DNA of 64,000 nucleotides, from NCBI GenBank assembly GCA_951406725.2, contig OX597822.1, positions 36,146,001 through 36,210,000 of the forward strand, given 5' to 3'. A program made the translations under genes and the position numbers. Source of the stretch: Octopus vulgaris. Taxonomy: Eukaryota. Under the pieces are notes generated by a model. It had not been told where the DNA came from. It ran no database searches and was given only the letters and a program-made list of their open reading frames with translations. This document shows, piece after piece, positions 1 through 64,000 of this stretch. Numbering within the stretch: position 1 is the stretch's first letter; every line of letters begins with the position of its first letter.

Positions 1-40
1 AATCTGGATGGTGTGAGTGACAAGGGAGTGTCTACACAAC
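1..40 (-). CDS. Probable downstream coding exon of the minus-strand gene, truncated by the window edge
   Basis: Minus-strand acceptor TTTATTCTGTACAG|G at 42-41. In the phase left by the microexon (AG|G) it reads R-LCRHSLVTHTIQI, open to position 1. No donor is visible. Confidence 0.4.
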
Positions 41-289
41 CTGTACAGAATAAACACCAGAAAGTATTTTTGTTTGAACATACCAGTTTACAGGTTTTAT
101 AGTCAACCTCTTTCACCAATATACATACATAACAGGTGTGGCTGTGTGGTAAGAAGTTTGTTTCCCAACCACATGGTACCAGGTTCACTTCCACTGCATG
201 GCAACTTGGACAAGTGCTTTCAACTACAGCCTTGGGCCAACAAGGTTTACTCTGACACATCAACCCCAGTGCACATTTTCAGAGCCCGG

Positions 290-790
290 CACTTACTCTA
301 TCAGACTCTGTTGCTGAACTACTGAGTTACAGAGATGTAATCAAACCAACACCAGTTACCAAATGGTGTTGGAGATGAGAGACAAACACAAGAACACACA
401 TAACAGGCTACCACACAGTTTCCATCTACAAATTCATTCACAAGGTATTAGTTGGTATAAGGTGGCGAGCTGGCAGAATCGTTAGCACGCCGGGCGAAAT
501 GCAAAGCCGCATTTCATCTGCAGTTACGTTCTGAGTTCAATCAAATTCTGCCGAGGTCGACTTTGCCTTTCATCCTTTCGGGGTCGATTAAATAAGTACC
601 AGTTATGCACTGGGGTCAATATAATCGACTTAATACCTTTGTCTGTCCTTGTTTGTCCCCTCTGTGTTTAGCCCCTTGTGGGTAGTAAAGAAATAGGTAT
701 TAGTTGGTCCAGCGCTACAGAAGACACTAATCCAAAGTGTTACACAGTGGGGGGTACAACTCAAAACCACATTGTTGTAAAACTAGCTTC
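290..790 (-). mobile_element. Old tRNA-headed SINE (family A), interrupted by a family B SINE
   Basis: Degenerate match to the reverse of family A (acagtttccatctacaaattcattcacaagg...agaagacact). Confidence 0.65.
457..694 (+). mobile_element. SINE family B, full length, with 14-bp TSD
   Basis: Head ggcgagctggcagaatcgttagc, central gcctttcatcctttcggggtcgat..aagtacc block, tail aaagaaat. TSD aggtattagttggt at 443-456 and 695-708. Confidence 0.9.
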
Positions 791-919
791 TTAATTACAA
801 AGCTATGTTTTCACAGTATATTGTTAACACTTACTGTTTTCCAGGTAACTCAGGATATAATCCTGTTTGCCAATGTAAGAATTTCTCTTGTGACAACTAC
901 GCAGCAAAGTTTGTTCATA

Positions 920-1135
920 CTCTCTTTTACTCCTTTACTTGTTTCAGTGATATGACTGTGGCCATGCTGGAGTACCGCCTTTAGTTGAGCAAATCGACCC
1001 CAGGACTTATTCTTTGTAAGCCTAGTACTTATTCTATCGGTCTCTTTTGCCAAACCACTAAGTTATGGGGACCTAAACATCCCAGCATCGGTTGTCAAGC
1101 GATGTTGGGGGGACAAACACAGACACACAAACATG

Positions 1136-1201
<66 letters not shown>

Positions 1202-1388
1202 CATACATACACACACACACATATATACGACAGGCTTCTTTCAGTTTCCGTCTACCAAATCCACTCAAAAGGCTTTGGTCGGCCCGAGGCTATAATAGAA
1301 GACACTTGCCCAAGGTGCCACGCAGTGGGACTGAACCTGGAACAATGTGGTTGGTAAGCAAGCTACTTACCACACAGCCACTCCTACA
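920..1388 (-). mobile_element. SINE family A (tRNA head, CORE-like block, internal TA/TG microsatellite), young copy
   Basis: Minus strand has A box TGGCTGTGTGG, B box GGTTCAGTCC, ccttgggcaagtg, internal (TA)n/(TG)n, and tail tgaaacaagtaaaggagtaaaagag. Near-identical to many other copies in the window. Confidence 0.9.
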
Positions 1389-1572
1389 TATAGAACATGC
1401 ATGTTTAAGTGGGAATAAATATTTTGAATTGGTTTTAATATTACCTCTGACGCTAATGTATATTTTTTAACAAGCTAACTGGCTAATCGCAACATCAGTG
1501 CCTGTTTTGGTATTGTCAATCTATACATTGCTCGCAGGGAGATGAATCACTGCTGTCACTAGCACTGAGTGT

Positions 1573-1619
1573 CCATCACTGATAAGACCAAACAAGGTCG
1601 AAATCACATGATCTGATGG
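1573..1619 (+). ncRNA. Type I hammerhead ribozyme motif (G8A variant), copy 1
   Basis: Stem I CCATCA/TGATGG; core CTGATAA; stem II GACC-aaacaa-GGTC; GAAA; stem III TCA-ca-TGA; triplet ATC, predicted cleavage after 1613. Stem I extends into a hairpin spanning 1527-1663. Confidence 0.85.
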
Positions 1620-1928
1620 TCTTAGTGCTGGATGTAGTAGGGATTTATTTCTCTGCTAGCGATATAAACAAGCATGAATTTTGCACCCCAAAAAAGCCAA
1701 TGTAAGAGTTTATCTCGTGATAACTACACAGCAAAGTTTGTTCACATAGAACATGCGTGTTTAAGTGGGAATAAATATTACATCTCAGTTTTAATATTAC
1801 CTCCAACACTAATGTATATTTTTTAACAAGCTAACTCGCTAATCACGACACCAGTGCCTGTTTTAGCAGTGTCAGTGTATACATTGCTAGCAGGGAGATG
1901 AATCACTGTTGTCTCTAGCACTGAGTGT

Positions 1929-1974
1929 CCATCACTGATAAGACCAAACAAGGTCGAAATCACATGATCTGATG
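1929..1974 (+). ncRNA. Type I hammerhead ribozyme motif (G8A variant), copy 2
   Basis: Core, stem II and stem III identical to copy 1; stem I CATCA/TGATG; predicted cleavage after 1969; extended hairpin 1883-2019. Confidence 0.85.
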
Positions 1975-2400
1975 TTCTTAGTGCTGGATGTAGTAGGGAT
2001 TTATCTCCCTGTTAGTGATATAAATAAAAGTGCATTTGCACCAAAAAAAAGAAGAAAAAAAGCCAATTTGATAGTTTCTCTCATGGTAAATACTGAAGAA
2101 TAATTTGTTCTAAGAGATAAATAGGGATAAATATTACCTCTTTGTATTAATACTGCCTCTGTCGCTAAGATATATTCATTCAACATTACCAAAAATAAAA
2201 ATAAAAAATACATAAACAAGTTCAAGACTATTTCACTCAATCTAGCTCTCTTGCTAAATTCCATTATCTTCCAACACCATCCTTTCTTTAGATAATAATG
2301 GTATTTAAATGATAGCACAATAACTGAACGTGTTCTATTAGATAACATTTGAAATTTTGTGTATGTGTGATAATACTACAGAAGTTTTTAAGGGTTTTAC

Positions 2401-2431
2401 ATATACATATGTATGTATATGTATGTATGTA

Positions 2432-2503
<72 letters not shown>

Positions 2504-2542
2504 TTTAGTAGAGACATTTAAGTGGTGCCTTCTTATATAAGC

Positions 2543-2572
<30 letters not shown>
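2401..2572. repeat. Compound (TA)n/(CA)n/(TG)n microsatellite
   Basis: Seen directly; source of several spurious ORFs. Confidence 0.9.
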
Positions 2573-2575
<3 letters not shown>

Positions 2576-4074
2576 TGTTGTATGGTGTTGAAGGTGCTTG
2601 CACACATAAGTATAAATTATTTCATAACTATAAAAACAGAGCAACACGGTTGAAGACAACATAGTATTTTGTGTTCCAACACAACATTGACTTTTAAGTG
2701 GGGATTAATATTACTTTTTGGGTATTAATACACCTTCTGTTGCTATCAATCATCTAACACTGGTTCATTAAACAGTTTGAAACTTACTAAATTTAGTTCT
2801 TTCTAATTTTGGCATAAGGCTAACTATTTTGATGGGAGGTGCAAATCAATTCCATCAACTCCAGTCCTTGACTTGCATTTTATTTTATCAACCCTGAAAG
2901 GATGAAAGGCAAAGTTGACCTCAGCACAATTTGAGCTCTGAAAGTAAAGAGCCTGAGGAATTGCAGTTAAGCATCTTCTCCGATGCTAACGATTCTGCCA
3001 GCTTGCTGCCTTGAAACTACTAAAAATAATGCTTCCATATAACAGATTTCTACCTCATTTAAGAACGAAAGAAAGAGAGAGAGAGAGAGTAAGAGAAATA
3101 GTGTGACTAAGAGGTGGCAAAGTGTAATTTCTGCAAAGTGCATTCAACATACCAATGAGCTGTTCCCGTTGTAGATATAGATCACAGTTGAAATCAGTAC
3201 AGTGAATTTCAATGTTTTCTATCTGTGAGTTTCTTTTATTTTGTGTTTCTCCTTTCCTTTGTAATTCAATGCCTCATGGTGAGTGAGGGATTAGGGTATA
3301 GACTCTCAAAGGATAATAGCATTAATATAAGATTACCAGTCTACTAGACACAATCAGTACCACCACCAACACCACCATGCCATCTTTTAGAAAGAAACAT
3401 GTGAAAGTTATTGGAGTAAATTCAGAAGAGATTAGAGGTTACTATGACTGTGTTTATACTACTGACTTGTGAATTTCCAGTCTCCACCTCCATCATCACC
3501 AGCATCATCATTTAATGTCCATGTTACCTGTTCCATGCTGGCATGGGTTGGGTGGTTTGACAGGATTCAATGGGCCCAAGGACTGCATTATGTTTCAGTG
3601 TCTGCTTTGACATGGTTTCTATGGCTGGATGCCCTTCATAATGCCAACCACATAACAGCAGGTACTGGGGGTGCGGGGGCTTTTTTGTACCACCAGCACT
3701 ATTAAGGTTACAATGCAGCTCACAAGACTTTGACCAGAGTGGTGTGGTGATGGTGGTGGGCAGCTTTATGGTAGAAGAATAATTAGAGAGGGGGAAAGTA
3801 TAAGAGAAAAGGACTGGAGTACAACAGGTCTTTTGCTGTAGAAGAGCTGCGTGCCTACTAACATTTAACCAAAGAAGGTGGGGAGAATGACTGGGTGGAA
3901 CTGGAAAAGTGATATAAGTGGTGATGTAGAATCAGAAGTTTGTTTCTCAACCACATGGTTTGGGGTTCAGCCCCACTGCATGGCACCTTGTGTAAGAGTC
4001 TCCTATTATAGCCTCAAACTGACCAGAGTTTTGAGAATGGATTTGGAAGATGGAAACTAAAAAAAAAACTAACA

Positions 4075-4487
4075 AGGCAGCGAGCACTTATTTATATATA
4101 ATGTTAGCAAACCAGGCAAAATGCTTAGCGGTATTTCGTCTGTCTTTACGTTCTGAGTTCAAATCCCGCCGAGGTCAACTTTGCCTTTCATCCTTTCGGG
4201 ATTGGTAAATTAAGTACCAGTTACGCACTGGGGTCGATATAATTGACTTAATCCATTTGTCTGTCCTCTCTCTGTTTAGCCCCTTGTGGGTAGTAAAGAA
4301 ATAGGTATTTCATCTGTCTTTACGTTCTGAATTCAAATCCTGCTAAGGTCAACTTAGCCTTTCATCCTTTCGGGGTCAATAAATTAAGTACCAGTTATGC
4401 ACTGGGGTCAATGTAATCGACTTAATCCCTTTGTCTGTCCTTGTTTGGCCCCTCTATGTTTAGCCCCTTGTGGGCAATAAAGAAATA
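4075..4487 (+). mobile_element. Dimeric family B SINE inserted in a family A SINE
   Basis: Two family B bodies in tandem (the second restarts at ggtatttc), flanked by ggaaactaaaaaaaaaact / ggaaaataaaaaaaaatcc. Confidence 0.8.
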
Positions 4488-5498
4488 GGAAAATAAAAAA
4501 AAAATCCATCATATTTTCATATATGGTATGTTTGTGTGTCTGTGCATGCACGCGCACCACACAATAGGACTGAACCCAAGAACATATGGTTGAGAAACAA
4601 GCTTCTTAACCATGCTGCCATGCCTGTGTATTACACACAAAACAGTTACACATAATTCTGTGACAAATATATCAGATTCTATACACTTCAACACAAGTCC
4701 TTTCATGTCTTTAGTACCACTGCTTTCATATACTTGACTACTGTGCAAACAGGGATATTTATTAGTAATCCTCTGCCTCAAGTTTCTACAAATTACATAC
4801 GCCAGTTCACTTCACTAGTCACCAAAGATATCATCTCTTCTGATCTTTTTCTGAATGCCCTTAACCTAACCTAACCACAAACATAAATCCTAGGTGCAGC
4901 TTTAGCATAAACTTACTTCCCAGAGTTCATTTTCATTATCCATCACCACCACCAACACCACTACCGTCCCAGTTGCTAACATTCCAAACACTATCATCTT
5001 AGGAACAGGAAGGAGATAGATAGGAATAATGGTAAAATCTTGAGAACAGATGCTTATTTACTCCCCCAGTCTAGCACTGTCTAACAGAGATTATTTTCAT
5101 TCAAACTTTTACTGTTATTTATATACCTAATTCACACATACACCACAAAGAAAAAATCAGAAAATTTTCCATTATGTAACAAAAACAATTTAGATGTCTA
5201 CAATAAATTACTATTCCAAAATACCCTATAATTCATTCATATTGCCAGATGATAACATTCTATCATGTAATCATGTATTCTCTTAATATGATATTTTTCT
5301 CGTATGTCATCACATAATCAACATGATTAATTATCTAGCTACAGTTACGATATATAGTATAAAATGTGTGTTGGCAGGTAATGATGCAGAGAAAGTGATG
5401 AAATAAAACATTTCTGAAAGAATATTCAAGAGAAATCAACAAGGAAGAACTGAAATAAATCACTGGATCTGGATGGGATTTGAACTCGAAATGTAAAA

Positions 5499-5569
5499 GG
5501 GCATATGGCGTAGTGGCTAAGAGCGCAGTCTACTAACTCCAGGATTCCGAGTTCAGTTCCAGGCAGTGA

Positions 5570-5604
<35 letters not shown>

Positions 5605-5785
5605 TCGAAAAATACCTTAGGAATGAGAACCCAGGTTTGAAATTTCCCCAAGACACCTGATGAGGGCTGGACGGTATATCAGCCGAAATGTTGTGTTAAC
5701 AACAAACAAGATGAGGACAAATATCCATCAAATGTAAACAATGTAAATAATGTACATAATTCCTCATCTCTTAAATATAGAACTA
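5499..5785 (+). mobile_element. tRNA-headed SINE-like element with (AAT)n linker and hammerhead-bearing tail
   Basis: tRNA-like head 5499-5572 with A box TGGCGTAGTGG (5506-5516) and B box GAGTTCAGTTCC (5549-5560); (AAT)n; hammerhead 5652-5697; no TTTT terminator inside. Tail is homologous to 56209-56268. Confidence 0.75.
5652..5697 (+). ncRNA. Minimal type I hammerhead ribozyme motif
   Basis: Stem I GACAC/GTGTT; canonical CTGATGA; one extra G; stem II GGCTG/CAGCC; GAAA; minimal stem III (A-TG-T, probably ACGT before CpG decay); triplet GTT, predicted cleavage after 5692. Confidence 0.8.
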
Positions 5786-6164
5786 TATAAATATAAATAA
5801 AACAGAAAAACAATAATAAAGTGATGTAAAAAAAAGAAAGGTAAGAAAAAGATAAAAAGAGGTTATTAGAAGACAATATTTCAATGGAGAACACAAGTTT
5901 AGGCACAGACATGGCACTCACACAACAAATAAGAAAGACGATAGAAAATTGTTAAAAAATACAAAAGTTTGGTAGTCAAATAGTGAAGCAGGTTATGGGG
6001 GTGTTTTTTTTTTTTTGTTTAGCACATTAAAAAATATTATTTATTAAAAATATGAAACACAGAAAAACAAAGCAAAAGTAAACAATTATTATAAATTGTT
6101 ATCCTCATCAACATCATCATTATTACTACTATCAACATCGTTATTATTATCATCATCATCATCA

Positions 6165-6600
6165 AGGTGTCAAACGGGCAGAACTGTTGATGCACCAGAC
6201 AAAATGCTGAGCTGCAGTTCTTTCAACATAACATTCTGAGTTCTAATGCTGCTGAGGTCAGCTTTGCCTTTCAAGGTTGATAATCAACTCGCCTCTACCC
6301 AAAAATTTTAGGCCTTGTGCCTATAATAGAAAGGATTCTTACTATTACCATCGTCATTATTATTATTATGAAGGGGGCGAGCTGGCAGAATTGTTAGCAC
6401 ACCGGACGAAATGCTTAATGGTATTTCGCCCGTCACTGCGTTCTGAGTTCAAATTCCGCTGAGGTCGACTTTGCCTTTCATCCTTTCGGGGTCGATTAAA
6501 TAAGTACCAGTTGAGTACTGGAGTTGATGTAATTGACTATTACCCCCAGCATCCCAAATTTCAGGCCTTGTGCTTAAAATAGAAAGGATCATCATCATCA
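6165..6600 (+). mobile_element. Two head-to-tail family B SINE copies
   Basis: Heads at about 6165 and 6372; tails ggccttgtgc..agaaaggat plus trinucleotide repeats. Confidence 0.75.
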
Positions 6601-6624
6601 TCATCATCCTCCTCCTCCTCCAAA

Positions 6625-6975
6625 TCAAAATTGAAATCGATCAACGTCAATGGAAATTGCAGCTGTGATACCAGTACCGGTGGTATGTAAGAGAACCATC
6701 CGAACGTGGCCGTTGCCAGTTCCGCTCCGACTGGCCTCGTGCCGGTGGCACGTAAAAAGCACCATCTGATCGTGGCCGTTTGCCAGCCTCGTCTGGCATG
6801 TAAAAAGCACCCACTACACTCACGGAGTGGTTGGCGTTAGGAAGGGCATCCAGCCGTAGAAACACTGCCAGATCAGACTGGGCATGATGCAGCCTTCTGG
6901 CTCCCCAGACCCCAGTTGAATTGTCCAACCCATGCTAGCATGGAAAGCGGACGCTAAACGATGATGATGATCATC
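6625..6975 (+). mobile_element. Family C: 5'-truncated 3' end of an RTE-like non-LTR element
   Basis: Internal repeats tgccggtggcacgtaaaaagcacc, motif ggcgttaggaagggcatccagc, (GAT)n tail. Other copies with variable 5' ends at about 3500-3700(-), 16149-16292(+), 19451-19636(-), 20655-21075(+), 26245-26424(-), 27256-27490(-), 33308-33500(-), 41505-41738(+), 42253-42385(-). Clade assignment is from recalled similarity. Confidence 0.7.
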
Positions 6976-7304
6976 ATCATCATCACCATCATTATTAAGG
7001 TGGTAAGCTGGCAGAACTGTTACAGTGCCAGGCAAAATGCTTAGCAGTATTTCTTTCGAGTCTACATTCTGAGTTCAAATGCTGCTGAGGTTGACTTTGC
7101 CATTTCATTTTATTCTGCAGTCGAGTTGGAAAAGGATAACAGTGAGTATTTAGCTGTGTACCATGTCAATTTTACCTAACTGCCCCCCCCCTCCCAACCT
7201 TGTCCAATAATTTAGGGATTTGATACCGATGTAATTTTCACTGCTGTAACTACAACAATTACAGGAAGTAGATTATAATGTATGGTATCCAGTCTCGAAG
7301 AGTA

Positions 7305-7480
7305 TGTGGAGGAGGAGGTTTAAAGAAGGTAGAAGAGGAAGAGAAGGTAGAGGAAGAGAAAGTGGAGAGGAGGAAGAAGAGAAAAAGACAGAGGAAGAGG
7401 CGGAGAGAAGGAAGAGGAGTAGAGGAAGGGAGGAGGAAGAGAAGGCAGAGGAGGAAAAGAAAGTGGAGGAGGAGGAAATA
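7305..7480. repeat. Polypurine (GAG/GAA) low-complexity tract
   Basis: Seen directly. Confidence 0.85.
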
Positions 7481-8590
7481 TGATAGGGAATCACCACCAC
7501 CACAAATTCCTGTGTCTGTGTTCCTTTAAATGCCAGACATCGGCTAAATACATGTTATATAAAAAAGTAGTTTGTGTGGATGTTAACATGGATTTTATAT
7601 GAAAAAGCACAGCTTCTTGCTAGCTTAGTTCTTATAAAGAGAAAGAGAGAGAAGCTGCAATAGATATATTGTTGTTCAAGCTAATTTTTAGAAGCCAAGA
7701 AACAAACTAAAACCACCAATATCAGTGAAAGCAAATCAACAAAAGCTTCAGAAAAGATTACAACAGAGTTCTAAATAGTTTTATTTTGAAGATTCTGTCT
7801 CTTGCTTTTTCTAGAAACTTTAAAAAAATTTTATTGTACTGAATGATATGAAAGACAACTTCCTTTTCTTACTTAAGATGCCATTTTTGTCCATGGAAAG
7901 ATTTCAGCTCAACCGTATAAGCTAATGAATGAAATGAGGGGGCATCTATGTGGTTACCCCATTTGCAAGAAATAGAAGGGAAATCTCTCTCAAATGACAC
8001 CTTAAAGAAAGGAAGAATACATTGAGATAGCATAGCCCCAGAGATCACTAAAAAACTTTGATTTTTGGTTTGCATATCTGAAATCAACATTGGCTGGTCA
8101 AAACTGGAACGAATTTGATCATAGCTCTAAACAGGAACCAAACAATGATGTGTTGAAATGGTTAAAACAATACATACCCACCCACTTACCACTCACTCAT
8201 TACAATGGCTTCAGGCATAGTTGATATGTAATGCTAACACTTAAAATTATTTCCATTCCTATCTGTACTTATAGCAAATTTGATGAAATGCTACACTCAA
8301 GAGTCAAAATACCAGGGGAAAGTCCTGACACACAAAATTCTGTGCATAAATTAATTCACATAAAAACAAGCAGCTTGCACACAGCAAAGAGTAATTCAAA
8401 CACGAAGAGCACAAATGTACTATACAAGCAAATCAGCGTGTGAAATAGAGGGTAAACATGGATATAGGAAAAGCTAACAGCTTTGTTTAAGCAGGTGAAT
8501 ACAGCAGTGTATGGCACATATTGACATAAGGTATTGGTGGAATAACTCAACATCAAGGAAGACATTTTTGAGAATCTGTTTCTGGCTTAC

Positions 8591-8623
8591 CTTAGCCCTT
8601 TACGATGACGATTCCATCGATAG
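8591..8623 (-). CDS. 33-nt symmetric (phase 2-2) microexon encoding (S)YRWNRHRKGL(R)
   Basis: Acceptor TACTTTGTTTGTAG and donor AG|GTAAGC; lies in unique sequence; open in the phase left by the 13121 donor. Confidence 0.7.
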
Positions 8624-9138
8624 CTACAAACAAAGTATTTTGTAAGGCACATGAAAAGCATCAATGATATAACCACTACATTTTCAATATAAAATAGCTT
8701 TGACTATATAACCCTTTGAATTCATAATTTAATTAGTCAATTTCAAAAGCTTGTATTTGTTAACTATTTTCAACAACCTTGAAATTTATTTAACCTAAGG
8801 AATAAGTAAATATTTTGAGGATCAGTTGAAAAAAGATATAGTGTTAACTGCCAGCCAATCAGAAAGTCGAGGTGGACTTGCATTAGAGCTTTCGTTGTTC
8901 GTAACCAACTACCATCATTGTATTATAAAAACATCCTGCACAATTTTACGGTTATGATGTTTGCTTCATAACTAAATGGTTTTGAAGTTCAGTCCCACAC
9001 TTGGAAAGTGTCTTCTATTATATCTCAAACTAACTAATGACTTATGAGTGTGATAGCAAGACAAAAACTGCAACTGAGTTCAGTGTGTGTGTGTGAGTAT
9101 ATATGACAAAGAATGAAGATGCATTATCAATAATTTAT

Positions 9139-9282
9139 TTAGCTTACATATGTTTCAAACAGTTTAGCATAATGCAACCATTGCACATTGCAGTTTGCAG
9201 GTTTAATCGGTCCCTCATTTGATCAATGAATTAGCTACAACTACAGACCTACTAACTACTAAACTATTCTCCTCAAAGCTAA
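9139..9282 (-). ncRNA. Type I hammerhead motif with long stem II insertion (C3U variant)
   Basis: Minus strand: stem I TTAGCT/AGCTAA; core TTGAGGA; 11-bp stem II GAATAGTTTAG/CTAAACTGTTT enclosing 91 nt; GAAA; palindromic stem III CATATG; triplet GTA. Confidence 0.7.
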
Positions 9283-9582
9283 CATAATTTATACAAAACA
9301 CACACACACGCATATATGTGAGAGCGTATGTGTGAATATGAATGTCAATTCTATATGCTGTCATTACCACCATCTGAGCAAAAAGCAAAGGTATTTACTT
9401 TCTCCTTTCACAAACATTCCATTGTTCAGTGGAGACAGGAGGACCAGTGGAATGAAAAAAATTTCCTTACTTGAAAAACAAGTTAGAATCATCATACAAA
9501 ATCTGCTTCAACAACTTTCTTTGATGGGATTACAAAATAGCTCTCTCTCTCTTTTGACTTGTTCAGCAACAATTCTCTACAT

Positions 9583-9951
9583 AGGCGTATGAGTGGCTGT
9601 GTGGTAAGTAGCTTGCTTACCAACTACATGGTTCCGGGTTCAGTCCCACTGCGTGACACCTTGGGCAAGTGTTTTCTAATATAGCCTCGGGCCGACCAAA
9701 GCCTTGTGAGTGTATTAGGTAGATGGAAACTGAAAGATGCCTCTCGTATATATGTATATGTGTGTGTGTGTTTGTCCCCCCAACATCGCTTGACAACCAA
9801 TGCTGGTGTGTTTATGTCCCCGTAACTTAGCGGCTCGGCAAAAGAGACCGATAGAATAAGTACTAGGCTTACAAAGAATAAGTCCTGGAGTTCAGCAGTG
9901 CTCCAGCTTGGCCACAGTCAAATGATTGAAACAAGTAAAAGAGTAAAGAGT
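9583..9951 (+). mobile_element. SINE family A
   Basis: Full head-to-tail match to family A. Confidence 0.9.
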
Positions 9952-10344
9952 ATAGCAGAGAAATTATAGATAAAATGCTTTGCAGTATTTGTTCTGAGTT
10001 CAAATTTTACCAGAGTCAACCTTCATTCCTCCAGAGTTGAGGGGTTGATAAAATAAAGTACTAATCTGGTATTGGTTTCAATGGTATCAAACTTCAAAAC
10101 TGCTGGTCTTGCACCTAAATTAAAGACCACCACTACCATCACCATCATCATTATTCTTATTATTATTCCATCTTTGCATTCTGAATTTAAATTCTACTGA
10201 GGTAGGTTTTGCCTTTCATCCTTTTGGAGTCAATGAAATAAGCACTACTTGGGTACAAGAGTCGATATAATCAACTAATCCCCTACCTCCCAAAATTTCA
10301 GGCCTTGTGCCTATAGTAGAAAGGATTATAATTATTTTCCTATT

Positions 10345-11105
10345 TTCTCTTGGGTTATCTATGTCATGTCTCAGCTCCTTCCCACAACTTAGGGAAGCAA
10401 CACTTTTCTCAACACGTGCTGTTCAAAGTATTGCTACCAACTGTGAACTTTGCTAGGTCTTGGAACTTCTCGACTTTCTAGTTCTGTCTTTAATATTATC
10501 ATTATTATTATTGCTATCATCATCTATTTTAAGATGGTTTCAGATCTTAATCAAATATATAGTACCCGACACCTTGGTTGCTTGTAGTGGAGTCCATGCT
10601 ATTGTAAGCATTTCAGACCAGGTCTTTAGACTGAGGATATTTTCGTCCCTTCCACCCTCTGCAAGCCCTGTGAAGAGTCACAGACATTCCCTTTCTTCCT
10701 GACTAACCAAACAAAAAAAAAAAGTCATACAACTTCAGACAGAGTACCATTTGCAGGATGTTGGCAGTTCCAAGATTATGCTGATTTATGTAAAGCTACA
10801 ACGTTGGATGTTATATTTAGCTCATTGATACATGGTTGTTGACTTGTTAGGAATGGAGCCAAGGGCATCAATTGCTACTGGCACTAATCTAGTGGGTGCG
10901 TTTCACATTCTTGAAATTTCCAACTGATATTCCGAATAATTAACAATTTTCTTATGCTCTTTGCCAGCCATGTTGTGGGTCACCTGGAATGGCAACATCT
11001 TCTAAAATAACATTTTCATGCCTCTTCTCAACCTAAACAATATCCAGTCAATAAACTACTGCTTTATCTGTATAACTATAAAATTCCCATAAAATTCCTG
11101 CAGCT
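10345..11105 (-). mobile_element. Decayed fragments of an RLE-type (R4/Dong-like) LINE 3' end
   Basis: Minus-strand translation gives ILWEF..TD...LDIV..K...DVAIPGD (about 11100-10975) and AIL*TARVLRKVL (about 10435-10395), with stops and frameshifts. Confidence 0.6.
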
Positions 11106-11328
11106 ATATACAACCCAATGCATACATGTATGTGTAGGTGCGTGTGAACACATATGTTGAGCTTGTTTTAAGTTTCATATTAAGTATTTGTTTATTGTTC
11201 ATGGTACCTATTTATTACAATCAAGTCTTAAAAGTGTATTATGCTTATAATGCTTCTTTTTTTTATTATAACTGAGATTTTCTAAAGTTTGATAGAATAG
11301 TTTTATATCAACCTACTTTCTGTTTTAA

Positions 11329-11548
11329 CCCTTTCGTTACCAACCCAGCTGAAACCGGCACTGGCTCTAAGTACAAATGTCTTGTTTTCATAAATTTTTA
11401 ATTAATATCTCCCACCAAACCTTAGTTGCAATTTATGTTCCTAACACCAGCTGAATGATAACTAAGTTATTTTACTAAATTCTTTGTTATATTTAAAGTA
11501 ATTGAAAGAAAAACAGAGTATCTCAAAATAAATACAGTAATGAAAGGG
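11329..11548. mobile_element. piggyBac-type MITE, 220 bp
   Basis: TTAA on both sides; TIRs CCCTTTCGTTAC / GTAATGAAAGGG; other copies at 24974, 43851 and 44074. Confidence 0.9.
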
Positions 11549-12079
11549 TTAATCATGTATCTCAGTAAAAAATAGAAGTCAGTACTGAGATTGAGGGGTT
11601 TAATTTGGTCCCAGTTGAATATATGTTGGGATAGGCAGAAATATTTATGCTTCTAGCTTGGGTTCCAAACTCTCACACCTCACCACTCAACCCAGATCAA
11701 ATTACAGCCCTCAATCTTGCCATCGACTTCTACTTTTAACCCTTATAAGCAGATGGCAAACTTCCAGACTTGTGAGTGGAATTAGAGGATAAAAACTGTA
11801 CAGAAACCTGTTGTGTTGTGAGTGTGTTCACATGTCAGTTCCTTTTCTTTATACAAGACCTAGGCAAAAAGCAGTGATGTCATGTTTTCATTCTCAGTGA
11901 AGAAACTGTGTGCTTTCAAAGTTTAGAAGAATAAAAGTAAGAGTTGGCAACAGGAAGAGCACCTGGCTGTAAAATACAACCTCAAATAAATATCCATCCA
12001 ACCCATTCCAATACACAAAGAAAAAAAGGGAACGGTCAATTTTAGGATAGAATTATATGCACATATTGAATTTTAGTGA

Positions 12080-12242
12080 AGGCGCAGGAGTGGCTGTGTG
12101 GTAAGTAGCTTGCTTACCAACCACATGGTTCCGGGTTCAATCCCACTGCGTGGAACCTTGGGCAAGTGTCTTCTATAGACTCGGGCCAACCAAAGCCTTG
12201 TGAGTAGATTTAGTAGACAGAAACTGAAAGAAGCCCGTCATA

Positions 12243-12301
<59 letters not shown>

Positions 12302-12515
12302 ATGTTTGTGTGTCTGCGTTTGTCCCCCCAACATTGCTTGACAACTGATGCTGGTGTGTTTACATCCCAGTAACTTAGTGGTTCGGCAACAGAGACCAAT
12401 AGAATAAGTACTGGGCTTACAAAGAATAAGTCCTGGGGTCGATTTGCTCAACTAAAGGCGGTGCTCCAGCATGGCCACAGTGAAAATGACAGAAACGAGT
12501 AAAAGAGTAAAGAGT
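12080..12515 (+). mobile_element. SINE family A with long internal (TA)n
   Basis: Full match to family A. Confidence 0.9.
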
Positions 12516-12840
12516 AAGAGCACATGGCTTATTAGTTAGGGTGTTTGACTCACAATTGTAAGGTCTTGAGTTTGGTTTCTGGAGGCACATTGTATCCTTG
12601 AGCAAGATGCTTCATTTCACATTGCACCAGTATACACAGCCAGCAAAAATCAGTTTTACCTGTATTTCAAAGGACCAGCCATGTCACATTCTGTATAATG
12701 CCGGATCTCCCTTGGAGCTATACTATGGGTACATGTGTCTGTGGAGTGCTCAGCCTCTTGCACATTAATTTCACAAGCAGGCTATTCCATCGATCAGATC
12801 AACTAGCAAACTCATCGTTGTAACCAATGGGATGTCAGAT
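12516..12840 (+). mobile_element. Older tRNA-headed SINE related to family D
   Basis: Head gcacatggcttattagttagggtg, ccttgagcaagatgcttcatttcacattg block. Relatives at about 50215-50478(-) and 59680-59968(+). Confidence 0.65.
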
Positions 12841-13120
12841 GAATGTTAGTTAAGTGTATTTTATTTGACGATATACAAAAGTGCACTTTTTCCCCTAAAA
12901 AAGTAATGTCTCAAAGAAATACCACCCCAAGTTCTATATGCAAAGTTGCTTTAAATATTACAAGTTTTAATGCAGTGAAAACTTCTTTTTCTGAATATGC
13001 ACTGCTGAAGTAAGGGTGCATCTTATATGCTTGTGCAACTTTTATGCTATCAACTACTGTAGATATATATAATAGTGCATATCTAAACACAAATCACAAA
13101 AATAACAGAATGGTACTTAC

Positions 13121-13746
13121 GAGGCATTCTTGGACTCTTGGTGAAGACGGCTATATTTTACATTGGCAACTGGTTTTTCACCTTCCATACGTAACAAAGG
13201 TCCCATCTCTGCACCAAGATTTTTCTTGGCATTTTCAAGAGCCCCTTGGCCCAATCGCTGTGCGACAGGAGGATTTGGAATATTTTCATTGTTGCCATAG
13301 TTGTGGAACAAAATATCCACAGTGCCATGGTTTCGGTCAGCATAATGTTGAGCATCTTCGCCTTTCAGCTTTGGTATGGGACGATCAATGATATCTAACT
13401 CTCCATATTTATCCATTAGGTTACGCATAGCTTCACCTTTGTTGCTTTCAGCTGTACGAAAACTTTCACTTTGGTTAACTGCTGGAGGCTGGTTTTCAGA
13501 ACTGCTCAATCCACCACCCATCACTTCAGTCATGCATCCTTTATTAAGGTCATAATTGCGTTTTGCTTCTGCTGTTCGGAGACGTACGCCACCTCTGGGA
13601 GAAGCATCACCATTCTGTGTGTTGCTGGTACCAAATAAATTTCCAGTTCCATCACGGACTCTTAAGGCGTACGCTTGGGCTTCAGCACTGCGACGAGGAT
13701 GATTTTTTGATTTCAGTTTATATTCAGTTCCATTAATTGCAGACAT
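13121..13746 (-). CDS. First coding exon of an uncharacterised protein with about five internal repeats (208 codons plus 2 nt; 209 aa if unspliced, stop at 13117)
   Basis: The only long non-repeat ORF with normal amino-acid composition. Exon 13804-13121 is bounded by acceptor TTATCTCTTTATTTGTTTTCATTTCCAG and donor TC|GTAAGT. In-frame stops upstream of ATG 13746 support it as the start. Confidence 0.9.
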
Positions 13747-13804
13747 CTTGCTTTGTGGTCATTCAAAATATATTTAACAGCAATAGAAAATGGAGATCAA
13801 AATT
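13747..13804 (-). other. 5' UTR part of the first coding exon; implies an upstream non-coding exon that was not located
   Basis: Strong polypyrimidine tract and CAG acceptor at 13807-13805; 58 nt to the ATG with in-frame TAA and TGA. Confidence 0.75.
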
Positions 13805-15409
13805 CTGGAAATGAAAACAAATAAAGAGATAATTAAAACGACAGTTTGAAAGAAAGAAAAAAAACTATAATAAATATGGTGACAAAAGTATTAATAGCTT
13901 GGTTGTATGCTTCAGATCAGATTCAAGCCTAGGTGTGTGTGTAACACATACATAAAAATAGATTTACAGATAGATATCTGTTGAGGATCAATGAAATAAA
14001 TAATTGTCAAATACTACAATCAATATAATAGGCAAGCTATACCGAAATGAGTGGACCTTATGCCAATGATAAAAATTCCAGTTATCTGTATCAGCACACA
14101 TAAATAAAGATAAGTCTAAATAAAAAGGAAAGCATTACCTTCTCTCGTGACTAAAAGATTAACCTCTCCTCCCTTACTGTAGGGCGGTGGGGTTAATCTT
14201 TTAATCCAGAGAGATTAAGGCACTTGATCATAAAAAACACTTCTGAGGCTGACAGGAGGGAATAAGGTACCCTCATTCTAGAGACCTGACCTGAATGCTT
14301 GCAACAGCATGGCTAAGGTACCAGGTGGGGTGTTAAACAGGATGATCATGGAGGGATTTGAACTCAGAAAGCAAAGCTGCAACAAATATTGCAAGGCATC
14401 CAGTCCAACATTCTTACACTTCTGATGCACTTTCCTGGATTGGTACTTTTTTTATCCACAGAGAAAACAAAAAATGAAAGGCAAAGTTTGACCTGAACAG
14501 GAATTGAACACAGACCCAATACCACAAAGCATGCATTACTATCTGATGCTCTTAACAGTCCTGCTAGCTCGCCCTAAGGAATGGAAATGTGCATCAGTGC
14601 AGTTCATGGTTGATTTAAATTGCTGCAGGTTAGCACTTGTGGGAGTAGCAGAACTAGATCACAAAAGGATACATTTCTAGAAGTAATGATGGACAAAATT
14701 CTTGGAAAGTTGAGGCAGCATGTAGAATAAGAGGAAGTTGGGTGCAGAGAGTGACCAAGCGTTATGCATTGACAGGATTTTATTATTGCTGATGGAGTAT
14801 ATTTGTTAGTTCAGCCCCTAGCCTGTCCTTTTAAAACAGCATTATGATCAAATGAATTCCAAATATGACCGATGTATCATGTTTTCGGACCGAGCTTCCC
14901 TTTTATCCGATGTGCCCTTCCATTTTTTTCAAACATGTTTTGAGAGAGATTTGGTTGCTATTTCTAAGAAGTTGAGTCATTGTGTAGAAACTCCAATTTT
15001 TGGCTTTATGGGCTTTTATCTAAATGGAAATGGATTCTATCACAATCTTTAGAAAGAGGGAGAGAGTCAAACAAACTCTCAAAATGAACAATGTACAATT
15101 CGGATGGGGGGAAACAGTTCAGCCATGATTTTATTGAAAGAATTACTCAAACTATTTGACTTAAAATTCAATGTGTGTGTGTGCGCGCATGCGCATTTGT
15201 GTGTATGTAGTGGGAGGGTCGTTATGCCAATAACACACACACTGGCCCAATAACACTTCTTTATTGTTAGTTAACTGGTTAAAGATCTAAGCAACTAACT
15301 AATCAATCATTTGCTTAATGTGCTAATTGAACAATCAGTTGGTTGTTAGTCAGTCAAAGTTCTTTCATCATTATTCACGACCTTCTCAGTGACTTCTCCA
15401 AAGTCAAAG

Positions 15410-15467
<58 letters not shown>

Positions 15468-16356
15468 GTATTTTTTAATGCAACAAAAAAGTATATTGTT
15501 AATAGTGGGTGACATCTGCAAAAGATTTAATTTTAAAAATCCTACATCTCTCTAACCTCCTAAAACAATTCTTAAAAAATAAATATGCTAACATTCCACG
15601 TAAAGGAATTATGGTTAATGTAGATAAAGCAAGGAGCAGAAAGAAGAAACCCTAAATTGTGCACAAGTATATATAACATGCAGACAAAGGTACACATAAC
15701 ATAACAAACATTTCTTTAAGATAACAGCAGAACTACAGCTGACTCAGTTTGTAAAAAGGTTATCTTATATATCATCAACACCAGAAAATCATGTAACATG
15801 AAGGACAACAACAGCAACAAAAAATTTCATAATATCCAATTTCAAAGACTTTGTATTTTTCTTTTCCAGCGTTTATCATTAGTTAGAATTCAGAAGACAA
15901 ATCTAAAACATTCTCATTTTAAGAAATGTTAAAAGCAGGTCTGTGGGGTTGATACACGAAAGTCTTCAACTGTAGTTTCATCTCTGCAACTTTTGACTCA
16001 ACAGCTCTGTTCAAAGAGTTACCTGCAGCAATGACAATACTTCATGAGATGAACAAGAAGCATAGAGTTAACCAGTTTAAGACAGAAGCCTTCAATCAGT
16101 GTTGTTGCTGTAGATGCTGGTGTTCAGCTTTACATATGCTTTGACAAAGGTGTTAGGAAGGGCATCCAGCTGTAGAAACTCTGCTAGATCAGATTGGAGT
16201 CTGGTTCAGCCATCTGGTTCGCCAGATCTCAGTCAAATCGTCCAACCCATGCTAGCATGGAAAGCAGACGTTCAACGATGATGATGATGATGAAAGTAAA
16301 TTTATTATCTGAGGCATTCCATTCACAAGTGACTAACATGTCCTTTCCTTATTTAA

Positions 16357-16577
16357 AACCTTTTCAATACCAATCTACCTCAGACGACCCCTTGCTCCAT
16401 GAATACCTGTTTTAAAATTATCTCAATTAAAACCATCCATAAAAACTTCAAGTTTATTTATGTTCAAATACCAGCTTAATGATGACAAAGTTATTTCACT
16501 AAATTCTTCATTATTTTTAAAAATAATGAACTGAAACAAAGGCAGTGCATTTCAACAAAAATATGGTAATAAAAGGG
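16357..16577. mobile_element. piggyBac-type MITE, second subfamily (uninterrupted copy)
   Basis: Ends atatggtaataaaagggTTAA; body homologous to the interrupted copies at about 38040, 47975 and 60940. Confidence 0.65.
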
Positions 16578-16755
16578 TTAAAATGAATACCACATGAGCC
16601 AATGGTGGGGCTTAAATTAAAGTCAACCATCATTATTTTATGTAACAAATTTTTAGTTCCCAAACACCAACTAAATAAAGATGAAAGGTTAGTTGTTTTA
16701 ACGATATCCATTCAAATTCTTGATTTTCAAAATTTACTGAAATGCAATGTATGCC

Positions 16756-17166
16756 TAGCGCTGGATTAACCATTAAGCAAAATAATCAAAGGAATGAAGG
16801 GAACATCACAGAAATGGTAAATGGTTTATGGTACAATAGAAATCACTTTAAAGTTGCTAAAATAATATTCAGGATGGCTTATCTCTATCAAGTATGGAAG
16901 CAGATGTGTTATGTAAGATTAATTTTGAGGATCTGATCAAAGATTTTGCAATTAAAAAAAAGTAGAAGAAAACTTTTCAATTATAAATAAAGTAGAACTA
17001 TACAGAAATAAACATTATTTCCCATCTAACTGTTAGTTTTATTTCATTTTAAAAAATTCAAAAATATTTTATGGTTTATTATTGTTTATATTTTAAATTA
17101 CATATATGCAGGGGCACCAAGATCTTTTAAATGCTTAAAACCCCTATGGGTCTTAATCTGACCCTG
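16756..17166. mobile_element. hAT-type non-autonomous element
   Basis: Imperfect TIRs TAGCGCTGGATTAA / TTAATCTGACCCTG; 8-bp TSD tgtatgcc / tgtaagcc. Confidence 0.7.
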
Positions 17167-17689
17167 TGTAAGCCATTAGAAATAAAATCATGAATAGAGT
17201 TAAGCACCAGTTAAGTAAGTACTGGGCTTAAGAAATTCTACTACACCTCTTCCCTAAAAAATGTCTTTATTATTATTATTATTATTATTTTTTCTTGAGC
17301 CCTAAGAATCACAGGGCTGGTTATCTGGTTTCCATGACATACAAGTGACAGGGTATAACATTCCATCTGAATGGGACATCAGTCTATCGTAGGGTTTGAG
17401 GCCAACAATTTTGAAGGCAGAGGACAAGTCAAATTCATCAATCCCTCACTCAAGTGGTACTTTGTTTAATTGCCCACCCAAAGGGATGAAAGTAAAAGTT
17501 GGCCTCGGTGAGATTTGAACTCAGAATGTCAAGAGGTGGAAGAAATGCCACTAAGCATTCTGTTCAATGTGTTAAACAACTCTGCCAGTTCACCACTTTT
17601 AAGAATGTTTGGTCTTCTTCAAATTGGCATAAAAAATGCATATGTCCACTGGATTGGCAAAATCGCTAAGGTGTGGGACAAAATGCCTT

Positions 17690-18022
17690 GTGGTAGACTG
17701 CAGCCATGCTGGAGCACCATCTTGAAGAATCTTAGTCAAATGAATCAGTCCCAGTACTTATCTTTTAAGCTTGATACCTATTCTATCAATGTCTTTTGAA
17801 GAACCACTAAGTTACAGGAATATAAACACACCAACACCAGTCATCAAGGAGTGGGGGGGACACACACACAATGGGCTCCTTTCCGTTTCTAATTCACTCG
17901 CATGGCTTTGGTCGGCCCGAGGCTATAGTAGAAGACTCTTGCCCAAGGTACCATGCATTGGGAGTGAACCTGGAACCATGTGGTTGGTAAGCAAATGTCT
18001 CACCACACAGCCATGCCAGCAC
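17690..18022 (-). mobile_element. SINE family A, older copy
   Basis: Reverse match to family A head and tail. Confidence 0.8.
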
Positions 18023-19639
18023 CTCTAAATACATTGCAAATGAATAAAGTCTCTTCCCCTGACAGCATTGATGTGACACCAAATCTTATGATGGAGAGGA
18101 ATGTATGAGACGACTTAACTTTTCATTAATCTGAAGTTTAATTAAACCAACAGCTTACTACAATGGGTGTTGAGTAAATGAACTGTAAGCCACCACCTCC
18201 CCCCTTACAAATAATAGTGTTGTACTCCACACTGGAAAGCTATGTCAATCAATATAACCCATATTGCAATAACAGTTCAGACTGATAGCAAAATAAATAT
18301 CTATAAGCAAAATAATAATAATAATAATAATACAAAATATTTAAGACAACAACAGCAAATATAATGCTTGTTAGTCATAGTCCAATCTCTGTCCCCCTTC
18401 TTCCTTCCTGCTTTCCTTCTGTTAAGCGTTTGGTTACTTTGTGCTAACTCTACTAAATCAAACAAGAGAATCAGTTGTTTAACAATGGTGATGATGATGA
18501 TGATGGTGATGGTGGTGGTGGTGGTGGTGATGTATGCCAAAATATTTGATTACGTAAATATACCGTCCTCATCATCATAATTATCATCATTACAGTCATT
18601 GCCACCATCACAATTTGTCATTATCACTACCACCATCATCATCATCATCATTAACACCACCATCACCAACATCATCATCATCATTTTTCCAGTAGTCAAA
18701 GTAAGAATCTGCATGTACAAACTTCATATGCTTCTTGAAATATCTTAGAAAGAAAAACAAACGATTTTAAAACTATGTTTACGTCACAGGAAGACAGTTT
18801 TACTTTATAGTACTGATGGCGATGAGAGAGGAAGGAAGAAATGAAGAGAAAGAGAGAAAGACAGGCAGACACACAGACAGAGAACTTCCTCTTTGTCTAT
18901 TTTTAACCACCATTCACATCCAAAAACTTAAGATATTTACAGAAATATTTACAATACCAAAAACCTCCTCGTCTTGGTTGATATCATTTCCATTAGTTTG
19001 AGTTTCACATAAATAAACATAATCAGTCCTTAGTTCTTGGTCCTTACTCTCTCTCCCCTCTCTTTATCCACCTTCTTGTATATTTAGGATAAACCCTTAC
19101 ACTTCAGTTTACCCATCCTTTCTCCCTTTCCTGCTGTGGTAGCCATGTATCTCCTCTATAGCAAGACACCTGTTTCTGACCCCCTATATTTTGTCCTCTC
19201 AATATTTGGCAGAAAGCCACCTCACTCAATATGTATCCCCACTCTGTTAAAGTTACTTGGTGCCATGAAAAAAGCATCCAGTATACTCTGTGAAGTGGTT
19301 GTCCTTAGGAAGGGAATACAACCATGGAAACTTTGCCAAAGCAAACACTGAACTCCAACACATCCCTCTGGCTTGTTGGATCCTGGTGAACCACACTAGC
19401 ATGGAAGACGGACATAAAATAATAATGACAATGTAAATTCTTCTTAATAATCATCATCATCATCGTTTAATGTCCGCTTTCCATGCTAGCATGGGTTGGA
19501 TGATTTTGACTGAGAGCTGGCGAACCAGATGGCTGCACCAGGCTCCAATCTTGATTTGGCAGAGTTTCTACAGCTGGATGCCCTTCCTAACGCCAACCAC
19601 TCCGAGAGTGTAGTGGGTGCTTTTACGTGCCACCGGAAT

Positions 19640-20590
19640 AATAATTTAATGAAGAAGAAAGGGTAAACAATTGGAAAATGAAATCACTGCATGAGCAATT
19701 ACCTCAGAGAAATCAAAGGAAAAGACAAGATCAACACTTGGAGATTGCTAAGAAAAAATTATCTGAAAGGATGCACTGAGACACTGATATGCAGTGGCCA
19801 GGAACTAATTACACAAAGTTCCTGAGAACTAATTATACCAAGTTCCAAACAGATAAGAGCAGCGAATTGCCCTTTGTGTGGCAGCAGAAACAAAACAATC
19901 TCACATATTGTGAGTGTAGCAAGCTTGCCCAAAAGAACTACAAAAGGAGGCATGAAAACATGGCTAAGTTCAACCACTGGAGGCTATGTGAAAAGTATGG
20001 CCTGGACAGAGCAAGGAAATGGTCTGAACATGAACCAGGAGTCACTGAGAACAAGGAATATAAGATACTATGGGATTTTACAATCCAATGTGATTCTCTA
20101 ATCAAGGCTCAGAGACTAGATATTGTTGTGGGAGAGACCAGATATTGTTGTGAGAGAGAAAAAGGAAACCAAAATTATAAATATTGTAATACCTGGGGAT
20201 GCATGCATAAGTGACAAAGAACTAGAAAAGATTGAAAAGTACAAACTACTAAAAGACAAAATTGCAAGAATGTGGACAATGAGGAGAGTGTCTGTCATTC
20301 CAGTAGTTGTAGGGGCATTTGGAGCACTAAGAACCAAGTTCAAGAAATATGTCAGAGAAATTGGAATTGACAGGAGAGCAGAACAAGCCCCAAAAACTGT
20401 TCTCCTGGGGACAGCTAAGATTTTGAGATTGGTACTTGGATGTTGAATGTCTCCCTCAATAATTAACAAGCTTATAATATGCAGAAAGATACCCTGGGAG
20501 ATCTCTGACAACATACTGCTGTCCGCTCTTACAGAACCTACCAGAGCAAACAAGACGAAGCACTCTGAGAAGTAAAACAGTAATAATAAT
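19640..20590 (+). pseudogene. Frameshifted 3' end of an RLE-type (R4/Dong-like) LINE: CCHC zinc knuckle plus restriction-like endonuclease
   Basis: Across frames: CPLCG..TISHIVS / C.KLAQKNYKRRH..HWRLCEKYGL..KILWDFTIQCD / RPDIVV..IINIVIPGD..KELEKIEKY..VIPVVVGAFG..LLGTAKILRLVL*, then a short 3' UTR ending in (TAA)n. Confidence 0.9.
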
Positions 20591-20654
20591 AACCATTGAC
20601 TGCGAAGACCCGACAAATGAAGTGAGTTCATGACTCGCAGGACGACCAGCTGTG

Positions 20655-21075
20655 TTAACCTTGGATCATAGGGTGACCCGCTGTGCTTGAGGAGACCTAT
20701 TGAGTCAAGTACATCAACATCAAAATAAAAATCAAATGGAAATTGTAGTTATGATACTCGTGCCGGTGGCACGTAAAAAGCACCATCCAAACATGGCCGA
20801 TGCCAGCGCCACCTGACTGGCACCCGTGTCGGTGATACATAAAAAGCACCAACCGATCGTGGTCGTTTGCCAGCCTCCCCTGGCCCTTGTGCCGGTGGCA
20901 CCTAAAAAGCACCCATTACACTCACGGAGTGGTTGGCATTAGGAAGGGCATCCAGCTGTAGAAACACTGCCAGATCAAACTGGAGCCTGGCACAGACTCC
21001 TGGCTTCCCAGACTCCGATCGAACTGTCCGACCCATGCTAGCATGGAAAACAGATGTTAAACGATGACGATGATT
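20655..21075 (+). mobile_element. Family C element, longest copy in the window
   Basis: Three internal gtggcacgtaaaaagcacc-type repeats and a (GAT)n tail. Confidence 0.8.
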
Positions 21076-24000
21076 GTTTTTCCATTCACTTTTCCATTGA
21101 TCAGATGGAAATTGTCGAGGCAAATTTTTTTACAGCCAGATACCCTTTCTGTTACCAGACTCTACCTGTTTCCAGATAGGGTCAGACATGTTTTCACAGA
21201 AAACTGAAAATAAAGAACACTGATTGCATAACTGTGACACTTGTTAACAACTATCAAGGCAAGAAGAGAATAACATACACAAACGCACGGACACAAAATA
21301 ATGGGCTTCTTTCAGTTTCCATTAGGTAGATCCACTCATATAAGTTTGGACAGCCCAAGGTTACAGAAGACATTTGCCCAAGGTGCTGTGAAGCAATATT
21401 GATTTTGAAACTACAGAGCTTCTACTTAACTAACCACACCCACGCATGCATAGATGATTGTCTTTTCTTCACACAGCAGTAAAAAGTCAGATCCCAAGGG
21501 TTTACATTCAAAGACCAGACTGGTTTGCCATCAATACCGGGACTCAGATATACAAATTTTCACACACACACATTTCATAGGTAGTTTGTCAGCTTTTACT
21601 TTAGTTGTTATTCTTCTTACAGCCAGTGTAGAGCAGACACACACACACACACATTCAAGGAGAAGAGGAGGACTAAAAACTGCTGCTGCTGCTGAACTCA
21701 ATGAAGAAGACCTCTGCAAATAATCCAAACTTCATGTCTGTCTGTGTCACAACCAACAATCAGACATAGCTCTGACAGCATGTTCTTAGTATTTACTACT
21801 ACTACAACAAATTCTTGTAACTACGTAATTAAATTCATTATGGAGGAAAGGAAGTAGCCTAACTGAGACTACTGAGAAAAGGACTGAAAGTGAAATTAAG
21901 CCATGGGAATATAGACCAAGTGTTTGCCGGTTCAAACCTTACTCCTGGAACTGGTACCACCTTGGATAGCCATTATTGCCTTAGGTTACTCAATATTTTA
22001 TGCGTGCAATTTGGTAGGTGTGCAGCCCTAAACACACACACACACACATGACAAGCTTCTCTGTTATGACCATCCCAGGTTTAACCCAGAGTGCAGTGCC
22101 CTCCGGGCCAATATGTCATACTTTTCTAATTCAGCAGGTTATGCCATTTGAGGAAGAATTAGCTGCTATTTCTAACAGTTCAAGTGACTACAAAGGGGAT
22201 CTCTCATTTACTTCATTACCATTTCATTAAGACAAGAGGGTGCTCAAATTGACAAAACACCAACTCAAGGATAATTTATCAACTTGGGTTTGGTAAGCTA
22301 ATATACTAAGAGGCAACAACAAAATCTTTCATCAAAGAAGCAAAGTACTGCATAGTATTAATTCCATCAACAAACCAAGCTTTCCACTATCTACTTGATC
22401 TAGTCAACCTGCAGGTATTATACATACCCGAAATCTATGAAGCATGTTACTTATCTATCTAAGCATGTGTCTTCTTTTTATAGAAGCAACAATCACTCGA
22501 ATAACAGCAGAGTATCAATGCAACTGAGTCTGTTGGTTCGTTTTACATCTATTTTTTACCAAACAAGTACGGGTTACACAAATATCTATTGCTGAGGCAT
22601 TGCTTACAGCTAGATGCCTTTCCTGTCATTAACCCTTAACCTGTTTTTCAAATGAGGGGAATTTTCATTCCTCCTGTTTTTGTTAAGCACAGAATTATCA
22701 ATTTTTTTATACAAGCTTAGAATGTAACCTTTCACACACACACACACACACACGCATCATCAAATATAGGTTTCCAGTGTTGGTATGGGTAGAATGGTTA
22801 GACAGGGCCCAACATGCTGGAGGACCACATCTTACTCCAAAGTGTCATGTTTGGCATGGGATTTTTTTTATAGCTGGATATCCTTTCTGATACCAATCAC
22901 TTTACAGAGTATACTGATTGTATTTTTTCCATAGATCTAGCAATATAGAAAATGCCTTGTCATCAGCAAAATTAAAGAGCCTTTTCAGGCCACGCCATGT
23001 CAGATCAATTACCTGTCACTTACAAAATGTATGTGGTGCTTTTTGTGACACCAGCATTGTTGGGGTTGCCTTGAAGATTGCAAAGCAAAAAAGATCCACA
23101 ATGACAGAAGGAACAAATTTATTGTGAGAGGATGATAATGAGGAGAATAATAGTGGGTACATTGTTGGGGGTAGGAGTAAAGAAGAGAGAGGTGATACGA
23201 AAGGGGAAGAGCAATGTCAAGGGTAAGTGTGAAGGAGGAGGGAATGGATGGCCTTCTTTCAGTTTCCACCTACCAAATTCACTCACAAGAACATTGGTCA
23301 GCCTACGGCTTTAGTAGAAGACACTTGCTTAAAGTGCTGTGCAGTGGTATTGAACCTGAAACCACATAGCTGCAAAACAAGTAGCCTAATCACATAGCTA
23401 TGTCTACACCTGAGCATTCAGAACTATTCTCAATAGCATGCTAGTTAACAAACATCTAAGAAAATATATAAGGCAGCAAACAACAGATATATAGTCAAAT
23501 GCACTGCTATTTCAGACAGTTATGTGACTTTGGTTTGTCAAAAGAATTAAATTTTAAAAAATGAGTTCTTAATTAAACATAATCATCATTTTACCAGTTA
23601 CTTTCCATGCTTGTGTAAGTCAGACAAAATTCATTGATGCATATTTTCTATGGCCAGATACTCTGTCACCAACCCTCTCTTGTTTCCAAGAAAGGTATTA
23701 TTTCCTCTACTCCTCTGAACATAAACAGTTCATTGACGGGACATGTCTACATGGAAGATTGCAGCTAAAGGACAATGTCTTAGTACAAACAGTTACTACT
23801 CACAAACGGAATATAAGTGTCAAAACAAAGCTATACAAACACTCAAACACACACACACACACACAATGTATATATCAAATACATACTTAGACATATATAC
23901 ACATTCATACAAACACATTTACAAGAAGCCTTCTTACAGTTTCCATCTACCAAATTCACATACAAAGCACTGGTCTGCCTGGGGTCATAGAAGACACTTG

Positions 24001-24973
24001 CCCAAAGTACCTCACAGTGGAACTGAACCTGAAACTATGCAGTTGTGAAGCAAACCTCTTAACCATCCAACCATGCCAGTTCCTATCAGTTTTCAATGAT
24101 GTAAGATAAAATATAAATTTTTTTTCCTCTAGGAAAGTCATAATCAGAAATAACAACTCCATAAATCAATATCTAATTTTATCTAAGTTCAATAACAAAA
24201 GTACACATACATTATCTATTTCTAACAAGCAATCAATATTATATTTGTTATCATAGATTAAGAGTAACACATTTAATCTGACGCATGGCTGAGTGATTAG
24301 GAAGTCTGCTTTGCAACAGCATGGTGCTGGGTTCAATCCTACAGTACAACACTTTGAGCAAATGTCTTCTATTATAGTCCCAAACTGACAAATGCTTTGT
24401 GAGTGCCTTCGGTAGAAACTGTACAAAGCCCACTGTGTGTGGGTGTGAGTGAGAGAGTATTAAAATTCTGTGCATTTCTGTAAAATCCCTGGACTGTAGG
24501 CAGTGGTGTTTGTCAACATTTCCCTGTTAACCAATCACCCAGTGAACGACAAGCAGAATGAGTTCTCCCTTACTTGAAGTACAGTTAAGGGTTAGTGACA
24601 AGAAGGGAGTCTATCTATAAAAAAAAATGCCTCATTAATATGTATTTGTGTGACCCATGCCAGCATGGAACAACAGATATGAAACAAAACCAGCTCTAAC
24701 TGCTATCACTTGTCCACTCTGTTACAAGCATTCAAAGGACCAAATCCCTCATTAGAAAATCCCTTGAAATTTTAATGTGTCACTTCCCAGTATTTGTTTT
24801 GTTCTAGAAAACTACAGTTTGGCTATCTAATTATTTCTAATTATGCAACAAGAAGTCTGGTGCAGGCTTCGGCCTACCCTGCTCTTGTGAAACCATCCCA
24901 CCAATGCTAGCATGGAAGGTGGACATTAGATGATGATAAGACAACATTAATTTAATGATTGATAACATTTTAA

Positions 24974-25195
24974 TCCTTTCATTACTGTATCTATTTAGAG
25001 ATGCTCTGTGTTTCTTTCAATTATTTTAAATATAACAAAGAATTTAGTAAAATAACTTAGTTATCATTAAGCTAGTGTTAAGAACATAAATTGTGACTAA
25101 GATTTGGTGGAAGATTTTTAATTCAAAACTTATGAAAACAAGACATTTATACTAAAGAACCAGAGCTGGTTTTAGCCAGGTTGGTAATGAAAGGG
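24974..25195. mobile_element. piggyBac-type MITE
   Basis: TTAA flanks; reverse-complement homologue of 11329-11548. Confidence 0.85.
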
Positions 25196-26449
25196 TTAAT
25201 CAGTTTTGCATGCAAAAGTACTCAGGTAATGTTCCAGTCTTGTTAGACCTCTTCAGCACAACAGTAAACCTCATTGTACATGTCAAAGGAGTGATGAGAG
25301 AACTACTAAGTAGATATGCCAATGTAAGTGAATAAACAAAAAAGATTAGCATGTTTAACTGCAATGATTTATTTCATAATAAACATTTGGGAAAATTTAA
25401 TAAAAATAAAAGTAAACACAGCTAGGTGTTTACATTTGCTTTCTTAATGTACATGGTGTTAGCCTAAGATTTGAACTCACAAACTTTTATCCCACATGGT
25501 ATTTCCATGAGCAAAGTCCTCAAAAGTAGCTTTCTGTGAAGGGTAACTCGATAACCTAGTCTTGATTACACTGAAATATAATCATTACTGAGATGAAATA
25601 ACACCCAATGAGCAAGCCAAGGAGGCAGCCTCTATGTGATTGCTCAACATACTAGAAATAGCAGTTAAATCAAATTCAAATTATCTTTTAAAACAAACGA
25701 AATACATTAGATAATGTGACCCTAGGTTCTCTACAGAAAGGAAAAGAACAGGATGAACATGTTTGGAATACTTTGATCATAGGTTCACTCAACCCAACAG
25801 ACTTGAAGTTATAAAACAACAACACAATGAAAACCTTTGTAACTAATTGCATAGCTTCTACATCCTAGCCTACCTGAGTTCACCTGGCTCTCTCCGCCCA
25901 CACACACAAAGCCAGCACTTAACCCTTTTCCTAATCTATCTCCTTCAAATTGTAACTTCCAGAAATCCTTTTCTACTTATGTTTTCCCCCACAGCTGTTT
26001 AACCTAAACTTTATCTACACCAACTTTACCAACCTGGGTAAGGAGGGAGGGGGGAGGCGAGAGAGGAGAAAAGATCATGGGCATTACTCCACCTCCTTTT
26101 CCTAGTCCCAAACAAACACTGAAGGCCCAATGACTAAACCACAGTTTTATATTAATCGGTAAATGTAGTTAAGCAGCTTGCTTTGCAACAAGTCTGAGGT
26201 TCAGTCTATGTCATTGGTACCTCTCTCTGTCTCATATATATATATCATCATCATCGTTTAACATCCGTTCTCCATGCTAGCATGGGTTGGACGGTTCGAC
26301 CGGGGATCTGGGAAGCCAGAAGGCTGCACCAGGCTCCAGTCTTATCTGGCAATGTTTCTACAGCTGGATGCCCTTCCTAACGCCAACCACTCCGAGAGTG
26401 TAGTGGGTGCTTTTTACGTGCCACCTGCATATATATATATATATGTGTG

Positions 26450-26487
<38 letters not shown>

Positions 26488-28180
26488 CTGTGTGTGTTTG
26501 TCCCCCTGCTATTGCTTGACAACTGATGCTGGTGTGTTTATGCCACCATAACTTAGCAGTTTGGCAAAAGGGAATGATAGAATAAGTGCTAGGCTTACAA
26601 AGAATAACTCTTGGGTCCAATTTCTTCAACTAACACCCTTTCGGACAGTGCTCCAGCATGGCCACAGTCAAAATGACTGAATCAATATATATATATATAA
26701 ATGGGATTGCACCTAGAAAGTTCCTCTGAGAGGCACAATTCCAGACAAAGTTGTTTATGGATGACCAGCAGTTGCACATGCATGCTTAGGTGATGAGGAG
26801 GGAAGAGGAGAGAGAGGAGGGAAAGGGAGAAGAGATGGGAAGAGGGAGATGGGAAGAGGGAGAAGGGAAGGGGAGAGGGAAAAGGGAAGATCATGGACAT
26901 TACCCCCTCCTCTTTTTCTAGTCCCTAACAAAACACAAAAGGACTCAATGACGTAAGTCACAGTTTTATATGAATCTTTGCAACCAGTAGTTTCAGGTTC
27001 AGTCCCACAGTGCAGCATTTAGGGCAAAATATCATCTACCTTAGGCCAACTAATGCCTTGTGACTGAATTTGGTGAACGGAAACTGTGTAGAAGCCCATG
27101 ATGAGTGTGCGTTTCCCACTCAACTCACTGCTTGTTTATGTTCTTGTATGTAAATGGTTTGGTAAAAAAGACCAACAGAATAAATAAGTACCAGACCTTA
27201 AAATCTAAGTAGTGGGGGTCGATCGGTTTAACTGAACCAGAGGTGGGGAAACCCACCGTCTGCTTTCCATGTTGGCATGGGTTCGAAGATTTGACTGAGG
27301 GCTGGCAAGCCAGGAAGCTGCACCAGGCTCCAATCTGTTCTAGCAAGGGTTCTACAGCTGGATGCCTTTCCTAAAGCCAACCACTTCCAGAGTCTAGTGG
27401 ATGTTTTTTACATGCCACTGGCACGGAGGAGGGGTGGCGTCAGGCGGCACTGGCATCGACCACGCTCAAATGGTGCTTTTTATGTACCACCAGCCTTTAC
27501 TAATATATATTTATATAACCATTCCAAAACAGACAGTGGAGCTTAGTGCAGTCCTCTGGCTTGCCAGCTCCTGTCAAAAAATCCAACCAAGCCAGCATGA
27601 AAGACAGATGTTAAATGATGATGATATATGCTATTTTAGTCCACATTAGAAAACTTAGTATATCTATGCTATCCACCCACCCACCCCCACCTCCATATTC
27701 TAAGAAGCTACACCATCTGATAACTATAACTCTTAGTTACCTTTCATAGCCCATGTAATCTGAATTACAATATCTACTCAAGCTGCCATCTTAAATATCC
27801 CAGGTTTGCTTCATTGCTGCCCTTGTAATGTGCCTGCCTCTGTCTGTCTGTCTGTCTCTCCCTCTCCCTTTCTCTCTATCACACTGTCTGCTATATAAAG
27901 CAAACATGACAGGCAGTAATATGTAGAACACAGTCAAAATATGTGTCAAATGGAATTTTATTTTGCTTTGTTTTATTGTTCATACAATAATCAATTTTGT
28001 ATGTATGCCTGTATGTGTGTGTGTGTATGTATATATATATATATTATAATTGATTATTTTATATATGAAGCTTTTACAAGAGAGGCGACAGTGACTTCCA
28101 AGTTTCAGCATGCTAACTTCTGTCAGACAGTTAGTTCAACAAAGTCTAGCAGACTGAAACTGTCACCTTCTTCTTGTAAT

Positions 28181-28343
28181 AGGTGTAGGGGTGGCTGTGT
28201 GGTAAGTAGCTTGCTTACCAACCACATGGTTCCGGGTTCAGTCCCACTGCGTGGCACATTGGTCAAGTGTGTTCTAGTATAGCCTTGGGCCGACCAAAGC
28301 CTTGTGACTGGATTTGGTAGACGGAAACTGAAAGAAGCCCGTC

Positions 28344-28387
<44 letters not shown>

Positions 28388-28585
28388 GTGTCTGTCTCCC
28401 CAACATCGCTTGATAATAAATGCTGGTTGTTTACATTACCCGTAACTTAACGGTTCGGCAAAAGAGACCGATAGAATAAGTACTAGGCTTACAAAGAATA
28501 AGTCCTGGGGTCGATTTGCTCGACTATGGGTGGTGCTCCACCATGGCCACAGTCAGATGACTAAAACAAGTAAAAGAGTAAAGAA
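28181..28585 (+). mobile_element. SINE family A
   Basis: Full match to family A. Confidence 0.9.
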
Positions 28586-29719
28586 TAAACATGTACTCTA
28601 CTAAAATGTATTGAGTAATTCTACAGCTTAATGTTAAACTTTTTTATATACAAGCATGCACACACATATCTATGTCCGTATACATCTCCCCCACCACCAA
28701 CTTCAGTCCAATGTCTATATCCGCCCCCTCTCCTTAACCCTGCAATGTTGTTGCAACTACACTAGCATACATGTCACGCTCGCACAGATGAATACCAAAG
28801 GCGTGCATATACATGTACACGCACTCACATACACCAGACCAAAATGTGCATGCATATGTTCTTCCAGGTAAACCTGCATACACTCATACGCTTATATACA
28901 AATACAAGAATGTACATACTTATGCACACGCACCCAATTCATGCATCCCAAAACACATTCATGCATGCACATATGTACAACTGGTGCTAACGCACACAGA
29001 TACATACACAAACATATTTGAATGCACACGTATACAGAAGGTACTGATAAGCGCATGCACAAGTAAACAAGGTACAAATAGGCACGTGCATACACACACA
29101 CACACACACCCACACTCTTATACAACCAAAAACACACCCACATCCACACTCATACATCTGGTACACACACACACACTCTCACCGGCCTTGCTTCTGTCAG
29201 TATCCAATTCCTTTCAAAAGTCCGCCAGACAGCAGCTTCCTCTCCAACCATGTGGTCCAAGAAATTCTCCTTTTTAATGCATCTGGTGGTGCTGAAATAC
29301 TGACCTCACTTCTAACAACACCCTGTGATTCGTCTTGACTAATAGCCACCCATTTCTAGTTGCTATCTTGGACTTCCTGTACTTTGCCATTTGTTAATCT
29401 GAGCTTGAATGAGCTAGGTTCTGCCAAGAAGCTTGTGAAACTTTGCAAGGAGCTGATTCAAACTGTATTATTAAATAATAATAATGCTTTCTACTATAGG
29501 CACAAGGCCTGAATTTTTTTTTTGGGTGCTAGTCAATTTCATTGACCACAGTGTGTAACTGGTGCTTACTTAACCAACCCTGAAATGATGAAAGGTAACA
29601 TTTGAACTCAGAATGTAAAGACGGATGAAATGCCACCAAGCATTTTGCCTGGCATGCTAATGATTCTGCCAGCTCACCGCCTTAATAATAATAATAAATA
29701 AATAAATAAATAATAATTT

Positions 29720-29915
29720 GCACTGTTGGGGACAGTGAGGAAATCAGAAAACTGCTCTATTGGGGACAGCAATTGGGGAATGAGAATTTTGAGATTGGTA
29801 CTTGGGTGTTAAGTATCATGGTAAAAGACCCTGTGAGACCTTTGACAACAGGTTGTTGTCCATGCTTACAGAATTAACTGGAGTAAATAACATCGAAAGC
29901 TCTGAGAAGTAAAAT
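29720..29915 (+). mobile_element. Short 3'-terminal fragment of the RLE-type LINE
   Basis: Homologous to 20390-20580 (aaaactg..ggggacagc..attttgagattggtacttgg..ctctgagaagtaaaa). Confidence 0.7.
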
Positions 29916-30556
29916 GGAACACGCACACACACACATATATATTCATACATACATGCACAGAGAAAGAGAAAGATTATTTGTTTACATAATGAGTTATATA
30001 ATAAGGGATAATTATGACTGGTGATGGCAGTGGTGTTGGAGGGTTCAATATAAATAAGAGCTCCCCTCTCTTCAAATTTCTGACCATGTGACTGAGAGAT
30101 CATCAGTACTGCTGTTGTTGTTAGTATTAGCAGTATGGCGTCATTGAAAACTTTTAGTTTTGGTCTTCATTCACGTCATATTCATCTTGATAACGTTCAT
30201 TAATTACCTCCATCCTTTCATTTAATTGCAAGAGGTCAATAAATAGCTTTTGTCTTTGCCCTTTTTTCTGATGCAAAAAAAAAAAATCGTAAAAATTTCA
30301 AGCAAAAGTTGGGGGTAGGGATGAGGGGGTTAGTTGCAATGACCAATTGTAGTGGTAACAAGGAACATACAAATAATTACATATAGATTTTAAAATTTTA
30401 ATAATTTCAATAGTAACGATGTTAGGTCAAGTTTATGCTATTGTTTTCATACTTTCAGTCACTGCAGCCAGGCTGGAGCAGCCAATTATATCAATCCCAG
30501 TAATTATTATTGTTGGCAATTATTTTCAACATCCGAAAGATGGAAATGTAAATGGA

Positions 30557-31168
30557 CGGCACAGACGTGGTTGTGTGGTAAGAAGTTTGCTTCCCAACTA
30601 CATGGTTCCAGGTTCAGTCCCACTGCATGGCACCTTGGGCAAGTGTTTTCTACTATAGCCTCAGGCCAACCAAAGCCTTGTGAGTGGATTTGGTAGACGG
30701 AAACTGAAAGAAGCTGAAAGGCGGTGAGCTGGCAGAATTGTTAGCACAGTGGGTGAAATCCTTAGCGGTATTCCATCTGCCGCTACGTTCTGAGTTCAAA
30801 TTCCGCCGAGGTCGACTTTCGGGGTCAATTAAATAAGTACCAGTCACACACTGGGGTCGATATAATCGACTTAATCCGTTTGTCTGTCCTTGTGTGTCCC
30901 CTCTGTGGGCAGTAAAGAAATAAGAAACTGAAAGAAGCTCATTGTGTGTGTGTATGTATATGTGTGTCTGTGTCTGTCCCCCACTCATCTGGATGACAAA
31001 TGGTGTTGGTGCCTTTATGTCCCCATAACTTAGCAGTTCAGCTAAAGAAATCAATAGAATAAGTATCAAGCTTAAAAAAAAAAGTATTGAGGTCAACTAT
31101 AAATTCTTTAAGGTAGTGCCCCCAGCATGGCCACAGTCTAATGACAGAAATAGGTAAAAGATAAAAGG
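30557..31168 (+). mobile_element. SINE family A containing a nested family B SINE (30716-30923)
   Basis: 16-bp TSD gaaactgaaagaagct at 30700-30715 and 30924-30939. Confidence 0.9.
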
Positions 31169-31642
31169 TATGTTGTTATATCAAAAAATAATGAAATAAT
31201 GAACCATGAATGTCATTAAAAACAAGAGGCTATGTTATTTGACATCAATGTGTGTGTGACTGATTCCTTGTATTGACATCATATGGTAATTGTAAGCGAG
31301 TGTCACTGTCATACAAGCAGTGTCATTTGATTCCAATTTCCTGTGAAAACATGTCCAACCAAGGGAAATATTACCTTACGTGAAAACAGATGAGGGTTGG
31401 TGACAGGAAGGGCATCCAGTCACAGAAAAATCTGCCTCAATAAATTCTGCCTGATCCATGCAAAATAGAGAAGCAGACATTTTTCTAAGATGATGATGAT
31501 GATGGAGATGATAATGATGATAAATATTTCTTTACCACTAAAAGTATTGTGTCAGCAAGGTCACTTATGGTTGGATAGAACCAATAGCAACACTTATTTT
31601 TTAAGGGTGAACTTAAGTAGCCGGGTTTTTTTTTTGTTAAAA

Positions 31643-31906
31643 CAGTGGTTCCCAAAATGGGTGGTATTGCTACCCCCACCCCGCCACCTGAGAGCAGTGG
31701 AAAATTTCAAGGGGGGCATTGAAGTGGGGAGATAATGGGGTAGTGATTCATGTAAAAACAACAAAGTAATGGGTTCATTAGGTCAAATTTTATTTGTGAA
31801 TTTGCTTCAGAAAGAGGTCTATGTTTCTGATAGTTGGAGTGGGGGCACTAAGAACGTGGCCTGGGTATCAAGGGGGCAGGAGCCCAAAAAAGTTTGGGAA
31901 CCACTG
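31643..31906. mobile_element. hAT (Charlie/MER5-like) MITE
   Basis: Perfect 14-bp TIR CAGTGGTTCCCAAA / TTTGGGAACCACTG; 8-bp TSD tgttaaaa / cgttaaag. Confidence 0.85.
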
Positions 31907-32740
31907 CGTTAAAGGGTTACACTAGCATTTCCCAACCTATTTTCATGCCAGCAACGCCAAATCACATATGTTCATCTACCTATATACAATGACACAACTA
32001 GCTTATTTTCATTCAAAAGTTTCTTTCTTTCTCTAACAGTATTGTTTTCATTGTATCAAATTTTCCAAGCCTATCTTTTTACCTTTTATTTGTTTCAGGT
32101 ATCAGACTACAGCTATGCTGAGGAATGAGCCTTGAAGGGTACCCAGATGTAGAAAATCTACCTCAGCGAATTCTGTCTGGCCCATGCTAGCATGGCAAAG
32201 TTCACTTCAACATAAAACATACAGCTCATTATATATATAAAAAATAGATACAGACACATTTTCATATTGTGGGCAGTGTAGCAAGCATATATTCTGTCAG
32301 AACTTGTGTTAGTTAATTAACAAACATAAATATTTACTTTGGAACAAAATCAAAATAGATGTCAAATAGAATAATTTTTGTGTTGTTTCATTATTTGTTT
32401 ACATAATGAGGAGAATAATAATAATGATTTGAGATTAACAATGTCCTTGTTATTAGTGTAGCCACATTGCTCGAGACTAAATTTGGGATTTGTCAATTTA
32501 ATTCACTTGTATATGTTGGAGCACTTTGACAGACAAAGTGTGATTGGAAAAAAAAAGAAAAAAAAGTAAAAAAAAACAACTGCGTCAGGAAGATGTCTCT
32601 AAAAATAGTATTTTAAGCTTTATATAAATTAATGGTTTCTGGCTCAAGTACAAGGCCACAAATTTGTAAGGAAGAAGTGATTAGCATAACTCCAATATAC
32701 GACAATGGAAAGATTTGAATTTGAATGTATACATAACAGA

Positions 32741-33001
32741 GTGGAGGCACATGGCTTAGTGGTTAGGGTGTCAGCACCATGATCGTAAGATTGTGGTTTC
32801 GATTCCTGGACCGGGCGACGTGTTGTGTTCTTGATCAAAACACTTCATTTCACGTTGCTCCAGTTCACTCAGCTGGCAAAAATGAGTAATGCTGTGATGG
32901 ACTGGCGTCCCGTCCAGCTGGAGAACACATTTGCCATAGAAACCAAGAAACCGGGCCCATGTGCCTGGCTACACTTTAAAAGGGCACATTTATTTATTTA
33001 T
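32741..33001 (+). mobile_element. tRNA-headed SINE family D
   Basis: A box TGGCTTAGTGG, B box GGTTTCGATTCC, (TTTA)n tail; TSD tatacataa(c/t)aga. Confidence 0.9.
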
Positions 33002-33519
33002 TATACATAATAGAAGCAGCATTAGATTAAAATAGTCATCTATGTATCATACTTAATGTAAATACCATCACTGAGAGGCAAGTTACTGCAGTTTTTATCC
33101 AGAAATAACATTTCACATGTGCGAGTATAAGGAAGAAAGCACAAGCTAGAATTTAACTATACTGAAGAAAAACATTTAGACTGTTATACATTGAAGCCAC
33201 TGTCATTACTATTCTTGTTAAAGACCAATAAATATGTACCCTATGGAGCAATCCTTCAGTTTAATGTAAAATTATTATAACTTGACAAAACATATATACA
33301 TATTTTCCATCACCATCATCTAATGTCTGTTTTCCATGCTGGCATGAATTGGACGGCTTGACAGGAGCTGGCAAGGTGGAGAGCTGCATCAGGCTCTAAT
33401 TGTCTGTTTTGGCAAGGTTTCTACAGTTGGATGCCCTTCCTAATACCAACCACTTTACAGAATGTACTTGCTGCTTTTCACATGGCACACCAGCACAAGT
33501 ACTTTTTATATAGCAATTA

Positions 33520-33726
33520 TATTCTTTTCCTTGTTTCAGTCATTTGACTGCAGCCATGCTGGAGCACCGCCTTTAGTCAAGGAAATCGACCCGGGGACTT
33601 ATTCTTTGTAAGCCCAGTACTTATTCTATCGGTCTCTTTTGTCGAACCGCTAAGTGACGGGGACGTAAACACACCAGCATCAGTTGTCAAGCAATGCTAG
33701 GGGGACAAACACAGACACACAAACAT

Positions 33727-33767
<41 letters not shown>

Positions 33768-33932
33768 TACGACGGGCTTCTTTCAGTTTCCGTCTACCAA
33801 ATCCACTCACAAGGCATTGGTCGGCCCGGGGCTATAGCAGAAGACACTTGCCCAAGATGCCACGCAGTGGGACTGAACCCGGAACCATGTGGTTGGTTAG
33901 CAAGCTACTTACCACACAGCCACTCCTGCGCC
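33520..33932 (-). mobile_element. SINE family A
   Basis: Full reverse match; shares subfamily-type substitutions with 44811-45225. Confidence 0.9.
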
Positions 33933-34282
33933 TATATATATACCATTATTATCATCATCATCATTTAATGTCCGTCTTCCATGTTGGCATGGGTGAGACA
34001 GTTTAACAAGAGCCGGCCAGGCAGAAGCTTGCACCAGACTTCTGTGACTGTTTTTCCCAGCTTGTATGGGTTAGATGGAGATTTATTTTGAGGCAGCATT
34101 TCCTGGCCAGATGCCTTTCATGTCACCAACCCATACCAGTTATTCAATTAAAAGATATATATATTCCAAACATAAAAACAGTTGTTGATCAACCAAAACT
34201 TCATCATTATCAAATTACAATATTTTTCATTGAAATTTTTATCTAAATATGAACACTTCCCGGCCAATGCACCATATCTTAT

Positions 34283-34620
34283 AGGCGCAGGAGTGGCTGT
34301 GTGGTAAGTAGCTTGCTTACCAACCACATGGTTCCGGGTTCAGTCCCACTGCATGGCACTTTGAGCAAGTATCTTCTACTATAGCCTCGGGCCGACCAAA
34401 CCCTTGTGAGTGAATTTGGTAGACGGAAACTGAAAGAAGCCCGTCATATACCGATGCTGGTGTGTTTACATTCCCATAACTTAGCAGTTCGGCAAAAGAG
34501 ACTGATAGAATAAGTACTAGGCTTACAAAGAATAAGACCTGGGGTCGATTTGCTTGACTAAAGGCAGTGCTCCAGCATGGCTGCAATCAAAATGACTGAA
34601 ACAAGTAAAAGAGAGAGAGA
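34283..34620 (+). mobile_element. SINE family A lacking the internal microsatellite
   Basis: gaagcccgtcatata is joined directly to ccgatgctgg. Confidence 0.9.
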
Positions 34621-35339
34621 CTTTAGTACTGGTGCTACTGGGTAGATTGGTATTAAAACCATTAACAAGTACAATCTATTCAACAATCTATTTTTTGCTT
34701 TTCTTTTAAGATGGTTGATGGAGAATTTAGCTTTCTTGCAGATCCAAAGGCTAAATGGAAGCTGCTTTAATTTTAGTTTAAGCTAGTAAATACGCTCCTT
34801 CCAAATATATAATATACAACAGTGACCTTGATGTTGAAAAAGATAAGCAAGGGCATATAACATAACCACCCATGTAGATCTGTGTATGTACTGTGGAGGC
34901 ATAGTGCAACTTACTGCTTTTTTCAGCCATCCACATGTAAACAACCAACCAACCAGGGTCAAGTACCTTTGCACTTTTATAATTCAGTATGACAAGACAT
35001 TTACTGAAAAACTAAAGAGACGCACGTTTTTCTCATATATCAAATTTTACTGTTACACCATACAGAAGGAAGAGCAGAGAACAGGTTTCCTCCATATTAA
35101 ACCAGTTACAAAAGCTGTTAATTTAACAATGTCTATTAAGTAAGAAGCTTAATCCTTTGATAATTACACTTAAAAAAAAAAAGAAGGAATTTAGCTATGT
35201 GAAAACTAGTGAGAGATTAATTAAAAAATAGAATGGCAGATTAAGGTCTGAATGGTAATGTAACATTGCATCATACCTACTTCCTATTCTGCTTTGAAGC
35301 TAAATGCTGACACCCATTATTATTGTTATTATCGTTATT

Positions 35340-36421
35340 ATTTTGATCACTGAGGTTGATATAGTAGACTAACTTCTCCACTCCTAAATATGAGGCCATG
35401 TACCTATAGTAGAAAGCATTTTTATTTATTATTATTATTATTAAAAAGGCAGCGAGCTGGCAGAATCTTTAGCACGTTGGGAGAAATGCATAACCGTATT
35501 TCATCTGCTGTTACATTCTGAGTTCAAATTCCGCCGAGGTCGACTTTGCCTTTCATCCTTTCAGGGTCGATAAATAAAGTACCAGTTACGCACTGGGGTT
35601 GATGTAATCGACTTAATCCCTTTGTCTGTCTTTGTTTGTCCCCTCTATGTTTAGCCCCTTGTGGGTAATAAAGAAATATATATTCGAGTTCAAATTCCAC
35701 CGAGCTTGACTGTGCCTTTCATCCTTTCGGGGTTGATAAATTAAGTACTAGTTGAATACTGGGGGTCGATGTAATCAATTTAAACCCTCCCCTACAAATT
35801 TCAGGCCTTGTGCCTATGGTAGAAATGATTATTATTATTAATATTATTATTATTATGGCAGTGAGCGGGCAGAATCATTAGCGCACTGGACAAAATGCTG
35901 ACAAGCATTTTGTCTGTCTGCACGTTCTGGGTTCAAATTGCCTATCATCTTTTAGGGGTCAATAAAATGAGTACCAGCTGAACACTGTGGTTAATGTAAT
36001 CGACATAGATCCCCCACACACACTACCCCAAAATTTCTGGCCTTGTGCCAAAATTCGAAATCATATTATTACAATTATCATGGCAAAATTGTTAGCACGC
36101 TGGGCAAAATGTTTAGAGGCATTTTGTCCTTCGTTATGTTCTGAGTTCAAATCCTGTCATGGTCAACTTTGCCTTTCATCCTTTCGCGGTTGATGAAATA
36201 AGTACCAGTTGAGTACTGGGGTTAATGCAATGAACTTACAACCTCCCCCTAAATTGCTAGCCTAGTACCAAAATTGAAACCATTATTATTATTATTCTAA
36301 GTTCAAATTCCACTTTGGTCGACTTTGCCTTTCATCCTTTCAGAGTCAATAAATGAAAGTAACAATGTAATTGACTAGTCCCCTCCCCACAAATCTGAGG
36401 CCTTGTGCCTCCAGTAGAAAC

Positions 36422-36469
<48 letters not shown>

Positions 36470-36610
36470 GGCAGTTGCTGTCAGAATCATTAGCACATTG
36501 GACAAAAATGCTTGGTACTTTTTTCTAAGTTTAACTCCCAGCAAAGCTGACTTTGCCACCCCTCTCCTAAAATTGCTGGCCTTGTGCCAAAATCAGAAAG
36601 AATTATATTA
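35340..36610 (+). mobile_element. Head-to-tail chain of about seven family B SINE copies and fragments separated by (ATT)n
   Basis: Repeated heads (35448, 35857, about 36080, 36469) and ggccttgtgcc tails, all on the plus strand. Confidence 0.8.
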
Positions 36611-36995
36611 TTACCATTATCATCTAATTACTTACACAGGAAAGTTAAATAAAGACTTAGACGTAACTTTTTCTTTTGTTGTTTTCTCCTTTATCAAGTA
36701 AATCTTGAATAATTAAAAGCCTGTTTACTCTAACATGAATTCTTTCCATTCCAATACATAAATTACTTCACACAAAACAGTGAGTGGGAGGGAGACACAA
36801 AGAAAGAAAGAGAGATCTCTTTACAGTCTGAATACAGAAACCACGATGTTGATGAATGAGACAAAACCAGAGGCACGCATTGAAGAATAAAGCTCTCCTA
36901 CAAGAGAAGCTCCAGTTTAAAATACCAGATATAGTTCTCAATAACAAATCTAGTTAGAGAAATCAAAAAAGAGGACCACTTTAAATATATAGTCC

Positions 36996-37360
36996 AGGTG
37001 TAGGAGTGGCTGTGTGGTAAGTAGCTTGCTTACCAACCACATGGTTCCGGGTTCAGTCCCACTGCGTGGCACCTTGGGCTGACCAAAGCCTTGTGAGTGA
37101 ATTTGGTAGACGGAAACTGAAAGAAGCCCATCATATATTTATATACATATATCTACATGTCTGTGTTTGTCCCCCCCAACATCACTTGACAACCGATGCT
37201 GGTGTGTTTATGTCCCCGTAACTTAGCAGTTCGGTAAAAGAGACCAATAGAATAAGTACTAGGCTTACAAAGAATAAGTCCTGAGGTTGATTTGCTTGAC
37301 TAAAGGCAGAGCTCCAGCATGGCCAAAGTCACATGACTGAAACAAGTAAAAGAGAGAGTA
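36996..37360 (+). mobile_element. SINE family A with a small deletion in the CORE-like block
   Basis: ccttggg is joined to ctgaccaaagcc; otherwise a full match. Confidence 0.9.
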
Positions 37361-37608
37361 CTTATCTGGAATGCTTTGTTACCATATGGCAGAACTGACG
37401 TTAAACAACAACAAAAACTCACTGTTGCTTTTTAACCTGAGTTTTACAAATGCAGATAAACAACTGCAAGTTCAATGAAAGATTCTCAAACCAACAAGAA
37501 AACTAATTTTTAAACAGTGTATAGGTTTTCCCATTGTATAAAACCTATATGCTAACAAGAAAACCTATATGTAATGATGTGTAAATTATACAGTGTACAG
37601 ATATAAAC

Positions 37609-37916
37609 ATGGAGGCGCAATGGCCCAGTGGTTAGGGCAGTGGACTCACGGTCGGAGGATCGGAGTTTCGATTCCCAAATCGAGTGTTGTGTGTTTATTG
37701 CACGAAAACACCTAAAAAGTTCCATGAGGCTCAAGCAGGAGGAGGGCGACAACCCCTGTTGTACTCTTTTGCCCCAACTTTCTCTCACTCTTTCTTCCTG
37801 TTTCTTGAGTAACGCTGCGATGGACTGGCATCCTGTCCAGCTGGAGGGAACACATACGCCACAGAAACCGGGCCCATGAGCCTGGCTAGGCTTGAAAAGG
37901 GCGCATAAATAAAAAT
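37609..37916 (+). mobile_element. tRNA-headed SINE family E
   Basis: A box TGGCCCAGTGG, B box GTTTCGATTCC; 3' tail shared with family D; TSD agatataaac. Confidence 0.9.
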
Positions 37917-38119
37917 AGATATAAACCCAGAGAGTAACAGTGGTAAAACCATGTTAGCCACATACAGATCTCATAGCTGCTGTATGTGGTTTTCAAGTTA
38001 ATATTTGGGTTCAGTGCTGTTATTCTGAAAACAGCTGCAACCTATTTGATTCTAACCAAGCCAAGACTGCTTTTAGTTCTATGATACAAACCTCTTGTTC
38101 TAAAAGTGATTTAAATTAA

Positions 38120-39011
38120 CCCCTTAATGGATCAATTATTTTGACATGGCATTTCATTTCAGAGCATATTTTTTAATTTCCTTTTTTAATTATATACACT
38201 GTGTTAATTACAGAAAAAAAAAGTTTTTTATCTTGTTTCCTATATTTTTTATTATAGAAATTAAAATGTACTTTTACTCATTTGGATTTAAACGAGTTAA
38301 CTAGGACATTGAAAAAATACATATAACTTAACTATCTTTGATTTTTTATAAGATGTATTGCTTTTAAATCAAAGGGAAATTTTTTGAAAATGAGAGACAG
38401 TTTATTTAGAATGATAATTTTTAAAACAAGGAGTTACACACAAAGTTATCTTGCAAACATGACACATGTACCTGTTTTCTCTTCGAGTTGGACAAGCAAT
38501 TGATTCCGTGCCATGCACATGCATCTATCTGATTATCTTCTTTGTCATCTTATGAAAAATTGTCAGAGCCTGAACTACACATGTCTAATTCATCCACAGA
38601 GCTTTCCAGATTGTGAAATGAAAAATCACTTTCGTGATTGCTGACTATATCTAAATCTTCATCCATTTTGAGAAAACAAATTGCGTAAGTAATTCTCTTA
38701 TTTGTATAAATAATAAAGAATCAAAACGAGATGGTTCTAAAATGACATCAAACTCCTCCTGAATCTGAGTATGCACAAAAGTAAAAGTTCAAAACTTAGA
38801 AGCACAAATTCTTTGAAATGGCACCAGAATATGTGCTGCCAGGCATACAACAATGCAAGTAAATTCGTGATTGTTCAAAAATGAAATGACAGAAAACAAA
38901 TAAACTCGTTTGAGTGCTAAAATTAAAAGTTAATTTTGACCGAGTATACTCATCTGGTTCTAAAAAGATACATTTGCGATGCACGAGTAAACTCTGGATA
39001 ATCCATTAAGG
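38120..39011. mobile_element. About 890-bp piggyBac-like non-autonomous element nested in a MITE
   Basis: TTAA|CCCCTTAATGGAT at left and ATCCATTAAGG at right (right TTAA lost); host MITE sequence continues on both sides. Confidence 0.6.
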
Positions 39012-39715
39012 ATCATCAAAATTTCACAAAAATTTATGTTCAAAACACCAACTTAATAATTGACCCTTTAGCATTAAAACTGGCCATATCTGGCCAAAAT
39101 ATTCTGCTTGTTTTATTCTCAAACCAACTCAGCTGGTAAAACTGAATAATCCTACAATGGACCAGCATCCCCATCCAGGTGGGGAATATATACGCCAGAA
39201 AAACCAGGAAACCAGTCCTATGCTCCATGCAGAGTAATGACAACGCACTTATTCTATCAGCCACTTTTTGCTTAACTATTATGTTATGGAGACATAAACA
39301 AACCAACACCAGTTGTCAAGCAGAAGCAAACCCAAGAATGCTCGCACATGCATGCAGCTTATTTGTCCTGGGTCTAACTTGAATGAAATGTGAGCATGCC
39401 ACTAAGCATACAGATATTTAATGAGTATATGAATACATTATTAAATAGCCACTGACCCCCTGACCCCCTCCCACACACACACACACTGCTCTTAGTTCAT
39501 CTGCTTAATATAAGTGGTCTTGTATCTCATCCAGCAGGATACCCAAACCCCCCAATTCTTCACCAAGCAAGATTGGGGAGGATGTTAGTTTTGTTGTCAA
39601 TGACCTAACCATGCAACAGGTTGTACTGGGTTACATATTACCAGAAGCCCTCTCAAGCAACCTGATATAAATATAATTATATATTACACACACATAGATT
39701 ATTTTTTATATATAT

Positions 39716-39794
<79 letters not shown>

Positions 39795-40577
39795 CACACA
39801 CACATTTATATACATATGCATATACACAAACACGTACACACATACAACATACAAATCCACTCGACACTGCACACATGCACAAACACAAACTAAGAAGCAC
39901 TACAAACAATACAAAGTACTTCAAATACAAGAAAAAAACACAAAAAAAAACAATAACAATGCAGACACCCAAGACACCAGCTGCATTCAGTTGTGCAGTA
40001 AAAGCATGCAATAAAATATACAAGCACTCAAATAATAAGATTATGACTAATTTTACTGTAAAAGCCTACAATACAAACAAGGCCTGGAGGTGAGAATATG
40101 CAGACATTATTGAGAGGAATTAGACTTAACTAAATCCTACAAAATAATATGATTTCAAATTTTGGCACAAGGCCAGCAATTTCAGCAGAGGGGTAAATCA
40201 ATTACATCAACCTCAGTGCTCAACTGGTACTTATTTTATCAACCCCAAAGAGATGAAAAGCAAAGCTATCCTCAGTGGAAATTGAACCTGGAACATAAAG
40301 AAAAACAAAATGCCACTGTGCTAACAAAATAATAATAATGATAATCCTTTCTGCTATAGGCACAAGGCCTGAAATTTTGAGGGAGGGGACTAGTTGATTA
40401 CATCGACCCCTAGTGCTTGACTTATTTCATTGAGCCTAAAAGGATGAAAGACAAAGTCAACTTTGGTAAAATTTGAACTCAGAATGTAAAGACATGAAAT
40501 ACTGCTAAATTAGGTACAAGGCTAGCAATTTTGAAAGGAGTTCATGAGTTCATAGCACTGACACTAGTACTTAATGT

Positions 40578-40865
40578 GAAGGCGCATGGCTCAGTGGTTA
40601 GATCGTAGAGCTTATGAGTTCGATTCCCGGACCGGGCTGTGTGTTCTGTTCTTGAGAAAGACACTATTTCACATTGCGGCATCAATGGTGCTAAGCTGTA
40701 TCAGCCTTTGCCTTTCCCTTGGAAAGCATCAGTGGTGTGGAGAGGAGAGGCTGGTATGCAGGGCAACTGCTAGCCTTCCACAAACAATCTTGCCCTGACT
40801 TGTGCCTGGGAGGGTAACTTTCTAAGTGCAATCCAATGGTCATTCATGACCGAAGGGGGTCTCCT
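40578..40865 (+). mobile_element. tRNA-headed SINE, distinct family
   Basis: A box TGGCTCAGTGG, B box GAGTTCGATTCC, ttcttgagaaagacactatttcac block, different 3' half. Confidence 0.7.
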
Positions 40866-41765
40866 TCCCCTCCAGTACTCAACTGGTACTTTATTTTATT
40901 AAGCCCAAAGAAATAAAAACCAAGGATGACCTCAACAGGATATGAACTCAAGAACTAAAAGAAATACCACAAGGAATGTCTGACTCTCTAAAGGTTTTGC
41001 CAATCCACTGAGATGATGATAAAATTTATTTCTAATGTATGTACAAGACCCAGAGACTTTGGTTATGTATTTGTAGGAATGTTTTTTTTTTGTTTGCTTT
41101 ATATCATTCCCAAGGCACTTATTAACATAGATATGATTTCTGTTCTCAGTCCCTAGATTCAGGTTATCTCTATTTTCAGACTTTAACATTTGGATAATTG
41201 CTCCATTTTTCATAGCCTGTTGGGCTAATAATATTTTGCTGAAAGGGAACTCTTTATGAGTTCTTAACAATATGCTACCAATTAGCCTTGATTTGTATAT
41301 TTTCAGAGCATGGTTACCAGTCAATCTGTTGTTCTTTGACAACCTTGGTATATATTTACACCCCGACTTCTCAGTTAAAATTTCTATTATTTGGAAGATA
41401 AAATATATATTGCAATATTTAGTCATGGTTTTTTTATATATTCTGAGTTCAAATCCTGTTACGGTCAACCTTGCCTCTCATTCTCACAGGATAAATATTA
41501 TACACACGTAAAAAGCACCAACCGATTGTAGCCATTTCCAGCCTCCTCTGGCCCCTATGCCAGTGGCACGTAAAAAGCACCCACTATACTCATGGAGTGG
41601 TTGGCGTTAGGAAGGGCATCCAGCTGTAGAAACACTGCCAGATCAGACTAGAGCCTGGTGCGGCCTCCTGGCTTACCAAACCCCGTTCGAACCGTCCGAC
41701 CCATGCTAAAATGGAAAATTGACGTTAAACGATGATGATACATACAAATATGTGTGTACATATAT

Positions 41766-41809
<44 letters not shown>

Positions 41810-42533
41810 GTATATATACACATATACATGTATATATATGTATATTTATGTATGTATATATTTCATTCTATCTTTTCATCTCTCCACTTTCTGTTTCTAG
41901 TCCTACAAGACATCATTTTCCATTACGTATACACGTCTTGTCCTCTCCCTGTCTCGAAGCTGTGTGGCCTTGATTTTGTTTGTATTTTTATATTCACACG
42001 CCCTACCTGTGCTTTGTTCATTTTGGTCACTGTCTTCCACATTTGCTCATTATACACACCAATGTTTTACTGTCGACACCACCCAAAATGAACAAAGCTA
42101 TGGTAAAAAGTGTGAAATTGTAATGATTTTTTGGACAATAACTAACAGGGAAAGAGCATGCACATGAATGGTGTGTGTGTGAATTTTCTGTTTGTTCCTT
42201 TGTTGTGCTTCTGTTCAATTTTTGAAACTTTATATATATATATATATATATATCATCATCATTTAATGTCCACTTTCCTTGCTGGCATGGGTTGGACAGT
42301 TTGACAGGAGCTGGTTAGGCAGAAGACTGCACCAGGCTTCAGTGTCTGCTTTGGCACAGTTTTTATGGCTGGATGCATTTCCTAAGAGAAGGTTGACTGA
42401 CTGCATGTATGTATGTAAATACATAAGGAAAATTACTAACTTGAACCCGGACATACATATGTGCCACTTCGGATCTTAATGTAAGCATTATTAATAATAT
42501 TATGAATGATAATAATGATAACATTAATTGTAT

Positions 42534-42709
42534 TGACAATGATAATGATGCTAACTTTAATGACACTTTGGAAATTAGTAGGAAGTAATATAATGTACTA
42601 TTGACTATGTATATTTGCATCTGACAACGATAATGATGCTAACTTTAATGACACTTTGGAAATTAGTAGGAAGTAATATAATGTACTATTGACTGTGTAT
42701 ATTTGCATC
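42534..42709. repeat. 88-bp tandem duplication (2 mismatches)
   Basis: 42534-42621 versus 42622-42709. Confidence 0.9.
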
Positions 42710-42878
42710 TAGGTACTAATATGTGTATGTTTATTATCACAATATTAAGTTGAAGAACTGAAACATTGAATGTGGAACGTATATATGTTTACTAATTTAT
42801 ATTATTTATTTACATTATTATGTATATGTATATTTTTATATGTATAGTAGTGTGAGTATATGCACTCATATGTATATG

Positions 42879-43011
42879 TATATCTCCGAGGAGGCCTTAT
42901 GATATTTTTTTAATAGTCTCATTTATATCTATATATTGACCTACCATAAAAGGCCAATATTGGTAAAATGAGACATACTTATCTACATGGCCGAAACAGC
43001 TGTAAGATGTA
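42879..43011 (+). ncRNA. Type I hammerhead motif with long stem II insertion (U4C variant), Penelope-LTR-like context
   Basis: Stem I TATATCT/AGATGTA; core CCGAGGA; stem II GGCC/GGCC enclosing 92 nt with an inner helix GTCTCATTT/AAATGAGAC; GAAA; palindromic stem III CAGCTG; triplet GTA (cleavage after 43004); AATAAA about 180 nt downstream. Confidence 0.7.
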
Positions 43012-43394
43012 ATCTATACTTATATTTATATTTACTTATATGTATATTCTCTTTTTTATATATATTCTACTTATTATACAACATCACTCTTTTATGTACA
43101 CTTTTTTATGTACATTCCTTTATGTACACTGATTTGTTTTGCTTTTTTATGTTTAACCTGACAGTCTCTTATGTGGTGGTTTAATAAAGTATGTGATTGA
43201 GTATTATCTGGTAATTGATATTTGATTTAGATGTATTTTTCCATTTTCTTATCTTGTATATATAATATATACACACACACACATATATATATACATATAA
43301 ATACACACACATATATATATGTGTGTATGTATATGTATATATATATATATAAACACACACATGTACATATATATACACACAGAAATAGACAGAT

Positions 43395-43438
<44 letters not shown>

Positions 43439-43850
43439 CACATAAAGTATAAGTTAAGTGATGAGGTCAATGTAATCAACTAACCCTGTCCCTCAAAATC
43501 CTAGCATGAGTTCAGGACACAATGTGTTACGTAGTCCAGAAATCAAACCTCTGACTTCACTTTCATGAGCCTAACACTCTAACCACAAGGCCTCTTGCCT
43601 TAACACATGAATGAAATAGTTTTAAATTGGAACCAATTCTTAAGGAAATGCTTTATATAGAACAGAAGCTCTAGGAATGTTTCCACTGGTTCCTGAAATA
43701 TTTTCTTCTTCCCCTTTTCTTACTCATTGATTCATGCACGCATGTATTTGTGCGTGCGTGTGTCCCCCACTTCAATGCCATTTACAGCAATATAGAGGAT
43801 TGACGGATCAGCACTTGTTCTTATTTCATTCTATTTAGAATACTATTTAA

Positions 43851-44293
43851 CCCTTTCGTTACTGTATTTATTTTGAGATGCTCTGTGTTTCTTCCAATAA
43901 TTTTAAATAACATTGTTATCATTAAGCTAGTGTTAGGAACATAAATTGTGACTTAGATTTGGTGGAAGATTTGAATTCAAAACTTAATGGAAACAAGACA
44001 TTTATACTAAAGAGCCAGAGCTGGTTTCAGCCGGGTTGGTAACGAAAGAGTTAATATTTTCTTACTGACTTAACCCTTTCGTTACTGTATTTATTTTGAG
44101 ATGCTCTGTGTTTCTTTCAATTATTTTAAACATAAAAAAGAATTTAGTAAAATAACTTCGTTATCATTAAGCTAGTGTTAGGAACGTAAATTGTGACTAA
44201 GGTTTGGTGGAATATTTTAATTCAAAACTTACGAAAACAAGACATTTTACCACAGAGCCAGAGCCGGTTTTGGCCGGGTTAGTAACAAAAGGG
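43851..44293. mobile_element. Two adjacent piggyBac-type MITEs (43851-44050 and 44074-44293)
   Basis: Each has TTAA flanks and CCCTTTCGTTAC-type TIRs; same orientation. Confidence 0.9.
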
Positions 44294-44810
44294 TTAAGTG
44301 TAGTCACTGGACTATAGCAATTCTGAGGCACTGCCACGAAGGATTCAATAAATGAAATCAACTCAAAAATTTTTAATGATTGTTACTAGGAAATCAATCT
44401 CTTTTTGCTGAACCATGTAGGGTTAGGGTTAGGGTATATGTAAACAAATCAACACAGACATCAAGCAGTGCGAGACCCAGAAGAAGACATGATTACAGAG
44501 CAAATTTTTTAATGACACAGCCATGCTTGCACATTTATGAGAATGATGATAGTTTGGTATTTTGGCGCAGGGCCAGCAGTTTTTGAGGAGAGGGAGAAGT
44601 AGAGTACATCAACCCCAGTATTTTTCTAACAATTATTTTATCAATCCCAAACGGATGAAAGGCAAAGTCACCCTTGATGGAATTTGAGTCTAGAATGTCA
44701 AAACAGACAAAATGCTGCTAAGCATTTTGTCTAATGTGCTAACAGTTCTGCCAGCTCACCCACTTAATAATAATCTAACAGTAAGAAGTAATATAAATAT
44801 CATCATCATA

Positions 44811-44987
44811 GGCACAGGAGTGGCTGTGTGGTAAGTAGCTTGCTAACCAACCACATGGTTCCAGGTTCAGTCCCACTGCGTGGCATCTTGGGCAAGTGTC
44901 TTCTGCTATAGCCCCGGGCCAACCAATGCCTTGTGAATGGATTTGGTAGACGGAAACTGAAAGAAGCCTGTCGTATATATGTATATA

Positions 44988-45023
<36 letters not shown>

Positions 45024-45225
45024 TGTGTCTGTGTTTGTCCCCCTAGCATTGCTTGACAACCGATGCTGGGGTGTTTATGTCCCCGTCACTTAGCGGTTCG
45101 GCAATAAGAGACTGATAGAATAAGTACTGGGCTTACAAAAAGAATAAGTCCCGGGGTCGAGTTGCTCGATTAAAGGCAATGCTCCAGCATGGCCGCAGTC
45201 AAATGACTGAAACAAGTAAAAGAGT
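44811..45225 (+). mobile_element. SINE family A with expanded (TG)n
   Basis: Full match to family A. Confidence 0.9.
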
Positions 45226-45780
45226 ATCATCATATATTTGATGGTCCTACAGGATCTGATAAGTTAGAGGACCACACTGTGCTCCATTGTCTCAGCTTTT
45301 GGCATGGTTTCTATGGCTGGAAGATCTTCCTAATAACCAATTACTTTAATCCTTTACCATTTAAACTGGTCATTTTGTCTGTCTTGACATTTATCTAGTC
45401 CAAATACTCTACCAGTTTTATGTCTGAACCATCTACATCCAGGCCTTTCACACCTACCCTATAATGTAATCCTAAAAATAAACAACTGTACAACCATACC
45501 AAAATCTCAAAGCTAGAAGATAAAGCATGATTCATTCTAAACAATATGAATGAATAAGCATTACAATTGACAGAGTGGTCTGAATACTATAAAGGGATGC
45601 AGTGTGTAGTGGGTGCCTTTTTTTCTTGGCAGCAGCACTAACAAGGTCATCTGGCAACTTGCAAAATTAAAGAGCCTAAAGAGGTCCCCCAACTGAAAAG
45701 AGAATAACATAGAGTGAGAGAGAAAATGATTTTAGATAAGGTAACATGAGAGGGTAGAGTATAAAAGGAAATGATTTATT

Positions 45781-45817
<37 letters not shown>

Positions 45818-46114
45818 AAGAGTGAAGAGAGTAACTAAATGGAAAAATAGAAGAAAAAATACTGCATTAGAAGAAATGAATTATCAGCAACTATTTATTC
45901 CTTAACTGGCTACCAATTATGTTTTCTCAGTCTGAAGTGCTGCTACAGTATGTGACTTCAAGAAGGAAACAAAGACTGCATTACAGGAAATACCTATAAT
46001 AAAGATACATATTTCAAAAGGGGAAATACTTTACGCACACAGAAAATTCAAAATAGATCTCATGATCGCAAAGCACACTTCTTAACTATTTCAACCATGT
46101 AACATTCTCTTTAT

Positions 46115-46380
46115 GTGGAGGCGCATGGCTTAGTGGTTAAGGTGTCAGCATCATGATCGTAAGATTGTGGTTTCGATTCCTGGACTGGGTGACACATTGT
46201 GTTCTTGAGCAAAACACTTCATTTCACATTGCTCCACTCCACTCAGCTGGCAAAAATGAGTAATGCTGCGATGGACTGGCACCCCATCCAGCTGGGAAAC
46301 ACATACACCATAGAAACCAAGAAACCAGGCCCATGAGCCTGGCTAGGCTTTAAAAGGGCACATTTATTTATTATTTTATT
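46115..46380 (+). mobile_element. SINE family D
   Basis: Close match to 32741-33001; 13-bp TSD acattctctttat. Confidence 0.9.
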
Positions 46381-47128
46381 ACATTCTCTTTATACCAATC
46401 TATCTATCCACACACACACACACACAGACACAAGTCTTTGAGAGATGTTAAAATTACAGTGGTTGATAATACTAGTGAGGTGATTTGAGCAAACATGGAT
46501 GTAATGCAAAGATTCATTTGGTTTAACACTTGATCTTTCAAAGAACTCTTTCAACTTCTCCTTCTATAAATCTTAGCATTACATCCATGTTCATTCAAAT
46601 CCTCCGAGTACCATTATCAACCACTTTATTCCTAACATCTCTCAAAGACTTTCATACCTTTCACCAAACAGACAAATCTTTACAGAAGATACTATATATT
46701 TTAAAGTTTCACTTCAGCATAATGATATTAATAACCTGGTGTTAGAAATCAATAAACATAAGCTTCAGAATAAGGCACTAGTTGAATACAGAGTGTAATA
46801 TGAAATTGAATGAGAAAGGGTCAAACCCTCCAACTCATGCCAACAAAGAGAGCAACGGAATAAATACCAGACCTAAAATAAGTACTGGAATCAATTTGAC
46901 CACTTAAATCCTCTAAGGTGGTGCCCCAGCATGGCCATAATCCAATGACTGAAACCAGTAAAAAAGTGTGTGTGTGTGTGTGTGTATACATATACAACAG
47001 AATAAAAAATAAAAACAGATTTAATATAGCTTATTTCTCCTTTTTTGAGATCAGCGACAAACTGTCGCTGGAAAAAGCATATAGTACGTTGAGAGTGGAA
47101 TGAGTTTCCATCACTAGCTGGTGATTAT

Positions 47129-47173
47129 CACACACTGAAGACAGGTAAGTACTCAGAAACCCGGGTCTGTGTG
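47129..47173 (+). ncRNA. Type I hammerhead ribozyme motif with canonical core
   Basis: Stem I CACACA/TGTGTG; CTGAAGA; weak stem II; GAAA; palindromic stem III CCCGGG; triplet GTC (cleavage after 47167). Stem I extends to 47105-47198. Confidence 0.75.
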
Positions 47174-48012
47174 TATCACATAAGGCTAGAGATGGGAGTG
47201 ATGACCTCCCCTTGCAAATACTAATCAGACACAGACAGTGTGTTGTTAGCCAGCTGGAGGAGATGTCTACCTGGTGTTAAAAACAACAGTAACATTGTCC
47301 TCTATGGAACTGCCACATTTAGTTAGCAAAATATATTTTACAAAAATATATTTTCTTAAAAATAATTCTAATAAGAATTATTTTCTTGAAAATAATTCTA
47401 ATAAATAAAAGAAAAAAAGGATTAAGTGAATATTAAATCTGAATAAATCAGTTTTAGATTAAGACTTTATAAAACAAACAAATTTAAAACAAAATTAACA
47501 GAGCCACATCTTTTCCTCATCAAGAATATCTCATCCCCACTCCATCAACCTGCTCGTCAATTTTCTTTTTTTTTTTTAAATCCACTATGATTAAATGGGA
47601 TTACAATATATAGTCTGAAGATTTGTTAAGTATTGATAAGACATAATAATTAAAGCCATGTTGGTTAAAACCAACCGATAGAGAGAAATCTTTGTATGAT
47701 ATGAAAAACAAAACCAAAAAAAAGTTAAGAAGCAAGAGAACAGAGCAGAACAGCAAGAGAAAATTCCATTTAATGGTAAGTGATTCTTGAAGCTGATGAA
47801 AAGTCTCTCCACAGAAACATGATACACAGCTCTTCATATCTATTCAATAAAAGGATCCTGACATTTACTATACTATTTCACTTCCCTGATACAGCATGTT
47901 TCTGAAGGAGGGTTGAATGGTATAATATTTTCTCATGTCATTAACTAACTCTTTTTTTTTTTTTTTTTACTTCATCATCCTTTTGATTTTATGATACAAA
48001 CTTCCTGTTTAA

Positions 48013-48229
48013 CCCGTTAGCATTTGAACCAGCCATATCCAACCCAAATAATTAATCTGTTCTATGTTCAAACCAGCTGGATCTGGCTTCTCACACCAAC
48101 CTTACAATGTGATTCTAAAAAGAAAGAAACTGGTCATCAAAATATCAAAGCTACGTGATAATGCATGATTAATTAAAAACAGTCTAAATAAGCCTTGCAT
48201 TTTTTCAGAGTAACCAGAAAGCTAAAAGG
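48013..48229. mobile_element. piggyBac-type MITE (CCCTTTAGCATT family) nested in another MITE
   Basis: TTAA|CCCGTTAGCATT ... GCTAAAAGG|TTGA; relatives at about 39063, 45350-45596 and 53920-54126. Confidence 0.7.
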
Positions 48230-48317
48230 TTGAAGTGATCTAAATTAAAACTTAATAAAATAGCTTTGCCATTATTAAGACAAGGGTTTCAAAATATAAA
48301 TTAGCAAGTGTTAATTA

Positions 48318-48709
48318 GGCGTAGGAGTGGCTGTGTGGTAAGTAGCTTGCTTACCAACCACATGGTTCTGGGTTCAGTCCCACTGTGTGGCACCTTCGGC
48401 AAGTGTCTTCTACTATAGCCTCAGGCCAACCAAAGCCTTGTGGGTGGATTTGGTAGACGGAAACTGAAAGAAGCCTGTCGTATATATGTATATGTGTGTG
48501 TATGTTTGTATGTCTGTGTTTGTCCCCGCAACATCGCTTGACAGCCAGTGCTGGAGTGTTTATGTCCCTGTAATTTAGCGGTTTGGCAAAAGAGACCGAT
48601 TGAATAAGTACTAGGCTTACAAAGAATAAGTCCTGGGGTTGATTTGCTCAACAAAAGGCAGTGCTCCAGCATGGCCGCAGTCAAATGACTGAAACAAGTA
48701 AAAGAGTAA
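48318..48709 (+). mobile_element. SINE family A
   Basis: Full match to family A. Confidence 0.9.
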
Positions 48710-49412
48710 GATATTTTAATTAAGTTCTTCATTATTTTCAAAATTAATTGAAACCAAGACAGTGTATTTCAACTGAAATATGGTAACAAAAGGGCTAATA
48801 AATATTAGTCTGTGAATTGAAAGCACAGAAATGGAGTGACCAAATAAATATGCAAAGCTCTTAGAAAAATCACTTCTTTGGGACATTTCTCCCATCCTTG
48901 TCTCCTTGCTTAAATGAGTAGGATAGATTGTTCTCTTCTGAGTATATATGTGTGTCAGCTGGAGGAAATGTTTGATTGTCCTTCTTCAGGAATAAAACAT
49001 AAACAGTTAAGATTTGAGTGGTCAAGCACCTTAGCCTAACATCATTGTGCATTCCTGTCTGCCTGGTTGTAAACAAAGCCACACCAGAGTCAGATCTCCT
49101 ACAAGCATTCTATGACTTGTGAATTAAGGTCAAAAATAAAAGATTAACCCTACCAGTCTTGATTCTTGATGATGTTTGATGCAATAATTTGCTTCAAATA
49201 TCTTCACAGCAACTAGAATCATTTCATGCAATAATTGTGTTTGGTTTCAAAGAACAATTGTCCAATTAATAAAAAGGTCATTGTGCTCTGTACTCTTTAT
49301 AACATTCTTTGCAAACCACAGATCCAATCCACGTTCCCTCATGTGTTTGGCAGTCTTTAGTTCAGTGCCCCCCTTTCAAATAATGGTGTTTTACAAACAT
49401 CCTGCCCATTAG

Positions 49413-49759
49413 AACTCTCTTTTACTCTTTTACTTGTTTCAGTCATTTGACAGCGGCCATGCTGGAGCACCGCCTTTAGTCAATCAAATCAACCCAGGAC
49501 TTCTTCTTTGTAAGCCTAGTACTTATTCAATCGGTCTCTTTTGCTGAAGCGCTAAGTTACGGGGACGTAAACACACAAACACAGATATATATACATATAT
49601 ACAACAGGCTTCTTTCTGTTTCCATCTACCAAATCCACTCACAAGGCTTTGGTCAGCCTATAGTAGAAGACACTTGCCCAAGGTGCCACACAGTGGGACT
49701 GAACCCAGAACCATGTGGTTGGTAAGCAAGCTACTTACCACACAGCCACTCCTACACCT
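49413..49759 (-). mobile_element. SINE family A with internal deletion
   Basis: Reverse match to family A. Confidence 0.9.
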
Positions 49760-50526
49760 ATTACTATTTTTAAATCTCACAATGTGAGATTGAAAAAAAA
49801 AAATGTTCTTTTAATGAAACAGAAGCTGATTTTGCACAGTAGATGATTACCCATATTATCTTTTTGTATCTCATTCAGCATGTCTGTCTCTATTTAGACA
49901 TTTATATGGACCAGACTAGTGACTCCAATGTTAAGTTTTTATGAAAATGATTAAAAGCAAGGACTTGTGTAATTACATTGGAACGTGAGGCATCGTCAGC
50001 CATGTTTTCTGCTGTCAGATAACACAATGTCCTACTTGTATTCTAGTCCTGATAAATATTTTATTGTCAATGTGTTTAAAATATAAGTATTGTACCTGGT
50101 TTAGATATTGTACAAGGTTTGCATCATAGAACCAGGGGCACTCTTTATCAAAAGGATTAAGTAACTTTTGTAACTGGCACTCCATCAGTTTTAACAAGGG
50201 TTCCAGGTGATTCAATCACTGGAAAAGCCTGCTCATAAAGTTAACAAGCAAGTGGCTGAACACTCCACAGACACACAGTTTTTGGAGAAATTCAACAAGA
50301 CAGAATGTGACAAGGCTGACTCTTTGAAATACAGGCACTATGCATTTTTGACAGCTGAATGGACTGGAGCAACATGAAATGGTGTGTCTTGCTCAAGGAC
50401 AATGTGCTGCCATGTATCAAACTCATGACTTTACAATCATGAGCCAAATTCCCTAACCAATGAGCCACGTGCCTTCACATATGAAAAAGTTTAAGATTAG
50501 AGCAGCAAAGATACCTACAAAATTCT

Positions 50527-50769
50527 TATTTCTTTATTGCCCACAAGGGGCTAAACATAGAGGGGACAAACAAGGACAAAGGGATTAAGTCGATTAGATC
50601 GACCCCAGTGTGTAACTGGTACGTAATTTATCGACCGTGAAAGGATGAAAGGCAAAGTCAACCTCGGTGGAACTTGAACTCAAAACGTAACGGCAGACAA
50701 AGTACCGCTAAGCATTTTGCCCGGCGTGCTAATGTTTCTGCCAGCTCGATGCCTTAAAATTAAAATGCT
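50527..50769 (-). mobile_element. SINE family B
   Basis: Reverse full-length copy; TSD tacaaaattct at 50516-50526 and 50770-50780. Confidence 0.85.
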
Positions 50770-51751
50770 TACAAAATTCTATTTATAACAAAAGTTTACT
50801 TGAGGTTAACTTATATAAAACTAACAAGCTGGAATATGGTTTGAAATGAAGGCTACATGGGAAATGGAAACATTCCCTTAACTTTATAGTCATTTAACAC
50901 ACCAACAACAATCAAGAGACTTACAACTAATGGGTTAAGTACTGAAATTAATTGAACAAAACTATTTTAATTTGCTTTGTTTAACTGCTTTGTTTTATTT
51001 TGATTTTTTTTTTTCTTTCACAAATACTATGTCAAATGAATCTACATAAAAGGCACAAAATGAAAAACAGTAGTAATTAACTTATTAATGCATGAAGTTT
51101 AATTGAGAAATTTGTATTAAATATTTAATTAAATACTTTACATTGTCTACTTCCCTGGTTGTTCTATTTTTGGGACACAATGAATAATTAATTTTTAAAA
51201 CACTTGAATAATTAAAATATACTATCAGTAATGACTTTTTCACAATATTCTCAACAAAGGTCATGAATTCATATATATAAACATGCAGAACAATATTTAC
51301 AGCTGAACGAATATTATACCAATATGTTAACGAGTATTTACTGTTGAATGAATATTCGACCAATACATTGAGGAGGACCAACTACAAAATAGATACCCTT
51401 CAAAGCATGTTGGGTATATAAGGGTTAAGTGAATACCTCTTCCAAGTCCTTTATCTTTTCTTTGTTTCAGTATCATTGGACTTGGCTATGAAGGGTTTAG
51501 TCAAACAAATTGCCCCCCCAGTATTTATTTTATCATTTTCTTACAACAAACTGCTAAGTTATGGGAACATAAACAAGCCGACATCAGTTGTCAGAGTGGT
51601 AGGAGACAAACAAACACAAAGACACATACACACACAACAGGCTTACACACAGTTTTTGCCTACCAAATCCACTCACAAGGCTTTGGTTGGCCTAGGGCTA
51701 TAATAGATGATACTTGCCCAAGATGTCACACAGTGGGACTGAACCCAGAAT

Positions 51752-51905
51752 CAGGGCTGTGGAGTCAAAACAAAAAATTTCGACTCCGACTCCTGTACTA
51801 TTGACACCTCTGACTCCTCTATGTAATTTAAGTGATTTGGTCTATTTTACCAACTCTGACTCCAGTTAACCCTTAAGTGTTACCGATCCCAACTCCACAG
51901 CCCTG
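51752..51905. mobile_element. hAT-type MITE with (GACTCC)n subterminal repeats, nested in a family A SINE (about 51450-51955, minus)
   Basis: TIR CAGGGCTGTGGAGT / ACTCCACAGCCCTG; TSD cccagaat / cccagaac. Confidence 0.9.
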
Positions 51906-53103
51906 CCCAGAACCATGTGGTTGGAAAATGAACTTCTTACTACAAAGCCACACCTGAATACTTAACTGTTTCAGAACAAGGCAAGTCATATCAAGTGCAA
52001 TATAAAAAAGGATAAAAAATAGTTACCTGTCTTTTTTATGCAAGCAAGTCTTAGCAAATATATATATATATATATATATGTATATACATATATATATATA
52101 TATATATAAATATATATATTCCAAATTGTGGCACTCCTGTGAAAGTCTCGAAAACAATACCTCAACAAACTGACACAATATTGTGCTGGAATTTCTTTTC
52201 AATATTTTTTCCCCCACACGAAATAGAAGAACCCCTTATAAGAAGAATTTCTCAAGTCAGACTTCACCTTACAGACAGATGAAACAAAATTTTAAAGGAA
52301 AAGGAAAAAAATGTACGAAAAAAGCAGCTCAGCTCATAAAATTATTGTTATTATTACTATTATTATCATCAATTCCTCAATGTATGGAATATCTTTACAG
52401 GGCTGGTTCTTCTAATAAGTTTTGCAGTGGGGTATTCAAGCAGTCAACCAGAGAGCCGAGGAAGACACAACAGTATAAAAAAAAAAACTTTTAATAATAA
52501 AGAGAAAGAGTGAGGCAGAGTGAATTAAAGAGAAACAGGTAAGAAAAGAGAGAGAGAGAGACATAAAACAAGAAAGACTCTGAGAAAGAGTTATACATAT
52601 ATATGTAGAGGGGGGTGAGACAGATAAAGAAGGAGAGAAAAGAAGATGGGTCATGTGATCAGTTATGTTATTATTGAAAGAGAAATTTAAAAGGACAGGA
52701 CAGGTATGCATAATTACATCTTTGAGGAGGAAAGAGAGAGTGTGAGTGTGTGTGTGAGAGAGAGAGGGGGGAGGGAGAAGGAGGAAAGACAGAGAAGGGA
52801 TGCATGAACAAGTGACAGGAATGTTTATTACTAGCTTGACTTGAAGTCAAGCAAGGGAGGGAGGCAGTGGAGGATAGGACCAGTGGCACAGATCCTTGTT
52901 ACACATGGTTTTATTATTTTACAGGTATGTATGTGTCATCCATCCCTAGACACAAGCAATCTACAAACATGCCCACACATACAACCTTCACATGTACTGT
53001 CTGAACAAGCCAATGTGGGAACCTCTCTGTATGCAGTTGCTCATCCTGCTAGAAATAGCAGCTAAATTTCCATCCAGTGACACACCACCTCAATGACTTA
53101 GAA

Positions 53104-53778
53104 CAGAGGTTCTCAACCATTTTTTACCTATGGACCCCTTTGATTACTATCCTATTCTGGTGGACCCACATAACCATTCAATGTTTAAAAACTAGTTTTA
53201 TTGAAACTTTTCAAAATTCCTATTTTGTTTTTCACACATTAATTTGTGTAGGTTGAACTATGTAAAATGTTAGAGAAGGAAACCTAGCTGTTCCTTTTAA
53301 TACATACCAATAACAATAAATGTCACCCTTTTCAAGCCTAGCCAGGCTCATGGGCACGGTTTCCCAGTCTCTCTGGTGTAGGTGTGCACCCCAGCTGGAC
53401 AGGACACCAGTCCATCACAGCATTATTCAAGAAACAGGAAGAGAGAGTGAGAGAAAGTTGTGGCGAAAGAGTACAACAGGGGTCACCACCACCCCCTGCC
53501 AGAGCCTTGTGGAGCTTTTAGGTGTTTTCACTCAATAAACACACACAATGTCCAGTCTGGGAATCGAAACCACAATCCTACGACCGCGAGTCCGCTGCCC
53601 TAACCACTGGGCCATTGTGCCTCCTAATACATACCAATACATAAATCTAAAATAAATTTTTTTCAGGGACCCTTAAAATACTATTGTGGATCCCCAATTT
53701 ACTATTTTGTTGCATCCCCCCCACCCCAATCTTATATAGACCCTCAGGGACCATATGAACCCCAGTTAAGAACCACTG
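53104..53778. mobile_element. hAT-type element containing a nested family E SINE (53313-53624, minus)
   Basis: TIR CAGAGGTTCTCAAC / GTTAAGAACCACTG; TSD acttagaa / gcttagaa; the SINE has a perfect 15-bp TSD taatacataccaata. Confidence 0.85.
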
Positions 53779-54669
53779 GCTTAGAAAAACACAAACACAC
53801 TGATTAATGCAGCCTTAAGTGCACTGTGCTAAGAAAAAAGGCAAAATGTTTATAACCAAACGAGCTCAGCTAGTGTCAACAATACTAATCTCAATGATAA
53901 ACCAGGCTGACCAAGCTAATCCTTTTGCATTCAGATTACTCAGTCCAATTTAATATTTATACACAAGGTTTTGAATTAATCATGTGTTATCTCATAGCTT
54001 CGAGATTTCAATGATGTGATTGTTTTATTCTTAGTATGACATTGTTGGGTAGGTAGGAAAAGCTGGATCTAGTCAGTTTGAACATAAAACAGGTTGAATA
54101 TTTTGGCCGGTTTAAATGCTAAAGGGTTAAGCAACAACAGCAACAACAATTTATACACAATGTTAATATATATATATACAATCACTGTATATATACACTA
54201 CACACAAGCTAATGTCATCACCCAATCAACTGGAAATAGTGACCACACCTCCTTCTTCAAGAAATATATTACTGTCTTAGAAAAAGGACACATTAAACAG
54301 TGCAGTCCTAGATCCGCCTAAAAAGACATGACGGTCATGACTGGAATGCCTTTAATCACAGATCTGCTAGATCAACACTTCACTTGTTTCTAAAAAAACT
54401 GTACGTCTTGCATGGTTCTACCGATTCATAAATAATCGAAATAATAATGGTTTCAAATTCTGGCACAGGACCAGTAATTTTGGGGAAGCAGCTAAGTTGA
54501 TTACATCGATTTAACAATGTTCAACTGGTACTTATTTTATGGACCCTGAAAGGATGAAATGCGAAGTCGACTTTGGCAGAATTTGAACTCAGAATGTAAG
54601 GATGGATAAAATGCAGCTAAGTGTTTTGCCCTGTATGCTGAGTATTCTGCCAGTTCACTGTTGTAATTA

Positions 54670-55192
54670 TAACGAGAGCAGTAAAAGAGTGCAAACCTCC
54701 ACCAAGACATCACAAACGTCCTTTCAATGGTTAGCCAGAGATGATTTTTAAAATGAGAATATCTGAAATAAACTGAATTGCTCTCACAAAAGAGAATACT
54801 AAAAATGACCCTGACTACTCTCAAACAGGAAAATAATCCAAATATATATATATATATATATATATATACTGAGCAAGAGGTGAAGGGAGAGGAGATGAAA
54901 TAATACAGTGAAGGAGAAGTAGTGAGAGTAACAGCCATAACTGAGAGGGTGTAAGAGAAAGTAATGACAATGAGAAAGACAGGTAAAGTACAAAAAATCA
55001 GAAAAATAATCCAGAATCCTTGTCCAGTACCAGATCAATCCCAAAATCTAATGAGACCGTGCCAGTCACAAGGCCAAACATCCCTGAAAGTTTCATCCGA
55101 ATCCATCCAGCAGTTCTTGAGATATCTAGTCCATGGACAAACAAACAAGCACGACTGAAAACAATACCTCCGCCTTCTCTAAGACAGAAGTA
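54670..55192 (+). mobile_element. Helentron/HINE (DINE-1-like) non-autonomous element, interrupted
   Basis: 5' subterminal acctccaccaag; 3' hairpin tacctccgcctt-ctct-aagacagaagta; a second copy is split at 55652-55771 plus 57247-57425. Confidence 0.55.
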
Positions 55193-55771
55193 AAATAATA
55201 ATAATGGTTTCAAATTTTGCCACAAGGACAGTGATTTGGTGGGGAGGGGATGAGTTTATTAAATCAACCCCAGTGATTCAATGGTACTTATTTTATTGAC
55301 CCCGAAAGGATGAAAGATAAAGTCAGTCTCAGCGAAATTTGAATGCAGAACATAGTAACGAGCAAAATACTGCTGAGCATTTCATCCAGAGCACTAACGA
55401 TAATAATAATAATCCTTTCTATTATAGGCACAAGGCCAGTTACATCAACCCCAATACTCAATTTATCGACCCTGAAAGGATGAAAGGTAAAGAGGAGCTC
55501 AGCGGAATTTGAACTCAGAATGTAGTGACGGGTGAAATACAATTTTGCCAGCTCTCCACCTTAAAGTCAACCTCAGTGGAACATAGCAACAGGCAAAATA
55601 CTGCTAAGCATATCATCCAGTGCGCTAAAGATTCTGCCAGATAATAATAATAACAAGAGCACTCAGAGAGTGCAAACCTCTGCCAAAGCAACACCAACGT
55701 CCTCTCAATGATTGGCCAGAGATTATTTTTAAAATGAGAAATATACTCGACCGTTCTCAGAAATGAGAATA

Positions 55772-57246
55772 CCATAAAAACCCATTTAATTTGCACACCT
55801 GTGTAATTTACACAGGTGATTTTCAGGATAAAAATTGTTAAAAAAGCTTCTGCTCATGTAAGATTCTCCCCCAAAAGTTTTCAGAATTGCCGATCTGGCG
55901 GGGGAGGGGGCAAAGGTTTTCAATTTAGTTGTATTTAGCATAATTTCACTTACTTATGATTAGATTTTATAAAATTTTCATTAAATAAAAATAATTTCTG
56001 TTTAACAGGTTTCACATTGAAAGCTATTAAATTACGAAGTGTTTGTGTTGTTTATAATAAACTCTATTTTACATTTCTCGCCCACAAGAGATTATGTCCG
56101 ATCTTTAGCATACATATATATGTCTTCACAAATCACGATCATGATCACAGGAAAAGTTGTTGATAATTCTTATCAATAAAAACAATGCTGATAAAAACAG
56201 ACAAGTGTACATTATTTACATTATTTACATTTGACAGATATTTGTCCTCATCCTGTTTGTTGTAACACACAAGTGTTGCAAAATAAGTTTAATTACCAAT
56301 AAACATCAGCTTGGATGACACTTCACTCAACCGATAGAAGGTGACTGATCAAACTGATTATGTAAACAGAATTCTGATTAGTCAAAAAGGTCTTCTTGTC
56401 TCAAGCTCTGATTTTCTGCCTCTTCTTGTCGGAACCTTTGATACGGAGTATCAAATTTTAATCTCTTTCACACTTATAAAATATCAAGCAAACTTAAAAA
56501 TTTGTCATTACTGTTTTAGCCGGGAGAACAAACTGATAGTTTGGTAACCCGCTCAAATAGACATTAAAAATCGAACGGAGAAAATAAACAGCTTTGCAAG
56601 TTTAACTCATTGTTTATTGAACAAGAGAGGTGCGAAATTTAAGAAGCGACTTGTTAGAATATACAGGTCTGTGAGGAGACATAAACAAAAATAGCAAAAA
56701 TCTACTATACCAAAAGAACTGGTAATACATACATTACAAGTGTTCTATGAAGAGAACATAAGATTGCTGCATAATAGAACATGAATGTGAAATGACATTA
56801 AACATCGTACAAGGTAAATGAAGGGTTCTGTAGGAATACTAAGTCATATTCACTTAGTGAGTTTACGTGCACAAGGATGAATTATGATGTTGTCATCAGT
56901 GCTAGATGCAGTAAAATGTGGCCCGGACCATGATTACCAATATGAACGTCAAACTTCAAAAAGTAGTTAACCATTTAATGTCTTTAGTAAATTTATACAA
57001 AAAATGTAAACATTATACCATCCAGCATAAATAAAAGTCAACTTCGTTATATTTTTCTGTAAAAAACCTATTCTGACATTAAATGAGTCAACTTCTGGTA
57101 CAAATATTTATGTTTGTACGTCATTTTCCAACAAAAAAAATTTCTAAAATATCCTGGAAACGACCTACTCATGTAATTTAAACGCCCCCCCTAACGTTTA
57201 TTTTTGTTTTTGTGAAAAAGTGCATCAATTACATTGGTGTTTACAG
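55772..57246. mobile_element. About 1.5-kb TA-flanked TIR element (Tc1/mariner-pogo-like, non-autonomous)
   Basis: The host motif gagaaTActaaaaatg is split with TA duplicated; imperfect TIRs CCATAAAAACCCATTTAATT and (reverse complement) CTGTAAACACCAATGTAATT; no transposase ORF recognised. Confidence 0.65.
56209..56268 (-). mobile_element. 60-bp retroposed fragment matching the post-cleavage tail of the 5499-5785 element
   Basis: Minus strand reads GTGTTACAACAAACAGGATGAGGACAAATATC..., matching 5693 onward; 8-bp TSD acaagtgt at 56201-56208 and 56269-56276. Confidence 0.8.
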
Positions 57247-60200
57247 TACTAAAAATGAACCCAGCCATTCACAAAAATTAAGTAAAAAAAGCAGGAAAAA
57301 TAATCCAAAGTCCTTGTCCAGCAACAGATCGATCCCAAAATCTAATCAGTTTGTGCCAGTCATGAGGCCAAACATCCATGAAAGTTTCATCCGAATCCAT
57401 CCAGTGGTTCTTGAGATATCTTGAGATAATTTGCACACAAATTTTAGCAAAATCTTATATAGACTCCAGTCTTTGATGCTCCACTGTAGTAGAGCATCAG
57501 AAGAGATGCCAGCAAGATTTGAACACACCTAACTAAATATCAAAATGCATTGCATCTGACACTATCAATTCCGCCAGCCCGCTGCCTTGTAATAATCCTT
57601 ATTACTATAGGCACAAGGCCAAAAATTTGGGGTAGGGGGATGGTCGATTACATTGACCCGTGTTTCACTGGTACTTAATTTTCAACCCCTAAAGGATGAA
57701 AAGCAAAGTCAACCTCAGTGGAATTTGAACTCAGGACATAGCAGCAGACGAAATACTGCTAAGCATTTCACCTGGGATGCTAACGATTCTGCCAGTTTGC
57801 CGCCTTTGCTCCCTTGTAACAATAATTGTTTCTAATAGAAGCACAGGGAAACACCCTGAGGTATTCATTCCAATTTGCTACATTCTGAGTTTAAAATTTG
57901 GTGTGGCTTACTTGAATAGAAACCTTAATCCATAACCCAGTTTAATACCACCACCTGGGCCTTAGGCCCTTACAGCAAAGCCTACTCTTGTTGCTAGGAT
58001 TCACAAGTAGGCCACCCTGTTTGAAGATACCTTCCTCCTTCCCTCCCAACTGTCTCAGAGATCCCTGCAAAGGGTCATAGATACTGCCTTTTGCCTTCTT
58101 GACTAAAAGATTTTGAAAAAGGGGGACAAGAGAAAAAAAGTATGTCTACTTTTTTTAAGCAGGATCAGTGAAGATAAAATCAAAAATGTAATGTTGACAT
58201 TTAAAACAGAAAAAAAAATACTCGAGTAATAATGACTTTCGACAGTTAAAGCATGTGGAAGAAGACTTGGGAATGGAAGAGGGGCAACTGAGAATTAGAG
58301 AAGGGTTATAAGGAGATGACCTTTTTTTTTTCTGTCAGTTGGAGGTAGGAATTTGGATATTTGCATTTGTGGCTCTGGAATTTCCATTTATATTGACTGT
58401 CAAATGATAAGGGAGGGAGAGAGGGACAGAGAGGACAGAGAGGTGAGAGAGAGAGAGAGGGAGGGAGAGAAAGAGATGATGGGGAGAGGGGGAATGAGTG
58501 AGTCCACAGTCAAAATACATTGCAAGGATGACTGAACAAAGAAAACTAACAAACGACCAAGAGATATAATTACAAGCACAGGAATAAGGAAAAGATGTAA
58601 TTACAAATGCACACACACACACATACAGAGACCCCTTTTTTGTTTTAAGGGAAAACATATGGTTGGTTGCAACTGACCTTGAGACAGTTGAAACTAGAAC
58701 AATACTGTGTTCAAATCAATGCAATATTTAATTACTTTTTCACATGCTTAACTGCATTGTTAAGAAGCTTGCTTTGTAATTACATGGTTTTGGGTTCAGT
58801 CCCACTGTACAGCACCATGGGCATATGTCTTCTACTATTGCACCAGACTGACCAATGCCTTGAGAGTGAATTTGGTGAATGGAAACAGTGTGGAAGCCCA
58901 TCATGTTTGTGTGTGTGTGTGTTTGTATTTTTCCCCACCCATTGTTTGACAACCAGTGTTAGTTTGTTTACATCCTTGTAATTAAACAGTTTGATAAAAT
59001 GAGACTACTACAATAAGTTCCAGGCTTAAAAAATTGGTACTGAGGGTGATTTCTTTGACTAAAAACCCTTGAAGGTGATGCCTCAACATGGTCCAAGTCC
59101 AAAGACCGAAACCAGTAAAAGGTGAATTTGGGACTCCTGGTACCAATGCTAGACATCATTATAAAACATTCCCAAAGACAGAAATTGGATGAGAGGGGAG
59201 GTGTGTAGTTGATTTTACTAACCTCAATAGGTAACAGGTACTTAATTTATCAACCACCACAAGGATGAAAGACATCGGTGGCAGAAAGAGTAAAATCCTT
59301 GACAAAATGTCCCTAAAATACTTAATTCTATTCCTTTATATCAAAAATTCTACCAACGTTAACTTTTGACTTTATCCCTCTCAAATAGAAGTCTGTTCCA
59401 ATGATATTCCTTTACTGGAACAACACTATCTAAAAGGTTATTAGTCGATCATAGTTGGCCCAAGGATTATAGTAGGAGACTCTTGCCCAAGATGCCATGC
59501 AGTGGGACTGAAACCAAAACCAAGTGGTTGGGAAAGGAACTTCTTAATGACACAACCATGCATGTGCTTCCATTTGTAAAACTATGCACATCATCATGAC
59601 TTATACCGAGACCACCAGTCTTTATAACCTACCCCTGTCATGTTCCTTCATCTGTCACCCTTGGAGCAATAGAGAAGCACGAGGGTCAGTGGTCAGGGTA
59701 TCTGGCTCATGACCATATGGTCGTGAGCTCGATTCCCTGTAGTGAGTTGTATTCTTGAGCAAGACTTTTATTTCATGTTGTTCCAGTCCACTCAGCTGGC
59801 AAAAATGAGTTGCCACAATATGTATCACACTGAATCTCCCTAAGAACTATGTTAAGGATATGTGCATCTGTGGAGCACTCAATCACTTCCACATTAATTT
59901 CACAAGTAGGCTGTTCTACTGAATGGATCAACTGGAACCCTCGCCATCATAACTGATGGAGTACCAGTTTTATTTCAGGGTTTTTTATAATAGAGAGAGA
60001 AATATCATTAATAGGGAACTGGGCAACAACAATGGAGCAGTATTTTGCTTTAACCTCTATATTCTGAATAGAAATTGTACAACGACTGAATTCATCTTTC
60101 AAGGCTTTCATCTGAGCAATAAAGTAAGCACACTGCAATTTAGTAGATTGTTTGCTCCAAAAAGTCATTTGTTATCTTGTACCAATATTAAGAGTTAAAA

Positions 60201-60422
60201 TTATTATCATCATCATCACCTTCATCATCTTTCTCCAAGGTGGTCAATCTGCTAAATACCAGCATGTTAGCCACACTAAAGAAAAAAAATACTCTCGCAA
60301 ATATGATTCGTTGGGGAACAGCTCCCAATGGTTTAGCTGATCAGATTACCTCCACTGCTCATTTCAATTTCAGTGTTGTTATGCCAACTTTTTAATTACA
60401 CAGCCATGACTTCATCTTTCTG

Positions 60423-60457
<35 letters not shown>

Positions 60458-60992
60458 TTACTTGTTTTAGTCCATTACACAGTAGATGGTGCCAGGTGTT
60501 TGCTAGTTTGTTATTCATGAAGTTGTAAAACAACTATATGAATTCCATTAAACAGACCCAAGGCTGGTGAAGATTTGACTACAGACAAAGAAATAATAGC
60601 TGTGTGACAAGGATGGTGATGGTGACAACAATGGCAGTGATGATGACGGTGATGACGAGAGTTTACAGCAAATTAGCAAATGCAATCTATCTGCTTAGTT
60701 TTTCTGTTTGCAACTTGGAATTTAAACTTAACAAGAGAACAAACAAGTGAACAGTAAATAAAGTTTATTCTCTTATTTACTCTACACACAATAAATTTGT
60801 CAATATAATTAGTTGTTGCTTTTTGAGACTATCAGAGAAGCAGGGTCTTGCCAAAAGTGCTTATAACCCTAGGTCAGTCTCGTTCAAGCAGAACCATGAT
60901 GAAAAGGTGTCCTACATATGAAAAATACCATCTCTGGCAAACCTTTTTGACACCAACCCACCCAAGACTGTCCCTGGTCCTATCGTACAAAC

Positions 60993-61243
60993 CAAAGCTG
61001 TGGAGTCGGAGTCAGAAACAATTAAGGGGTAGCTGGAGTCGGAGTCGGAATGGTTTTACAGACTCCGACTCACAATATCTTTATTCTTTAATATAAACAA
61101 GTTATAACATATTGGCCTACTCAAAGTACAAGTGTATGCATATACTTTATGAGATATGTAGACTACAATCACTTAATTACATATAGAGGAGTCAGAGTCG
61201 GAATCAGAGTCAGAGTTTTTTTTTTTCCCACTCCACAGTCCAA
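60993..61243. mobile_element. hAT-type (GGAGTC)n MITE nested in a piggyBac-type MITE
   Basis: Ends CAAAGCTGTGGAGTC / ACTCCACAGTCCAA; approximate TSD gtacaaac / ctacaaaa. Confidence 0.7.
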
Positions 61244-61880
61244 CTACAAAATCCATTTTAAAAGTTAACAACACCTTACACCAGAATTTCATGTTAATTT
61301 ATGCTGCAAACTAGCCTAACGATGACATAATCATTTTATTGAATTTTTTGTTATTTTCAAAATCAATGGAAACAAAGGTAGGATATTTCAACAGAAATAT
61401 GGCAATCAGAGACATCATTGCCCAGTGTGTCTTCTTTTGTATTCTATCTTTTGTGTGTTTCCGTCACTGGACTGTGGCCTTGCTGGAGCATTGCATTTCT
61501 GAATTTTTTTTTTTTTTTAAATCAAACAAAGCAACTCTAGTGCTTATTTTTTTAAGTGTAGCACTTATTCTATTGGTCTAGTTTGGCGAAGCATTAAGTT
61601 ATGAAAATATAAACAAACTAACACTGGTTAAGCAAGCAGTTGGGGGAGGACAAACACACACACAAAACAGGCTTCCACAATTTCTGTCTACCAAAATTTA
61701 CAAGGCATTGGTCAGCTTGGGACAACAGAAAAAGATACTTGCGCAAGGTACCATGTTATGGGACTGAACCCAAGACCAAGTAATTGTAAAGCAAACTTCT
61801 TAAACACATACCCAATATTATTATTTTTTTTTAAGTTCATGCAGTTTGATAGGAGAGCAAAAAAAATGATATTTTTAAAA

Positions 61881-62297
61881 GAGTGTAGGAGGGGCTGTGT
61901 GGTAAATAGCTTGCTTACGAACCACATGGTTCCGGGTTCAGTCCCACTGCGTGGCATCTTGAGCAAGTGTCTTCTACTATAGCCTCAGACCGACCAAAGC
62001 ATTGTGAGTGGATTTGGTAGACAGAAAAACTGAAAGAAGCCCGACGTATATATGTATATAAATATATGCATGTGTGTGTATATGTTTCTATGTCTGCGTT
62101 TGTCACCCCAACATCGCTTGACAACTGATGCTGGTGTGTTTACGTCCCCATAACTTAACGGTTCGGCAAAAGAGACCGATAGAATAAGTACTAGGCTTAC
62201 AAAGAATAAGTCCTGGGTTGATTTGCTCGACTAAAGGTGGTGCTCCAGCTTGGCCACAGTTAAATGACTGAAACAAGTAAAAGAGTAAAAGAGAGAG
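61881..62297 (+). mobile_element. SINE family A
   Basis: Full match; an older inverted copy lies at about 61440-61815. Confidence 0.9.
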
Positions 62298-62737
62298 CAA
62301 GAAATATGTATTTCTCCTATATTTTGTCATGCAGTGTGAGTGTGTGTGTTTAAAGTATTATTTTTCATTTTTTAGTAAATTCAAATTAATAAATATGCTC
62401 AAAATGTACACCCACTCCACTCAAGTCAAGTCCTCTTCAACAAGAAGAGGAACATGACAACCATTGACCTTGGCAGGCCACCCCAAAACTATGAATCATC
62501 TGACATGATAAACAACAATTGGGTGACATAAAAATACATCAACAGCATCTCAAGGCATGCCTATGTATGAATCAGGTTGACAACAAATATCAGCCGAGAG
62601 AGGGAGGGGGGGAAGGGTCGGCTAGTTGGGAGTGATGAAACTGCTTTCAGAATATTAACTATTTTGGGAAATGGAACAAACTGTGAACCACCGAGAGAGA
62701 CAGAAAGATGTGAAAGAACCAACTAATTCAAAGCTAC

Positions 62738-62783
62738 AAAACTCTACCAAAACAGCTGTAATAAATTCCAAACCCAATTTGTG

Positions 62784-62831
<48 letters not shown>

Positions 62832-62879
62832 AACATGAATGGGGTTTAGAATTTACTACAGCTGTTTTGGTAGAGTTTT
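62738..62879. repeat. Near-perfect palindrome centred on (TA)n
   Basis: Outer 23 bp perfect (AAAACTCTACCAAAACAGCTGTA), about 26 further imperfect bp, self-complementary (TA)n core. Confidence 0.9.
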
Positions 62880-63239
62880 ATTGATGTATTCATATATATA
62901 TATATTATATATAAATTAGAGATAAAACCATTATTAGGCAAATCAAACAGTGAAAATCATAAGCCAATAACATAGAAATAAAATTAATTAAAAAATATAA
63001 AATATAAAAATCCAATTAAAATATTTAAATTAAAGTTAAAATTTTTAAAAATTATTTAAATTAATAATTTAAACTTATAAATTATAAATATATATTTTTA
63101 TTATTATTTTATTTAAGTATTTATTTTTTAAATTTTTATTTATATTTTTTATATTTTTATATTTTTTATATTTATTTATTTATTTTTTTTAACTATCAAA
63201 AAGTATTAAAAGTTTAATATAAGATAAAGAGTATAAAGA

Positions 63240-63240
63240 G

Positions 63241-63334
<94 letters not shown>

Positions 63335-63341
63335 TACATAC

Positions 63342-63394
<53 letters not shown>

Positions 63395-63397
63395 TAA
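63240..63397. repeat. Long (TA)n/(CA)n microsatellite; similar tracts at about 15413-15466, 39707-39804 and 43257-43436
   Basis: Seen directly. Confidence 0.95.
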
Positions 63398-63590
63398 ATT
63401 CAGCAGGTATGAAAGGTAAATTTATATTTATTTAACCACATGACTTCCTGAGGGTTTTTGCAGCCTCCTTCATGTAGTATTAATTTCAGTATGCAAGAAA
63501 ATATGTGTACATGTTTGCATTAAGATGTATGCTCAGTATATATATTAATTCATATCTTATACTATTAAATTATACATACACACACACATA

Positions 63591-63820
63591 CAGGGTAGGC
63601 CAAAAGTCACCCGACAGTAAATCAAAACCATTTAATTCTAAGATTTATTTATGTTTAACAACTGAATGAATTCAATAAAAGCATCTAAATTTGAAACATC
63701 ATGGAAATTGTTCAAACTGAAGTTCTTGAGCAACACATTTTTCCTTTCAAGTCAATACAGAATTACAAATACCATTTATAGAATTTTGATTTACTATCAG
63801 GTGAATTCTGGCCAACCCTG
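63591..63820. mobile_element. Tc1/mariner-type MITE
   Basis: 37-bp TIRs (5 mismatches) starting CAGGGT(A/T)GGCCA; TA on both sides. Confidence 0.9.
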
Positions 63821-64000
63821 TATATAGCTGTGTGATTAAGAAGCCCACCCCACAACCTGATGGTTTCAGGTTCAATATCACTCTGTGGCACCATGGGCAA
63901 GTGTCTTCTACTATCTCTGAACCAATCAAAGCCTTGTGAAAGAGCATAACAGACAGAAGCTGAAAGAAACTCATTATAAATATATGTATGTGTATGCATA

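Follow-up and report, generated by a model that had tools for sequence, protein, structure and literature searches.

Two type I hammerhead motifs lie one repeat unit apart in the window (the whole stretch of Octopus vulgaris DNA analysed here, 64,000 nt), and in both of them position 8 of the catalytic core is an A combined with C3. The locus therefore raises the question of whether C3·A8 marks two dead ribozymes or, as the headline of the earlier note on this DNA had it, a ribozyme that RNA editing activates. With a probability of roughly 0.9, we read the locus as a decayed copy, duplicated in place, of an old retrozyme-like repeat that is dispersed in the genome; its C3·A8 is most likely a neutral mutation and both hammerheads are likely inactive.

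Inspection of the sequence confirmed what had been reported of the cores: the sequence CUGAUAA is present in both, placing A8 at 1584 and 1940, and C3 (1579 and 1935) and the other invariant core bases are intact. Hammerhead 1 occupies 1573–1619 and hammerhead 2 1929–1975, both on the + strand, and the letters C3 U4 G5 A6 U7 A8 A9 fall at 1579–1585 and 1935–1941. G12-A13-A14 (the GAA at 1600–1602), A15.1, U16.1 and C17 are intact in copy 1 (1600–1603, 1612, 1613) and lie 356 nt further on in copy 2, where C17 is at 1969. Thus U4, G5, A6, A9, G12, A13, A14, A15.1-U16.1 and H17 are all present in both copies, and the Watson–Crick 3-8 pair expected of an active hammerhead is missing from both. 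Helix I of copy 1 (1573–1578 with 1614–1619) is CCAUCA/UGAUGG, and copy 2 is the same save that a U at 1975 disrupts the outer pair; helix II (1586–1599 in copy 1) is GACC/GGUC with the loop AAACAA, and helix III is AUC/GAU. The earlier description omitted that the 10-nt palindrome typical of the family in helix III and its loop (1603–1612 and 1959–1968) is broken in both copies, having been lost to CpG decay at 1608 and 1964, and also that A8 is not rare in the family. Helix I is extended into a longer hairpin (1559–1631, + strand, outer arms 1559–1569 and 1621–1631; 1915–1987 in unit 2) that folds better than shuffled sequence (copy 1, z −4.8; copy 2, z −2.9 to −4.6; 0–1 of 200 shuffles equal it). 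An Rfam scan of the window gave no match at the gathering score, and the hammerhead call therefore depends on the motif together with the pairing of its helices in 235 copies of the family, where each of the 13 pairs in helices I–III is paired in 82–95% of copies.

The hammerheads belong to a short tandem array on the + strand. Unit 1 (1387–1742) and unit 2 (1743–2098) are each 356 nt long, with 37% and 36% GC, respectively; they are spaced at 356 nt, are 88% identical across 295 nt, and both match subfamily B at 8/8 diagnostic sites. The beginning of a third, truncated unit follows at 2119–2181 as terminal redundancy (profile match, E 3e-14). Upstream is the 3′ fragment of a preceding unit (869–917; profile match 869–919; 90% identical to 1696–1744). 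It is separated from unit 1 by an insertion (918–1386) made up of unrelated interspersed repeats together with a (TA)n tract, and no target-site duplication exceeding 4 nt flanks this insertion. The region of this fragment matches the end of unit 1 at 45/53 positions (1696–1748) and that of unit 2 at 37/54 (2062–2114), and its closeness to unit 1 is consistent with local duplication. A further short fragment of the same family, without a hammerhead, lies at 2660–2745 on the + strand. No stop-to-stop frame of 70 aa is contained entirely within a unit, and none of 45 open frames, taken from the window's first 20 kb and from 10 kb upstream of the window, had a Pfam match.

A DNA search of the source genome returned at least 1130 candidates for this repeat. 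Scoring of 40 of the 1130 gave 54 matches, among which the highest identity outside the window was 79%, and a motif search that allowed any base at positions 3, 7 and 8 found 260 genomic matches; many family copies are 1.2-mers or dimers. Judged by its sequence, the window repeat has the build of a metazoan non-LTR retrozyme, and cleavage and circular RNA would belong to its ancestor. Its 356-nt period, with two units and flanking fragments, falls within the tandem or partial-tandem range of ∼170–400 nt; each unit has one type I hammerhead, though below the Rfam gathering score, and a GC content under 45%; the segment between the cleavage sites is highly self-paired, folding as a rod (z −6.35; 0/100 shuffles); and genomic copies are many and dispersed. 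This is the short-unit build described for metazoan non-LTR retrozymes, which are mobilised by a Penelope-like element (PMC7229834; bioRxiv 10.64898/2026.07.22.740005). Non-LTR retrozymes of coral, mussel and axolotl (PMC7229834) likewise combine a short tandem or terminally redundant unit (350–390 nt in mussel), low GC, one type I hammerhead per unit, a self-paired monomer and dispersed copies. Unlike them, the octopus family is known from sequence alone, its commonest core is U3-A8, and the copies seen are all old and decayed, with 10–12% divergence at non-CpG sites and 17–39% of CpGs retained. Both hammerhead CpGs are retained in only 16 genomic copies in the motif search, which argues against a young active burst. 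Among the copies seen, the best candidate for cleavage in the U3-A8 form is a dimer of the same family (L153; G000:C14:62021446-62021828, − strand; 320/350 identical), in which both cores are intact U3-A8 and neither helix III palindrome is broken. Our literature search, which covered main texts, found no report of this retrozyme-like family.

A lone mismatched copy is unreadable without its family. Tabulating position 8 over genomic copies, the check put forward earlier, showed that G8 is not the consensus: 192 of the 260 matches have A8, 60 have G8 and 8 have C or U. By combined state, 163 copies join A8 to a base other than C3 (a number obtained by subtraction from 260), and 37 are U3-G8, 29 C3·A8 and 23 C3-G8. 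All 53 C3 copies are accounted for by G8 (23), A8 (29) and C8 (1), and all 44 copies lacking both C3 and A8 by U3-G8 (37) and other states (7). The 163 are nearly all U3, a purine at position 3 appearing in 3 copies among the first 100 of the 260 matches. Positions 3 and 8 covary (association P 2e-4); the Watson–Crick pair between them is documented in PMC3884650. Within the 53 C3 copies, positions 7-8 read CG in 4, TG in 17, CA in 20, TA in 8 and otherwise in 4, and this even TG/CA split is expected from CpG decay. A second hammerhead family of the same genome, which has no CpG at positions 7-8, serves as a control: it is C3-G8 in 59/64 copies and C3·A8 in 2/64. Other lethal changes are equally common in the octopus repeat, the invariant G12 being A in 22/153 copies, and 16 of 28 C3·A8 copies examined are intact in the rest of the core and in helix II. 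C3·A8 mismatches are common debris of the family.

The prevailing U3-A8 core has precedents. It is a natural covariant (PMC3088659) and occurs in Schistosoma, with ∼1,300 matches in the hammerheads of Cercyon Penelope-like elements (PMC4209133), where a large repeat family likewise bears the same Watson–Crick swap at the 3-8 tertiary pair. The Schistosoma motif is minimal, in contrast to the full type I motif here with its 4-bp helix II and 3-bp palindromic helix III, and the window's own two copies differ from these covariants in being the mismatched C3·A8 form. Activity in a type III hammerhead was rescued by the G3:C8 swap only (PMC9901934), so the activity of U3-A8 is context-dependent. 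The available text of PMC6155905 and of bioRxiv 10.1101/2021.04.23.441226 has nothing on the 3-8 pair or on this family. The 37 copies with U3·G8, nearly all of them outside subfamily B, exceed what mutation from U3-A8 or C3-G8 would yield. A master with this wobble pair may have spread, and the order of the path may have been C3-G8 to U3·G8 to U3-A8. We also considered U3·G8 copies as retro-copied edited RNAs and rejected the idea, since G8 occurs in only 3/53 subfamily B copies and the family has no A-to-G excess.

Which base changed in the window was judged from subfamilies defined by eight flanking sites. Of 235 unique copies, a sample enriched for C3 and G8, 53 fall in subfamily B, 92 in A1 or A2 (a split of subfamily A that is only partly clean) and 90 are incompletely assigned. 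Assigned by flanking sites only, subfamily B has A8 in 48/53 copies and U3 in 44/53, with C3 in 7/53 (2 of them in the window) and G8 in 3/53; at positions 7-8 it has TG in 0/53, whereas TG occurs 210 times in its remaining CpG columns. A tree was built, after masking of positions 3, 7 and 8 and of the CpG columns, from the 112 copies in a set of 143 that have at least 170 aligned bases; in it, both window units sit within a clade of 41 (support 0.88), 37 of which carry A8. Similarly, the 58 genomic copies that have the window's loop II comprise 41 U3-A8, 9 C3·A8 (2 in the window), 4 purine3-A8, 3 G8 and 1 C8. A8 is therefore the majority state of both the family and subfamily B, and the odd base is more likely C3, which departs from the subfamily's U3. 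We consider a U3 to C change the probable route to the window's C3·A8, and a rough calculation gives this route 0.37–0.93, depending on the prior.

The alternative route, G8 to A at the CpG of a C3-G8 ancestor, keeps a smaller probability because of an excess of C3 and because of one particular copy. C3 arose independently 10 times among 57 copies with the window loop, compared with a T-to-C background of 4.1% (P 1e-4), although 2 of the 10 are subfamily A1 by their flanks. The copy in question (L071:1397-1675) belongs to subfamily B at 8/8 sites and has C3-C7-G8 and a very stable hairpin; it may be a double revertant, a recombinant or a rare master. Both routes are neutral decay, and since A8 is the family's commonest base, the window mismatch is most likely ordinary decay. 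The window shares the C3·A8 state, and hence the expected impairment of cleavage, with dead G8A hammerhead mutants (3-8 pair: PMC3884650; PMC9901934), but it probably reached that state from U3-A8 via position 3, not position 8. The simpler alternative in the earlier note, dead copies with one shared lesion, thus stands in outline; the lesion is more probably U3 to C than G8 to A, and its presence in both copies is most readily attributed to local duplication and gene conversion.

Evidence for conversion comes from the distribution of differences between the units, which are 89/90 identical within 1559–1648 (paired with 1915–2004) and 213/257 identical elsewhere (scan P 0.0008). Such a contrast between hairpin and rest was absent in the 29 other same-locus pairs listed. 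It could instead reflect selection on the hairpin rather than on catalysis, with the hairpin serving as a structural or regulatory RNA element or as an ordinary editing substrate. Several changes in the helix I extension do preserve or improve pairing, and two low-depth contigs of putative RNA runs resemble the locus closely (X1 record 3, over 1689–1937, with 1 difference; X4 record 13, over 2003–2306, with 4). Selection would lower the total divergence of the tract, whereas conversion makes private changes shared. Overall, the units diverge from the subfamily consensus at 49/309 and 47/308 positions (15–16%; family mean 14.8 ± 2.3%), and within the tract the total is not lowered (14–16% versus 13.9% for the family). 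The 90-nt tract holds 13 shared changes and 1 private change, compared with 16 shared and 22 + 21 private changes in 240 columns outside it, so that shared changes are enriched (13/90 versus 16/240; P 0.047). Moreover, paired CpG decay yields compensatory-looking changes by chance, the sole private change disrupts pairing in helix I, and hairpin stability places copy 2 at rank 52/95 (copy 1, 14/95). The near-identity of the hairpins at neutral total divergence points to gene conversion, and we regard selection on the hairpin as improbable. With conversion across the hairpin, A8 in copy 1 and A8 in copy 2 are not independent. The 5′ arm of the window variant has two exact genomic occurrences, both here, plus one elsewhere with a mismatch; the variant is unique in the genome and was never amplified.

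Under the preferred reading of a decayed, duplicated retrozyme-like repeat, the ancestor would have spread through an RNA that cleaved itself, circularised and was then returned to DNA, probably with Penelope-like elements doing the copying. Once inserted, the copy would have decayed, mainly at CpG sites, with position 3 probably changing from U to C or else G8 to A at the CpG of a C3-G8 ancestor. Duplication of the unit in place and later gene conversion across the hairpin would then have produced the identical cores. This account needs no editing step.

Unedited C3·A8 hammerheads might still cleave weakly as dimers, the locus then yielding some circular RNA. The two hammerheads are one unit apart, the intervening unit folds as the rod described above, and low activity persists in some natural variants of the core (PMC3088659). 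Conversely, single changes in this core region leave low activity (PMC9901934), and the 10-nt palindrome that allows a dimeric fold (PMC4209133) is the one broken here: its self-duplex is worth −3.8 kcal/mol in the window compared with −12.9 kcal/mol in an intact natural copy. The genome also has no copies derived from the window variant. Helix III is not predicted to be stable in either copy (probability 0.02 and 0.00). The predicted fold leaves A8 without a partner (0.997 and 1.0), within a 2x3 internal loop, and traps positions 4–7 against helix III. However, most intact relatives are also predicted to miss the hammerhead fold as monomers; folds separate the window poorly from them, and we give these predictions little weight. 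The C3·A8 mismatch leaves both window hammerheads likely inactive, and weak dimeric cleavage is, in our estimate, very improbable.

The remaining explanation is that at this single locus a dead retrozyme became an editing-gated RNA: the long helix I extension would attract ADAR, which would convert A8 to inosine, a C3-I8 pair would be restored and self-cleavage switched on, with selection accounting for the hairpin identity. The remaining invariant core bases are intact in both copies, the helix I extension pairs well, and the copies are far more alike in the hairpin than in the rest of the unit. A U on the 5′ side of an adenosine is a favoured ADAR neighbour, and U precedes A8 in the window cores. 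In addition, a contig from a related organism (X6 record 19) has 26 differences over 1696–1969, none of them in 1910–1969 among the differences listed. This 739-nt contig is ∼90% identical to the window and nearer unit 1 at several sites, and it is probably the orthologous locus. That it ends exactly at C17 (1969) was considered as proof of cleavage and rejected, since an assembly branch would suffice: a 31-letter word starting from variable position 7 (1939) likewise ends at 1969.

Against editing, C3·A8 copies are scattered over the subfamilies, so the window is not special, and there is no sign of spread or of a selected C3-A8 lineage. The hairpin has diverged at the neutral level of its relatives and the variant has not spread. 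The adjacent long stem was earlier credited with drawing editing to A8; as in site-selective ADAR substrates, a long hairpin does adjoin the adenosine, but A8 itself is predicted to lie unpaired in the junction, in a small internal loop outside the duplex, whereas ADAR requires duplex RNA (PMC5389660). Substituting G for A8 as a stand-in for inosine leaves the predicted core trap in place (0.89; helix III 0.01), although misfolding is also predicted for intact relatives, and the palindrome permitting a dimeric fold is broken. Family retrocopies carry no editing footprint: changes on the ribozyme strand were A-to-G at 501/11118 and T-to-C at 568/12115 (4.5% versus 4.7%; P 0.51), and a smaller copy set agrees. 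Contigs of four of the 24 sequencing runs listed, none of which is recorded as RNA, were aligned at 86% likeness, and most are paralogues; among the matches listed, which are contigs only, no high-identity, locus-specific contig of the putative RNA runs covers 1584 or 1940. Run X4 has 5 A-to-G places, neither 1584 nor 1940 among them, and the covering contigs look paralogous. The literature searched, in the text available, yielded no data on inosine at hammerhead position 8 and, at the level of paper listings, no natural editing-activated ribozyme. With C3·A8 so common, the variant unamplified, its decay equal to that of its relatives and no A-to-G excess, the editing headline is unsupported, and we consider an editing-gated ribozyme the least probable of these explanations, close to negligible.

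A natural ribozyme switched by editing would, if real, be a regulatory device of a new kind, but the evidence here speaks against one. What the locus adds is an apparently undescribed, old retrozyme-like family with the U3-A8 covariant as its main core, which matters little as it stands. The range of cores among its copies, C3-G8 in 23, U3·G8 in 37 and U3-A8 in most of 163, may preserve the trace of a compensatory path via wobble at a catalytic tertiary contact. Elsewhere in the window, a second, unrelated hammerhead-like motif (5649–5697, + strand) combines a canonical C3-G8 core with a helix II of 5 bp and a helix III that is minimal. A tRNA-like head and an (AAT)n tract lie upstream of this motif, which resembles the minimal hammerheads of Penelope type and has 64 genomic matches, 59 of them with C3-G8.
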